From Eledone cirrhosa (lineage: Eukaryota): a stretch of DNA of 64,000 bases. Location of the stretch: positions 181,784,001 to 181,848,000 of the forward strand of contig OZ024742.1 of NCBI GenBank assembly GCA_964016885.1, written 5' to 3'. A program made the translations under genes and the position numbers. Of the stretch, positions 1 through 64,000 are shown piece after piece. The notes under the pieces were generated by a model, which was given only the letters and a program-made list of their open reading frames with translations, was not told the origin of the DNA and made no database searches. Within the stretch, counting starts at the first letter, position 1, and the number at the start of each line of letters is the position of its first letter.

Positions 1-325
1 TTGTATATATATATATATATATATACATACATGTATCTTCTGCTAGAGGTTACGGAAAACAGATAGTATCAGCTATGGAAAGATCGATGATAACATGCTG
101 TGCATGTTTGTATATTTTTCGTTTCTCTTTTATCATTCCTATCATGGCATGTGATCCGGGATTACAGTGACCAGTCAACGTAAGAGTCTTTATGTGTTAG
201 ATCGCTCCACTTACTAGACACGGCAGTCAAAGCTATCTCATCTCATAATGTTATGTCTTAAAATAAAAAAAAGGACATTTTAGACGCAGTGCTAGGTATA
301 CTATGTCTGATCAAAACAAATGACG

Positions 326-356
<31 letters not shown>

Positions 357-469
357 TTTAAGGTCAATGTTGCAGACCAGCCAATCTCTAAATTTCCAAA
401 CGGGGAATACTATGAACAAAAAGTGCCCTAAAAGGGGGAGAAATGAGGTAAAATGGGGAGATTTTACAT

Positions 470-655
470 AATTGTTTCTTCTTTTGGCACAATGCCAGCA
501 ATTATCCCAGTACATTACTGGTACTTTATTTTATCGACCCCGTAAGGATTAAAGGCAAAGTTAATCTCGGCGGGATTTGAACTCAGATCATAAAGGGACG
601 TAACTGTGCTGGAAAGCATGCCCGATCCTCTACCGATACTGCCAATTCACCTGCC
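470..655 (-). mobile_element. tRNA-derived SINE (same family as 8612)
   Basis: Visible homology. Further copies lie at ~3185-3300, 22645-22805, 23740-23785, 30880-31000, 31255-31315, 43535-43735, 49250-49385, 53190-53280 and 59060-59330. Confidence 0.88.
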
Positions 656-1228
656 TAGAGATTTTACATAATGAAAGCTACACCCATTTTCACAAGTGAA
701 GGCATTTCTCACATACTCCAAAATGGGTGGGAGATCTACCCGTCGGATGGGGATAGTTGACAGGTCTGAGGCCTAATCTGCTGGTGCCGGGGACTCTCAA
801 AATAGTCGCTATCGACCTCTGGGGATCTTTGGGTTAAAATATGACATTTGTGTAAGAAATGAAAACATAAAATAATACAATAATATACAATTTATTTTCT
901 GATTTATATTTACCGATACTACCGATCCACCAACCTTGTGAGATAAACATAATAGATTCTCTCCCTTGCGAATACAGTAAAAATGAGTTCTGACAATATA
1001 ATTGGGAAATATAGCAGAGCACACAACCAAGAAATGAGGCGACAAATTCCATGTGTTGCCTGAATTCTTTTTTGTTTTTATTTCCTACATGCCTTCGTTT
1101 TCTTTTAACAATTGCAAAGGAACACACACACACACATATATATATATGGGCGAGTGTGTTTGCGTTCGTGTGTTTATTTGTGTTTGTGTGTGAATGCATG
1201 CATGCATGTATGTATGTATGTATGTATG

Positions 1229-1567
1229 CAACCGTGATGGTATCCAATGATGTTGACTTGTTCTTCTTTTTGGTAAATATCATCTTGGTTAAGAGAGTGG
1301 GACTGGCTTTGTGCAGTGCCTTTGCTCACTATAAAAGCTTCACGGCACAGGCATTGCTTTATATCTGGAGATCTCTCTGCACTTGTCATCACATGGTACC
1401 ATGGGCCCAGTAATTGTGTCAGTAATTGTCACAAGTGTAGTGTATGTACCAGAGTTTTCAAGTCGCTGGCTGGACTAAAAAGTCACACTCGTTCAGCGCA
1501 TCGGTAAGGGTTCTCCTACATGGATATAAAGTAGTGGCCGTACTCGAAAACGAGTTGGCAGCCACCA
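1229..1567 (+). mobile_element. 5'-truncated copy of the same RTE-derived retroposon
   Basis: Matches 6162-6500; (TATG)n on both sides. Confidence 0.85.
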
Positions 1568-2835
1568 TGTATGTATGTATGTATGTATGTGTGTTCATTT
1601 GCTATTATTAAATGAAAATGTAGGTATTGTTTTAATGTAAAGAAATAGAAAATCAAAGGAGATGCCACATTGAAATCATACACAGATGTAGCTTTCCATG
1701 CACATAAGCTGCATACATACACATACGGTTGCATCCTATACCCATACATCTGCATCCATGGTCATTATAACACAATTTCTCCTCCCTCTACACTTTCTGA
1801 TGCATGCGTGCGTACGTGTGCACGCCCTCACACCTCTGACACAGACATCTCAGGGCTCTCGCTTGAGGGTGCATGTGTGCTTGCTTCTCTTGCGGCACTT
1901 GTCACATGACACCTAGTATCACGACTGTAGCGTCCTCGGTGTTGAATGTTTCCCACCATTCAACTATTCTGCACCACTTTCTGGGTCTATCCCCCTCTCT
2001 CAACGTACATATTGACTTCTCACTCGTAGTTAATCTGTTTGCGGATGTACCAACTTATGGTAGTACCAGAAGCTAAGCAGTTTCTCTTGCGGCCATACCA
2101 CGAAACAAATATATAAGGCAACGAGCATATTCGCTACCGCCTCCTTTTCTTTACAAACCTTTGCGACAGCTTCTACGTATGTGTCTATGTAAGTATACGC
2201 AGAATTTCATATCCATATTTATACACCTTCCTACGTTGAGCAGTCCTGTTACAGTCCAAAGCCCATCCTTCAAATCTTTGCAGAAACAAACAAACAATCC
2301 TACATACACACGCGCGCACAGGAGAGCACACATACACAACACACACGCACAGACACAACACATACGCGCGTAGTGGGAGACACGCATACATATGTCCACT
2401 CAAAATATACAACGATTACTTTCCTTTATAAATTTCTCTAATACATAAGATTTCCAAAATGGCTGGCGTATTTTTTTGTCAAAACTATTTTTCCCGTCTT
2501 TTCCTCTTTATACTCTCCATCATTTTATTTCATCTTTGATTTCTCATTCTACCGTTTTATGAAGGACTAGTGTTTGAAGCGTTAAGTGTATTTTCTTATT
2601 CTTAAACTAAGAGATGACAACATCAATGGACCTGTTATTTTTATCTAAAGACATTTTTTCCAATTCCATCCCGCCCGTCTCCTCAATCTATCTTATTTCA
2701 CATTCTTTCGTCTGATGAAGGACTAGCGTCCGAAACGTTAAGTCACTCTTCCGGCTATTTCAAGCGTTAACCTAATATATCCCTTCCATATACTGTACCA
2801 ATTGTATTGTTATTTCTGTTTACCTTTTACATATA

Positions 2836-2940
<105 letters not shown>

Positions 2941-4442
2941 GTGTGTATGTGTGTGTGTGTGTATGGGCCTTCCAATTTCATTTTACATTATATATACATG
3001 TCTGTATATTTGAATTATTTCAAAATTATTTTTAAGTGAACGTGACCCAACGGGTCCTGGGTATACAATTAAAAATAAGTTTAGGTTACCTTCCTTTGAA
3101 CCAATTTTCTGTATTAGGCATTTCTAATTTAGGTACAAAACGAACAAAATTTTGGCGAAGGGTAAAATTGATTGAAACAACTAGAGTACTTGACTGGAAC
3201 TTTATTTTAACGACTTCAGTATGACGAAAGGCAAAGTAGAGCCTGGTGGGATTTGAACGTATGTAAAGAGCCAGAATAAATGCCACAACGGCACTACTGA
3301 TTCTGATATTCTACCTCACTAGAACGTCTATATATTGCTATATATTCCTAGACAAAAAACTCTATTTGGCAGTTTAATATTTTCACTGCATCAGTGATTA
3401 TATATGAACAATTAATTGTTCAGGCTTATATTTTGACTCGCCATCGTATCTTCTCAATCTAAAACGGATTCTTCTATTTAAACAACAGTCAAAACAGTGG
3501 GAGAGTGTAAATAAAAAAAAAGAGAAAACAACAACAACAAACAAATGAAATAATAAATAAACCATTGCCAAGGTGGGTGTGTGGGTGTAAACGAAGAGGA
3601 TATTAAAAAAATATTCGGTAGAGTTCAATAATTGTTGAACGATATTCTGGTTACAACATTGAACAATATTCTGGCTACAACATTGAACAAAATTCTGGCT
3701 TGCTTGTTATCTTGTTCCGAAAGTCGATTTTTTCGACCATAAATTTACAACAGCATATTCATGCGAAAAGTAATTTCTTTGACAGTTGAACGCTCTCCAC
3801 TGATCAAAGGACTGTTAATGGTAACAGTCAGCTATATTGAACACTCGAGATGAACTGAGGCGGGTAGAGAATTGTATACACAGAAATTTCCGCAGATGTA
3901 ACCGCAAATATAGAGAAAGAATAGGCTTTCGTTTGTGAATAGTTAACTCAAAAGAACGGGAGGGCTGTGTATTATTCTATTTTCTGATAAGTGCTTTCTC
4001 CCGGTCATCACTGCGGTAAGATAGCGTGGAATATATTAAACCTATCGTTCATTCATATCATCACCTCCATTGCCTACCACAAACCATCTTCTCTATTCTG
4101 AACATAAAGAAAACCAGGACAATTACAATTAGATTATAATAAGAATGATACTTATAAGATAATTTTTTATTAATAGGGTTCTAAAATGGAGGTATTTTGT
4201 TGTTAGTTAGTAGATAACCTATAGTTTTCACCTATGCTTTGAATAATGCATTGATACGGTACTTTCCACAAACAAAATGGAGTATCTATTGCTGTAGATT
4301 TTGTAGAGTTATATTGGCTTTGGATTAAACAGATTCCACTCTTTTCTTACGTTTCTTGACTAATAATATAAAGTATTTTCAATGCTGGATATCGAAATTC
4401 TCATTGTCATTATATCTATCTATCTATGTCTGTCTATGAATT

Positions 4443-4593
<151 letters not shown>

Positions 4594-4624
4594 AAAATTA
4601 GAATTGGTGCTCTGAAATAGCGAT

Positions 4625-4838
4625 ATATATATGAATGTATATATAGTGTATTTGGTAATACACTGTATGCTCAATTAAAAGCATTTTGAGACCTTACGCT
4701 ATTGTTTTAAAGTAGTGACTATGTCACTTACTTCTTAAGTAAGTGACATAGCCACTACTTTAAAACAATAGCGTAAGGTCTTCAAAATGCTTTTAATTAA
4801 GCATAGTGTATTACCAAATACACTATATATACATTCAT
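4625..4838. repeat. ~210-bp near-perfect palindrome near (TA)n tracts
   Basis: Arms are reverse complements around ~4735 (gtcacttactt-ctt-aagtaagtgac). Confidence 0.9.
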
Positions 4839-4864
4839 ATATATATATATATATATATACATTC

Positions 4865-4956
<92 letters not shown>

Positions 4957-5489
4957 TTAGAACCCTGCAACCATTAAGCTCTAAGTATAAATACTGAGCC
5001 GATTAACAATATAGAGTAAGAAACACAGTAAGCCGTGTGTCTAAAATGAGGCGGTTTGTATTATTTGATAATATATTTTTATTTTCATTTCGTCATTCTG
5101 TCTGTTTCTTGGTTAAATATTTCAAGCATATGTGGTTTTTCAACCCTTGTAATTTTAGACACACGGTTTACTGTGTTTCTTACTATATATTGTATATATA
5201 TATATATATACACACGCGCGCATATAGTAACCATAATGATGATAACTCTAATAATAGTTGATAATTATAAATACTAGTTGATTAAATCCGCTGATGTACC
5301 CTGCATTCGGGAAAAAGTGGACAGTGACTCCTGCGTGGAATCGAACCTCGTAGCTCTTGCATGCTGTTCAATCACGTTTAACCACAATGCCATGTATATA
5401 TATATTAATGTACTGTTTGTGATTATGCCTGCTTGATGGATATGTATGTCTGTATGTATGTTTGTATGTATGTCTGTATGTCTGTATGT

Positions 5490-5825
5490 ATGTCTATATG
5501 TCTGTATGCATGCATGTATGTATATATGTCTGTATGCATGCATGCATGTATATATGTCTGTATGCATGCATGCATGTATATATGTCTGTATGCATGCATG
5601 CATGTATATATGTCTGTATGCATGCATGCATGTATATATGTCTGTATGCATGCATGCATGTATATATGTCTGTATGCATGCATGCATGTATATATGTCTG
5701 TATGCATGCATTCATGTATATATGTCTGTATGCATGCATGCATGCATGTATATATGTCTGTATGCATGCATGCATGTATATATGTCTGTATGCATGCATG
5801 CATGTATATATGTCTGTATGCATGC
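5490..5825. repeat. 28-bp tandem repeat derived from the (TATG)/(TGCA) microsatellite
   Basis: Unit tatatatgtctgtatgcatgcatgcatg, ~12 copies. Confidence 0.9.
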
Positions 5826-5893
5826 ATGTATGTATGTATGTATGTATGTATGTATGTATGTATGTATGTATGTATGTATGTATGTATGTATTA

Positions 5894-6500
5894 TGTCAGG
5901 TCACCAGTTGGTGCTACTGGTAACACGTATCCCAGCACAACCTGTCTCATGGTCGGGTCGTTGGCGACTAAACTGGCAACCCCACCAAGGTTTCTTGGTG
6001 AGGAGGGTGACTTTGGACATCCTGCAGGACTAAAAACAAAACCTGTCAAAGGGCAAAGGAGCTCTTAAGAGTCAATGGCCATCCAAAATCACTGGGAGAG
6101 ATGACCCCTTAGCCTTTGTCAAGGCAGAATTCTAGGAGAAGGAAAACTCTGATATAACACCTGCAACCCTGATGGTATCCAATGATGTTGACTTGTTCTT
6201 CTTTTTGGTAAATATCGTCTTGGTTAAGAGAGTGGGACTGGCTTTGTGCAGTGCCTTTGCTCACTATAAAAGCTTCACGGCACAGGCATTGCTTTATATC
6301 TGGAGATCTCTCTGCACTTGTCGTCACATGGTACCATGGACCCAGCACTATGTGTCAATAATTGTCACAGGTGTAGTGTTTGTACCAGAGTTTTCAAGTC
6401 GCTGGCTGGACTAAAAAGTCACACTCGTTCAGCGCATCGGTAGGGGTTCTACATGGATATAAAGTAGTGACCGTACTCGAAAACGAGTTGGCAGCCACCA
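5894..6500 (+). mobile_element. ~600-bp non-autonomous RTE-derived retroposon, full-length copy
   Basis: Near-identical copies at 55331-55875 and (5'-truncated) 1229-1567. The 3' part retains an RTE-like C-terminal C2H2 motif (CSVCTRVFKSLAGLKSHTRSAH). Ends in (TATG)n. Confidence 0.8.
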
Positions 6501-6902
6501 TATGTATGTATGTATGTATGTATGTATGTTCTTCTGGTTTTATAATTTCACAAATTTTTACCAATAGAGAGAGAGTCGGTTTCTAACATAGACACAACAC
6601 TCTCTCATTGGAATTTACACAACATCAACTAGGTAGATATGTATGTATGCATGTGTAGATATGGATGCTATTGTATGTGTGGATGTGTATGTTTTGAGTT
6701 GTATGTGTGCATGTGCATATGCTTTGTATCTGTAAATGTGTATATGCAGTTATTAGCTGCAAAATTTCTGAAATGTTTTACATATTTTTACTATCCCATT
6801 AATGGATTGTACTTGTAATTTCCTAACTAGTTGTGTTTATGTATGTATGTATGTATGTATGTATGTATGTATGTATGTATGTATGTATGTATGTATGTAT
6901 GT

Positions 6903-7421
6903 ATCAGGTTGTTCTCGGGTGCTACTGATAACATGTAACCCAGTACAACGTGTCTCATGGTCGGGCCGTCGGCGACTAAACCGGCAACCCCACCAAGCTT
7001 GCTTTGTGAGGAGGGTTATATTTGGACACCCTGCGGGATGAAGATCCGGCAAAGGGCGGTGGAACTCAGCAGAGTCAACGGCCATGCAAATAGAATTTTT
7101 TTTTCACCTGGGAGTGAAAGGCCCCCAGTTGTCACAACAGAGTTTCCCTCTCCTAGAAAGCTAGGAAGGGAAACTCTGAAAAAACAACCTACGGCTTCGG
7201 AAGCATCCGATGATGTTGACCAGTTCTTCATTTAGGGTAGTGTTCTCGATGCTCAGAGAGTGGGATTGGTCGAGTGCAAGGCCTTTCCCCACATCAAAGC
7301 ACAGACATTACTTGTTCAGGATCTGTTACAGGTTCTTGTGTCTGACCCTAGCCTAAAGATGCACCATTTTCTGTAATCTGACAAACGATTGCAATAATCT
7401 TAGCAGAGTTTGCAGCCATCA
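6903..7421 (+). mobile_element. Diverged relative of the RTE-derived retroposon
   Basis: Shares the head (ggtgctactg..aacatgtaacccagtacaac.tgtctcatggtcggg) and the end (gcagccatcatgtatg). Confidence 0.7.
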
Positions 7422-7500
7422 TGTATGTATATAGTGATGAAGATAGACAGACAGATAAATAGATAGATAGATAGATATGTTTCTTTATATATAGCTAGAC

Positions 7501-7577
<77 letters not shown>

Positions 7578-8611
7578 GATAGATAGATAGCTGTGGTAGA
7601 TATATATATATATATATATATAGAACGTTTTCAATAACTGCAAGGTATTTAAATACAGGAAAAAAAACCTAATTCATTCCATTTGTCAATGACATCCACT
7701 AAAATTAGCTTAATTTTCTTGTTGGTTTCTTTCCGTATATGTACAACAACATTTCACATTATTTTTAATGGAAAACTTAATAACATGTCAACTCTAAAAT
7801 GAATAATCAGGTATTCTACAAGTTATTAAGTGGCAATATGTCATACTACTTCGAAGATTATATAATAATGTGTCTTGTATGTCTGTGTTCGTTATTCGCG
7901 TGAAGACATCCGACGACTACAAGAAAGTGTGACGGCACGTTCTTAGAAGGGAGATAATTATATCAGGACAGTTTTCTAACGTATCAAAAAATACAAAAAA
8001 CATTTTGTTTAACCCTTCCGTCACCATATTTCTAATGAAATACACTACCTATGTTGTAGCATAATGAAAGACATTGCTTATGATTTTCAAATAATTTGGA
8101 CAATGATCAAGAATTTGGAGGCATTTAGTAATATAATTAATTTTCTCATTATCAAACTGTTGTTTAAAATTAAGATGGAAGGATTTTAGATAAATACAAA
8201 CACTTTAAAAGAAACAGTTTTATATCATAAAACCCGAGTCAGGGTCGGGTTGTCTGGTATCTATCCGTACTGCCGAGCTCCTCCGCAAGGCCGGAGCGTC
8301 GATGGCCCGTCTGAGGTAGGAGCCTCACGAGGTTGGGTGGCTGTTGCAGTGGGTGTCACTGGCCATTGTCCGCAGGAATGCTTTTGCCGTCTTGTCAGCG
8401 GGACGCAGCGCTTCTGCCCTCTTGCGCTAGGCCCAAAGTTCAATCACCCTCCCTTCACCCTCCCCTCCCTTGTGCGACACCAGATCTCTTGCCATCCCTC
8501 CGTTTCCCGTTCTTTTTCTTGTTTGTTTCTCTCTTTTTTTCTCTATATTTCCCTATTCTTTCTTTTCTTTTGTTTCCCTTCTTTTTAATTATTGCCGTCA
8601 TTATAGTTGTC

Positions 8612-9660
8612 ATTGGTGGATTGGCAGTATCGGTAGAGAGTCGGACGTCATGCTTTGACGCATAGAGTTACGGCCCTTTCCATTTTGAGTTCAAATCCCG
8701 CCGAGGTCGATAAAATAAAATACCAGTAATGTACTGGGTATTTGCTGGCCTTGTGCCAAAAGTAGAAACAATTATTATTATTGTTACTGTGAATTAGGGT
8801 GGTGGATTGACAATATCCGTAGAGCGTCAGACACTATCCTTTGCAGCATAGAGCTACGGCCCTTTACGGAGTTTAAATCCCGCCGAGTTTAACTTTGCCT
8901 TTCATCCTTACGGGGTCTTGTGCCAAAAGTAAAAACAATTATTGTTACTGTAAATAATTGATTCTACTTTAGGCACAAGGCCAGCAATTACCCAGTACAT
9001 TACTGGTACTTTATTTTATCGACCCCGTAAGGATGAAAGGCTAAGTTACAGTTTTTATCATAAATATTGGTTTCTTATATAGGCACAAGGCCAGCAATTT
9101 GGGAGGAGGGGAAGTCGATTAAATCGACCCCAGTACGTGACTGGTACTTTATTTTATCGACCCCATAAGGATGAAAGGCAAAGTTAACCTTGGCGGGATT
9201 TGAACTCAGATCATAAAGGGCCGTAACTCTATGTTGCAAAACATGGCATTCGACCCTCTACCGATACTGCCAATCCACCGCCCTATTATTGCCTTCAAAT
9301 ACGTTATGTCGCAATATACTACTGTGATAATACTCTAAATAATTGTTTCTACTATTGGCACAAGGCCAGCAATTATCCCAGTGTATTACTGGTACTTTAT
9401 TTTATCGAACCCGTAAGGATGAAAGGCAAAGTTAACCTCGGCGGGATTTGAACTCATAAGGGCAAGGGCCGTAACTCTATGCGTCAAAGCATGGCGTCCG
9501 ACCCTCTACCGATACTGCCAATCCACCGTAACAATAATGATTTCTAGTATAGGCACAAGGCTAGTAATTTTGGGGGGGAGGGGAATTTTGATTAAATCGA
9601 CCCCAGTACATTACTGGTGCTTTATTTTATCGACCCCGTAAGGATGTAAGGCAAAGTTAA
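8612..9660. mobile_element. Cluster of ~6-7 copies of a tRNA-derived SINE in both orientations
   Basis: The head has box A (tggcagtatcgg) and box B (gagttcaaatcc). The body has ggggtcgataaaataaagtaccagt and the tail is ccttgtgccaaaagtagaaacaatt(att)n. Plus copies ~8612-8780 and 8795-8945; minus copies ~8955-9050, 9065-9285, 9338-9530 and 9535-9660. Confidence 0.9.
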
Positions 9661-10084
9661 TGTGTCTGGAGATTATTTACTACATCAGTTCGTTTTACCA
9701 CATGGTATTTGACCGACTGTGTACTATCAGTGACCGGGTGGGTACTATTTGTTACCTGGAGGGGGTGGGGTACTGTCCGAGACCGGGTATGTAATATATA
9801 AGTGTCTACATTTGTGTATATGTATATATATGTGTGTGTATATATGTGTGTCTGTACGTATGTGTATGTATGTGTATCTGTATCTTTGTATGAATGTGTA
9901 TGCATGTGTATGTGTGTGTATGCATCTGTATGTAAATGCTTGTATATATGTACGTATATGCATGTGTAATGATGTGTATGTGTATTAATGTGTGTGTGCA
10001 TATGTGTGTGCACATATATATGTGTGTGTATATATGTGTGTATATATGTGTGTGTGTGTATATATGTGTGTATATATATATATA

Positions 10085-10123
<39 letters not shown>

Positions 10124-10272
10124 GTGTATATATGTGTGTGTGTATCTATGTGTGTGTATATAGGTGTGAGTGTGCGACTATATGTGTGTGTATATATATA
10201 TATATGTGTGTGTGTGTATATATACATGTGTGAGTGTGCGGCTATATGAGTGTGTATATATATATATATGTC

Positions 10273-12250
<1,978 letters not shown>

Positions 12251-12267
12251 ATATATATATATATATA

Positions 12268-12331
<64 letters not shown>

Positions 12332-12439
12332 TGTGTATATGTGTGTATGTATATATATATATATATGTGTGAGTGTGCGACTATATGTGTGTGTGTGTAT
12401 ATATGTGTGTGTGTATATATATGTGAGTGTGTGTGTATA

Positions 12440-12517
<78 letters not shown>

Positions 12518-12894
12518 AGTGTACAACTATATGTGTGTAATCGACATCGCTTCATTTCCAAACTCATCCATTAAACACTTTTCACTAATTCATATTTCCA
12601 CAGAGCTGAATAAACTCCGGAAACCCCCATTCCGCCTTCCTTGCTGCAACCAACCTCCATCACCCTCCACCTCCAGAAACCCCCGTTCCGCCTTCCTTGC
12701 TGCAACCAGCCTCCATCACCCTCCACCTCCACTCTTCCCTACCCATTACACCCTCAGTCCCTCCACCTACCAATGTACCAATTACTCTGATTGTCTGTAT
12801 AGCAGTCTGTCTGCCTCACTGCCTGTCCACGTCTCTGTCTACATGTCTGTCTGTGTTTGTCTGTGCTTGTCTTTTGTGTCTGTCTCTGTTGTGT

Positions 12895-13095
12895 GTCTGT
12901 CTGTGTATTAGTCGCTGTGTGTGACTGGCTGTGTATTAGTCGCTGTGTGTGTGTGTCTCTCTGTATTAGTCGCTGTGTGTGTCTCTGTATTAGTCGCTGT
13001 GTCTGTCTGTCTGTGTATTAGTCGCTGTGTGTAACTGTCTGTGTATTAGTCGCTGTGTGTGACTGTCTGTGTATTAGTCGCTGTGTGTGACTGTG
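12895..13095. repeat. ~24-30-bp tandem repeat, 7 copies
   Basis: Recurrent core ctgtgtattagtcgctgtgtgt. Confidence 0.85.
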
Positions 13096-13500
13096 TTTGT
13101 CTGGGCACCTCTCACTCTCTCTGTATGTGTTTCTCTCTCTGCGTCTATATGTGTTTCTCTCTCTGTGTATCTGTCTGTGTTTTTCTCTGTGCGTCTTTCC
13201 CTCTCCGTGTCCGTCTGCGCTACTTTACTTGAATGTGTGGGCGGCGGCGGAGGGGGAGGAGGCGATGACAACGAAAGAAAAAAAGAAGAAAAAACGGAAA
13301 GAAAAGAAAACAAAAGGAAGAAAAAGGGAGCGATAGAGGGATGGTGACAGAATGAGAGAGAAAGAGAGTGTGAGTGTGTGTGTGTGTGAGAGAAAGGCTG
13401 AGAGTGACAAGGAGAGAGCTAGAAAAAGAAAGAGAGGAGTGAGAGAAAGGGATGAAGAAAGAGAAACACTCACACACATATATATGTGTGTGTGTATGTG

Positions 13501-13583
<83 letters not shown>

Positions 13584-13585
13584 AG

Positions 13586-13617
<32 letters not shown>

Positions 13618-13963
13618 GATGAGAGGACGAGAGTTTATACTTTCGCTATACAGTGGCTGATTTATTCAGCTGTCACGTAAATTTGTAAGAACTGGCGATG
13701 CAAGACTTGGAAGGAATTTCAAAACATATGTTTGCATGAATGGTTCCTAGTTGCCACATTAACGGCCATGTCTGTCATAGAAACCAATACCGTACGTGAG
13801 AAATTCTTTCTGTAATTTTATCATTTTTCCAAGACTTTCAAACATGTCCTGATTGGCAATCAAGATATAAAGAATATTATACACTCATACACACACGAGT
13901 GTGTGTGTGTGTGTGTGTGTGTGCGTGCGCGTGCGTGCGTGCGTGTGTGTGTGTGTGTGTGTG

Positions 13964-14024
<61 letters not shown>

Positions 14025-14083
14025 GGAGGCTTAGTAAGATCGAATCTTTGGCGGTGTGCAAGCAAATTCTACCTACGATATGA

Positions 14084-14320
14084 AATTACAATAGTGACAT
14101 AAACAGGTACTCAAGTTTCGTTGGGTTCTGGGCCCCAATTTCTTCAGCCTGTCATGAGAAAAAAGCTTTTTTCTCATGACAGGCTTAAGAAATTGGGGTC
14201 CAGAACTCAACGAAACTTGAGTACCTGTTTATGTCACTATTGTAATTGTTTATACTAAACTCGTCCTATGGACTGAGTGCTTTTACTCTTGGATATTTTT
14301 ACTTAACTTTTACTTCAGTA
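14084..14320 (+). mobile_element. Palindromic HHR mini-element (164-bp inverted repeat plus 3' tail)
   Basis: 14084-14247 is an inverted repeat centred at 14165/14166. Minus arm: gacagg-CTGAAGA-aattgggg..cccaac-GAAA-cttgag-TA-cctgt. The plus arm has CTTAAGA. Confidence 0.85.
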
Positions 14321-14330
14321 TATATATATA

Positions 14331-14430
14331 TTCTTTATTTGCCACTAGGGCACAAAAGAAAGGGACAAATACACAGGATGGAGTTTACATAAATGCGAGT
14401 AAAGAAAAAAGGAATAACAATAAGAATAAT
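14331..14430 (-). mobile_element. Short 3'-end fragment of a Tx1-family element
   Basis: Resembles 14500-14600 (gggcacaaaagaa.gggacaaat...ttacataaa..cgagtaaa). Confidence 0.6.
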
Positions 14431-14446
14431 ATATATATATAGATAT

Positions 14447-14494
<48 letters not shown>

Positions 14495-14709
14495 GTTTCT
14501 ATTTATTTTCCACGAGGGCACAAAAGAAGGGGACAAATGCAAGGGGGGGGGGGTTACATAAAGGAACGAGTAAAAAACAAATAACAAATATAAAATTAAC
14601 AATACAGTCCTCAATAGGGAGGAGGCGTTTTGGAGGTTACACCCCCCCCCCCCCGAAAAAGTCTGCAACCCTTTTCCTTAGGAGCACAGAGAGAGGGTGT
14701 TCTTTTGAA

Positions 14710-17700
14710 CTACAGGCTGATAAAGAGAGAAGGCCCATTCACACGGGCCATTTTCGCTACTTTCACCCACCTTACATAAAACTTGCTGGGGTAGAGCACC
14801 TCTCTCTCCATTCTGATCCTTCTCTTAAAATGGTATTTAAAAAAAAAGACCAGTTGTTGGCCGGAGAGAAAGGTGTCCGACCTCAGCCCTTTCAAACATG
14901 TCCACCATACCACCTCTTTCACCATGGCTATCACACAGAGGAAGACCGCCTCTCCTTCAGTTTTGAAGGGGAGAGGCGGCTTGATCGTTACAAAGGACTC
15001 GGTGGTCAACCGGATTGGTCCCCCCCGTGACAACAGTCGTTCGACATAGCACCACAAATCGGCAACGCCCGAGAAGTGTACCAATGCTGGCGCAACGGTT
15101 TCCTAGTCGAACGCACGCATATGGGACAGATCTTTTTCGAGGGTTCCCTACCCGAGCGCTCGTGTCTGTAGAGCTTTTCTCGAACGCGCAACGCCCCTCG
15201 GTAGCACTGCCAGGCCAGGGATCTCTGGAAATTGTCCATAGGTCCCGGGCCAAATGTCCTCCCGAATAGGCTGGCCAGTTCGTCTTCCTCCATGCCTAGG
15301 GCTCGTCCGAGGGTGTCGTCGCACCTACTAACCACCAGCCCTCTATAGAATGACGAGGTGGAGTCTCCACCCATAGCCGAGTCCGCCTGCCAGAGAGCCG
15401 TGAGCGCCTGGGCACACTCGGTGTGCCAGGCGCCCAGTTTTCTCGGTCTTTGCTTGACCCAGGACTGCAGCTCGGTGAGCGAGTCGAGTCTCGGAAAGGC
15501 TCGCCTCATAAACGGGGCTCACAACGGTTGACCGGTGAGGAATACCTGGAGGTGTTGTAGCCTTAATGCGTGTTTACGCAACAGCAGCCACGGCATCGCC
15601 AGCCCTCCTTTTGAAGGGTGTTGACAGCAGATGGATCTCCTCACCAAAGGAGCCCGCTTCTTCCACAGGTATTGGAAGAGTACGCGCTCCATTTTGGTGA
15701 GCGTTTCCCTTGGGCATGGCACGACGGTCAGGCGGTAATAGATGACGGACGCTATATAAGCTTTCGCCACCTCCGCCCGACCTTTCAGGGATAGTTTGCA
15801 CTCAGCCCACTTCTGCGTCAGCGCAAACACCCTGTTCGATACCTCACCCCAGTTCTTCTCCACCTGGAGATCTGGCCCGAATCAGACCCCGAGCAACTTC
15901 ACCGGGCCCTCCGTCCAACGTCCTACGACGCCGTTGGAGGCCATCGGTTTGCCCCTCCACTCGCCGAGTTGCAAACCGACTGACTTGTCCTGGTTCAGCT
16001 TAGCCCCTGTAAAAGTTTCGTATTCCTCCAGTAAGGTGCCGATCACCCCGATTTCTGAGGCGGTTGACACCATTACTGTCACGTCATCGGTGTAAGCCGA
16101 CACCGCTTTCCGCAATCCCGGTTCCAAAGGGATGCCCAGTAACAACTACAACTTCCGCAGCAGTGGCTTTAGGGCCAATACATACAGAAGGGAGGAGAGA
16201 GGGAATCCCTGTCGGATAGACCGCATGATTTCGAACGGCTCCGACAGGTAGCCGTTCACCTTGACCCTAAACCAGATGCGGCTGCTGTGCATGGCAGTGA
16301 TCCAGCCCCTGAAAACGGGTCCGAAACCTGCCGCCACTAGCACCGCATCCAGGTAACGATGGTCGACCCTATCGAACGCCTTAGATTGATCCAAGTTGAT
16401 CAGGGCCCCACCAAAGCCGGGTTCGTTCCCAACCCTCTCTATGATGTATCGCATGAGATGGAGATTGTCGTGAATGGACCTGGACGGGATGGCGCATGTC
16501 TGCGCATCTCCCACCAGGTTGCCCACGACAAGCGCCAACCTCTTTGCTAACACCTTGGCCAAAATCTTTAACTCTGCATTTAGCAGAGTTATGGGCCTAA
16601 AATTACTTATTTCATCCCCCTTGTTCTCGTCCTTCCTCACTAGCGAGACTACGCCATTGGTCACAGAATAGGGAATTCTCCCGTTCTGTTGCCAGTTGCA
16701 GTAGACCGCCTCGAGGAGATCGAAGAACAAGTCCGGCATACTTAAATACAGTTCGTATGGAAGACCACTGAGGCCCGGAGATTTGCGTCTGCCGCATTGG
16801 CTCAGTACGTCCCCTATTTCAGCAGCTGAGATCGGCCTCTCGCAGGACTTCGCCTCCTCGTCCGAAAGATGCGGCAGGGCGTCAAGGTATGGACCGAGGT
16901 CTACATCCCCATCCGGCCCCTCGCCCCTTCCGAACAATCGGGCAAAGTGCCTTTGAAAGGCCTCGCACATCTGCTTAGGTTCAAGGATCACCCGTCCATC
17001 CTGGTCTCGCAAAGACGGGATAGTGGATCTAATCCCTCTGTTGGCTTCTGTCACTCGGGCCAGCTAACAGCTTTGGTCCCCTCGTTTCCTAGAGCACGTA
17101 TTTTACTTCGGACAACGCAACCTTCGTGTTTCGCGTCGAAGAACTGGGCCAAGGCCGTTCTCGACGCTAGCACTCTGGCTACGTCGCCGCTTCTAATTGC
17201 CTATTCTGCACCATCTACCAACTCCCTTTCCTTCCTATTTCTATCTGAGGCTAACTCCTTACTAACTCCTATTGAAGCTACTCTAATCTCTCTTTTGAGA
17301 GAGCCCCACCACCTGCTGTTGACGTTGGTGCCCGTCAACCGCTCCTTAACTAAAGTACTAATCCGGTCCCTGTAAGCTTTACTTGCCGGTAAGGACAAGT
17401 TGAGCTTCCAGTAACCGGGTCCCTGTCTATGCGTTCTATCAAGGTTGACCATGGAGGTCACTAACTTGTGGTCTGAATAGCCAACCATGAGCATTTCTGG
17501 ACAACTTAAAAAGTCCCTATCCTTATTTCTAACTAAGAACCTATCTAGGTACGATCTATATTGACCACTGTGGTTTGTTCAAGTCCAGGTTGACACAGTT
17601 AGAAAATCTAGTCGATATCTATCGGACAGGTCGAATCTGCCTATTAACCCCTTGAGGCTGTTACAACCCCCTCTATCAGGACATGCCCCTACATAGTCCC

Positions 17701-17960
17701 AACGTGCATCTAGCATACCATTCCAGTCCCCCACTAAAAGCAAGGAGTGGGACGTCCCTAGAAAAGTCTCCAGACGATGGAAGAAGTCCGGCCGCGTTGA
17801 CCCAAAAGGGCCGTAGACGGCGACCAGCCTAAAAGCTCCGCCTTCACCACTGCCAAGGTCCAGACCCACTAGTCGACCCTCCGGGTCCAAGTGTACCGTC
17901 TGTGTAGCGAGACCCAGATGTTTTTGCAGCAGAACGAGAACCCCACTCCACCTCCGGGCT
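14710..17960 (-). pseudogene. Tx1 ORF2 (APE endonuclease-reverse transcriptase), disrupted
   Basis: Collinear ORF fragments 17579-17890, 17201-17494, 16146-17054, 15882-16145, 15519-15863, 15006-15509 and 14710-15084, separated by stops and frameshifts. Confidence 0.9.
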
Positions 17961-17999
17961 GACAGAGAGATGCGTGCATCTCAATGTCATAAGAGGTCA

Positions 18000-19850
18000 T
18001 TTAGAATGGATTGTTGGGTGGGGTGGAGGTTTGTGGAAGTGTAGGGGCATCAGTGTGTGGTGGGGTTGGGGTGTTTGGAGTTGTGTGGGTGTCTGGGGAG
18101 CGGGGATTTTTTAGGAGGACACTGTTAATGGGTCTGACGCAGGGGGACCCCCACGTCCTCTTTAAAAGTGTCTTTTAACGTTTTGTAAATGTCCATTGAG
18201 GCTTTTATCATTTTTAGATGGGGAAGCCCCGTTGCTTGTGCGAAATTCGAACCTTCGGTGTTTATTAAGTTGTTATTATAAATAACGTTTAACTTTGCCT
18301 TTCATCCTTACAGGGTCGATAAAATAAAGTACCAGTAATGTACTGGGTAATTGCTGGTCTTGTGCCTAAAGTAGAAACAATTATAAATAACGTTTAACAG
18401 TTTTTTGTTTATTGTGTTTATGTAAGTGTATGCATATTTTTCTTTTTGTGTGATATTTTTTGTTGCTGTTGTGTGTTTTTGTGTGTTGATGTCTGTGTTA
18501 TGTAGTGGGGAGAGGTTGTTTGTATTTGTGTTCCTGTGGTGTGTTTTCTTTTTTTTCTTTTAACTTTATGAAAGTGCCCCCCCCCCCCTCGTCTGACAAC
18601 GAAAGGGGGGTCGTCTTCCGTATTCAAGGGGAGGGGTTCATTTTCGGCTCGTGTTTGTGGTGTGGGTGTTATTGTATATGTTTTCTGTGTCTGTGTGTGG
18701 GGAGGGGGATTGTTTTCAGTTGTGTTTTAAACTTGTGGTGTTAGTTGTTTTTGTGGTGGTGGTGGAGGTTGTGTTGGTAGTGTTGTAGTTGTTAGTGTGG
18801 GCAAAATCGGTGTTTGATTGTTTGCTTGGGAACAGGCAGCCCTCAGGTGACCTCTGCCACCACAGAGGTAACAAGCGGGTCGTCTACCCTCCACTGTGAT
18901 GTGTAAGTAGGCAAGCCCATCCAGCAATATGCGGTCGGGGATCCTAGCAATTCGTTCTGGCTGCATTTGCACCAGAACTTGCAGGTTAGTTCCACCGAAC
19001 ACGTTGCTGGAAGACTTACCTACCGAAATTACTGCATCCTCTTTCAAGTCGAAGAGGCCACACAGTACCGCTCAGAAATCAATATCTGGATCGATACTGT
19101 GTATGGCCAATCTTTGTGTTGTTCTTCCCAAATAAGTGGGGAAGAAGGTAAATAAAGGGGATACAATTGGGGCCAGGGAATGTTTTTCGGCCGTCAATTT
19201 ATCTTTCATTCGGATGGATAAACTACCGTAGAGTCTATCCTTCCGAATGAATACAATGTTTTTCAGATGATCTTTTAAAGCCAGTTCAATCTCTGTCTGT
19301 GTGAGTTGTACTGGCTTACGGGTTTTGTTGGATATTGTCCTATAAATAGTTTTTAAGCTATTTTCCTTTTTTAGCTCTGGGGGAGAATTTAAAGAAAATA
19401 GACCATTCTCCTCCAAAGTTATATACTTCCGTGCATTTTCCATTTGCTGGGCCATGTTTGAAATGTCAATAGGTTCATACACAATGTTTTTTTTTTGGTA
19501 GTTTGAGCGAACGTCATTTTGTTCGCCCCCTCTTTGTTTACATTTGTCGAAATGTGGTTGTTTTCTTGTTTTTTGTTGTTACAATTTTCATATTTTGTTG
19601 TATTTGTGTTATTTATGTTGGTGTATGCGTTCACATTTTTTTTCCCGTTGGGGTTAGACTCGATTTTTTCAAAATCTTCACTTATATTTTCATTATCCGA
19701 GAGACTTGTAGTCACAGCTACTACTTCTCTTTCACCTTTGCTGGTGGGCGTGGCACTGTGAAAAGTCGAAACGGCATCCATTAATGTTGGCAATTTCTCC
19801 GAGTCAATTTTTTTCACATTTTTTTCATTAGGGTTAGGCTCCATTTTTTC
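18000..19850 (-). pseudogene. Tx1-like ORF1 (gag-like, CCHC zinc knuckle), disrupted
   Basis: ORFs 19419-20159, 19072-19482 and 18727-19047 (ITVEGRRPACYLCGGRGHLRAAC), followed by a Pro/Thr/Lys-rich tail. Confidence 0.75.
18290..18380 (+). mobile_element. 5'-truncated SINE inserted in Tx1 ORF1, with target-site duplication
   Basis: SINE 3' half flanked by attataaataacgtttaac at 18275-18293 and 18380-18398. Confidence 0.85.
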
Positions 19851-20429
19851 AATGTTTCTAATAATCATTATTCTTTCAGTAGGGACAATCACAAGATTTT
19901 TAGGATGAAAAAATTTCACCCCAAAAGGGGTTAAATAAATTAACTCTAATGTCCGAAGACCCAGGCAAGGGGGATTAATTAACACAATAACGCAAGAATA
20001 CAGACAAACACTTACTGTTAACACGTAATATCTCCAATACTTGAGGAGCCGATGTGAAGAACATCTATACCATCCGGAGATAGATAGATAGATAGATAGA
20101 TATACTGCTGACCACAATGCTTGACGCCCCACCATCCAGCAGGCCACCAGCCCATTCAAGGCAAACCGCCTAATAAGCCAGGAGGAGAAGAGACTCGGTG
20201 AAGGTTTGGGTTAGGATGGAGCAAAGCAAAATAAAAGCATTTCTCTGCAGTTACTGTGGGTGATCTACTGATCTCGGATCGCTTTGACCAGACACCGAAG
20301 CGCATGCACGCTTGGAGGACAGAGTCGGCCTGGCCGTTAATTGAATGTATCTTCGTATCGAAGTCACCACCACCACCACCATCACCACCACCATCACCAT
20401 CACCACCACCATCATCATCATCATCATAT

Positions 20430-20461
<32 letters not shown>

Positions 20462-20649
20462 ATCCCGTGTTCAATCGGAGGTAACCACAGTAAGTAAGGT
20501 ACTCAATAGATAGCAGCGTATAAATATTTAATATAGAAATGGCTTCTACAGGACTAGAACTGTTTCGTTCGAAGGAAATCATCAGGAAGGCTTACCTGAT
20601 TATATCCTTCGACTGAACAATTCTAAACATGTAGAACCCATTTCTATAT

Positions 20650-20656
<7 letters not shown>
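20462..20656 (-). mobile_element. Palindromic HHR mini-element, family A
   Basis: HHR on minus 20543-20589 (cttc-CTGATGA-tttccttcgaac-GAAA-cag..ctg-TA-gaag), with a decayed inverted arm to 20656. Confidence 0.8.
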
Positions 20657-20692
<36 letters not shown>

Positions 20693-20749
20693 TTATATAT
20701 ATATATAAAAATATATATAATATATATATATATAAATATATATAAATAT

Positions 20750-20836
<87 letters not shown>

Positions 20837-20843
20837 TATATAT

Positions 20844-20939
<96 letters not shown>

Positions 20940-20948
20940 AATATATAT

Positions 20949-21027
<79 letters not shown>

Positions 21028-21046
21028 CATATATAGTATATATATA

Positions 21047-21127
<81 letters not shown>

Positions 21128-21128
<1 letters not shown>

Positions 21129-22084
21129 CTAGACATGAAAAATCCGCAAGCTCAAAAGTGCCACAGAATGTTATAATAAACCTTCAAAAGTGTGGGACTA
21201 GAGTTGTTGCTAAAAAATATTGCAATCATTATATATCGTACATTCTGTGGCATCCTTTATAAAAATAGCTTAAACCAACGAAGCCTTTATTTTTACGCTA
21301 TTTCACTTAGTTAATTCTTAGAGTGTAACATATAAAAATATGATTTACAACTATAAAATAAATTAATTAATATAATAACAGAGCTGCGGAGCTGAAATTT
21401 AGGAAATAATGGAGTATCGGATCCTGAGTTGGAGCCAGTCAATTTTTAGCCGACTCCGCAGCCCTGTATAATACATTTCATATTAAAGTTATTAATAAAC
21501 CTATTTTACACTGCATGCAAATTACCATGAGATATTGATATTAGATATAAGATACAGCGCAATATCTACAGCTGTAAAAGTACGAAAGCGAAGTAATAAT
21601 AAGTGGCTTAAGGTAATTCCAATATGAAAGTTTGTAGTGATAACAATTTGATAATGCAATACGATTGTTAATATTATAGTTCTATGAAAATGTAACAATA
21701 GATAACTAAATTATTATACTATTAGTATATTTAAGAAATTATCATTATAGATTTGATCGTTCATATAAGCATCATATTAATTTTCAACACAATTATTTTG
21801 TTACTATGAGTATATGATAATAATATTACGTTATTATTTATAGCTGTTATTACATTAAACATAGATGTATTTATTTTTATATGTTACACTCTAAGAATTA
21901 ACTAAGTGAAATAGCGTAAAAATAAAGGCTTCGTTGGTTTAAGCTATTTTTATAAAGGATGCCACAGAATGTACGATATATAATGATTACAATATTTTTT
22001 AGCAACAACTCTAGTCCCACACTTTTGAAGGTTTATTATAACATTCTGTGGCACTTTTGAGCTTGCGCATTTTTCATGTCTAGT
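21128..22084. repeat. Foldback-like element: ~215-250-bp inverted repeats around a ~450-bp AT-rich spacer
   Basis: 21128-21340 (actagacatgaaaaat...) is the reverse complement of 21871-22084 (...atttttcatgtctagt). Confidence 0.85.
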
Positions 22085-23299
22085 TTAATATTTTTTTAAG
22101 GCAACGCTTGTAATAACTCTAGTTAAACAGGATATATATTAATAATAAATTATCGTTGTAATGTAATTAGATTATGTAATTGTTATTATAAATTATCTTA
22201 TAAATATTAGTGTAAGATGTATAAAAATATTTTCAGACTTTTAATATAAACAACTACAAAAAACAATCAATATTAAATCAATATATTATACATAATAGAA
22301 GACATAAAATAAACATTACAAATACAAAATATTTACATACAATTGCAATTATCAGTGTATATACATTTTCTTTATATTCCCTGAGCAAATTAATAAGATT
22401 TGTTTTTATTGTACATAATTTGATGACTTGTTGGTGTGTATTAAAAGATAGCAACAATTTGTGATTAAATTGTTATCTTAAGCAACTCACTTTTTAATAG
22501 TTGTTGGCTGAGCGAAATTGTAAAAGCCTATGAGCAAATATAAAAAAAAATACACAAACAACATTTCCTTGTGTTATTACAACATTAGATAAAATAATTG
22601 AGCAATGTCGTTATATTTTGCTCTTATTGCACATTAATAGTGTTTCTATTTTTCGGCACAAATCCATTACGGCAGTCCATTACTGGTACTTTATTTTATC
22701 GAATTAGTAAGTATGAAAGTCGAAGTTAACCTCGGCAGGATTTGAACTTAGAATGCAAAGGACCATAACAATACTGCAAAGCATGGTGTCTGACGCTCTA
22801 CCAATACTTGTGTTGAGCTGGTCATTAATTTATGGTGGTCGTGCGTGGAGTAGAGCAATCGCTAGTTGAAATATTATGAACAAAACATTTTTATTTGCCG
22901 AAGAACATATTTTCAATACTGTTTGTGAATGTGACGAAGGAAATACATTCTGATATGGAACAGTGTACAAAGTGAATAACATAATGTTACCTCATGTTGT
23001 TGTCAAGACATAATGGATTTCGTTTATCCAGTTAGAAGATGAAACCTAGCCATCTCGGATTAGTTATATTTCATGCCATGTGTAAACGTGTTTGAGGATA
23101 GCAAAATATGCGTGTTTCTTGTCTGGAAACTTTCTGCTAAACAAATTTGTTTCAGTATATATTTAATATAATATTAATATATTTTGTAATATTATTAACT
23201 AATTATTATAATTAGCGCTTCAGGCTTTGTCTATATACTGAAACAAATTTGTAAGTCATTACCTAATTAAACTCTTTGCTTGAAATTTTATCATTCTTC

Positions 23300-23374
<75 letters not shown>

Positions 23375-24705
23375 TCTAGTCCTTCGCTCAAGATTAATCT
23401 ATAAGTTTAGATGTCTGCCTTCGTTTAAGTAAATATTACAGTAAGATTTTTAATATAAACAACTACAAAAAACAATTAATATTAAAACGAAAAAATTATC
23501 AATGATAAAAGAAGCGGATGCAACTTTTTTTTTTATAAAGTTATATTCCTGTTTCTTTAAAGAACATTTCATTTTTGTTCTATTGTAGGCGAAATAATGC
23601 AATGGTTTAATAGGGAAGATATAACTTACCAATTATGTCTCTAACCGTTTAACGCTTTTTAAGTAGATAACTACAATTGAAAATACTAAAGAAATGGAAC
23701 CAACAATTCAATTTGAAAGTCGTCTACTTATAGTGACAGTGTATTACTGGTACTTTATTTTATCGACCCCGTAACGATGAAATGCAAATGCTTAAAATTT
23801 AAATTGCCTTAATTCTATCGTCTGCTGTTTCATTAAAGGGAGATTCTCGTCTGTATTTAATTCTATCGTCTACTGTTCCACTAAACAGATATACCTCCAC
23901 TATCGTCTCGATTTATACATTTTAACTTATAACTTATACACATTTGATTTGAAATATTTTATCTAGTCCCCCCTCTCAATATTATGATGATTTCTTTCGA
24001 ATGAAACAGTTCTAGTCCTGTAGAAGCCATTTATATATATAATTGAACTGAGTTAAAAATTCACAATATTTATAATTAAATAAGCTCATATATATATGTG
24101 TGTATTTATCTGTTTATTGTATTATATATAATGTGTGTATATACAGGATGTCCCCCAAAAATATATACACACTTCAACAGCATTCTAATAACTATTGCCT
24201 GTACAGGTAATCAAAGTGTCAATCGAATGTTAGTTTCGTGTTTTAACAGTACAAATTTACAATACACACATAACACACATAAAACCAGTGTATATACATA
24301 CATGAGTGTGTATACACATACATGAATGTGTATATACAATATATATGTATATATATATAGACACATATATTCACGGTGCAACGGAACATTAAAATATAGA
24401 TGCGGGAGGGGGGGGTATATATAGGGGCGCTGGGGATAAAGGAGTGTAAAGCGTGTGTAATTGATGTATTGAAGGAGAGGAGCGTGCAGCGATAGAGTAA
24501 CAAATATATAGAGAGGGGGAGAGATGGTATTGAAGGGGAGGAGTGCAAAGCGAAAGAGTAAGAGAGATATATATAAAGACGGAACAGATAGAGAGAAACA
24601 GGCGTAAGTAACAGTGGAAGAGATATATAGAGAGGGGGAAATGTGTTATTGAAGGGGAGGAGTGTAAAGCGAAAGCGTAAGATATATATAGAGAGAGGGG
24701 GAATA

Positions 24706-24745
<40 letters not shown>

Positions 24746-24893
24746 ACACTTACTCTGATTGGTTGAAAATTAGCCAATGACATACGATCACCACCACCAC
24801 GGCTATCCCCGAAAAATTTATGAAGAAGCTAGGCATATATGTTAGAACACGAAAAGTGAACATTCTGTTGTTTCACACTTTTCGTGTTCTAAC

Positions 24894-25029
<136 letters not shown>

Positions 25030-25664
25030 ACCGCCTTCGGCCAAGAATGACCATGGACTTTGCCCCAATAATGTTCCTTTCCGAGGTGCAAACCAGGGCG
25101 AGTTGTTTTTGTGGAGACCAGCAGTCATCCATGCATACTAGCTGTGAATCTAACTCTCTAATCATTAAGCCACGCGCCTTTACAAACACACACACATATA
25201 TATATATCTATACATGCAAACACACGCACTCTACCATACCTCATACAACCACATAACTTCGTCATTGGTATAAGGTTCTCACGTTGTCTTTGCTCTCTAT
25301 TCACAGCCTTTTCAAAATGGTATAAAGAATGAAGAGCCAGACTAGAACTATGAAATCGTTTCGTGTATCATTGAGTGTTGATTGAGATATTTCAGTTAAA
25401 TCGACGCCTGTTGGCTTCTTACAATACGACATCGATAGATTCCTCATATACATATTAAGAATAGTTTTCCAAAGATCAATGGAAAATGACCCCAGTAAAA
25501 TAAGGAACACAGTACATTAGTTGAAAAGGTTCATGGTTTGGTTTATTTATTATTTTGTATAGAAATGGCTTCTGCAAGACTGGAAATGTTTCATTCGTTT
25601 GCTGATAATTTTAAAGGAATGAAACTGTTCTAATGCTGTAGAAGTCATTTCTCTATAAAATATA

Positions 25665-25731
<67 letters not shown>

Positions 25732-25837
25732 ATATAGATAAAAAAAAAATTATTTCAATCATATTACAATGCTTATACAGGTTAAAAAGCATATTTTACA
25801 GAGCCTTTATTCATACAAATTATATCTATATAAAATA

Positions 25838-26806
25838 CTAGCAGCAGGACCCGGAGTTGTACGGGGTAGGAAACGTGAAATACCAACACGCATATGCAAA
25901 GATTGAGGAATGTAACTGTGTACTTTTTGAATTCCCTTATTCTAAGGGAATTATTGTTCATATACTGGAAACGTAGAACACCAGCAGGCCCGAATCGTGA
26001 AACATCTGCATGCATGTGCAAAATCTGAAGAAAGTCAGCTGGATACACTTTAAGCGTACTAAATCTTAGAGTATGATTTTTCTTCCATTTGGAGAAAATC
26101 GCACTGCGTTTACACACCAACAAAACTTCGTCAAAAGGGGTCACCGCGGAATTAGCACAACCGCTGTTCGGCGTACTTGCGTAGGGCGTTCATACTGCTG
26201 TGTATGTGCAACAAAAGAGGTCTCAGTAGAAGTAGCACAGATGTAAGTTTTACGGTGTCAATAACACGACAACGTACACAGGGCCCGGATTTGCGCGTGA
26301 TGAAAGTACGAAGCGTCAATAGGGCACCGACAAAAATTTTAAGGTCCTCCTCATTTCCTCAATCCCCCGAAAATGGTCCTTCTTAAAAGTAAGTAAGTGT
26401 TGTGTCCTCTGTTAAATAAACCAAAATTTTAACGAAATATAATACGCTACTTACGATGTTTAAGTAGCGTTTATATTGGAAATGAAAATGGCATGTAATG
26501 CCCAATGCTAATTCGTAAATTTAATGGAATCGGAAATTTTTTCTCCACAGCAATGCGACGGGACTAACTAATGTGTACTGCAAATTTCGACGAAATTCCC
26601 CTAACAAAAGCCTAAAAATACCTTTAAAATGCGGGTTTTCACCTAATGCGGGCCCTAGGGCAGAGAAAGTTCAAATCCTTTTTAACCCTTTGCACTTCAA
26701 GAAATATAAGTAACGCATGTGTAAAGTTTGAAAAAGATCGGTCGGGTACTTCTCGAGTTTTAGGGATTTACACAGACAGACATCCTCTGTTTTATAAATA
26801 CAGAGA
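25838..26806 (-). mobile_element. Non-autonomous Helitron
   Basis: The minus strand starts A|TCtctgtatttataaaacagaggatgtctgtctgt and ends with a hairpin (ccccgtacaactccggg) then CTAG|T. AT target, no TSD. Confidence 0.8.
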
Positions 26807-26944
26807 TAAAAGAAAGATGTTTATTGGTTGGTTGGTTGGTTGGGTGAATCACACGAAAACTACAGACACGCACACACACACACACAATTACATACACACA
26901 CATATAAAGAGAGAGAGAGAGAAACACACACAGAGGGAGAGGCA

Positions 26945-26997
26945 GAAAGAGAGAGATAGGCCGTTATACAGAGAGATATACAATTAAAGTGTTAGAT

Positions 26998-27080
<83 letters not shown>

Positions 27081-27554
27081 GTCCTACAAAAGTATCAGTT
27101 GCAGGATTAACAATATTGCGTTAGCTTTTATAAAGTCGTTTTTTTACAGAACAAAGAAAAATTGATACCATTTGAAATTAATCTACCCTCCACCTTTTAT
27201 CCATATACTACTTACAGACCGTACTAACGAAGCAACACTTCAGAAGCAATGTTATGCGGTATAATGCTGTGTTTCAGATGATGTCCTTTGGAGCTGAAAA
27301 GGATCGTACTGACTATGGTTATTTCATAACATTTAAAATCCAAGGCCAATGCTACCATTTAATCGGCAGTTTACTCCCCCAGCCTAATAAGGAAGTTTTA
27401 TGATTGTTTTTTTTTTATGTCTCTCTCACACACTCACGCACCCACACATTACGGTCTCACCTCATACCAGACAATACATGCAATACAGTCATTTATTTCT
27501 TTTATCCGTCTCCTCTTAACTTTTCTCCCGGGCGAAGTCGGGTACCTCAGCTAG
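26945..27554 (+). mobile_element. Deleted Helitron with RepHel remnant and 3' terminus
   Basis: 27258-27385 translates approximately as YNAVFQMMSFGA...FKIQGQCYHLIGSLLP (Helitron RepHel N-terminal region). The 3' end is the hairpin cccgggcgaagtcggg then CTAG|T at 27551-27554. 26945-27010 matches 28858-28915. Confidence 0.75.
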
Positions 27555-27989
27555 TTTAGGTATAATATATAAAATATTATCATTGTAAGCAAAGAATATA
27601 TTTAGAATAAAAACATAATTTTACTTACAAGCTATTGCTTAGACCGCGGTTTCATATAACCAAGAAAAAAACACCAATTACCATAATTAAAATGGCTAAT
27701 TAGTAAATTAAGACAGTCATTACTCATTAGTAAGCATAAGTTTTAAAACATGCTTAAAGCTTTTTCAATCAAATTCAACGATATTAAATTCTAGACAACA
27801 ATTAACCTCACAGCAAAACAGATACACTTACATTATAAGAATCATGTGTTTTTAGCATAAAAAATAGTCGGTTGCGGCGTTAAAAAGGTAGCGATCAAGA
27901 TGGAAGCTAGAAATTGTTAACAAGATCCTAAAAATTAGCAACTCCGCCAAGATTAATTTAATTAATTAACTCTATATACTATTGGCATG

Positions 27990-28290
27990 CGGTTAGAATA
28001 TCTCGGGAAAGAATCGTAGGACACATTTTACGGGTAAAACCAACCGACAGGGGACCCAGTGGTAGACCCCGAGCAAGATGATTAGATAACATCCATAAGC
28101 TTGGCTGATCTCGCTTGGGGATCCATCCAGATCAATTGGAGACGGTTGCTTCTGACTGACAAGACCCGCCGGAAGGGTAGTTTTGGGAATAAGAGAACGA
28201 CGACGACGACGACGACGAAGAAGAAGAAGAAGAAGAAGAAGAAGAAGAAGAAGAAGAAGAAGAAGAAGAAGAAGAAGAAGAAGAAGAAGA
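27990..28290 (+). mobile_element. RTE-like LINE 3' end with (GAA)n tail
   Basis: Decayed GRPRAR(W)LDNI...WRRLL C-terminal motif followed by (GAC)n(GAA)n. Confidence 0.55.
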
Positions 28291-28561
28291 ACTCTACATA
28301 TCGTAGGTCAGGACGACACAAAAGGTCAAAATAGCAAACAATAAAAAACAAAAAAAAAAAACAAAAAAAAAACTGAAACAAGGAGACACATTATTTGCAA
28401 AGTATATGCACAAAATTAAGGACAATGTGTGTACAGTGGAAATATATAATAGAAAAAACAAAAAGGGGCTTGATTTTTCAGGTGGAACTCGTTATCAAAG
28501 TAGCGTAAGAAAAGTAAAGATCAAAAATAAGAAAAATTCAGGAACACGAAGGCGTTGAATA

Positions 28562-29480
28562 TCTATTATATAAATGTGAAATGGGTGAAAATTGTCTGAG
28601 TTGTGTCATGAAAATTTACACATTAATGTAAAAGGTGCCGAGGAAGTGACAGGTCTACTTGAGGTTCTCTAAATTGAAAAATATGGTCTCTAGGGAAAAA
28701 AAACGGTCTTTTTCTATCGATTTTACCTCCCTATAGTTTGTTAGCTTTATTCTCTCCGTCGCTCTTCCCTCTCTCTATAATAGATCATTCCACCTCTCTA
28801 TAATTTAACTGCTATACTCTCTCTGTCGCTCTTCACTCCCTATATGATAACACTGCAGAGAGAGATAGGCCGTTAGACAGAGAGAGATACAATTAAAGTG
28901 TTAGATATTCAGAGAGAGAGAGAGAGAGAGAGGGGGCGGGCAGCAAACTTTAGTTAACGTTCAGTAACGTGTTATATATCTTTGATCTGTCGTCGCTCAC
29001 ATAGCACACACGCACTCACACACATACACACGATACTTATATAAAGATACTTATATATCATGTCTACGTATGTATGTATCCTACACACCTCCCTATACTA
29101 TTTAACCTAAAATACTTTTATATCCATCTTTTAGTGAAGCATTTCCAATTCATTATACGTAAACAATGACATTGATTTTTCGCTTTTAGCTTAGCATTTT
29201 ACATTCAATGCCTCCCTTTTTTAATGCAAATTTTTATTGAAACGTTGTGCTGGCTAATATGATACATGGACCCTGTGGTGCCCTTAACAGCCAAAATTCA
29301 TGCATGGAGGGGAACAAGTGCACCAAACACTACTCCAGAGCCTTCACCAGGGAAACTTGCACTGGGGTTGACGGCTACCCCATCTACCGACAGCGTGCTC
29401 CCGATTTTGGCGGCCTTTCGGCTAGGATTAAGAAGAAAGGGAAAGAATACGACATTGACAACAGCTGGGTGGTGCCTGGG
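28562..29480 (+). mobile_element. Helitron 5' part with RepHel fragment
   Basis: Starts A|TCtattatataaatg. ORF 29247-29486 reads MIHGPCG..N....CM....CTKHY.RAF...T....GYPIYRQR...DIDNSWVVP, the conserved Helitron segment after the Rep motifs. Confidence 0.85.
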
Positions 29481-29481
29481 T

Positions 29482-30602
29482 GGTGATGACGGTCTTTTGA
29501 CGATGACAAAGTGCGGCCCACGCGCTTGCGACAGGTTCTGAAAAGAACTCACTGCCTTCTTTAAAGGATTCAACCTCTCCAAACAGGTTGACGCCAACCT
29601 CTCGGTCGTTAATTACCTCGACGTCACCCTCAATTTGTCGAATGGCTTGCACTACCCGTATAGAAAGCCGAATGATACGCTTAATTACATAAGTAAGCAT
29701 TCTAACTATCCTGCCAGCATAACCAAGAACCTGGTAAGAAACGTTTCTTTGAGGTTTTCCCGTCTATCAACAAAAGAGCATATTTTCACCGACCATTCCC
29801 TGTATTACAATGAAGCTCTTGCTCGGAGTGGATTTGTCGATAAGGTAGCATATACCGAGTATGAGCATGACCTAGGAAAAATAGATCCCGACTCATTATA
29901 TGGTATAACACATCATATAATATGAAGGTGACCACATCATTAGCTAAGATCTTTCTCTCCCTTATTATGAAGCTTCCCCCCCCCCCAGCACATAAATATA
30001 ATAACATTTTAGTTAAGGCTAGATTATATAACGGAAATAAAAGACCATGTGACCTCTGCGCCGCTGAAACCCTGGAAATACTCTACGCCAATGACCACAT
30101 CTTAAACAAAACATCTGAGGCATTTTCGGCTTGTAAACATAAATTGCATAAAAGTTTCCTGTATTACAGCCCCACATTTTACCCTAACGGATAGTACGAA
30201 CTATACGCGGATAATTTACGTCTTGATGTGGTAGCTAATTATATTTTATATTTATACCATTACTTATTTGTATAGGTAAGTATATATTACCTGTATGTTT
30301 TGTGAAGGTTCGTATACTTTCTCGTACTTATATTTGCTTGTACTTGTTATAGGCGTATATATTATATAATATATACTGGTACATGTGTATATGGTTATGT
30401 GTATACGGGAGTTTGGGGTTTGTGTGTGTATGTGGGTTTGCACGTATGTAGGGTGTGTGTATATGTGTACTTTGTGTTTTGGTTGACGTAATTTTAGCGA
30501 ACATATGTGTATTTACTTGTAGCTTCGTATGTGCGCGCGTTATATACGTAATTATGTGTGTATATTTATATACGTTTATATAATTATATGTATACACGCA
30601 CG

Positions 30603-30639
<37 letters not shown>

Positions 30640-31625
30640 TTTATATATATTTTTATGTGTATTTGGTGTCTACGTTCGTATGTGCGCGGGTCCAGGCATT
30701 ACGTGGGTTTTTGTATGTGCACGAGTGTTTTTGTGTACGTGCTTGTATTTCCATACCCATGGCGGGTGTCTTCGCGTATGCATGTGTATGTACCTATATG
30801 GAAGCGTGCATGTATATATTCATTATTGTTGATTTCAATAACCTCTGTAATTTATTTACATTATTTTTAACTCTTGCCAGTCTGAGTTGAAATCCCGCCG
30901 AGGTTAACTTTGCCTTTCATCCTTACGGGGTCGATAAAATAAAGTACCAGTAATGCACTGGGTAATTGCTGGCCTTGTGCCAAAAGTAGAAACAATTATT
31001 TTTAACTCTGAAGCCAAGAATCATTCGGTTTCCTAAATAGAACTTTAGTCTACGACTTCATTTATACTATAATCGTGGTTTTGTCTTTGCGTGTAATTGT
31101 TCTCCACCCACATAATGACGTATTATCTTCGTTTTTTCCATTGATTGCCAGGGAACGTCTCCACGAACCATTTAAATAGAATATTAGTCTACGACTTCAT
31201 TTATACCATAAACGTGGTCTTGTCTTTACGTGCAATTGTTCTCACCGCTCCAAATAATTGTTTCTACGTTAGGCACAAGGCCAGCATTTAACCAGTGTAT
31301 AACTGGTACTTTATTCTCACCGCTCCAAATAATGACGTATTATCTTCGTTTCTTTCCCGTTCTTTGCCAGGGAACGTCTCCATGAACCAGAGTATCTTCT
31401 TCCTGTCTTCCTTCAGTTGCAACTTTTTTCGAAATATTTACTTCTGCGTTCACAGATTAATTTTTTAGGTTTCAGAAGATCCCGTTAAGGGTGAAAGCAG
31501 CGATTCTTTGCTTAAACTTTAATCTGTTATTTTAATAAATATTTCCTCTACGGTTCTTATATATTTGATATATATTTATCCTTATCGAGCCCTCTTTGGA
31601 TTTTAGTCTTCAAATTTATTATTAT

Positions 31626-31630
<5 letters not shown>
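29482..31630 (+). mobile_element. 5'-truncated decayed PLE
   Basis: DDGLL...VNYLDVTLNLSNGLHYPYRKPN...SKHSNYP (RT C-terminus) and CDLCAAE. The 3' region has an HHR-like motif at ~31468-31520 and ends in (TA)n. The extent beyond ~30200 is inferred. Confidence 0.8.
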
Positions 31631-31716
<86 letters not shown>

Positions 31717-31737
31717 GTATAATAAACAATACAATAT

Positions 31738-31815
31738 AATTACCTCATTACCAGAAGTTTCCCGAATAAGACGAATACGAAAAACGTCCTCATTCCTTCG
31801 TCGACAAGGCAATTT
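31738..31815 (-). ncRNA. Degenerate hammerhead-like motif at the likely 3' end of the 33-35 kb PLE
   Basis: Minus strand: ttgccttgt-CGACGA-(gaatgaggacg...cgtcttattc)-GAAAC-ttctg-GTA-atgaggtaa. The first core box is damaged. Confidence 0.45.
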
Positions 31816-32999
31816 AAAACATAGTGAAATATTTGAAAAGTCTCATCAAGAAATGCAAGAGTTTAACGGGCAAAAAAATATATAAATAAAAGTAATGCAA
31901 GAGATATATAAAAAAATAAGGAAATATAGTTAGGGTATGTGTATAAGTATGTATATACACTCACAAATGTACATATGTGTGTATGTACAAATGCATGTGT
32001 ATGGTGAATATGTGTGCGTAAGTACATATATGAGGGCAACTATATTTGTGTATATGTAACCATAAATACGTATATAATATGAGTTGAAAAAGAAATTGTA
32101 AGATAATATAGTTAACACGCATCCAGATACAGGTATTAAATACACATACGAGTATGAAAGTACGCGTATAAACACACACACGCGCGCGGTCACTTATATG
32201 CGGAAGATAAAGAATTATGGTTGTAATTATATTTTACTTTATTATATTGCAACAGGTTATTTATATAAATAATTTTGGTTAGTATATATGTTTTTTTCAG
32301 TAGATAGATAATTTAAATATTTTTATATATATGTTTCGATAAATTTCGTGAGTTTCGATAAATTTCGTACTTACATTTTCAATATACAGTTAAGAAAAAG
32401 GAAGTAGTTCTAGTTTTATTAGAGAAGATTATTTTGTCCATTCTATAGTTCAATCAAGATAGGAATATATTTACAAAGTTTAGTAAGATAACGAAATTAT
32501 ACAGAAAATTTAATATTTAATATTTATGTAAAGTTTCGTTGTTACTTAGAAGAAATATTTAAGCGTGCTACATTATAAAGGAAAAGGTAACTCCAATATT
32601 TCTTAGTTAAAATAGTTAGGTTACATTTGTCGTTTATACTAGAATTTACTTTAAAAGAATATTCTTTAAAAGAATTAAGATATGCAAAATATATGTAGAA
32701 AAATTTTATATATTATTTTGTATATGATTTCAAAGTATCCTGTATTACATATTTTCAAAGATGAAAATTCTTTTATATATGTATTTAAATAGCATTATCT
32801 ACATCGCTGCAAATGTTAATGTCTATATAGTCAATTATGAAGAAATATTAGAGACATCCAAAGTATATACAGAAACATCATTAAAACTATCACAAGAAAG
32901 ATATTTCAAAATATCATTTAAAAAACCATTTAAAAGAGTATCATTTGAAAAATATCACTTAAAAAGAAAAACATCATCCCGTAATCACCTCAAAACACC

Positions 33000-34985
33000 A
33001 ACAAAACATAGTGAAGACATATAAGGTGTAAACAGGTGAGATATAGATAATATTTTCTATAGATTATAGATACTTCTGAATGTTTTGGATTGGCGATGTC
33101 TGCAGGAACTGAATAATGCTTTTTTTTTTCAATATAGTTTTGGCTGGTAAGTATATGAAAAGTTTCCTCAATACACAAATGACAAATTCTTGAGAGAGCC
33201 ATATTTCGGTATGCGGGCGCTTTCGAAATCGTTTAATAGTCAATATTATTGTCTTTTAAGTACCAAATTAGACGTGAAAGTGATGTTGAAAATGTTTTGT
33301 CTGATCTATTAAATGTATGTTTGTGATTATACCAGCGTTCCTAAAATTTTGTAGAAGTGGATCCTATATAGTTATATATTTTATCTCTAATTTTTACTCT
33401 GTATTTATATACTAAGGTTTTATCTAGACAATTATTCTGTAAAGGGCAATTTAATTCGTTTCTACAGTTACATTTTGCAGAGTTGTTGTCAATAGGAAAG
33501 GTACGATTATTATTAGCATTAATATTATTATTAGTAATATTAATATTGTTATTTTGGTTTATTTGGTTTGGGTTTAAATTTAAGTTTCTATTATTAATTC
33601 TATTAATATTTTGTGCTATGTTCATAGTAGTAGAGTAAGATAGTTTTATAGTATGTCTGTTAAAAATAGAATGGTATCTATGGGATTTAGGAAAACATTT
33701 ATCTAATGCTTTGAAAAATAGGTTTGCTACATGTGTTTTAACTCGTAATGAGAATGGGGGAGAGTACCAAATAATATTTCTAGTTCTAGTCCTTTTGTTT
33801 GATTGACTAATTATGTTAAATTGCTTATTGTTATTATTATAATAAATTTTAGGATGAAATTTCATGTTACTGTTATCTAAGTTTTTAATTTTATTCATGT
33901 AGCCAGCTCTATGTAGAGCATCATTGTAATATTCTGCCTTATTTTCAAAGATATTTTTATTAGCTGAAATGCGTGAAATTCGTTGTTGGACACTATTGAC
34001 AATAGTATTTTTTACATTTCTAGGATGGTTAGAATTGAAGCTTACATAGTTTAGGTTTTCATTAATCTCATGGAAAGGGCAATATAGACCTTAGCTAAGT
34101 GACATCTAAGAAGTTAACAGTGTTATTATTATTCTCAATTTCTAATTTAAGGCTGTAATTATTGAAAAATTCAATGATACTTTTCTTTTTCCTATTAAGT
34201 TCGCTATTGCTATGATTGTCGACTATAAGTAATATATCGTCGCGATATAAACCTCCGGCCATCTCTGGCATTTTTCTATGTAGAATAAATATTCCAACGA
34301 GGTCTGTTACTTGGGCTGAGTGAGATGATCCCATTGTGATATCGAAATTGTTCTGTCTATCAGCCCTTGTCCAGAGATGGTTATTAAATTCAATTAGGGT
34401 TTTACGTGCGGTTAAAATGATATTTATTTCTTCACTAGATAAGTCAGTATATTTTGAAGCATAAATAAGTGCCTTATTAAGTAAGTTAGGGGTAACTGAG
34501 GAGTAGTAATTAGCAATATCCATTTGTATAAATTTTTTCTTATGTTTTAATTTAATGTCTGCAAACCAATCTATTACTTCATTAGTACCGTTCCATAGTT
34601 TAAGGTGTGATTTTTGCTTAAGTGCTGGTATAATCCTATCTAGTATATGTTTGCTAATTATGCCTAAATCAGACTTAGATGGTGCAATAAGTCTGACTGG
34701 TAGTTCTACTTCGAAATTTCTTTTGTGGTCCTTCATATTTATCTTCGGTTTCCTTGGTATGAAAGGTTCAGTCTTATTTTGGATACCTAATTTTTATATG
34801 ATTTCCGAAGCTTCTTTATTAAGGGTTTCATTAGAGGTTTTTTTTATAGTTCTTCCTAAATTCTTTCAATATTAAATTATTATAATCATCCTTTTCTATC
34901 CCGTATAAATTATTAGTTTTGTCAGATTTTACAAGAATCTTCTTTGTTTTTTTCAGGTTGTCTAGTTTGTTTTTGAGGAACCAAT
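33000..34985 (-). pseudogene. Decayed PLE ORF (RT + GIY-YIG), related to 38313-40715
   Basis: Frameshifted ORFs 34831-35019 (KSDKTNNLYGI), 34095-34736 (ELPVRLIAPSKSDLG, LYRDDIL), 33341-33898 (IIWYSPPFS, CNCRNELNCPL, YIGSTST) and 32990-33202 (CHLCIEE). Confidence 0.92.
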
Positions 34986-35202
34986 ATATAGGCCAGGAAT
35001 ATGTGGGTAAGATGTGCACTTCGCAACATTGTGGTTCTGGGTTCAGTCCTGCTGTGCACTATCTTCACCATGGGCATATGTCTTCTGCTATAATCTCGGG
35101 TTGACCGATACAGTCCGAGTTAATTTGTTAGATGGAAACTGCAGAAAATCATCCTATACGCATGCGTACACACACATATGTATAGGAATATTGTATATAC
35201 AA

Positions 35203-35304
<102 letters not shown>

Positions 35305-35353
35305 ATCCAGAATTGAGCCGGGGTTAACCACAATGAATATATATATTTACACT

Positions 35354-35390
<37 letters not shown>

Positions 35391-35843
35391 GGGGTGGGGG
35401 CTATGTTTAAGTACGGTAACTTCGAAGTTCTACAAAACTGGGATCGATAAACTAAGGACCAAAATTGCAAAGATGAGGACTAGGCTCGATGTTATCTACT
35501 AAATCAAGGCTGTGCTCAGGCATGGCCACAGTCTAATGACTGAAACTAGACAAAAGAAACCTGGTGCCGTGTGCGACTAATCCAGGCTCTGCTGCACTTC
35601 AGGCCGAGAATGGTCAATTCTCCAAATATCGGTCGTTCTCCATGAGGTTTCCGGTCGAGCCCGAAGTCGTGGAGACTTCTGGTGTTCTTGGCCCTAGGAC
35701 CACCTCCCTACTCACCACATCGGCACAGAGCTGGCTATCCGCTAGCTAGAGCATCATCAGCTGAAATGTCTAGTCCAACGCGTCTCCCTCTCCATCCTCC
35801 AGAGAAACACCTTCTCTATTCTGTCCGCCGGGACCGTCGGGTG

Positions 35844-36796
35844 CCCATTTGCTTATAATAGTGAGAGCGTGGGTTGCCATTTGCTTATAATAGTGAGAGC
35901 ATGGGCTGCCATTTGCTTATACTAGTGACAGCGTGGGCTGCCATTTGCTTATAATAGTGAGAGCGTGGGCTGCCATTTGCTTATAATAGTGAGAGCATGG
36001 GCTGCCATTTGCTTATAATAGTGAGAGCGTGGGCTGCCATTTGCTTATACTAGTGACAGCGTGGGCTGCCATTTGCTTATAATAGTGAGAGCGTGGGCTG
36101 CCATTTGCTTATAATAGTGAGAGCGTGGGCTGCCATTTGCTTATAATAGTGAGAGCGTGGGCTGCCATTTGCTTATAATAGTGAGAGCATGGGCTGCCAT
36201 TTGCTTATAATAGTGAGAGCATGGGCTGCCATTTGCTTATAATAGTGAGAGCGTGGGCTGCCATTTGCTTATACTAGTGACAGCGTGGGCTGCCATTTGC
36301 TTATACTAGTGACAGCGTGGGCTGCCATTTGCTTATAATAGTGAGAGCGTGGGCTGCCATTTGCTTATAATAGTGAGAGCGTGGGCTGCCATTTGCTTAT
36401 ACTAGTGACAGCGTGGGCTGCCATTTGCTTATAATAGTGAGAGCGTGGGCTGCCATTTGCTTATAATAGTGAGAGCGTGGGCTGCCATTTGCTTATACTA
36501 GTGACAGCGTGGGCTGCCATTTGCTTATACTAGTGAGAGCGTGGGCTGCCATTTGCTTATAATAGTGAGAGCGTGGGCTGCCATTTGCTTATAATAGTGA
36601 GAGCGTGGGCTGCCATTTGCTTATAATAGTGAGAGCGTGGGCTGCCATTTGCTTATAATAGTGAGAGCGTGGGCTGCCATTTGCTTATAATAGAGAGAGC
36701 GTGGGCTGCCATTTGCTTATAATAGTGAGAGCATGGGCTGCCATTTGCTTATAATAGAGAGAGCGTGGGCTGCCATTTGCTTATAATAGTGAGAGA
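35844..36796. repeat. 32-bp minisatellite, ~30 copies
   Basis: Unit gctgccatttgcttataatagtgagagcgtgg, with recurrent variants (atactagtgacag; gagcatgg; tagagagag) and no spacers. Confidence 0.97.
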
Positions 36797-37631
36797 TGGA
36801 GAGAGCGAGAGAGACGGAGACACTGAGTGAAAGAGAGAAAATATCAATGCACACACACACACACGCATTTGATAAGACTAAATATTGTGAGAAAAGGGGT
36901 GAAGACTGAGAGAAGCATGAAGGGGTGTGGAAGAAGGGAACAGAATGTTATGGTGGAGAGGTAGGGGAGAAGGAGAACAAAAAGGGAAGGTGGCGAAGTA
37001 TTAGGTTGACTGTTTGGGAAGTAACGGAAAGGTGGTTAGGGGAAGTGGAGAAGAAGGTAGAGGGGAGGGAAGACGAGAGCTGAGGAGGGAAGGATGAGCT
37101 GCAGAGAAGACAGGTGAGAGTGGGAGGGGGAAGTGTGAGGGAAGTGGGAGGAGGAGAGGGGGGTGAGTAGAGGGAAGAAGAGCTGGGGGTAGAGCAGAAT
37201 TAAGAATTAGAAGGAGGAAGAAGTGAGAGTGAAACGCGAGCGAAAGGTGTGGTGGGAGGTAAGGGATGACTAGAAGTGAGAGTGACAGGGGAATTAGCGT
37301 TAGTCGGTGGGGAGGAACTAGATTGTTATAAACAATAGGTGAACACCGGTCTTATTAAATAAGAATGTGTAAACAATGAAAAATAAATAACAGGAACAAT
37401 TAAAAGTAAGCATCATAGAAAATAAATAGTAACAATAGCAATATTGATAAACAATAAACATTTACAATAAACACGAAACAATAAGGAATATTAATATATA
37501 TTTTATAGGACAAACAATAGGCAATTACAAATAAACAAAAAATAAACAAAAAAACAAAAAAACAACAGATAATTATATATATATATATATAAATAGAATA
37601 TACATATACTATATAAATATATGTTTATATG

Positions 37632-37671
<40 letters not shown>

Positions 37672-38039
37672 GGAGGTGAGTTTTATTGTAGTACAATAAA
37701 GCAATGCAGATATCGGATAAGAAGCACTCTACAGTTTGTGGGACTGGAGTATGCATAATATAAGATCAAAAGATGGTTTTAATTTATACAGTATCTTCCA
37801 ACGGCTTTCAACCCCTCTATATAAAATATATCTCCTCTCTGTTATAAAAACTATCTCTTTCTCTCTATCACCCATCTCTCCCTCTCATCTCCTTCCCTTT
37901 TCATCCTTTTCTCTCCCCCCCTCTCTAAATAAAATATTTTTCCCAATATCACACATCAATCTAAAACCACTTTTCATATGTTGATTTAAAACTGCACTAT
38001 CAACAAGTGTTTTTTTAGCCTTCATATCATGTTCTCCTG

Positions 38040-38106
38040 TTTTATCTGATGAAAACACAAATATTATTGTTTGATGATGTTTGTTTTTGAAATGCGCATA
38101 ATAAAA
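38040..38106 (+). ncRNA. Type I hammerhead ribozyme in the 5' pLTR
   Basis: ttttat-CTGATGA-(long stem II aaacacaaatattatt/gatgatgtttgtttt)-GAAA-tgcgca-TA-ataaaa. Stem I is ttttat/ataaaa and stem-loop III is palindromic. Confidence 0.85.
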
Positions 38107-38312
38107 TATATTGAACTCCTTTAACCATCTTTTGATCTTATATTATGCATACTCCAGTCCCACAAACTGTAGAGTGCTTCTTATCCGATATCTGCATTGC
38201 TTTATTGTACTACAATAAAACTCACCTCCTACATTTACTTGCTCCTTAACGGTTGAGCGCTTACTCTCATATTGGATACCTTTTGATGGTCCTTCACCTC
38301 TTCTTCTACAAC

Positions 38313-40715
38313 ATGGATTATTACAACATAACCAATTCTACTAAAGACATTCCTATACCTGGTAAATCTGAATTCACCAAACTTCTTATTGAAAAAACTG
38401 ACTCCTTCGTAAGAAGACTTAGATGGACAGCCTATTTCTATGACCAGCGCCTAAAAGGGAACTTTCATACCAAAGAACACAACTTCCTCGATCATCTTTT
38501 TAATTCCAGACGAAATCCTCCTTCCAACAAAAATCTAGCACAATTCGAGGAAGAATTAACTAAAATTATAAAAAATCTTAAATTCAAGAGATACCCTTAC
38601 AAAGGACAAGAGCACCTTGTAAATCTCAAGAACACAATCTCTAACCTAAATTCCTCAAAAAATGTTTTAGTCCACTCTGACAAAACCAATAACCTATATG
38701 GTATTTCCAAGGATAATTATAACAACCTTATCCTAAAGGAACTTAGGAAAAAGTATCGTAAAACCAACCATGAAAATTTAGAATGCATAAACCTTGAAGC
38801 CTATGAGATTATGTCAAAACTTGGCATTGAAAAAAAGACCGAACCATTCCTCCCAAGAACTCCGAGGATAAATCTCAAGGATCACAAAAACAATTTTCGC
38901 ACTGAACTACCTGTTAGATTAATCGCCCCCTCTAAATCTGATCTGGGGGTTGTTAGTAAAGCCATCTTGGATAGGATTATCCCACAGGTTAGTTCTAATT
39001 GCTCTTCTTTAAACCTAAATTTATGGTTTGGTACTTCTGAAGTGATTGGCTGGTTCAACAAATTGGATAATAAAAACAAACTAAAATTTATTCAATTCGA
39101 TATTGCCAGCTACTATTCCTCCATTTCGCCTTCACTTCTCAATAATGCTCTATCTTTCGCACTTAAATATTCTGACATCACCACAGATGAACTTCACATC
39201 ATCCTCACCGCACGTAAAACCATCCTAGAGTTCAACAACGAATATTGGACCAGAGCCGATACCTCTAACAACTTCGACATCACAATGGGAGCATCCGATT
39301 CATCCCAATTGACTGATTTAATTGGTATCTTCATTTTGAACTCTTTGAGTCGGAAAATTCCTCAACTTCGCGGTGGAATTTATCGTGACGATGGACTCTT
39401 TACTATCCTAAATTGCAATATAGTTAAACTTAATATTATTAAGAACAATATACGTAATCTCTTTAACCAACATAACCTAAAAATTGAATTTGATAATAGT
39501 ACCAAACTAGCTAATTTCTTGGATGTATCTCTTAATCTTGACACTGGCCTATATTACCCTTACCATAAAAACAATGAGAATCTTAATTATGTTAACTTTA
39601 AATCTAACCATCCTACCAATATCAAGAATGCTATAGTTAATAATATTGGAAATAGAATATCTAACATATCTTCTAATAAAAACATCTTTGATGCTAACGC
39701 CAATTACTATAATAACGCACTTTCTAAAGCTGGCTATCCAGATAAAATCAAATATAATAAAGAAACAAATTCTAGGAAAACTTACAGTAGAATATTTAAT
39801 CATAACCATTCCAATAATTTTAATAAAAGACCTAGATACAAAAACATAATCTGGTATAATGCTCCTTTCTCCATCTCTATTAATAACAATATTCCTAAAT
39901 TATTTTTTAGTGCCTTAAATAAATGCTTCCCTCCCTCACATATCTATAGTAAAATATTTAACAAACACACCATTAAATTTTCGTATTCTACATCCTCCAA
40001 TATTTCCAACATCATTTCTAAACACAACAACAAAATATTAAATACTAAATCTCTTCCTTCCAATATTGAATCTCATAATAACAATAATAGTACTCCTGAC
40101 GTCATTGTAAACCCTAGGCTAACTTCTGTAAACCCAAATGCAACGTCAAACACAACTTCGCTAAATGTTCATAATCCAACTCTAAATCAAGAAACTATTA
40201 TTCCTATTATTCCTATCGCAAACAACTTCTCCAATCCAATTCCTTCTATAGATAACACTAGATCACTCATTAATAATCTCTCTAATTGCAACTGCCGCAT
40301 TAAAAATAAATGTCCTCTCAACAACCATTGCCTCGATAAAAACTTAATTTATGAATGTAAAATTATAACTAGCACCAACTCCTTCACCTATTTTGGCTCC
40401 ACTTCCACCTCTTTTAAAGCTCGTCTCTATAATCATCATTCATCTTTCAAATACAAACTTAAAAGAACTAACACTGCTCTCTCAGAACTCATATGGTCCT
40501 TAAAAGACAAAAACATTAAATATAACATCTTTTGGAAAAAGATTTCTTCTGCATCCTCGTACTTGAACAGTTCTCTATCTAAAATCTGTAATCTCTGCCT
40601 AAATGAAAAATTTACCATTATCTCTAACCTAGAATCCATAATAAATAGACGCTCGGATTTGTTTTCCATCTGCCTCCATAAATTCCATAGGACTTTTCAC
40701 AAAGTATACAGTTAA
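38313..40715 (+). CDS. PLE polyprotein: reverse transcriptase, Cys-rich linker and GIY-YIG endonuclease
   Basis: The ORF track gives 820 aa from a TTG at 38253; the likely start is the ATG at 38313 (acaacATGg). Motifs: SDKTNNLY, PVRLI, QFDIASYYSSI, ITMGASDS, IYRDDGL (RT catalytic), FLDVSL, SNHP, IIWYNAPFS, CNCR..CPL..C, LIYEC...TYFGST...FKARLYNH (GIY-YIG), CNLCLNEK. Confidence 0.95.
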   Translation: MDYYNITNSTKDIPIPGKSEFTKLLIEKTDSFVRRLRWTAYFYDQRLKGNFHTKEHNFLDHLFNSRRNPPSNKNLAQFEEELTKIIKNLKFKRYPYKGQEHLVNLKNTISNLNSSKNVLVHSDKTNNLYGISKDNYNNLILKELRKKYRKTNHENLECINLEAYEIMSKLGIEKKTEPFLPRTPRINLKDHKNNFRTELPVRLIAPSKSDLGVVSKAILDRIIPQVSSNCSSLNLNLWFGTSEVIGWFNKLDNKNKLKFIQFDIASYYSSISPSLLNNALSFALKYSDITTDELHIILTARKTILEFNNEYWTRADTSNNFDITMGASDSSQLTDLIGIFILNSLSRKIPQLRGGIYRDDGLFTILNCNIVKLNIIKNNIRNLFNQHNLKIEFDNSTKLANFLDVSLNLDTGLYYPYHKNNENLNYVNFKSNHPTNIKNAIVNNIGNRISNISSNKNIFDANANYYNNALSKAGYPDKIKYNKETNSRKTYSRIFNHNHSNNFNKRPRYKNIIWYNAPFSISINNNIPKLFFSALNKCFPPSHIYSKIFNKHTIKFSYSTSSNISNIISKHNNKILNTKSLPSNIESHNNNNSTPDVIVNPRLTSVNPNATSNTTSLNVHNPTLNQETIIPIIPIANNFSNPIPSIDNTRSLINNLSNCNCRIKNKCPLNNHCLDKNLIYECKIITSTNSFTYFGSTSTSFKARLYNHHSSFKYKLKRTNTALSELIWSLKDKNIKYNIFWKKISSASSYLNSSLSKICNLCLNEKFTIISNLESIINRRSDLFSICLHKFHRTFHKVYS

Positions 40716-41373
40716 TATTCAATTCTTTATCAATTTAGAATCTTTTCTCAAAGGCACATATACATACACCTCTTTAAAATATACCCATCTACCTTACTTT
40801 AAAGGGCATTATACACTCTATAGTACTCGTTTATTCATTTACCTCATCCTATCTTCTCGTAAAACAATAACATTTGTTTTTGACATTTTGAATATTCATC
40901 TGCAATCATTATTATTTTTTTTTTTTTTTCCCTCTATCATAAATCTTTTTAATCTCAATTTCATCCTTAATTTATTATTATATATTTTTTTTAATATATA
41001 CTCATATATTCTTTAAAATATACCCATCTACCTTACTTTAAAGGACATTATACACTCTATAATACCCGTTTACTCATCACCCTCATTATATCTCTTCGTA
41101 AAACAATAACATTTGTTTTTGACATTTTGAGTATTCATCCGCAATCATTATTATTTTTTCTCTCTATCATAAATCTTTTTAATCTCAATTTCATCCTTAA
41201 TTTATTATTATTTTTTTCTCCCCATCAACGAACTCATTATTAATACATATGAATTCAATATAAAAACTTTAACTTCACATTATTTTTCTCAAATCCTATA
41301 CATAAACATTTTCTCTTTACTAATTTTAAGATTCCTACATTTCTCCTTTTGAATATTCACCCACAATTATTAT

Positions 41374-41404
<31 letters not shown>

Positions 41405-41982
41405 CTCTCTATCTCCATACATAATCTCCCTTCGTTATTTTTTTTTTCTCTCTATCTCCATACATAATTTCCCTTCGTTAATTTTCAAATTCCTTTAATT
41501 TATACATTATCTTCCAACGGTTCCCAACCTCTCTATATTAAAACATTATATCTTTTTCTCAGTTATAAAAACTATCTCTTTCTCTCTATCACCCATCTCT
41601 CCCTTTCCACCTTCACTCTCATCTCCTCCCCTTTTTTTCATCCTTTCCACCCCCACCCCTCCCTAAATATAATATATTTTTTCCTCGCACATATCCTCCC
41701 TTCGTTAATTTTCAAAAATTTTTAATTTATACAGTATCTTCCAACGGCTTTCAACCCCTCTATATAAAATATATCTCCTCTCTGTTATAAAAACTATCTC
41801 TTTCTCTCTATCACCCATCTCTCCCTCTCATCTCCTTCCCTTTTCATCCTTTTCTCTCCCCCCCTCTCTAAATAAAATATTTTTCCCAATATCACACATC
41901 AATCTAAAACCACTTTTCATATGTTGATTTAAAACTGCACTATCAACAAGTGTTTTTTTAGCCTTCATATCATGTTCTCCTG

Positions 41983-42049
41983 TTTTATCTGATGAAAACA
42001 CAAATATTATTGTTTGATGATGTTTGTTTTTGAAATGCGCATAATAAAA
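41983..42049 (+). ncRNA. Type I hammerhead ribozyme in the 3' pLTR
   Basis: Same sequence as 38040-38106, offset by 3943 nt. Confidence 0.85.
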
Positions 42050-42081
42050 TATATTGAACTCCTTTAACCATCTTTTGATCT

Positions 42082-42121
<40 letters not shown>

Positions 42122-42126
<5 letters not shown>

Positions 42127-42887
42127 AATAATGGAGCTGCGGCGTTGCAAATGGGTTACATATAGAAAAGTGAGTCCTTCATCAGTGACCCTCCAACCGT
42201 CCTAGGCATTTCATCGCTTTAAGGGCCATATACCTCAGGTTGGTGCGAACAACGGCTAAAAAAAGTCGTTGGGACACGTAAATAAAGAGAACGTTAGGGT
42301 GAACAAACAAAATGGTTTAAGCAACAGAAAGTGAGAGGAAAGAGACAAGTCCCAGATTTCTATGAATATAAACTCGATAAAATCGTGAACTAGAGAATAA
42401 AGACCATCAGACCTGGTTGAAATGTGAGCAAGGAAGGAATTTCGCACAGGTCTAACGGGAGGAAGAAGAAGGGGTCTGGTCTGCGAATTCGGTAAACATA
42501 AGTTCTGTGAAGACGCAGACGAGAGAGAGAGAGAAAAAAAATTCATACCGGCTTGGCCAAGAGTGCGCGAGAAAAGAAATCGGACAGGTCAAGCGGGAAG
42601 AAAGAGGAGTGGAGGAGAGGTAGTGACAGGGTATGAGTGAGTGAAAGTTGAGGAAGAGGCTAACAGAGAGAGAGACTGCTAGAAAGGGTAAAGATACAAA
42701 GAGAGAAACAGACGGGTGGCAGCAGAGGAAAAAATATGTGTAAATATGATAATAATGGAGCTGCGGCGTTGCAAATGGGTTACATATAAAAAAGTGAGTC
42801 CTTCATCAGTGACCCTCCAACCGTCCTAGGCATTTCATCGCTTTAAGGGCCATATACCTCAGGTTGGTGCGAACAACGGCTAAAAAA
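42122..42887 (-). mobile_element. Partial-tandem element with a ~140-bp direct terminal repeat (PLE pLTR-like)
   Basis: 42122-42262 matches 42746-42887. An opposite-strand copy lies at 44704-44915. The ends abut (TA)n. Confidence 0.6.
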
Positions 42888-42982
42888 TATATATAAATAT
42901 ATACCCCCCCCCCCCCCTCAAGAGCGTGAACCTAATAAACCTTTATTTGTCTGCCTCTCTGTTTTGTTCCGGTCCAAATTTG

Positions 42983-43036
<54 letters not shown>

Positions 43037-43082
43037 GAAATAACAGGAGGCTGGACTGGTGTAATTCCTTGAAAGGTTTATT

Positions 43083-43140
43083 ATACTATGATCATTTCAA
43101 TGACCGCGTTCCATATGAATACGGTGATATCATCAGGTAT
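43083..43140 (-). ncRNA. Type I hammerhead ribozyme in a short insertion next to (TA)n
   Basis: Minus strand: atac-CTGATGA-tatcaccgtattc-atat-ggaacgcggtcatt-GAAA-tgatca-TA-gtat. Confidence 0.78.
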
Positions 43141-43470
43141 TGGAATATAATATAACAAAGGAATATGTAAAAAGCCATGGGTCCGAAAAATCAGAGACAG
43201 AGAGGACGGCTGACCGACTAGCTACTCAGCCAGCCGCCCTCAAAGTGTTGGCAACCGAAAAACTACCAATGAATAACTGGTGAGGGGGCGAAGTACTTAC
43301 TGCGTTGAGTTGAGTACTCTTCACAATATTACACCAGGATTGACCATACGGAACGACTAGTTCTATCCAGTGGTGAACCAATAAACCTAAAGATATATAT
43401 ATATATATATAAACATATCTCCCGTGCTATTTCCAACTTCATCTTTTCTCTCTTTCTCTCTCTCTCCCCC

Positions 43471-43539
<69 letters not shown>

Positions 43540-44096
43540 TGTTTCTACTTTTGGCACAAGGCCAGCAATTCACCAGTACATTACAGGTACTTTATTTTAT
43601 CGACCCCGTAAGGATGAAAGACAAAGTTAACCTCGGCGGGATTTGAACTCAGACCGTAAACTATGCTGGAAAGCAGACGTAACTATGCTGGAAAGCATGG
43701 CGTCCGACTCTCTCTACCGATACTGCCAATCCACAATGACAAGGAACAAGGATTCAGGATTGCATCATACCATATTCAATAATATGATGCAACACTGATA
43801 CCTTGATCCTTATCATTATAATATTATACTCTGCTCTGCGCGACCATCTCAGTGCCCAACCGGCATACCGCCTACGGATGCATTTATCTTGCAGCCTTAC
43901 AAGTCAAGATGGGTGCAGTAAAAACCAGTTAGACCATTACTCACCAGAGTACACGATACTTGGGGTAGAAGAGTGGGTAATATGAAGGATTCGGGCAAAC
44001 GACGGCTGAGCTCCTGCCGTTTCAACAGCTAGATTCGGATTTTGTTGTTGAAACGACAGGAACTCAGCCGTCGGATTCTCGAATCATTCATATATA

Positions 44097-44152
<56 letters not shown>

Positions 44153-44220
44153 ATGTATCATCATCATCATCATCATCATCATTTAACGTCCATCTTCCAC
44201 GCTTGCATGGGTTTGGACGG

Positions 44221-44312
<92 letters not shown>

Positions 44313-44628
44313 ATAATAATAAATTTGAAGACTAAAATCCAAAGAGGGCTCGATAAGGATAAATATATACTTGTCTGGAAGAAATCTGCTGTACTCCTAG
44401 AGGGGAGATAGGCTCCGCTAGGCTTAAAATGCCCAGGAAATGCCGTACAAGGCACATATGTGTGTGTGTGTGTGTGTGTGTATTATAAGGAGTTTCTACC
44501 CAATGGCTGAGCTCTTACCATTTCAACGCACGCGACTTCGAAACAGCAAGAGCTCAGGCGCCGGGGAGAAACTCATTTAACACCTGCGCTCTACTTTCTA
44601 AACTATCGAGTACTAAACTGAACAACTG

Positions 44629-44705
<77 letters not shown>

Positions 44706-45410
44706 CTGTTGCTTAAACCATTTTGTTTGTTCACCCCAGCGTCCCCTTTATTTACGTGTCCCAACGACTTTTTTTAGTCGTTGTTCGCACCAACCTGAGG
44801 TATATGGCCTTTAAAGTGATGAAATGCCTAGGACGGTTGGAAGGCCACTGATGAAGGACTTACTTTTTCATATGTAACCCATTTGCAACGCCGCAGCTCC
44901 ATTATTATCATATTTACATATATATATAGATATATATATATATGTATAAACCCTACACTGCAACATTTCTGTATATATTACTTCAATCATCATATTAATG
45001 TCTTCCATATGTCATTGACACCTCCACAGTCTTCCATATATCACCACATTGCTATCTTCCATATATCACTTCCGTTCCTCTCTCCTATCAAAGCCAATTG
45101 ACTTCTTAAGGAAATGAAATCAGTTCGCCGAAATTGTAGATCACCGGATTAAATTCATTAATGTATTTACTTTTAGTCTTTAATACTTCCAGTTGAAATT
45201 CTGCCTGGGTCAACGTTGACTTCCATCCTCCCAGGATCGATAACTGGCGGTAATATGAGGAAATAGATTCAATTAACTGTGTGCTCAACCTTTACAGAAT
45301 CACACGCACGCACTCACACACACACACGTGCACGCACGCACGCACACACACACACACACGTACGTACGTACGTATGTATGTATGTATGTATGTATGTATG
45401 TATGTATGTA

Positions 45411-45451
<41 letters not shown>

Positions 45452-45514
45452 ATATGTATGTATGTATATATGTATGTATGTGTGTATTTATGTGTCTATA
45501 CAACTCCTTCGTTA

Positions 45515-45575
<61 letters not shown>

Positions 45576-45781
45576 CGAAGGAGTTGTGGTAAGGAACCAG
45601 ATAGACCATAACGCACCAGAGTACTCAATATTTAGCGTAGTAGAGTGGGTAATAGGAAAATGTTAGACCCCAACGGCAGAGCTTAAGCCGTTTCGACGGC
45701 TATTTTGGGACTCAGAAATAGCCGTCGAAACGGTTTGAGCTCTGCCGTCGGGGTCTAACATTTTCATATATATATATATAT

Positions 45782-46040
45782 ATGTTAAAACAATGAAATA
45801 AAAAAATCAAGTCATTAGAAATATACTTCACTGCTTTACGATCGTTTCTAGGTGATGATAATACATCGTAACTATACCTCGTTAATGAGCTATGTAAGTT
45901 AGTTACAACCTTATGTAACTAACCTTACATAGATCGATAACGAGGTATAGTTACGATGTATTATCATCACCTAGAAACGATCGTAAAGCAGTGAAGTATA
46001 TTTCTAACGACTTGATTTTTAATTTCATTGTTTTAACATA
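45782..46040. repeat. ~260-bp palindrome made from the PLE 3' end seen at 12125-12250
   Basis: The right arm matches 12125-12250 (tgtaactaaccttacatagatc...gaaacgatcgtaaagcagtgaagtata). The left arm is its reverse complement. Confidence 0.9.
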
Positions 46041-46449
46041 TATCATGACTCTCTTTTCCTTTTAATGTTTTATTGTTTTCCGGGATTTATCTTACCTACA
46101 ACATTTTCAACATACGGATTACATTGAGTTCTTCATGCAGACTAGACCCCGCAATTTACCGTGAATATCTCTGTGTATGTATATATATATAGTTGTAAGA
46201 ACATTGCGCCCGTAGAGGGCATGCTGGTTGAGCACTCGATGCACGCGCAGAGCAGAGTATAATACTATAAAGATAAAGGAACAAGGATTCTCTGTTGCAT
46301 CATAACATATTTAATTACATATTACATATGTTTCATTATCGATCAGCACGAGGCAAGACCTATGATCGATCGAACCTGATTCTGTAATCGAAAGATCGTC
46401 AGATATTCTTGCTATATGATCCCGTCTCCGATAAATAAATGAATAAATA

Positions 46450-46936
46450 TATATATATAATTCAATTATATAAAATAAATGGAAACTATATTTATAAAAC
46501 CATATTTATTTTATTATATATATTTCAAGGGTAACCAAGACAACATTGGTTCGCTTTCATCAGATAAAATACAAAGTTTGTTTTATAAATAGAGACATAC
46601 TTATAGAGACATACTTATCGGTTTAAAATTCACTGGATAGTGGAAATATATTAGGGCTTATTCAAACTTATGTGTGACTATGCAAATGAATATGTAAATA
46701 ATTGAGAAACAACCGTTTATTTACACTGGAGAAAGAGAGAGAGAGAGAAAATATTAGGGGATAAAGATAGAAAATATTACGAGAGAGATAGAGAGAAGAA
46801 ATAGACAAGAGAAGATGAATATAACGTTAATTTGGGGGAAATATATTCTAAATAAATCTAATATTATGTTTATTTACGATTATTCGTTGTTTAAGATTCG
46901 TTTCTAATATAATATTTTCTGTTATAAGTAGCTAGA

Positions 46937-46971
<35 letters not shown>

Positions 46972-48702
46972 GTAAATAGATAAATAGATAAGTAAATGAA
47001 TAGATGGGTATATCGTGTTATAGATAATTGTTTTAATGAGTTATGGGGGATATTGGTTTTGTATTTAATGTAAGTAAATATTAAGTTAAATTAAATTAAA
47101 TTAACTGAGTTAATAAGAATATTTATATTTATATATATTAAAATGGGAAGATACGGAAGTTTTGTTTATTTATTCGTTAGTATCAGACTATTTTGTCAAA
47201 ATAAGTATAAATGTTGAAAGATATATTTAGCCAGAATTAGTTAGTGGTTATAAATCTAATAAAAGATATTGAAAAAATATAAAAAAATTGAGAAAAAATA
47301 AAAATAAAGAAATAATTTATAAGAGGTAAGTAATTTTTAAAAAATAAATAATTTTTAAAAAGGGATAAAAAATTAAAGAAATAAAAATAAAAAATAAAGA
47401 ATTAAAAATTATTAAGATTAAAATTACAATTAAAATAAAAATATATATTTAAAAAAAAAATATTATTAAATATTATTTAAATATTATTAAAATAAAAATA
47501 TATATAAGTGAAATTATAGCAAATGTTATAGATATGGTTTAGAGAAATCAATATATTAAAACCAAGTGGATGAGATTGTTATGGAAATAAGTAAAAATAT
47601 TATAAGTGTAATTATAATTTATATATAGTTCTAAATGTTGAATTCAGGCGATGTCTACAAGAATTAAATAAATTCGTTCTTAGATTAATAGAGTTCTTAC
47701 ATTTAAGTATGAAAAATATTTCCTCAACACACAATTTGCAGAATCTAGATAAAGCTGTGTTTCGGTAAACGGGTGCTTTCTAAATTATTTCCCAAGTTAA
47801 TGAAAAGTTCATATTTTTGCATTTTAAGTTCCATATCAGGTTTGAAAGAGAAGTTGAAGATTTTTTATCAAATCTTTTGAAAGAGCATTTGTGATTATTC
47901 CAGCGACGTTTAAATTCTGTAGAAGTTGCACCTACATAGTTAAATATATTATCACTGGTTTTGACTGTACATTTATAGACCACGTCCTTATCTAAACACT
48001 TATTTTGTAAAGGACAGTTTAATTTCATTCTACAGTTACATTTTGAGGCGTTGTTCTTATTCAGAACGGTACTATTATATTGGATATTGCTAGAGATATT
48101 ACTGCTATTTTGGTTATTTTGGTTATTTTGGTTAGGGTTTAAATTTTTATTATTGATTCTATTTATATTTTGTGCTATGTTCTTAGTAGTAGAGTAGGAT
48201 AGTTTTATAGTATGTCTGTTAAAGATTGAGTGGTATCTGTAGGCTTTAGGAAAACATTTATCTCGTGCTTTAAAGAATAGCTTTGCTAAAGGTGTTTTTA
48301 ACGCTTAATGAGAATGGGGGTGAGTACCAAATAATATTTCTCGTTCTATTTCTTCTGTTAGTTTAAGAGTTTAAGTTTGATTTTTTATTATAATTATAAT
48401 TAATAGTAGGGTTATTTGCCTTAATATTGTTGTCGATGTATTTAATCTTATTTATATAGCCTGCTCTATTTAAAGCTTCGTTATAATATTCTGCCTTATC
48501 GTCAAAAATGTTTTTATTAGTGGAGATGCGTGAAATACGTTGTTGGATAGAATTAACAATAGTGTTCTTGATAGATCTAGGATTATTAGAGTTAAAACTT
48601 ACATAGTTTAGATTCTCATTAATTTTATGGAATGGATAGTATAGCCATGTGTTAAGGTTTAATGTTACGTCTAAAAGTTAACAATTTTATAGTTATTCTC
48701 TA

Positions 48703-48710
<8 letters not shown>
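46450..48710 (-). mobile_element. 5'-truncated decayed PLE (RT C-terminus, Zn-linker, GIY-YIG, 3' region)
   Basis: ORF 47780-48028 reads CPLQNKCLDKDVVYKC...YVGATSTEFKRRWNNH. DNA at 48130-48710 is visibly homologous to 33590-34140. It ends in an HHR-bearing 3' region. Confidence 0.9.
46507..46571 (-). ncRNA. Hammerhead ribozyme at a PLE 3' end
   Basis: Minus strand: tattttat-CTGATGA-aagcgaaccaa..ttggttaccctt-GAAA-tatata-TA-ataaaata. Confidence 0.8.
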
Positions 48711-48774
<64 letters not shown>

Positions 48775-49217
48775 TTAGAAACACACAGATACATGCGGAC
48801 ACACACATATATACATGAATGCATCCGCACCCAACTGTGAGTTAAGGGTGCCAACTTCACCGATGTTGCTCAATGAATGACTGGGACAGACCAATTCAGT
48901 TTGAACCAGACTGAACCAGTATCAGAGTTAAAAATACATTATGAAGAGAGAAGAAACATTTAGATATAATTAGTAATAAAATGTATCATACCTAAACTGT
49001 TCCTAAATTCCTCGACTACGTAGTTTCGTGGCATAAACAAAAACAATATATCAAAGATATAGAGTCCCTGCGAGGTCTGCCGACTTATCAAGAGGATACC
49101 TCATTTTACTAGTCTCAAGAACGCGTCTACACGACGTGAGAAAGAATCCCAAAAGGCGGAGGGGGAGATAGTCACGCGATATAACGGTCGAGAAATATAT
49201 ATATATACACACACACA

Positions 49218-49250
<33 letters not shown>

Positions 49251-50081
49251 CCCAGTGCATTACTGGTACTTTTTTATCGACCCCGTAAGGATGAAAGGGA
49301 AAGTTAACCTCGGCTGGATTTGAACTTAGACTGTAAAGGGCCGTAACTCTATGCTAACAAGTATGGCGTCCTACCCTCTACTGACACTGTACGATCCGAG
49401 GGCTGAGCTTTTGCTGTTTCCAGACTCAATCTGGAACTAGCTGTTGAAACGGTAATTCCGCAGCCGTCGGTGCCTGACTCTTTAAAATAAGAGCATATTC
49501 TACTACCCCAAGTATGGAGTACTCTGGTGAGTAATGGTCTAACCAGTTTCAAACTATTTCACCCTGTTTAATATATATATATATCAACTAGAAATAGATT
49601 GACATATATATATATAGAAAATAAATACATGAAAGAATCACAGGGAATAATTTGTAAAGAATGTAAGCACACATAGCTAGGTAGGTAACTAATTAAAGTT
49701 TGACCAGAACTTCAAATATAGATACCTTTTAAAATGATTAATCTCCTTTGTATATATTTCTTTAAGTAAGAAATATATTTCACCTATTAATCCGTAAATC
49801 ACATCAGTTAAATTCTTGGATGTTCACCAAAGGAGAAGAAAATAACCATCTGTGTTTACACAGCAAATACAAATCTGTGAATGATTCGAACCACGTGTTG
49901 CATTTTTTAAAAAATACACTCGTTGAACAACGTCATCCCAGTGGCATGAATAGGACCATCGACAGCCAGAAATAGCAGCCGAGTCTATTCAACTGAATTA
50001 GCTCAACAATCAAGGGGCCGTATATATATCCAAAATTAAAATTAAGGGTTGTCATGTAACCCTTAATTTTAATTTTGGATA

Positions 50082-50127
<46 letters not shown>

Positions 50128-50130
<3 letters not shown>

Positions 50131-50343
50131 GCTGGGCCAGAATTCATGACTCGCTCGTTAGTTATATTTCTTAACATGCTTATTCTATGGTTATTAATTA
50201 AATATGTACATGTGTTTTCTTACCGTATCTTGTTCATGATCTTATGCCTATATATGGTATTATACTCCTTAACTTGTTTTATAACATTTTGTGTTAATAG
50301 ATCTATAAATAATCAAGTGAGTCATGAATTCTGGCCGACCCTG
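50128..50343. mobile_element. Tc1/mariner-type MITE
   Basis: TA|caggctgggccagaattcatgactc ... gagtcatgaattctggccgaccctg|TA: ~25-bp TIRs with TA flanks. Confidence 0.8.
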
Positions 50344-50731
50344 TATAATATATATATATATATAACGAAGGAGGTGTGGTAAGGAACCAGATGGACCATA
50401 ACGCACCAGAGTACTCAATACTTAGGGTAGTAGAGTGGGTTATAGGAAAATGTTTGACCCCGACAGCAGAGCTCAAGCCGTTTCGACGGCTATTTCTGGA
50501 CTACTAGAAATAGACGTCGAAATAGCCAGAAATAGCCGTCGAAACGGCTTGCGCTCTGCCGTCGGGGTCAAACATTTTCCATATATATATATTGGTAAAT
50601 AAATGAACGAATGAGAGAATAACAATGCGGATTAAGTGTATTAATCCATTGGTTTACAATCCTTACATCTTTGAGGAGAACACCACTTTTCGCTGAACAC
50701 GTATTCATACATACATACATACATATGTGTA

Positions 50732-50797
<66 letters not shown>

Positions 50798-50814
50798 CGT
50801 GCGTGTGTGTGCGT

Positions 50815-50928
<114 letters not shown>

Positions 50929-53542
50929 ATGTGTGTGTGTGTGTGTGTGTGTGTGTAATTGGTTTTCTGCCAAATATAAATAAATTAATATCTATTGCTG
51001 TTTATAGCCAGTGTTGGATGGTGGAGTATGATAGTGAAGTGTAATGAATTATTAGCGTCCATCAGACGTTGAAGTATATTAATGAACTGACCAAGCGTAA
51101 GATTCGGGTCAGAGAGATAAATAAATGAAAAAAAAATGGGATGCCTCATTGCAAAGCCAACTTTATTCTTTGCTTTGTTTTGAGGCGGGGATCTAGCTTC
51201 AATAGTTCCGCACTCTTTTGTCTATTGACTGGAGATACTGGCGTCGCTCGTTGCCGACTCGATTACGAGCAGTTATTTGCCTCTATCAGATACCGTATCT
51301 TATCATCTTCTCTACCATAAACACTTAGATGAGTTTTATGTTCCGACATTATTTTAAATGTTTCTCTTTTTCATTTTTTATAATATATGTGGCAAGGAAT
51401 TTGTTCAAAGACATCATCAATATGTACTGCACTCGGGTACATTACTCCAAAATGGATTTTCAGTCCGGAAGTGAATGTATAAAGGGGAGCAGTGCCTGGG
51501 TGGGGTTGCTGGAATAACATGTGATTGGGAATAGACCCTAATATCCGGTGTAGAGTTAATGGTAGGATATGTGAAGGAGTATAATTATCTAAGGGAACTG
51601 ATGTTGATATTGTTGCTGTTTAGCCCAGGTGAGACCAAAATGAGTGGACTTATGATGTTGTTTATGCCCTGATCCTATGGCAGGAGAGTGACTTATTAGC
51701 TCAGTGTTGTTTAACTAGACACATAGGTTTCTAAATAACTTGTCTTTTATAGAAAAAATCTAGCTCACGCTATCGGCCACAGTTTACCCAAAAGTAATAA
51801 TTGGAGTCAAAGCAAAAACCCCAGTTTTCAAAATGCACAAATAAGTCATTGTCCTCCTTTCTCTTGCTTGTTTTGGCTACACAATACTGCTAAGTAGTAT
51901 TTAGATAGCAAAAAATGAGACGAGATTTCCATTTATGTTATTGTCATTAAAAGTTTCAGAATTCTTTTTGTTTGGTAAAATATTTGTGTATGTGTGAGCG
52001 AAAGTTTTGTTGTTGATGTTATTGCCAAAAGTATCATTTGGATTGTTCGTATTAATGTATTCAAGGCAACATTATCCATAAAACTGTCAAGGCTGAAGCT
52101 CCGGAGGCTCGCAAGGACTAGGGACTAACCATTTATTTATTTATCTTTATTTTACTGTAGTTAGGTGAAAGATTGAAGTACCAGCTGGTCCTGAAATAAC
52201 GGGAAGACAGGGTTCCCGCTCTGGGTTTATACGACGATGGGGTTAGTGTCTATAACAGTGTTGTAATTATTTTCCTTTAAAACGTATTTTACTGGGAAAC
52301 ATTCTAGTAAGATTTTTTTTCGCGTGTATAAACTGTTGAGTTACGATAACCTTCATTAAGTTCGATTTGGTGGATCTTGCGCAAAGTTATGAAGTACATG
52401 TGTGTAGAAAGTAAAATGAAATTTTAGCTAAAAACATCCGTTTTTTCTGAGCCCTATATGGGCAATTGTCCAGATTTTCCAATTCATCTCATGTGGATAA
52501 TAATTTCATAAACTGTTTTCCATATAGTATCCCTAGATAATATTAAGAAATATGAAGAGGGAAATGATAAGTCATTTGTTACAAATTAGTAGTCAACAAC
52601 AAGAACAACAACAACAAGAACAATACCAACAACAACAATAATAACAGCAACCGCATTATTTTGAATTACATTGAATTCTCCATTGAAAAATGTATTAAAA
52701 GGCTAACATATAATATTTATGTACTTTGGTAGAGTCATACTTTTTAATTAAAACAGGCGCACCGAAATATTTTTCATTTCAGTTTTCATAATTAATCAGG
52801 TATTCATCCATCATCGGCTAATTACTTAATTGTTAAAACCCTCTCATCACACAGTCAGTGACCTTATCAATGACGTTTTGTCCTTTGTGTTTCCTCTGTG
52901 GCTTGACTTTAACTTTATTCCATCTTGCTCTATTTGTCTTTCTGAGACATTAACCAAATGATGGATGGATTCATACATTACCTGATTAATAATATAGCCG
53001 AAGTGAAACGCGACTGATTGGCAGCATGAACCTCCCCAAGTGCAATATTATTTGTTTCAAAAGAAAATTTCACATAAAGAGTCTTGCTAAACAAAATTTA
53101 TTATTTCATACTGTTTGTTTCCTTTCAATAGAACTAAAGGCGGTGATGTAACAGTGTTGTTATGATGTCAGATAAAATTATTTTCGGTATTTGTTCTGGC
53201 GCCCTGTGTTCAAAGCCCCTCGTCGTCAATTTCCCTTTTCATCATTTCGAGGTCGATAAATAAAGTATCAGTTCCATACTGTGTCAACTCCCACACCCCG
53301 ATCTCTCTCTCTCTCCCTCTCTCTCGATCGATATATATATATATATATATTTAACATAGAAATGGCTTCTACAGAACTAGAACTGTTTCATTCGAAGGAA
53401 ATCACCAGGAAAGTACTTTCCTGATATATTTCCTTCAAATGAATCAGTTCTAGTCCTGTAGAAGCCAATTCTATATTAATTATTTATACTCTGCTATGCA
53501 TTGAGTACCTTACTTACTGTGATACACACAGAGAGAGAGAGA

Positions 53543-53655
<113 letters not shown>

Positions 53656-54238
53656 ACCTACACATAGATAGGTAGGTATATTTCTCTGTTTTGACCAGGA
53701 GGCAACGGGCTCCACTAGGTTAAAATGACAAAGTCACGCTGTATGTCAAAATGGCTTTTCTACGAATCCTTCAAAGATGGATGGCCCATTGTATTATAAA
53801 TAAAAGAACTAGCAACTGCAATTAACACCACGACCAAATATAAAAACAAAATACAACAACGCCAATATCACCTCAAGCAAAATAACAGAAATCAATAATT
53901 AAAAAAAAAAAAAAGTGAAAATAAAACAAAGTAAAAAAATAAAATGGATCAGCAAAGATGTTTTGGAAAATAGCGAAATTATTTAAGTAATTTGGTTTAA
54001 CCCACTTATGGTTGAGTGAATTTAACAAAACAGAAAGCCTTCTAATTGATGTTCTGATTAATACTAATCTTGTTTAATGAGTTGAAATGTGTTATATATA
54101 TATATCCATCATTCTATCTGCATGGGTTCCTACCTACCTACATACATACATACATAGAGAGAGATTCACACAGCTACGCACGCATATATATATATATATA
54201 TATATACACGCACGAATATGTATATATATACATATATT

Positions 54239-54272
<34 letters not shown>

Positions 54273-54286
54273 TATATATATATATT

Positions 54287-54317
<31 letters not shown>

Positions 54318-54427
54318 ATATATATATATACACCTATATATACCTATATGTGTATTTATATATATATATGTATAATACGTATATATACATATATGCGTAT
54401 ATATATACATATATAATATATAATTTT

Positions 54428-54583
<156 letters not shown>

Positions 54584-54636
54584 CATATGTATATTTATAC
54601 ATATATAAATATATTTATACATATATATATTTATAC

Positions 54637-54718
<82 letters not shown>

Positions 54719-54774
54719 GTATAAATATATATATGTATAAATATATATATATGTATAAATATACATATGTATAA

Positions 54775-54807
<33 letters not shown>

Positions 54808-54882
54808 TATATATATATATATATATTTATACATATGTATATTTATACATATATATATATTTATACATATATATATTTATAC

Positions 54883-54964
<82 letters not shown>

Positions 54965-55171
54965 AAAAAAAGATGAAATCGAAAATGCAACTGGAGTCTT
55001 ATTTTTAAAAATATATATATATTTATTTGGTTCCTTTACCGGTTTCGCAGTTCTTCTGCTTTTCAAAAGTAGAGTTGAGATGGAGGGTCTGTGGTTTTTA
55101 AGAATATATATATATATATATATGTATATACAATATTAAATAAATGGAAACTATATCTATAAAACCATATT

Positions 55172-55237
55172 TATTTCATTATATATATTTCTGGGATAAC
55201 ATATTAACAATATGCTATGCCTTCCTCAGACAAAATA
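55172..55237 (-). ncRNA. Hammerhead ribozyme in a short PLE 3'-end fragment, related to 46507
   Basis: Minus strand: tattttgt-CTGAGGA-aggcatagcatattg/taatatgttatccca-GAAA-tatata-TA-atgaaata. Flanking DNA at 55135-55260 resembles 46470-46590. Confidence 0.75.
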
Positions 55238-55330
55238 CAATATAAACAGTTTTATAGATAAATAGATTCGACATATGTATATATATATATGTATGTATGC
55301 ATGCATATATATATGTATATGTATATATGT

Positions 55331-55875
55331 TAGCTCACCAGTTGGTGCTACTGGAAACATGTATCCCAGTACAACCTGTCTCATGGTCGGGTTGTTGGCG
55401 ACTAAACTGGCAACCCCACCAAGGTTTCCTGGTGAGGAGGGTGACTTTGGACATCCTGCAGGACTAAAAACAAAACCTGTCAACGGGAAAAGTAGCTCTT
55501 AAGAGTCAATGGCCATCCAAAATCACCGGGAGAGATGATCCCTTAGCCTTTGTGAAGACAGAATTCTAGGAGAAGGAAAACTCTGATGGTATCCAATGAT
55601 GTTGACTTGTTCTTCTTTTTGGTAAATATCATCTTGGTTAAGAGAGTGGGACTGGCTTTGTGCAGTGCCTTTGCTCACTATAAAAGCTTCACGGCAGAGG
55701 TATTGATTTATATCTGGAGATCTCTCTGCACTTGTCGTTACATGGTACCATGGGCCCAGCACTATGTGTCAATAATTGTCACAAGTGTAGTGTTTGTACC
55801 AGAGTTTTCAAGTCACTGGCTGGACTAAAATGTCACACTTGTTCAGCGCATCGGTAGGGGTTCTCCTACATGGAT
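55331..55875 (+). mobile_element. Copy of the same RTE-derived retroposon
   Basis: Matches 5896-6458, with a small internal deletion. Confidence 0.85.
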
Positions 55876-55949
55876 ACATACATACACACATACATACATA
55901 CATACATACATACATACATACATACATACATACATACATACATACATAC

Positions 55950-56450
55950 ATAGAATATATTGAGACAGATGGCACAAAAGAATACTGGTGGAACCTGAAA
56001 ATAAAAACTGCCACCAAATTAAAGCACAACCGAACTGATATTGTTGTTTGGGACCACACATTGAAAACGTGTTCTGTTTTGAAGTTCAGTTGCCCACTTG
56101 ATGTAAACGTTGTCAGAAAAATACAGGAGAAGGAGGACATCTACGGACCATTGATGAGGAGTTTACAAATCCAGTATCCAAGATACAACTTTAGTTTCAT
56201 ACCCATCATTATTGGAGCTACGGGTTATATACCAACCCGCTTGGAACAAAGTATGACTGAACTTGGATTTGCGGACAAAGAGCGCAGCTCCCTAATTCAT
56301 AGTCTACAAATGACTGCGATAGCTGGGACCTTCAAAATTTGCAAAACATTCTTGCGATTCAAGGGATGACAATATCTTTTCTTTTACAACCTTGCCACCA
56401 GGAAGGTGGCCGGTCAAAAAAATATACTCGAAATTAAGAGAAAGAGATAA
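55950..56450 (+). mobile_element. 3' fragment of an RLE-type LINE (R4/Dong-like): restriction-like endonuclease domain and 3' UTR
   Basis: HNRTDIVVWD...FSCPLD...KEDIY..L...PIIIGATG matches the R-P-D..E..K..Y...PIIIG RLE signature. Flanked by (CATA)n on both sides. Confidence 0.8.
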
Positions 56451-56993
56451 CATACATACATAAATACACACACACATGAATACATACATACATAAATACA
56501 TACATGCATATATACATACATGCATACATACATACATAAATACAGACATACAATCATAAATAAATACATACATACATACACACATACACACACACATTAC
56601 ATAAATAAATACATACATACATACATTACATACATAAATACATTGTTCATACTTGGAGTTATGGATTAGTGTAAATTTATAAATTTGACAAACCTATACA
56701 TATACTCAGAAACATATTCACACGCATATATATAGACACAAACACGTACAAACAGACATAAACACATGCACAGTCATAAGTACTTTCACATGCACAGGCT
56801 CACACAATTATTGTTATTGATAAATAGATGTTATGTGAGTCTTCAAACTGGCAGATTAATCCAAATATTATTATGGACTTTACTTTTCTTAAGTAATGTG
56901 TTGAATAATGCTCTTACTGGCCTTAAATATAAACATCTCATCACATATTTCGCCTCTCCCCTCTCTCTCTTATATATATATATATATTTTCAA

Positions 56994-57039
<46 letters not shown>

Positions 57040-57247
57040 GTAGTAATAATAAATGTGAAGATCCCTTTAAGGGTGAAAGCAGCGAATCTTTGCTTAAACT
57101 TTAATCTGTTATTTTAATAAATATATATATATGTGTGTATATATATATATATGGGGGAGGGGGTATGTATATATATATATAAATGTATGTATATATATAT
57201 GTGCGTTTGTGTCTGTATTTATATGTATATTTATATGTGTGCATATG

Positions 57248-57329
<82 letters not shown>

Positions 57330-57495
57330 GCACACATATAAATATAGGTACCCGGAAAAAACCCATATATTGAAGGTCCCAGCTATCGCAGCCATTTGTA
57401 GACTATGAATTAGGGAGCTGCGCTCTTTGTCCGCAAATCCAAGTTCAGTCATACTTTGTTCCAAGCGGGTTGGTATATAACCCGTTGCTCCAATA

Positions 57496-57547
<52 letters not shown>

Positions 57548-57757
57548 GCACACATATAAATATACATATAAATACAGACAGAAACGCACATATATATATA
57601 CATACATTTATATATATATACATACCCCCTCCCCCATATATATATATATATATACACACATATATATATATTTATTAAAATAACAGATTAAAGTTTAAGC
57701 AAAGAATCGCTGCTTTCACCCTTAAAGGGATCTTCACATTTATTATTACTACTACTA

Positions 57758-57788
<31 letters not shown>

Positions 57789-57789
57789 T

Positions 57790-58009
57790 TTTTATTTTAT
57801 AGAAGGAGCTTCTACAGGACTAGTACTGTTTCATTCAGATGAAATCTTCAGGAAGCCCTTCCTTCAGGAAGCTGCTTCCTGAAGATTTCATCTGAATGAA
57901 ACAGTACTAGTCCTGTAGAAGCTCCTTCTATAAAATAAAAAAATTTTACTCTGCCATGTATTGAGTACCTTACTTACTGTGGTTATCCCCGACTCAACCC
58001 GGGACCTAC

Positions 58010-58010
<1 letters not shown>
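57790..58010 (+). mobile_element. Palindromic HHR mini-element, family A (two intact hammerheads back to back)
   Basis: Plus 57874-57922: gcttc-CTGAAGA-tttc-atct-gaat-GAAA-cag-tactagtc-ctg-TA-gaagc. The mirror copy is on minus 57808-57856. The tail reads tactctgccatgtattgagtaccttacttactgtggtta, then (TA)n. Confidence 0.88.
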
Positions 58011-58047
<37 letters not shown>

Positions 58048-58082
58048 TTGAAAATTGCAAACTTGACTGTCACCACACATTA

Positions 58083-58121
58083 TGAACCTGAAGATTGCGA
58101 AAGCATGAAAGTACTTGTTCA
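58083..58121 (+). ncRNA. Minimal type I hammerhead motif
   Basis: tgaac-CTGAAGA-t-tgc-gaaa-gca-t-GAAA-gtac-TT-gttca: 5-bp stem I, GNRA-capped stem II, palindromic loop III. Confidence 0.78.
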
Positions 58122-58233
58122 ATTAACACTTAGAATTTAATATTCTATCATACTATTTAATTATAATACCATTATAAATTTTAAAGGATTGTAAATAAAA
58201 CGAGTAAATCAGACAAAGTTGGAATTCCTCTTA

Positions 58234-58989
<756 letters not shown>

Positions 58990-59012
58990 TATATATATAC
59001 ATATATATATAC

Positions 59013-59050
<38 letters not shown>

Positions 59051-59399
59051 GTGATAATAATAATTGTTTCTACATTTGGCACAAGGCTAGCAATTACCCA
59101 GTGCATTACTTTATAATAATAATAATAATAATAATTTATAATAATTGTTTCTACGTTAGGCACAAGGCCAGCAATTAACCAGTGTATTACTGGTACTTTA
59201 TTTTATCGACCCCGTAAGGATGAAAGGCAAAGTTAACCTCGGCGGGATTTGAACTCAAAATGGTAAGGGCCGTAACTCTATGCGCCAAAGCATGGCCTCA
59301 GACCCTCTACCAATACTGCCAATCCACCAATAATGCTTTTATAATAATAATAATTTATAGAATAATAATTTATAATAATAATAATAATAATAATAATTG

Positions 59400-59639
59400 C
59401 ATTTATTGGCAACAAGGGCCGACATGTAGGGGACAATAGAAAGACATGGAGAATGGGGTTTACAATAAGCTCGAGTAAAAATGCGTAATAGCAAAACCAA
59501 TTTAAAAATGAAAAAAACATAAAATAAACTATGCATAAAAATAACAAAATAAATTCACCAATAGGGGGGGGGGGGAGCCACCCGGGGGCGACTCAGGTAC
59601 TCCACCAATCTTGAACCACCCGATGCTTCTAGGGCACCC

Positions 59640-59640
<1 letters not shown>
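59400..59640 (-). mobile_element. Probable Tx1-related 3'-end fragment in (AAT)n
   Basis: tttattggcaacaagggcc...ggggacaa...ggtttacaa...cgagtaaaaa resembles the 3' end of the Tx1 element at 14500-14620. Confidence 0.45.
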
Positions 59641-59679
<39 letters not shown>

Positions 59680-59890
59680 TTCATTACATTTATTTAGGTG
59701 TGTCGCGCGTTTCGCGATTGATCAGCTCAAGGTTCAATCTATGTCGATCGGGCCCGACTCTCGAATCAAAAGCTCAGCAGACTTCTGTTATCAAAATACA
59801 CACTGGAGACTACACATCGAGAGCTCACTTTGGTGAACCTACACTACCTTGACATTACAATCCCTATATATATATATATGTATATGTATA

Positions 59891-59944
<54 letters not shown>

Positions 59945-60110
59945 TGTCTGTCTGTCTGTGTCTGTCTGTCTGTCTGTGTCTGTGTCTGTGTGTGTGTGTC
60001 TGTGTGTGTGTGTGTGTCTATCTCTGTCTGTCTGTCTTCTGTCTGTCTGTGTCTGTCTGTCTGTGTCTGTCTGTCTGTGTGTCTGTGTGTCTGTGTGTGT
60101 CTCTGCATGT

Positions 60111-60142
<32 letters not shown>

Positions 60143-60739
60143 TTGTGTGTGTGTATGTGTGTGTGTCTATCTCTGTCTGTCTGTCTTCTGTCTGTCTGTG
60201 TCTGTCTGTCTGTGTCTGTCTGTCTGTCTGTGTGTGTCTCTGTATGTGTGTCTGTATGTGTGTGTGTGTGTGTGTGTCTGTCTCTGTCTGTCTGTCTGTC
60301 TGTGTCTGTCTGTGTGTCTGTGTGTGTCTCTGTATGTGTGTCTGTATGTGTGTGTGTGTGAGTATATCCTTATATGCACGCTTACATTTAAATATATGAG
60401 AAAGTCAGCTAATTTACCTATGAGGCCGTAAAAAGTGGACTGCGGTACCTTCAAGGAATGGAACCTTCCATCTTTGGAATGATGGGCGAGTCCGTTAACA
60501 TATACGATAAAGGACCGTTAATCAACGAATTTTCTTCAATAGGGATACTTTATCCGATTTTCTCGACTATTGTTTATAGTGATCGACTATTATTATTGTC
60601 ATTTGCGTTTGGACGGATACATTTCAAACATTCCCTGTGCTTGTTATGTCAGCCGGTTAGATTACCCATAGACACTCTCACACACAGACGCATGCACACA
60701 TACACACATACACACATATATATATGTGTATATATATAC

Positions 60740-60775
<36 letters not shown>

Positions 60776-60819
60776 TTTGTTTGTTCATTTTCAAATATAT
60801 ATATATATATACATACGTT

Positions 60820-61003
60820 ATTCCGGGTTGAATCGGAGGTAACCACAGTAAGTAAGGTACTCAATACATTGCAGAGTATAAAAGTTTTAATATAGATGAG
60901 ATTCTACAGGACTAGAACTGTTTCATTCTTTAGAAATCATTCCTGATGATTTCTAAAGAATGAAACAGTTCTAGTCCTGTAGAATCTCATCTATATTAAA
61001 ACT
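60820..61003. mobile_element. Palindromic HHR mini-element, family A
   Basis: HHR on plus 60939-60985 (attc-CTGATGA-tttctaaagaat-GAAA-cag..ctg-TA-gaat). Inverted arm and tail at 60820-60938. Confidence 0.82.
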
Positions 61004-61063
61004 ATATATATATACATATATATATATATGTGTGCGTGTGTGTGTGTTTTGTTTGTTCATTTT

Positions 61064-61097
<34 letters not shown>

Positions 61098-61879
61098 CTT
61101 GTGTGTGTGTGTTTTGTTTGTTCATTTTCAAATATATATATATATATATATACAAAGAGAGAGAGAGGGAGAGAGAGAGAGAGAGGGGGGATTGATGGAG
61201 AAAGAGAGCTAGGGAGAGAGCTAGAGAGAATGGGGTGCGATAAAATTGTGTGTATATGTGTGTGTGTATTGGTATAAATGTGCGTGTGATTTTGTGGAGA
61301 TTGTTTCATTGTGTTGAGTTAAGAAAGACTATGCGATATAAGCGTTTATATCGCGCAGTGTTAATATATTTATATATTACAGGGGTTGTCCGTCACACCC
61401 ACAATATAATGTTTCCATTGTACATTGTACACTCGTACCATACATAACTTGCAACTGTTGTTTAGTAGAACGTTATATACCTGGGTAGGGTGGTGGTGGT
61501 GAGGAGAGCGTGGTTATGGATAGAGAGTGGTGGTGGTGGTGGTGGTGGTGGTGGTGATAGAGTAGTTTGAGAGAGGGTGGGGCTGAATAGCGGAGCTGGT
61601 GGTGAGAGGGTGGTGGGTTGGCAGAGCCGTTAGAGAGATTTGCCATTGTGGATAGGGAGTTAGAGGTGAGAGGGAGGTGGTGAAAGGGGGTGGATGATAG
61701 AGAGGGGGGAGGGGTGCAGTGGATAGAGGGCGTGGTGGATAGAGCGTGGTGGCGTGAGGGTGGTGGCGTGAGGGTGGCGGATTGGCAGAATCGCTCGAGA
61801 GTCGAGAGAAAAACAACATTGATACAACTTAATGAAATCTAAAGTCTAAGCCTGTCTTAAGCCAGAAAGCTCTTTAGGC

Positions 61880-62132
61880 CGGTGCTTATTCTGGTTTCAT
61901 GGCATGAAGCGACTGAAAGTACAAGACTCCCCTCCACCCCCCTGGACAGCACGCCAGTCCATCGCATGGTTAAACCCCCTGTTATTGCTGGTATTCATTT
62001 CCAGCTGAGTATACTGGAACAACGTGAAATGAAGTGTTTAACTCAAGAATACAACACGCAACCCAGCCCAGGAATCGAACCCACGACATTATGATCGTAA
62101 GTCTAACACCCCTACCACTAGGCCACGTGCCT
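61880..62132 (-). mobile_element. Second tRNA-derived SINE family
   Basis: Minus strand: ggcacgtggcctagtggtaggg (box A) ... gtgggttcgattcc (box B), then a ttcttgagttaaacactt central domain. Confidence 0.75.
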
Positions 62133-62596
62133 CTACGTTTAAAGAAATAGTGGTCTATTTTTCTGGACACTATCTAAAAAATGCAAGTGTAGAAAACATG
62201 TTTAACAAACACTGCTATCATTCACTCAGTTGCAAAACAAACAAACAAATAAAAAACAATAACAAAAAAAACAACAAACAAACAAATCAAATCAAATCAA
62301 ATCAGTGCTGTCCTTACACCAGCAGCAAATTTGTACTCACAGTCATATATGATCCATGCAACAATTTCACAGTCATACGAACCATGGAGCTATCTGACAT
62401 CTACACATAAATTAGCATATATATTCGTATATATCGCAATGGTAGGTTAGTGATATCACCATTTTCCATACAATATTTATAATATAGCATATTAATGTTT
62501 TGTGGATCCAGTAGAAGTACATCGATAATAGGACAACAGAAGCCCTCGTACTCAGCTGTGAACAGAACCCTAGAGAATTAATAAGAATTATATATA

Positions 62597-62795
62597 TGTT
62601 TTAATTTAGAAAAGCTTCTACAGGGCTAGAACTGTTTCATTCGTGAGAAATCACCAGGAAGTGCTTCCTGATGATTTCTCACGAATGAAACAGTTCTAGT
62701 CCTGTAGAAACTTTTCTATATTAAAACATTTATACTCTGCTATGTATTGAGTACCTTATTTAATGTGGTTACCCCCGATTCAACCTTGAATAACT
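62597..62795 (+). mobile_element. Palindromic HHR mini-element, family A
   Basis: HHR on plus 62665-62709 (ttc-CTGATGA-tttctcacgaat-GAAA-cag..ctg-TA-gaa). The inverted arm is upstream. More decayed copies lie at 53350-53522, 25558-25660 and 23980-24035. Confidence 0.82.
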
Positions 62796-62820
62796 TATAT
62801 ATATATATATATATATATAT

Positions 62821-63007
62821 ATAGGAACCAGTAAGACCCCGACGGCTGAGCTCAAGCCGTTTCGACGGCTAATTCAGAATTAACCGTCGAAACGGCTTGA
62901 GCTCGGCCGTCGGGGTCTTACTGGTTCCTATTACTCACTCTACTACCCTAAGTATTGAGTACTTTGGTGCGTTATGGTCCACCTGGTTCCTTACCACATT
63001 TCCTTCG

Positions 63008-63009
<2 letters not shown>
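62821..63009 (+). mobile_element. Palindromic mini-element, family B (3' half of a hammerhead)
   Basis: Inverted repeat 62821-62931 with apex ~62876. Each arm has GAAA-cggc..gccg-TC-ggggtc but no CTGANGA. Related copies: 45574-45765, 50364-50580, 43915-44090, 44488-44610 and 49395-49565. Confidence 0.8.
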
Positions 63010-63079
<70 letters not shown>

Positions 63080-63083
<4 letters not shown>

Positions 63084-64000
63084 TTAGTCTCATTCATTCT
63101 CAGCCCCACACTCATCGACACAGTCTCAACCTCCCGCATCAAATTCACTGTATTTGTCACCAAAACTATGTCGTCGGCAAATTCAGCATCTGATACCTTT
63201 TTCGCCTTAACTCTCCTGCTCTGAGCCGGTGCTACAGTAAAGCCAGAGTTCTGGTGTTTCTCCAGTGCAAGGCGCATACAATAGTCCACTACGATGATAA
63301 AAAGGTAGGGAGCCAATGTATCTTCCTGGAACACTCCAGCCAGTATCTCAAAGAACTCTGTCATCCCATCAGGTGTAATGACTTGGGCTTTGGTGTTGGT
63401 GTAGAGCAGTGATACCAGGTCCACTATCCTCTTGGCGATTCCATAAGCCTGTAAGATCTTCATCAGGCAGTGATTGGGAATACGGAAGATGATGTGGTTG
63501 AGAGGAAGAGCAAAGCCTGGGCGGAGTGCCACAGCTTGAGATCGATGTGGAAGTCGGACCTTAGTAAAGACCTGAATATCCGCCTCTTCATTGCTATAGT
63601 GGAGTCTGTGCTGCTGTACGGGTCTGAGACTTGGACACTGACCAAGAAATTCATTCAGATGGTGGATGGGTGCTACACGAGAATGCTGAGGATGGCTGTG
63701 AACATTAATCAGTATACACTGAGGATGAAAAACTCAGAGCTGTAAGGGAGCCTCCCAAAAGTCAGCTCAAAAGTGACACAGGGGAGACTGAGGTTAGCTG
63801 GATATGCTCACCGACATCCAGAGTTGACACTGCACTCAGTGCTCCTGTGGGAGCCCCTACATGGACACACTGGAAGAAGAAGACCAAGGTTAACGTATGT
63901 TGATGCCCTAAGGACAGACACTGGTCTGTTGGAGACGCAGGCCATGGCATCGATAATGAGGGACAGAGACCGCTGGAGAGAACTCGTCCATGGATCTCGG
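63080..64000. mobile_element. RTE-group LINE fragment with 5' inversion
   Basis: Minus strand 63080-63475 encodes RT motifs GVFQEDTLAPYLFIIVVD...FADDI. Plus strand from ~63475 encodes the downstream IRLFIAIVESVLLYGSETWTLT...RML and RLRLAG segments. Runs off the window end. Confidence 0.85.

Follow-up and report, generated by a model that had tools for sequence, protein, structure and literature searches.

Hammerhead-bearing mini-palindromes in Eledone cirrhosa as likely by-products of a young Hydra-clade Penelope-like element

Family A, a short hammerhead-bearing repeat of the cephalopod Eledone cirrhosa, is, near certainly as judged from its sequence, the pseudo-LTR (pLTR) end of a young Hydra-clade Penelope-like element (PLE), comprising its hammerhead and tail. 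The palindrome in which this end is usually found is likely built anew at each insertion, by the head-to-head joining of two run-off cDNAs. The mini-palindromes would accordingly be by-products of an element of known type rather than a novel element that propagates itself. Family A is a new family in a known clade, and its by-product is real, young and abundant.

Positions given here are those of the window, the whole stretch of 64,000 nucleotides that was analysed. Within the unit, q1 is window position 57874, the G that opens hammerhead stem I, and q0 is the A that precedes q1 in longer copies. The predicted cut lies after q44, and the tail ends at q137. All seven copies that the sequence-only reading had placed in the window were located there (7/7, Table 1). 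The head-to-head inverted arm that it described is present in six of the seven, with arms of 46-71 nt that are 78-100% complementary; the copy at 23980 is without one. In the focal copy, the arms are 68 nt each and are separated by a 17-nt spacer. The proposal of a ribozyme on both strands was not confirmed, as only 5 of the window's 13 arms have an intact core, and the focal copy alone has one on each strand (1/7). The tail, put at about 90 nt, measures about 66-70 nt beyond the short end. At 35313-35339, a stretch of 27 nt weakly resembles the family A tail.

Table 1. Family A features and copies in the window
Feature	Position	Strand	Basis or remark
Inverted short arm of the focal copy, hammerhead and A-rich stretch without tail (q1-68)	57789..57856	-	100% complementary to 57874-57941; core intact
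Junction specific to the focal copy, containing a further 12-nt antisense copy of q0-q11	57857..57873	.	Sequence; junctions vary between copies
Minimal type I hammerhead, palindromic stem III, predicted cut after 57917	57874..57922	+	Motif scan, folding, covariation
A-rich stretch with short end (q59-71), putative first reverse-transcription start	57923..57945	+	Outer end of inverted arm at q59-71 in 64/67 copies
PLE tail, end at q137 as putative second reverse-transcription start	57946..58010	+	Continues to the ATG of the ORF in full-length copies
(TA)n target tract; matching tract at ~57759-57778	58011..58044	.	Sequence
Older copy with its tail arm on minus and a single intact core	20462..20661	-	Arm and core scan
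Single short arm cut inside the core, without inverted copy	23978..24040	+	Arm and core scan
Decayed palindrome (78%), both cores broken, without tail	25551..25662	.	Arm and core scan
Older palindrome, both cores broken, tail shortened	53342..53522	+	Arm and core scan
Second subfamily (loop TAAA); tail arm begins inside the core; short arm on plus with intact core	60817..61003	-	Same subfamily upstream of Hydra ORF in L313
Third subfamily (loop TCAC), one intact core	62591..62795	+	TATA-bearing relative in L031

The link between the type I hammerheads and PLEs, drawn by the sequence-only reading, is borne out by copies in which hammerhead and tail are continuous with an RT/GIY-YIG ORF, and the ORF is reached on both sides of the unit. 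Upstream of the hammerhead, many identical copies share one non-coding sequence. In L032, a 433-codon open frame (YRDD, CNCPDKTTC, GIY-YIG region) is followed by 1.7 kb and then by the identical hammerhead and tail on the same strand. The motifs of this parent ORF are YRDD, CNCPDKTTC, YIGMT, CDLC, and CMH. A genome search with the L032 ORF gave 1,151 candidates, with 98-100% identity in the 40 that were scored. Downstream of the tail, L315 holds an uninterrupted 814-codon frame whose ATG lies 184 nt after q1, and in which YRDD is followed by CNCPDKTTC and then by YIGMT. By motif order, this single ORF consists of the RT and, at the C terminus, a GIY-YIG endonuclease. L052 and L057 are partial tandems in the order 3′ UTR copy, hammerhead, tail, leader, ATG. 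Family A therefore has a hammerhead in its terminal repeat and the layout of pLTR and partial tandem. The loop-TAAA subfamily, seen in the window at 60820, stands upstream of a related ORF in L313. In L304 and L310, the upstream pLTRs start right at the TATA box beside a TA-rich tract and just keep the putative promoter. In L185, the tail continues into another element, without the ORF leader.

Membership in the Hydra clade is a match by motifs and by the (TA)n target rather than by a tree, with the published Hydra proteins compared by eye. The family A ORFs contain RIRWR (RWA/RWS context) and DKT motifs, with RWR instead of RWK, and the endonuclease and linker carry CxCX5C (CNCPDKTTC), CxxC (CDLC), and CxH (CMH). 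The CCHH motif was not seen in the ORF on inspection by eye, and Pfam gave no match to the RT or to the endonuclease of family A. At E<=1e-30, a protein search with the ORF retrieved 35 relatives, most of them at 34-55% identity; a predicted protein of Octopus vulgaris shows 90% identity over 26% of the ORF, which suggests an octopod host. The tail is followed by a TA run in 97 of 100 copies, by a shorter TA run in two, and by the ORF leader in one; target-site duplications are unreadable inside (TA)n. Hydra-clade PLEs, including Hydra-1_Obim, are described with the same set of characters, namely a C-terminal GIY-YIG, RWK-like, DKT, CxCX5C, CxxC, and CxH motifs, a near-end hammerhead, (TA)n insertion, and a cephalopod host (Craig et al. 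2021, PMC8557442). The sequence-only reading named no such family from cephalopods; the supplement of PMC8557442 already lists a hammerhead-bearing Hydra-clade PLE from Octopus bimaculoides. That element, Hydra-1_Obim, is a separate family with a differing hammerhead. Family A is about 4.3 kb long with a low-complexity 3′ UTR of 1.7 kb, whereas elements of the clade are given there as "generally <3 kb". It also has a clear pLTR and partial tandems, and the available part of that account does not include stubs.

The window itself contains a full-length Hydra-type PLE of another family (37669-42090), with an 821-codon open frame at 38250-40715. It was ruled out as the parent, because its ORF shares 36% identity with that of family A and it has a different hammerhead and tail. 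The hammerhead of this element, in which TGCGCA forms a palindromic stem III, is present at 38046 and 41989. The element also shows the partial-tandem pLTR layout and, at 37669-37780, an inverted tail, and it lies between (TA)n tracts. Decayed Hydra-type ORF fragments are found at 10170-10607, 29542-29925, 33341-34793, and 47780-48304. Other repeats in the window are a broken non-LTR retrotransposon with an RVT_1 domain (15006-17980, minus), LINE fragments (55791-56369 and 63008-63733), and a minisatellite of 32 bp in ~30 copies with 96% matches (35845-36795). The (TA)n tracts gather several PLE families. Family B (58046-58235) is a second hammerhead-bearing end in the (TA)n tract of the focal copy; its exact hammerhead occurs 4,826 times in the genome, and it shows the same two-ended, fold-back, TATA-linked pattern as family A. 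A third recurrent end (62822-62880, L011, and L317) has a hammerhead-like GAAAC...palindrome...GTC on the minus strand, folds back, and often shares these TA tracts. A fourth short repeat end (57670-57745, L003, L004, L008, L012, L023, and L028) is repeatedly found beside family A in (TA)n.

In the 3.0-Gb assembly, family A is abundant. The focal 137 nt have at least 41 identical full-length matches (40 scored of 775 candidates). The genome-wide search with the tail that the sequence-only reading had suggested found 1,510 exact copies of a 40-nt tail motif and none of the reversed control. Related loci number seven in the window, eight in the next 200 kb, and four in 400 kb elsewhere, with both orientations present in 13 of these 19; extrapolation from 12 loci per 600 kb suggests roughly 30,000-120,000 related loci. 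Sequencing runs X4 and X6 gave no matches to family A, and X1 gave poly-G matches only. In run X8, the summed contig depth falls about tenfold at the q1 boundary; this value gives no copy number and is not counted as evidence.

The structure of the copies was read in the first 100 exact-tail matches on one chromosome, which were taken regardless of their 5′ side and of which none was dropped. The anchor was the tail of one young subfamily, three of the 100 belong to one triplication, and inverted arms were classified against the reference with its repetitive part left aside. In 34 copies, the tail arm begins at q-2..+2; it begins at +3..+14 in 19, at +15..+43 in eight, at +44..+47 in one, and at +48 or later in eight. 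The remaining starts are at -299..-3 (12 copies) and further upstream (18), so 30 copies reach beyond the hammerhead. An adjacent inverted arm is present in 67 of the 100, and 53 of the 100 are mini-palindromes. In 64 of the 67, the outer end of the inverted arm lies at q59-71, and the tail is therefore on one side only. Direct repeats are limited to one pair split by (TA)n (L035) and one triplication of 1.06 kb (L207).

According to the sequence-only reading, the hairpin is the genomic form of a distinct non-autonomous mini-element, which would itself be transcribed and re-inserted and would encode a working ribozyme on each strand. The mini-palindrome is indeed the commonest form, six copies share one perfect junction, and near-identical copies are very numerous. 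However, when the fold-back positions were mapped, as that reading had advised, the 53 mini-palindromes fell into 44 junction types. The commonest (six copies) is a perfect join on AGCT, and some types recur with the arms swapped, e.g., (0,4)/(4,0) and (2,8)/(8,2). In longer palindromes, the fold-back lies hundreds of bases upstream, and the same inverted arm is also present in ORF-bearing copies. Varied junctions, longer fold-backs, and ORF copies with the inverted arm together form a continuum without a master hairpin. The unit is also continuous with an autonomous ORF on both sides, and the conserved TATA box lies 30 nt outside the stubs, which lack it. Two intact cores occur in only one of the seven window copies. 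We regard this reading as largely refuted and as very improbable. The predicted folding of the hammerhead weighs against it as well.

The anatomy of the hammerhead agrees with the earlier description: stem I GCTTC/GAAGC, CTGANGA, GAAA, stem III CAG/CTG, and a GUA site. Stem II is 3 bp and is closed by a U.U pair, and stem III surrounds a near-palindromic loop. A motif scan found the core elements CUGANGA, GAA, A15.1-U16.1, and H17. Loop II varies between copies while the stems are kept, as had been noted; among 114 distinct motifs, stems II and III barely vary. Covariation in these 114 motifs consists of one compensatory change in stem I between subfamilies (C-G in 57, A-T in 22), which counts as a single evolutionary event because two subfamilies dominate the set. 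The G10.1-C11.1 pair is absent, with U.U at positions 10.1/11.1 in 111 of the 114. An Rfam scan of the window (E<=1) showed no hammerhead among the matches listed (150 of 195 rows), which were mostly miRNA models driven by microsatellites. Folding z-scores of about -1, for the hammerhead and the tail each alone, give no support from stability.

As a monomer, the hammerhead fold is predicted at -5.1 kcal/mol, against an MFE of -8.2 kcal/mol. The dimer is predicted at -22.6 kcal/mol, compared with 2 x -5.1 (a gain of ~12 kcal/mol), and 14 of its 16 stem III pairs are intermolecular. In the best-folding dimer (-26.8), stem II is paired in such a way that the GAAA core is hidden. The whole hairpin folds at -136.7 kcal/mol, and inside it the probability of the hammerhead stems is near 0. 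On either strand, the complement would be transcribed before the hammerhead and would pair with it, so the hammerhead is predicted to be locked in the hairpin, which speaks against a working ribozyme per strand. Besides being locked in this way, the stub hammerheads are predicted to be weak and to depend on dimers. Lunse et al. are said to have found in 2017 that PLE hammerheads with a short stem III cleave as dimers. Related minimal PLE hammerheads are described as inactive as monomers, and with their short stems, palindromic helix III, and likely weak action as dimers they resemble that of family A (Cervera and de la Pena 2014, PMC4209133). Family A differs from them in the U.U in place of the conserved G10.1-C11.1, the 3-bp stem II, and the longer palindromic stem III.

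The 5′ ends of the arms provide the main clue to the origin of the stubs. The sequence-only reading had stated that randomly 5′-truncated ends of an autonomous PLE would be ordinary debris. This applies in part: the copies do derive from the ends of an autonomous PLE, yet the truncation points are non-random and pile up at one site. With the triplication collapsed, q-2..+2 holds 68 of the 163 arm ends (13.6 per nt), compared with 0.16 per nt at -60..-3 (58 nt), and the end density falls ~85-fold just upstream of q0. Hammerhead cleavage was rejected as the cause of truncation, as only 1 of the 163 ends lies at the cut site (q44-47). The sole copy that begins exactly at the predicted cut site, q45, is L204 (C1:106465206-106467246), which may reflect a cleaved template or chance.

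In unfolded copies, TATAAAT begins 30 nt before q1. At least four subfamilies retain TATAAATACCA and the CCA|G step despite a diverged spacer in between, and the genome contains 597 exact promoter-hammerhead junctions. The base that precedes the +1 A is also informative. For arms that stop at q0 and whose next base does not derive from the other arm, this base is G in 11 of 13 ends, compared with 4 of 36 control ends (p=3e-6). An untemplated G is a known mark of cap copying in SVA/L1 (PMC3287187). Most of these Gs are the last base of a short templated insert and may themselves be templated, and family B is without such a G. In 16 of 20 arms that end at q1, the +1 A is replaced by T, often as GT, whereas the genomic templates have A in 597 cases and another base in six. 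L043, L044, L223, and L225 have A at +1 in one arm and T in the other. The T may possibly result from a misreading of the first, cap-adjacent base, perhaps a modified A. In L317, the cDNA runs to q1, jumps into the ORF start, and has a second end at q0.

The pile-up could instead reflect hammerhead stem I, acting as a structural stop or as a hot spot of microhomology, and not the RNA 5′ end. The peak is at the edge of stem I, and AGCT (q0-q3) is self-palindromic, so the six perfect joins inflate the peak of subfamily 1. In subfamily 2, AGAT replaces AGCT and fold-back nevertheless occurs in the same zone, as read by eye in 30 loci, a biased set since the query contained the fold-back. In family B, whose sequence is unrelated, the pile-up lies ~40 nt before the hammerhead and tracks the TATA box. 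Among its first 30 hammerheads, 10 copies end 31-33 nt from their own TATA box, nine run further upstream, and 11 end later. The steep fall in end density upstream of q0 and the non-genomic G, or T for the +1 A, at the peak also argue against a structural stop, which we consider improbable.

The run-off mechanism, which is likely from these sequence patterns, can be outlined as follows. A putative TATA promoter in the upstream pLTR would start a capped RNA at the A (q0) before hammerhead stem I. The element protein would nick both strands of a (TA)n tract and prime reverse transcription at two internal sites, as demonstrated in vitro with an anole PLE. If priming takes place on the 5′ copy of the tail, both cDNAs would reach the RNA 5′ end, after ~65 and 137 nt. 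The two cDNA ends would then be joined by microhomology or short templated inserts, leaving a promoterless stub.

The inverted arm may instead arise when one cDNA snaps back and primes itself, or through use of an antisense template, as in the model of PMC3846280, and not from a second RNA-primed cDNA. This agrees with the 33 of 67 joins that are symmetric within 4 nt, some of them centred on local palindromes, and with the arms of a copy usually sharing subfamily variants. However, in 17 of the 67 the inverted arm reaches beyond the tail arm on the 5′ side by more than 4 nt, and in another 17 the reverse is seen; in L202, L229, and L205 the inverted arm holds up to ~80 nt that are missing from the tail arm. 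The inverted arm also has its own fixed outer end at q59-71, in line with the two start sites described in vitro (PMC11167929). The unequal arms (17 vs 17 of 67) favour two cDNAs over snap-back with trimming, although trimming of a snap-back hairpin could also give uneven arms. The family A data thus favour two cDNAs over the self-priming model, which we hold to be the less likely origin of the inverted arm, though one of some weight.

The two-cDNA mechanism may also act on other donors. In this variant, the RNAs would mostly be short non-coding transcripts of TATA-bearing truncated copies, mobilised in trans like a SINE, and the palindromes would still be dead ends. The 597 promoter-hammerhead junctions outnumber the roughly a dozen copies that are at least 91% identical over the ORF start (40 scored), as such a donor would suggest. 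By analogy, the anole PLE points the other way, as its template is reported to need ORF sequence downstream of the start sites (PMC11167929), which the solo ends are without. We consider short donors a minority possibility, about as doubtful as snap-back.

The literature already contains inverted pLTRs and tails, hammerhead pairs on opposite strands, and a Hydra family from Octopus. Typical PLE insertions are described, as in family A, with a head-to-head inverted 5′-truncated copy, a one-sided tail, junction palindromes, and a pLTR that contains a putative TATA and Inr (Arkhipova et al. 2013, PMC3846280; Craig 2021). They differ in that both arms of family A are often cut at one site, which makes the whole insertion ~200 bp, and in that the tail is ~66-70 nt in family A and 30-40 in typical PLEs (PMC3846280). 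The putative TATA and Inr are those of the Adineta pLTR (PMC3846280); Drosophila Penelope is described with an internal promoter without TATA (PMC2377424). Dual hammerhead motifs 100-700 bp apart on opposite strands are reported from Schistosoma (PMC4209133). The anole Poseidon element PAc, as characterised in vitro (Frangieh et al. 2024, PMC11167929), shares with family A an AT-rich target, a hammerhead beside the ORF start, and two internal start sites that bound the tail. Both target strands are cut and extended by PAc, and uncleaved RNA is its main template (PMC11167929). PAc belongs to another clade, and neither run-off palindromes nor a TATA-set 5′ end is among the features described in the accessible part of that paper. 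Non-LTR retrozymes are, like family A, non-coding, carry a type I hammerhead, and are kin to PLE pLTRs, but they form head-to-tail arrays expressed as circles, whereas family A forms head-to-head single stubs that are continuous with an ORF-bearing parent (PMC7229834; bioRxiv 10.64898/2026.07.22.740005). The repeat annotation of Octopus vulgaris includes active Penelope families, and its main text does not contain "hammerhead" or "palindrom" (PMC13282606). We found no account of start-site run-off palindromes in PLEs in the open-access literature; subscription papers, Repbase/Dfam entries, or bioRxiv supplements may hold one.

As an element, family A is ordinary, being one more Hydra-clade PLE family, yet it is young and abundant and has a copy with an uninterrupted ORF. 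Its value is mechanistic. The origin of PLE inverted repeats is stated as open (PMC8557442, PMC3846280), and the arm-end statistics from thousands of near-identical stubs point to two cDNAs and a TATA-set RNA start. For annotation, the stubs are a warning, since they resemble MITEs, miRNA hairpins, or double ribozymes. If they were transcribed within introns or UTRs of the host, perfect duplexes of 70 bp would result, which could plausibly be substrates of A-to-I editing or small-RNA pathways. A bolder and decidedly speculative picture takes the stubs as a fossil record of the PLE reaction. A protein dimer would load two capped RNAs, possibly paired via the palindromic stem III, prime both nicked strands at two fixed internal sites, and join the cDNAs. 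Linear RNA would then yield run-off palindromes that mark the start site and carry a copied cap G and a misread first base, and ribozyme-made circles would yield long copies and partial tandems. If true, this would explain the inversions, tails, and tandems of PLEs together, and the hammerhead would serve both in template pairing and as a switch between linear and circular RNA.
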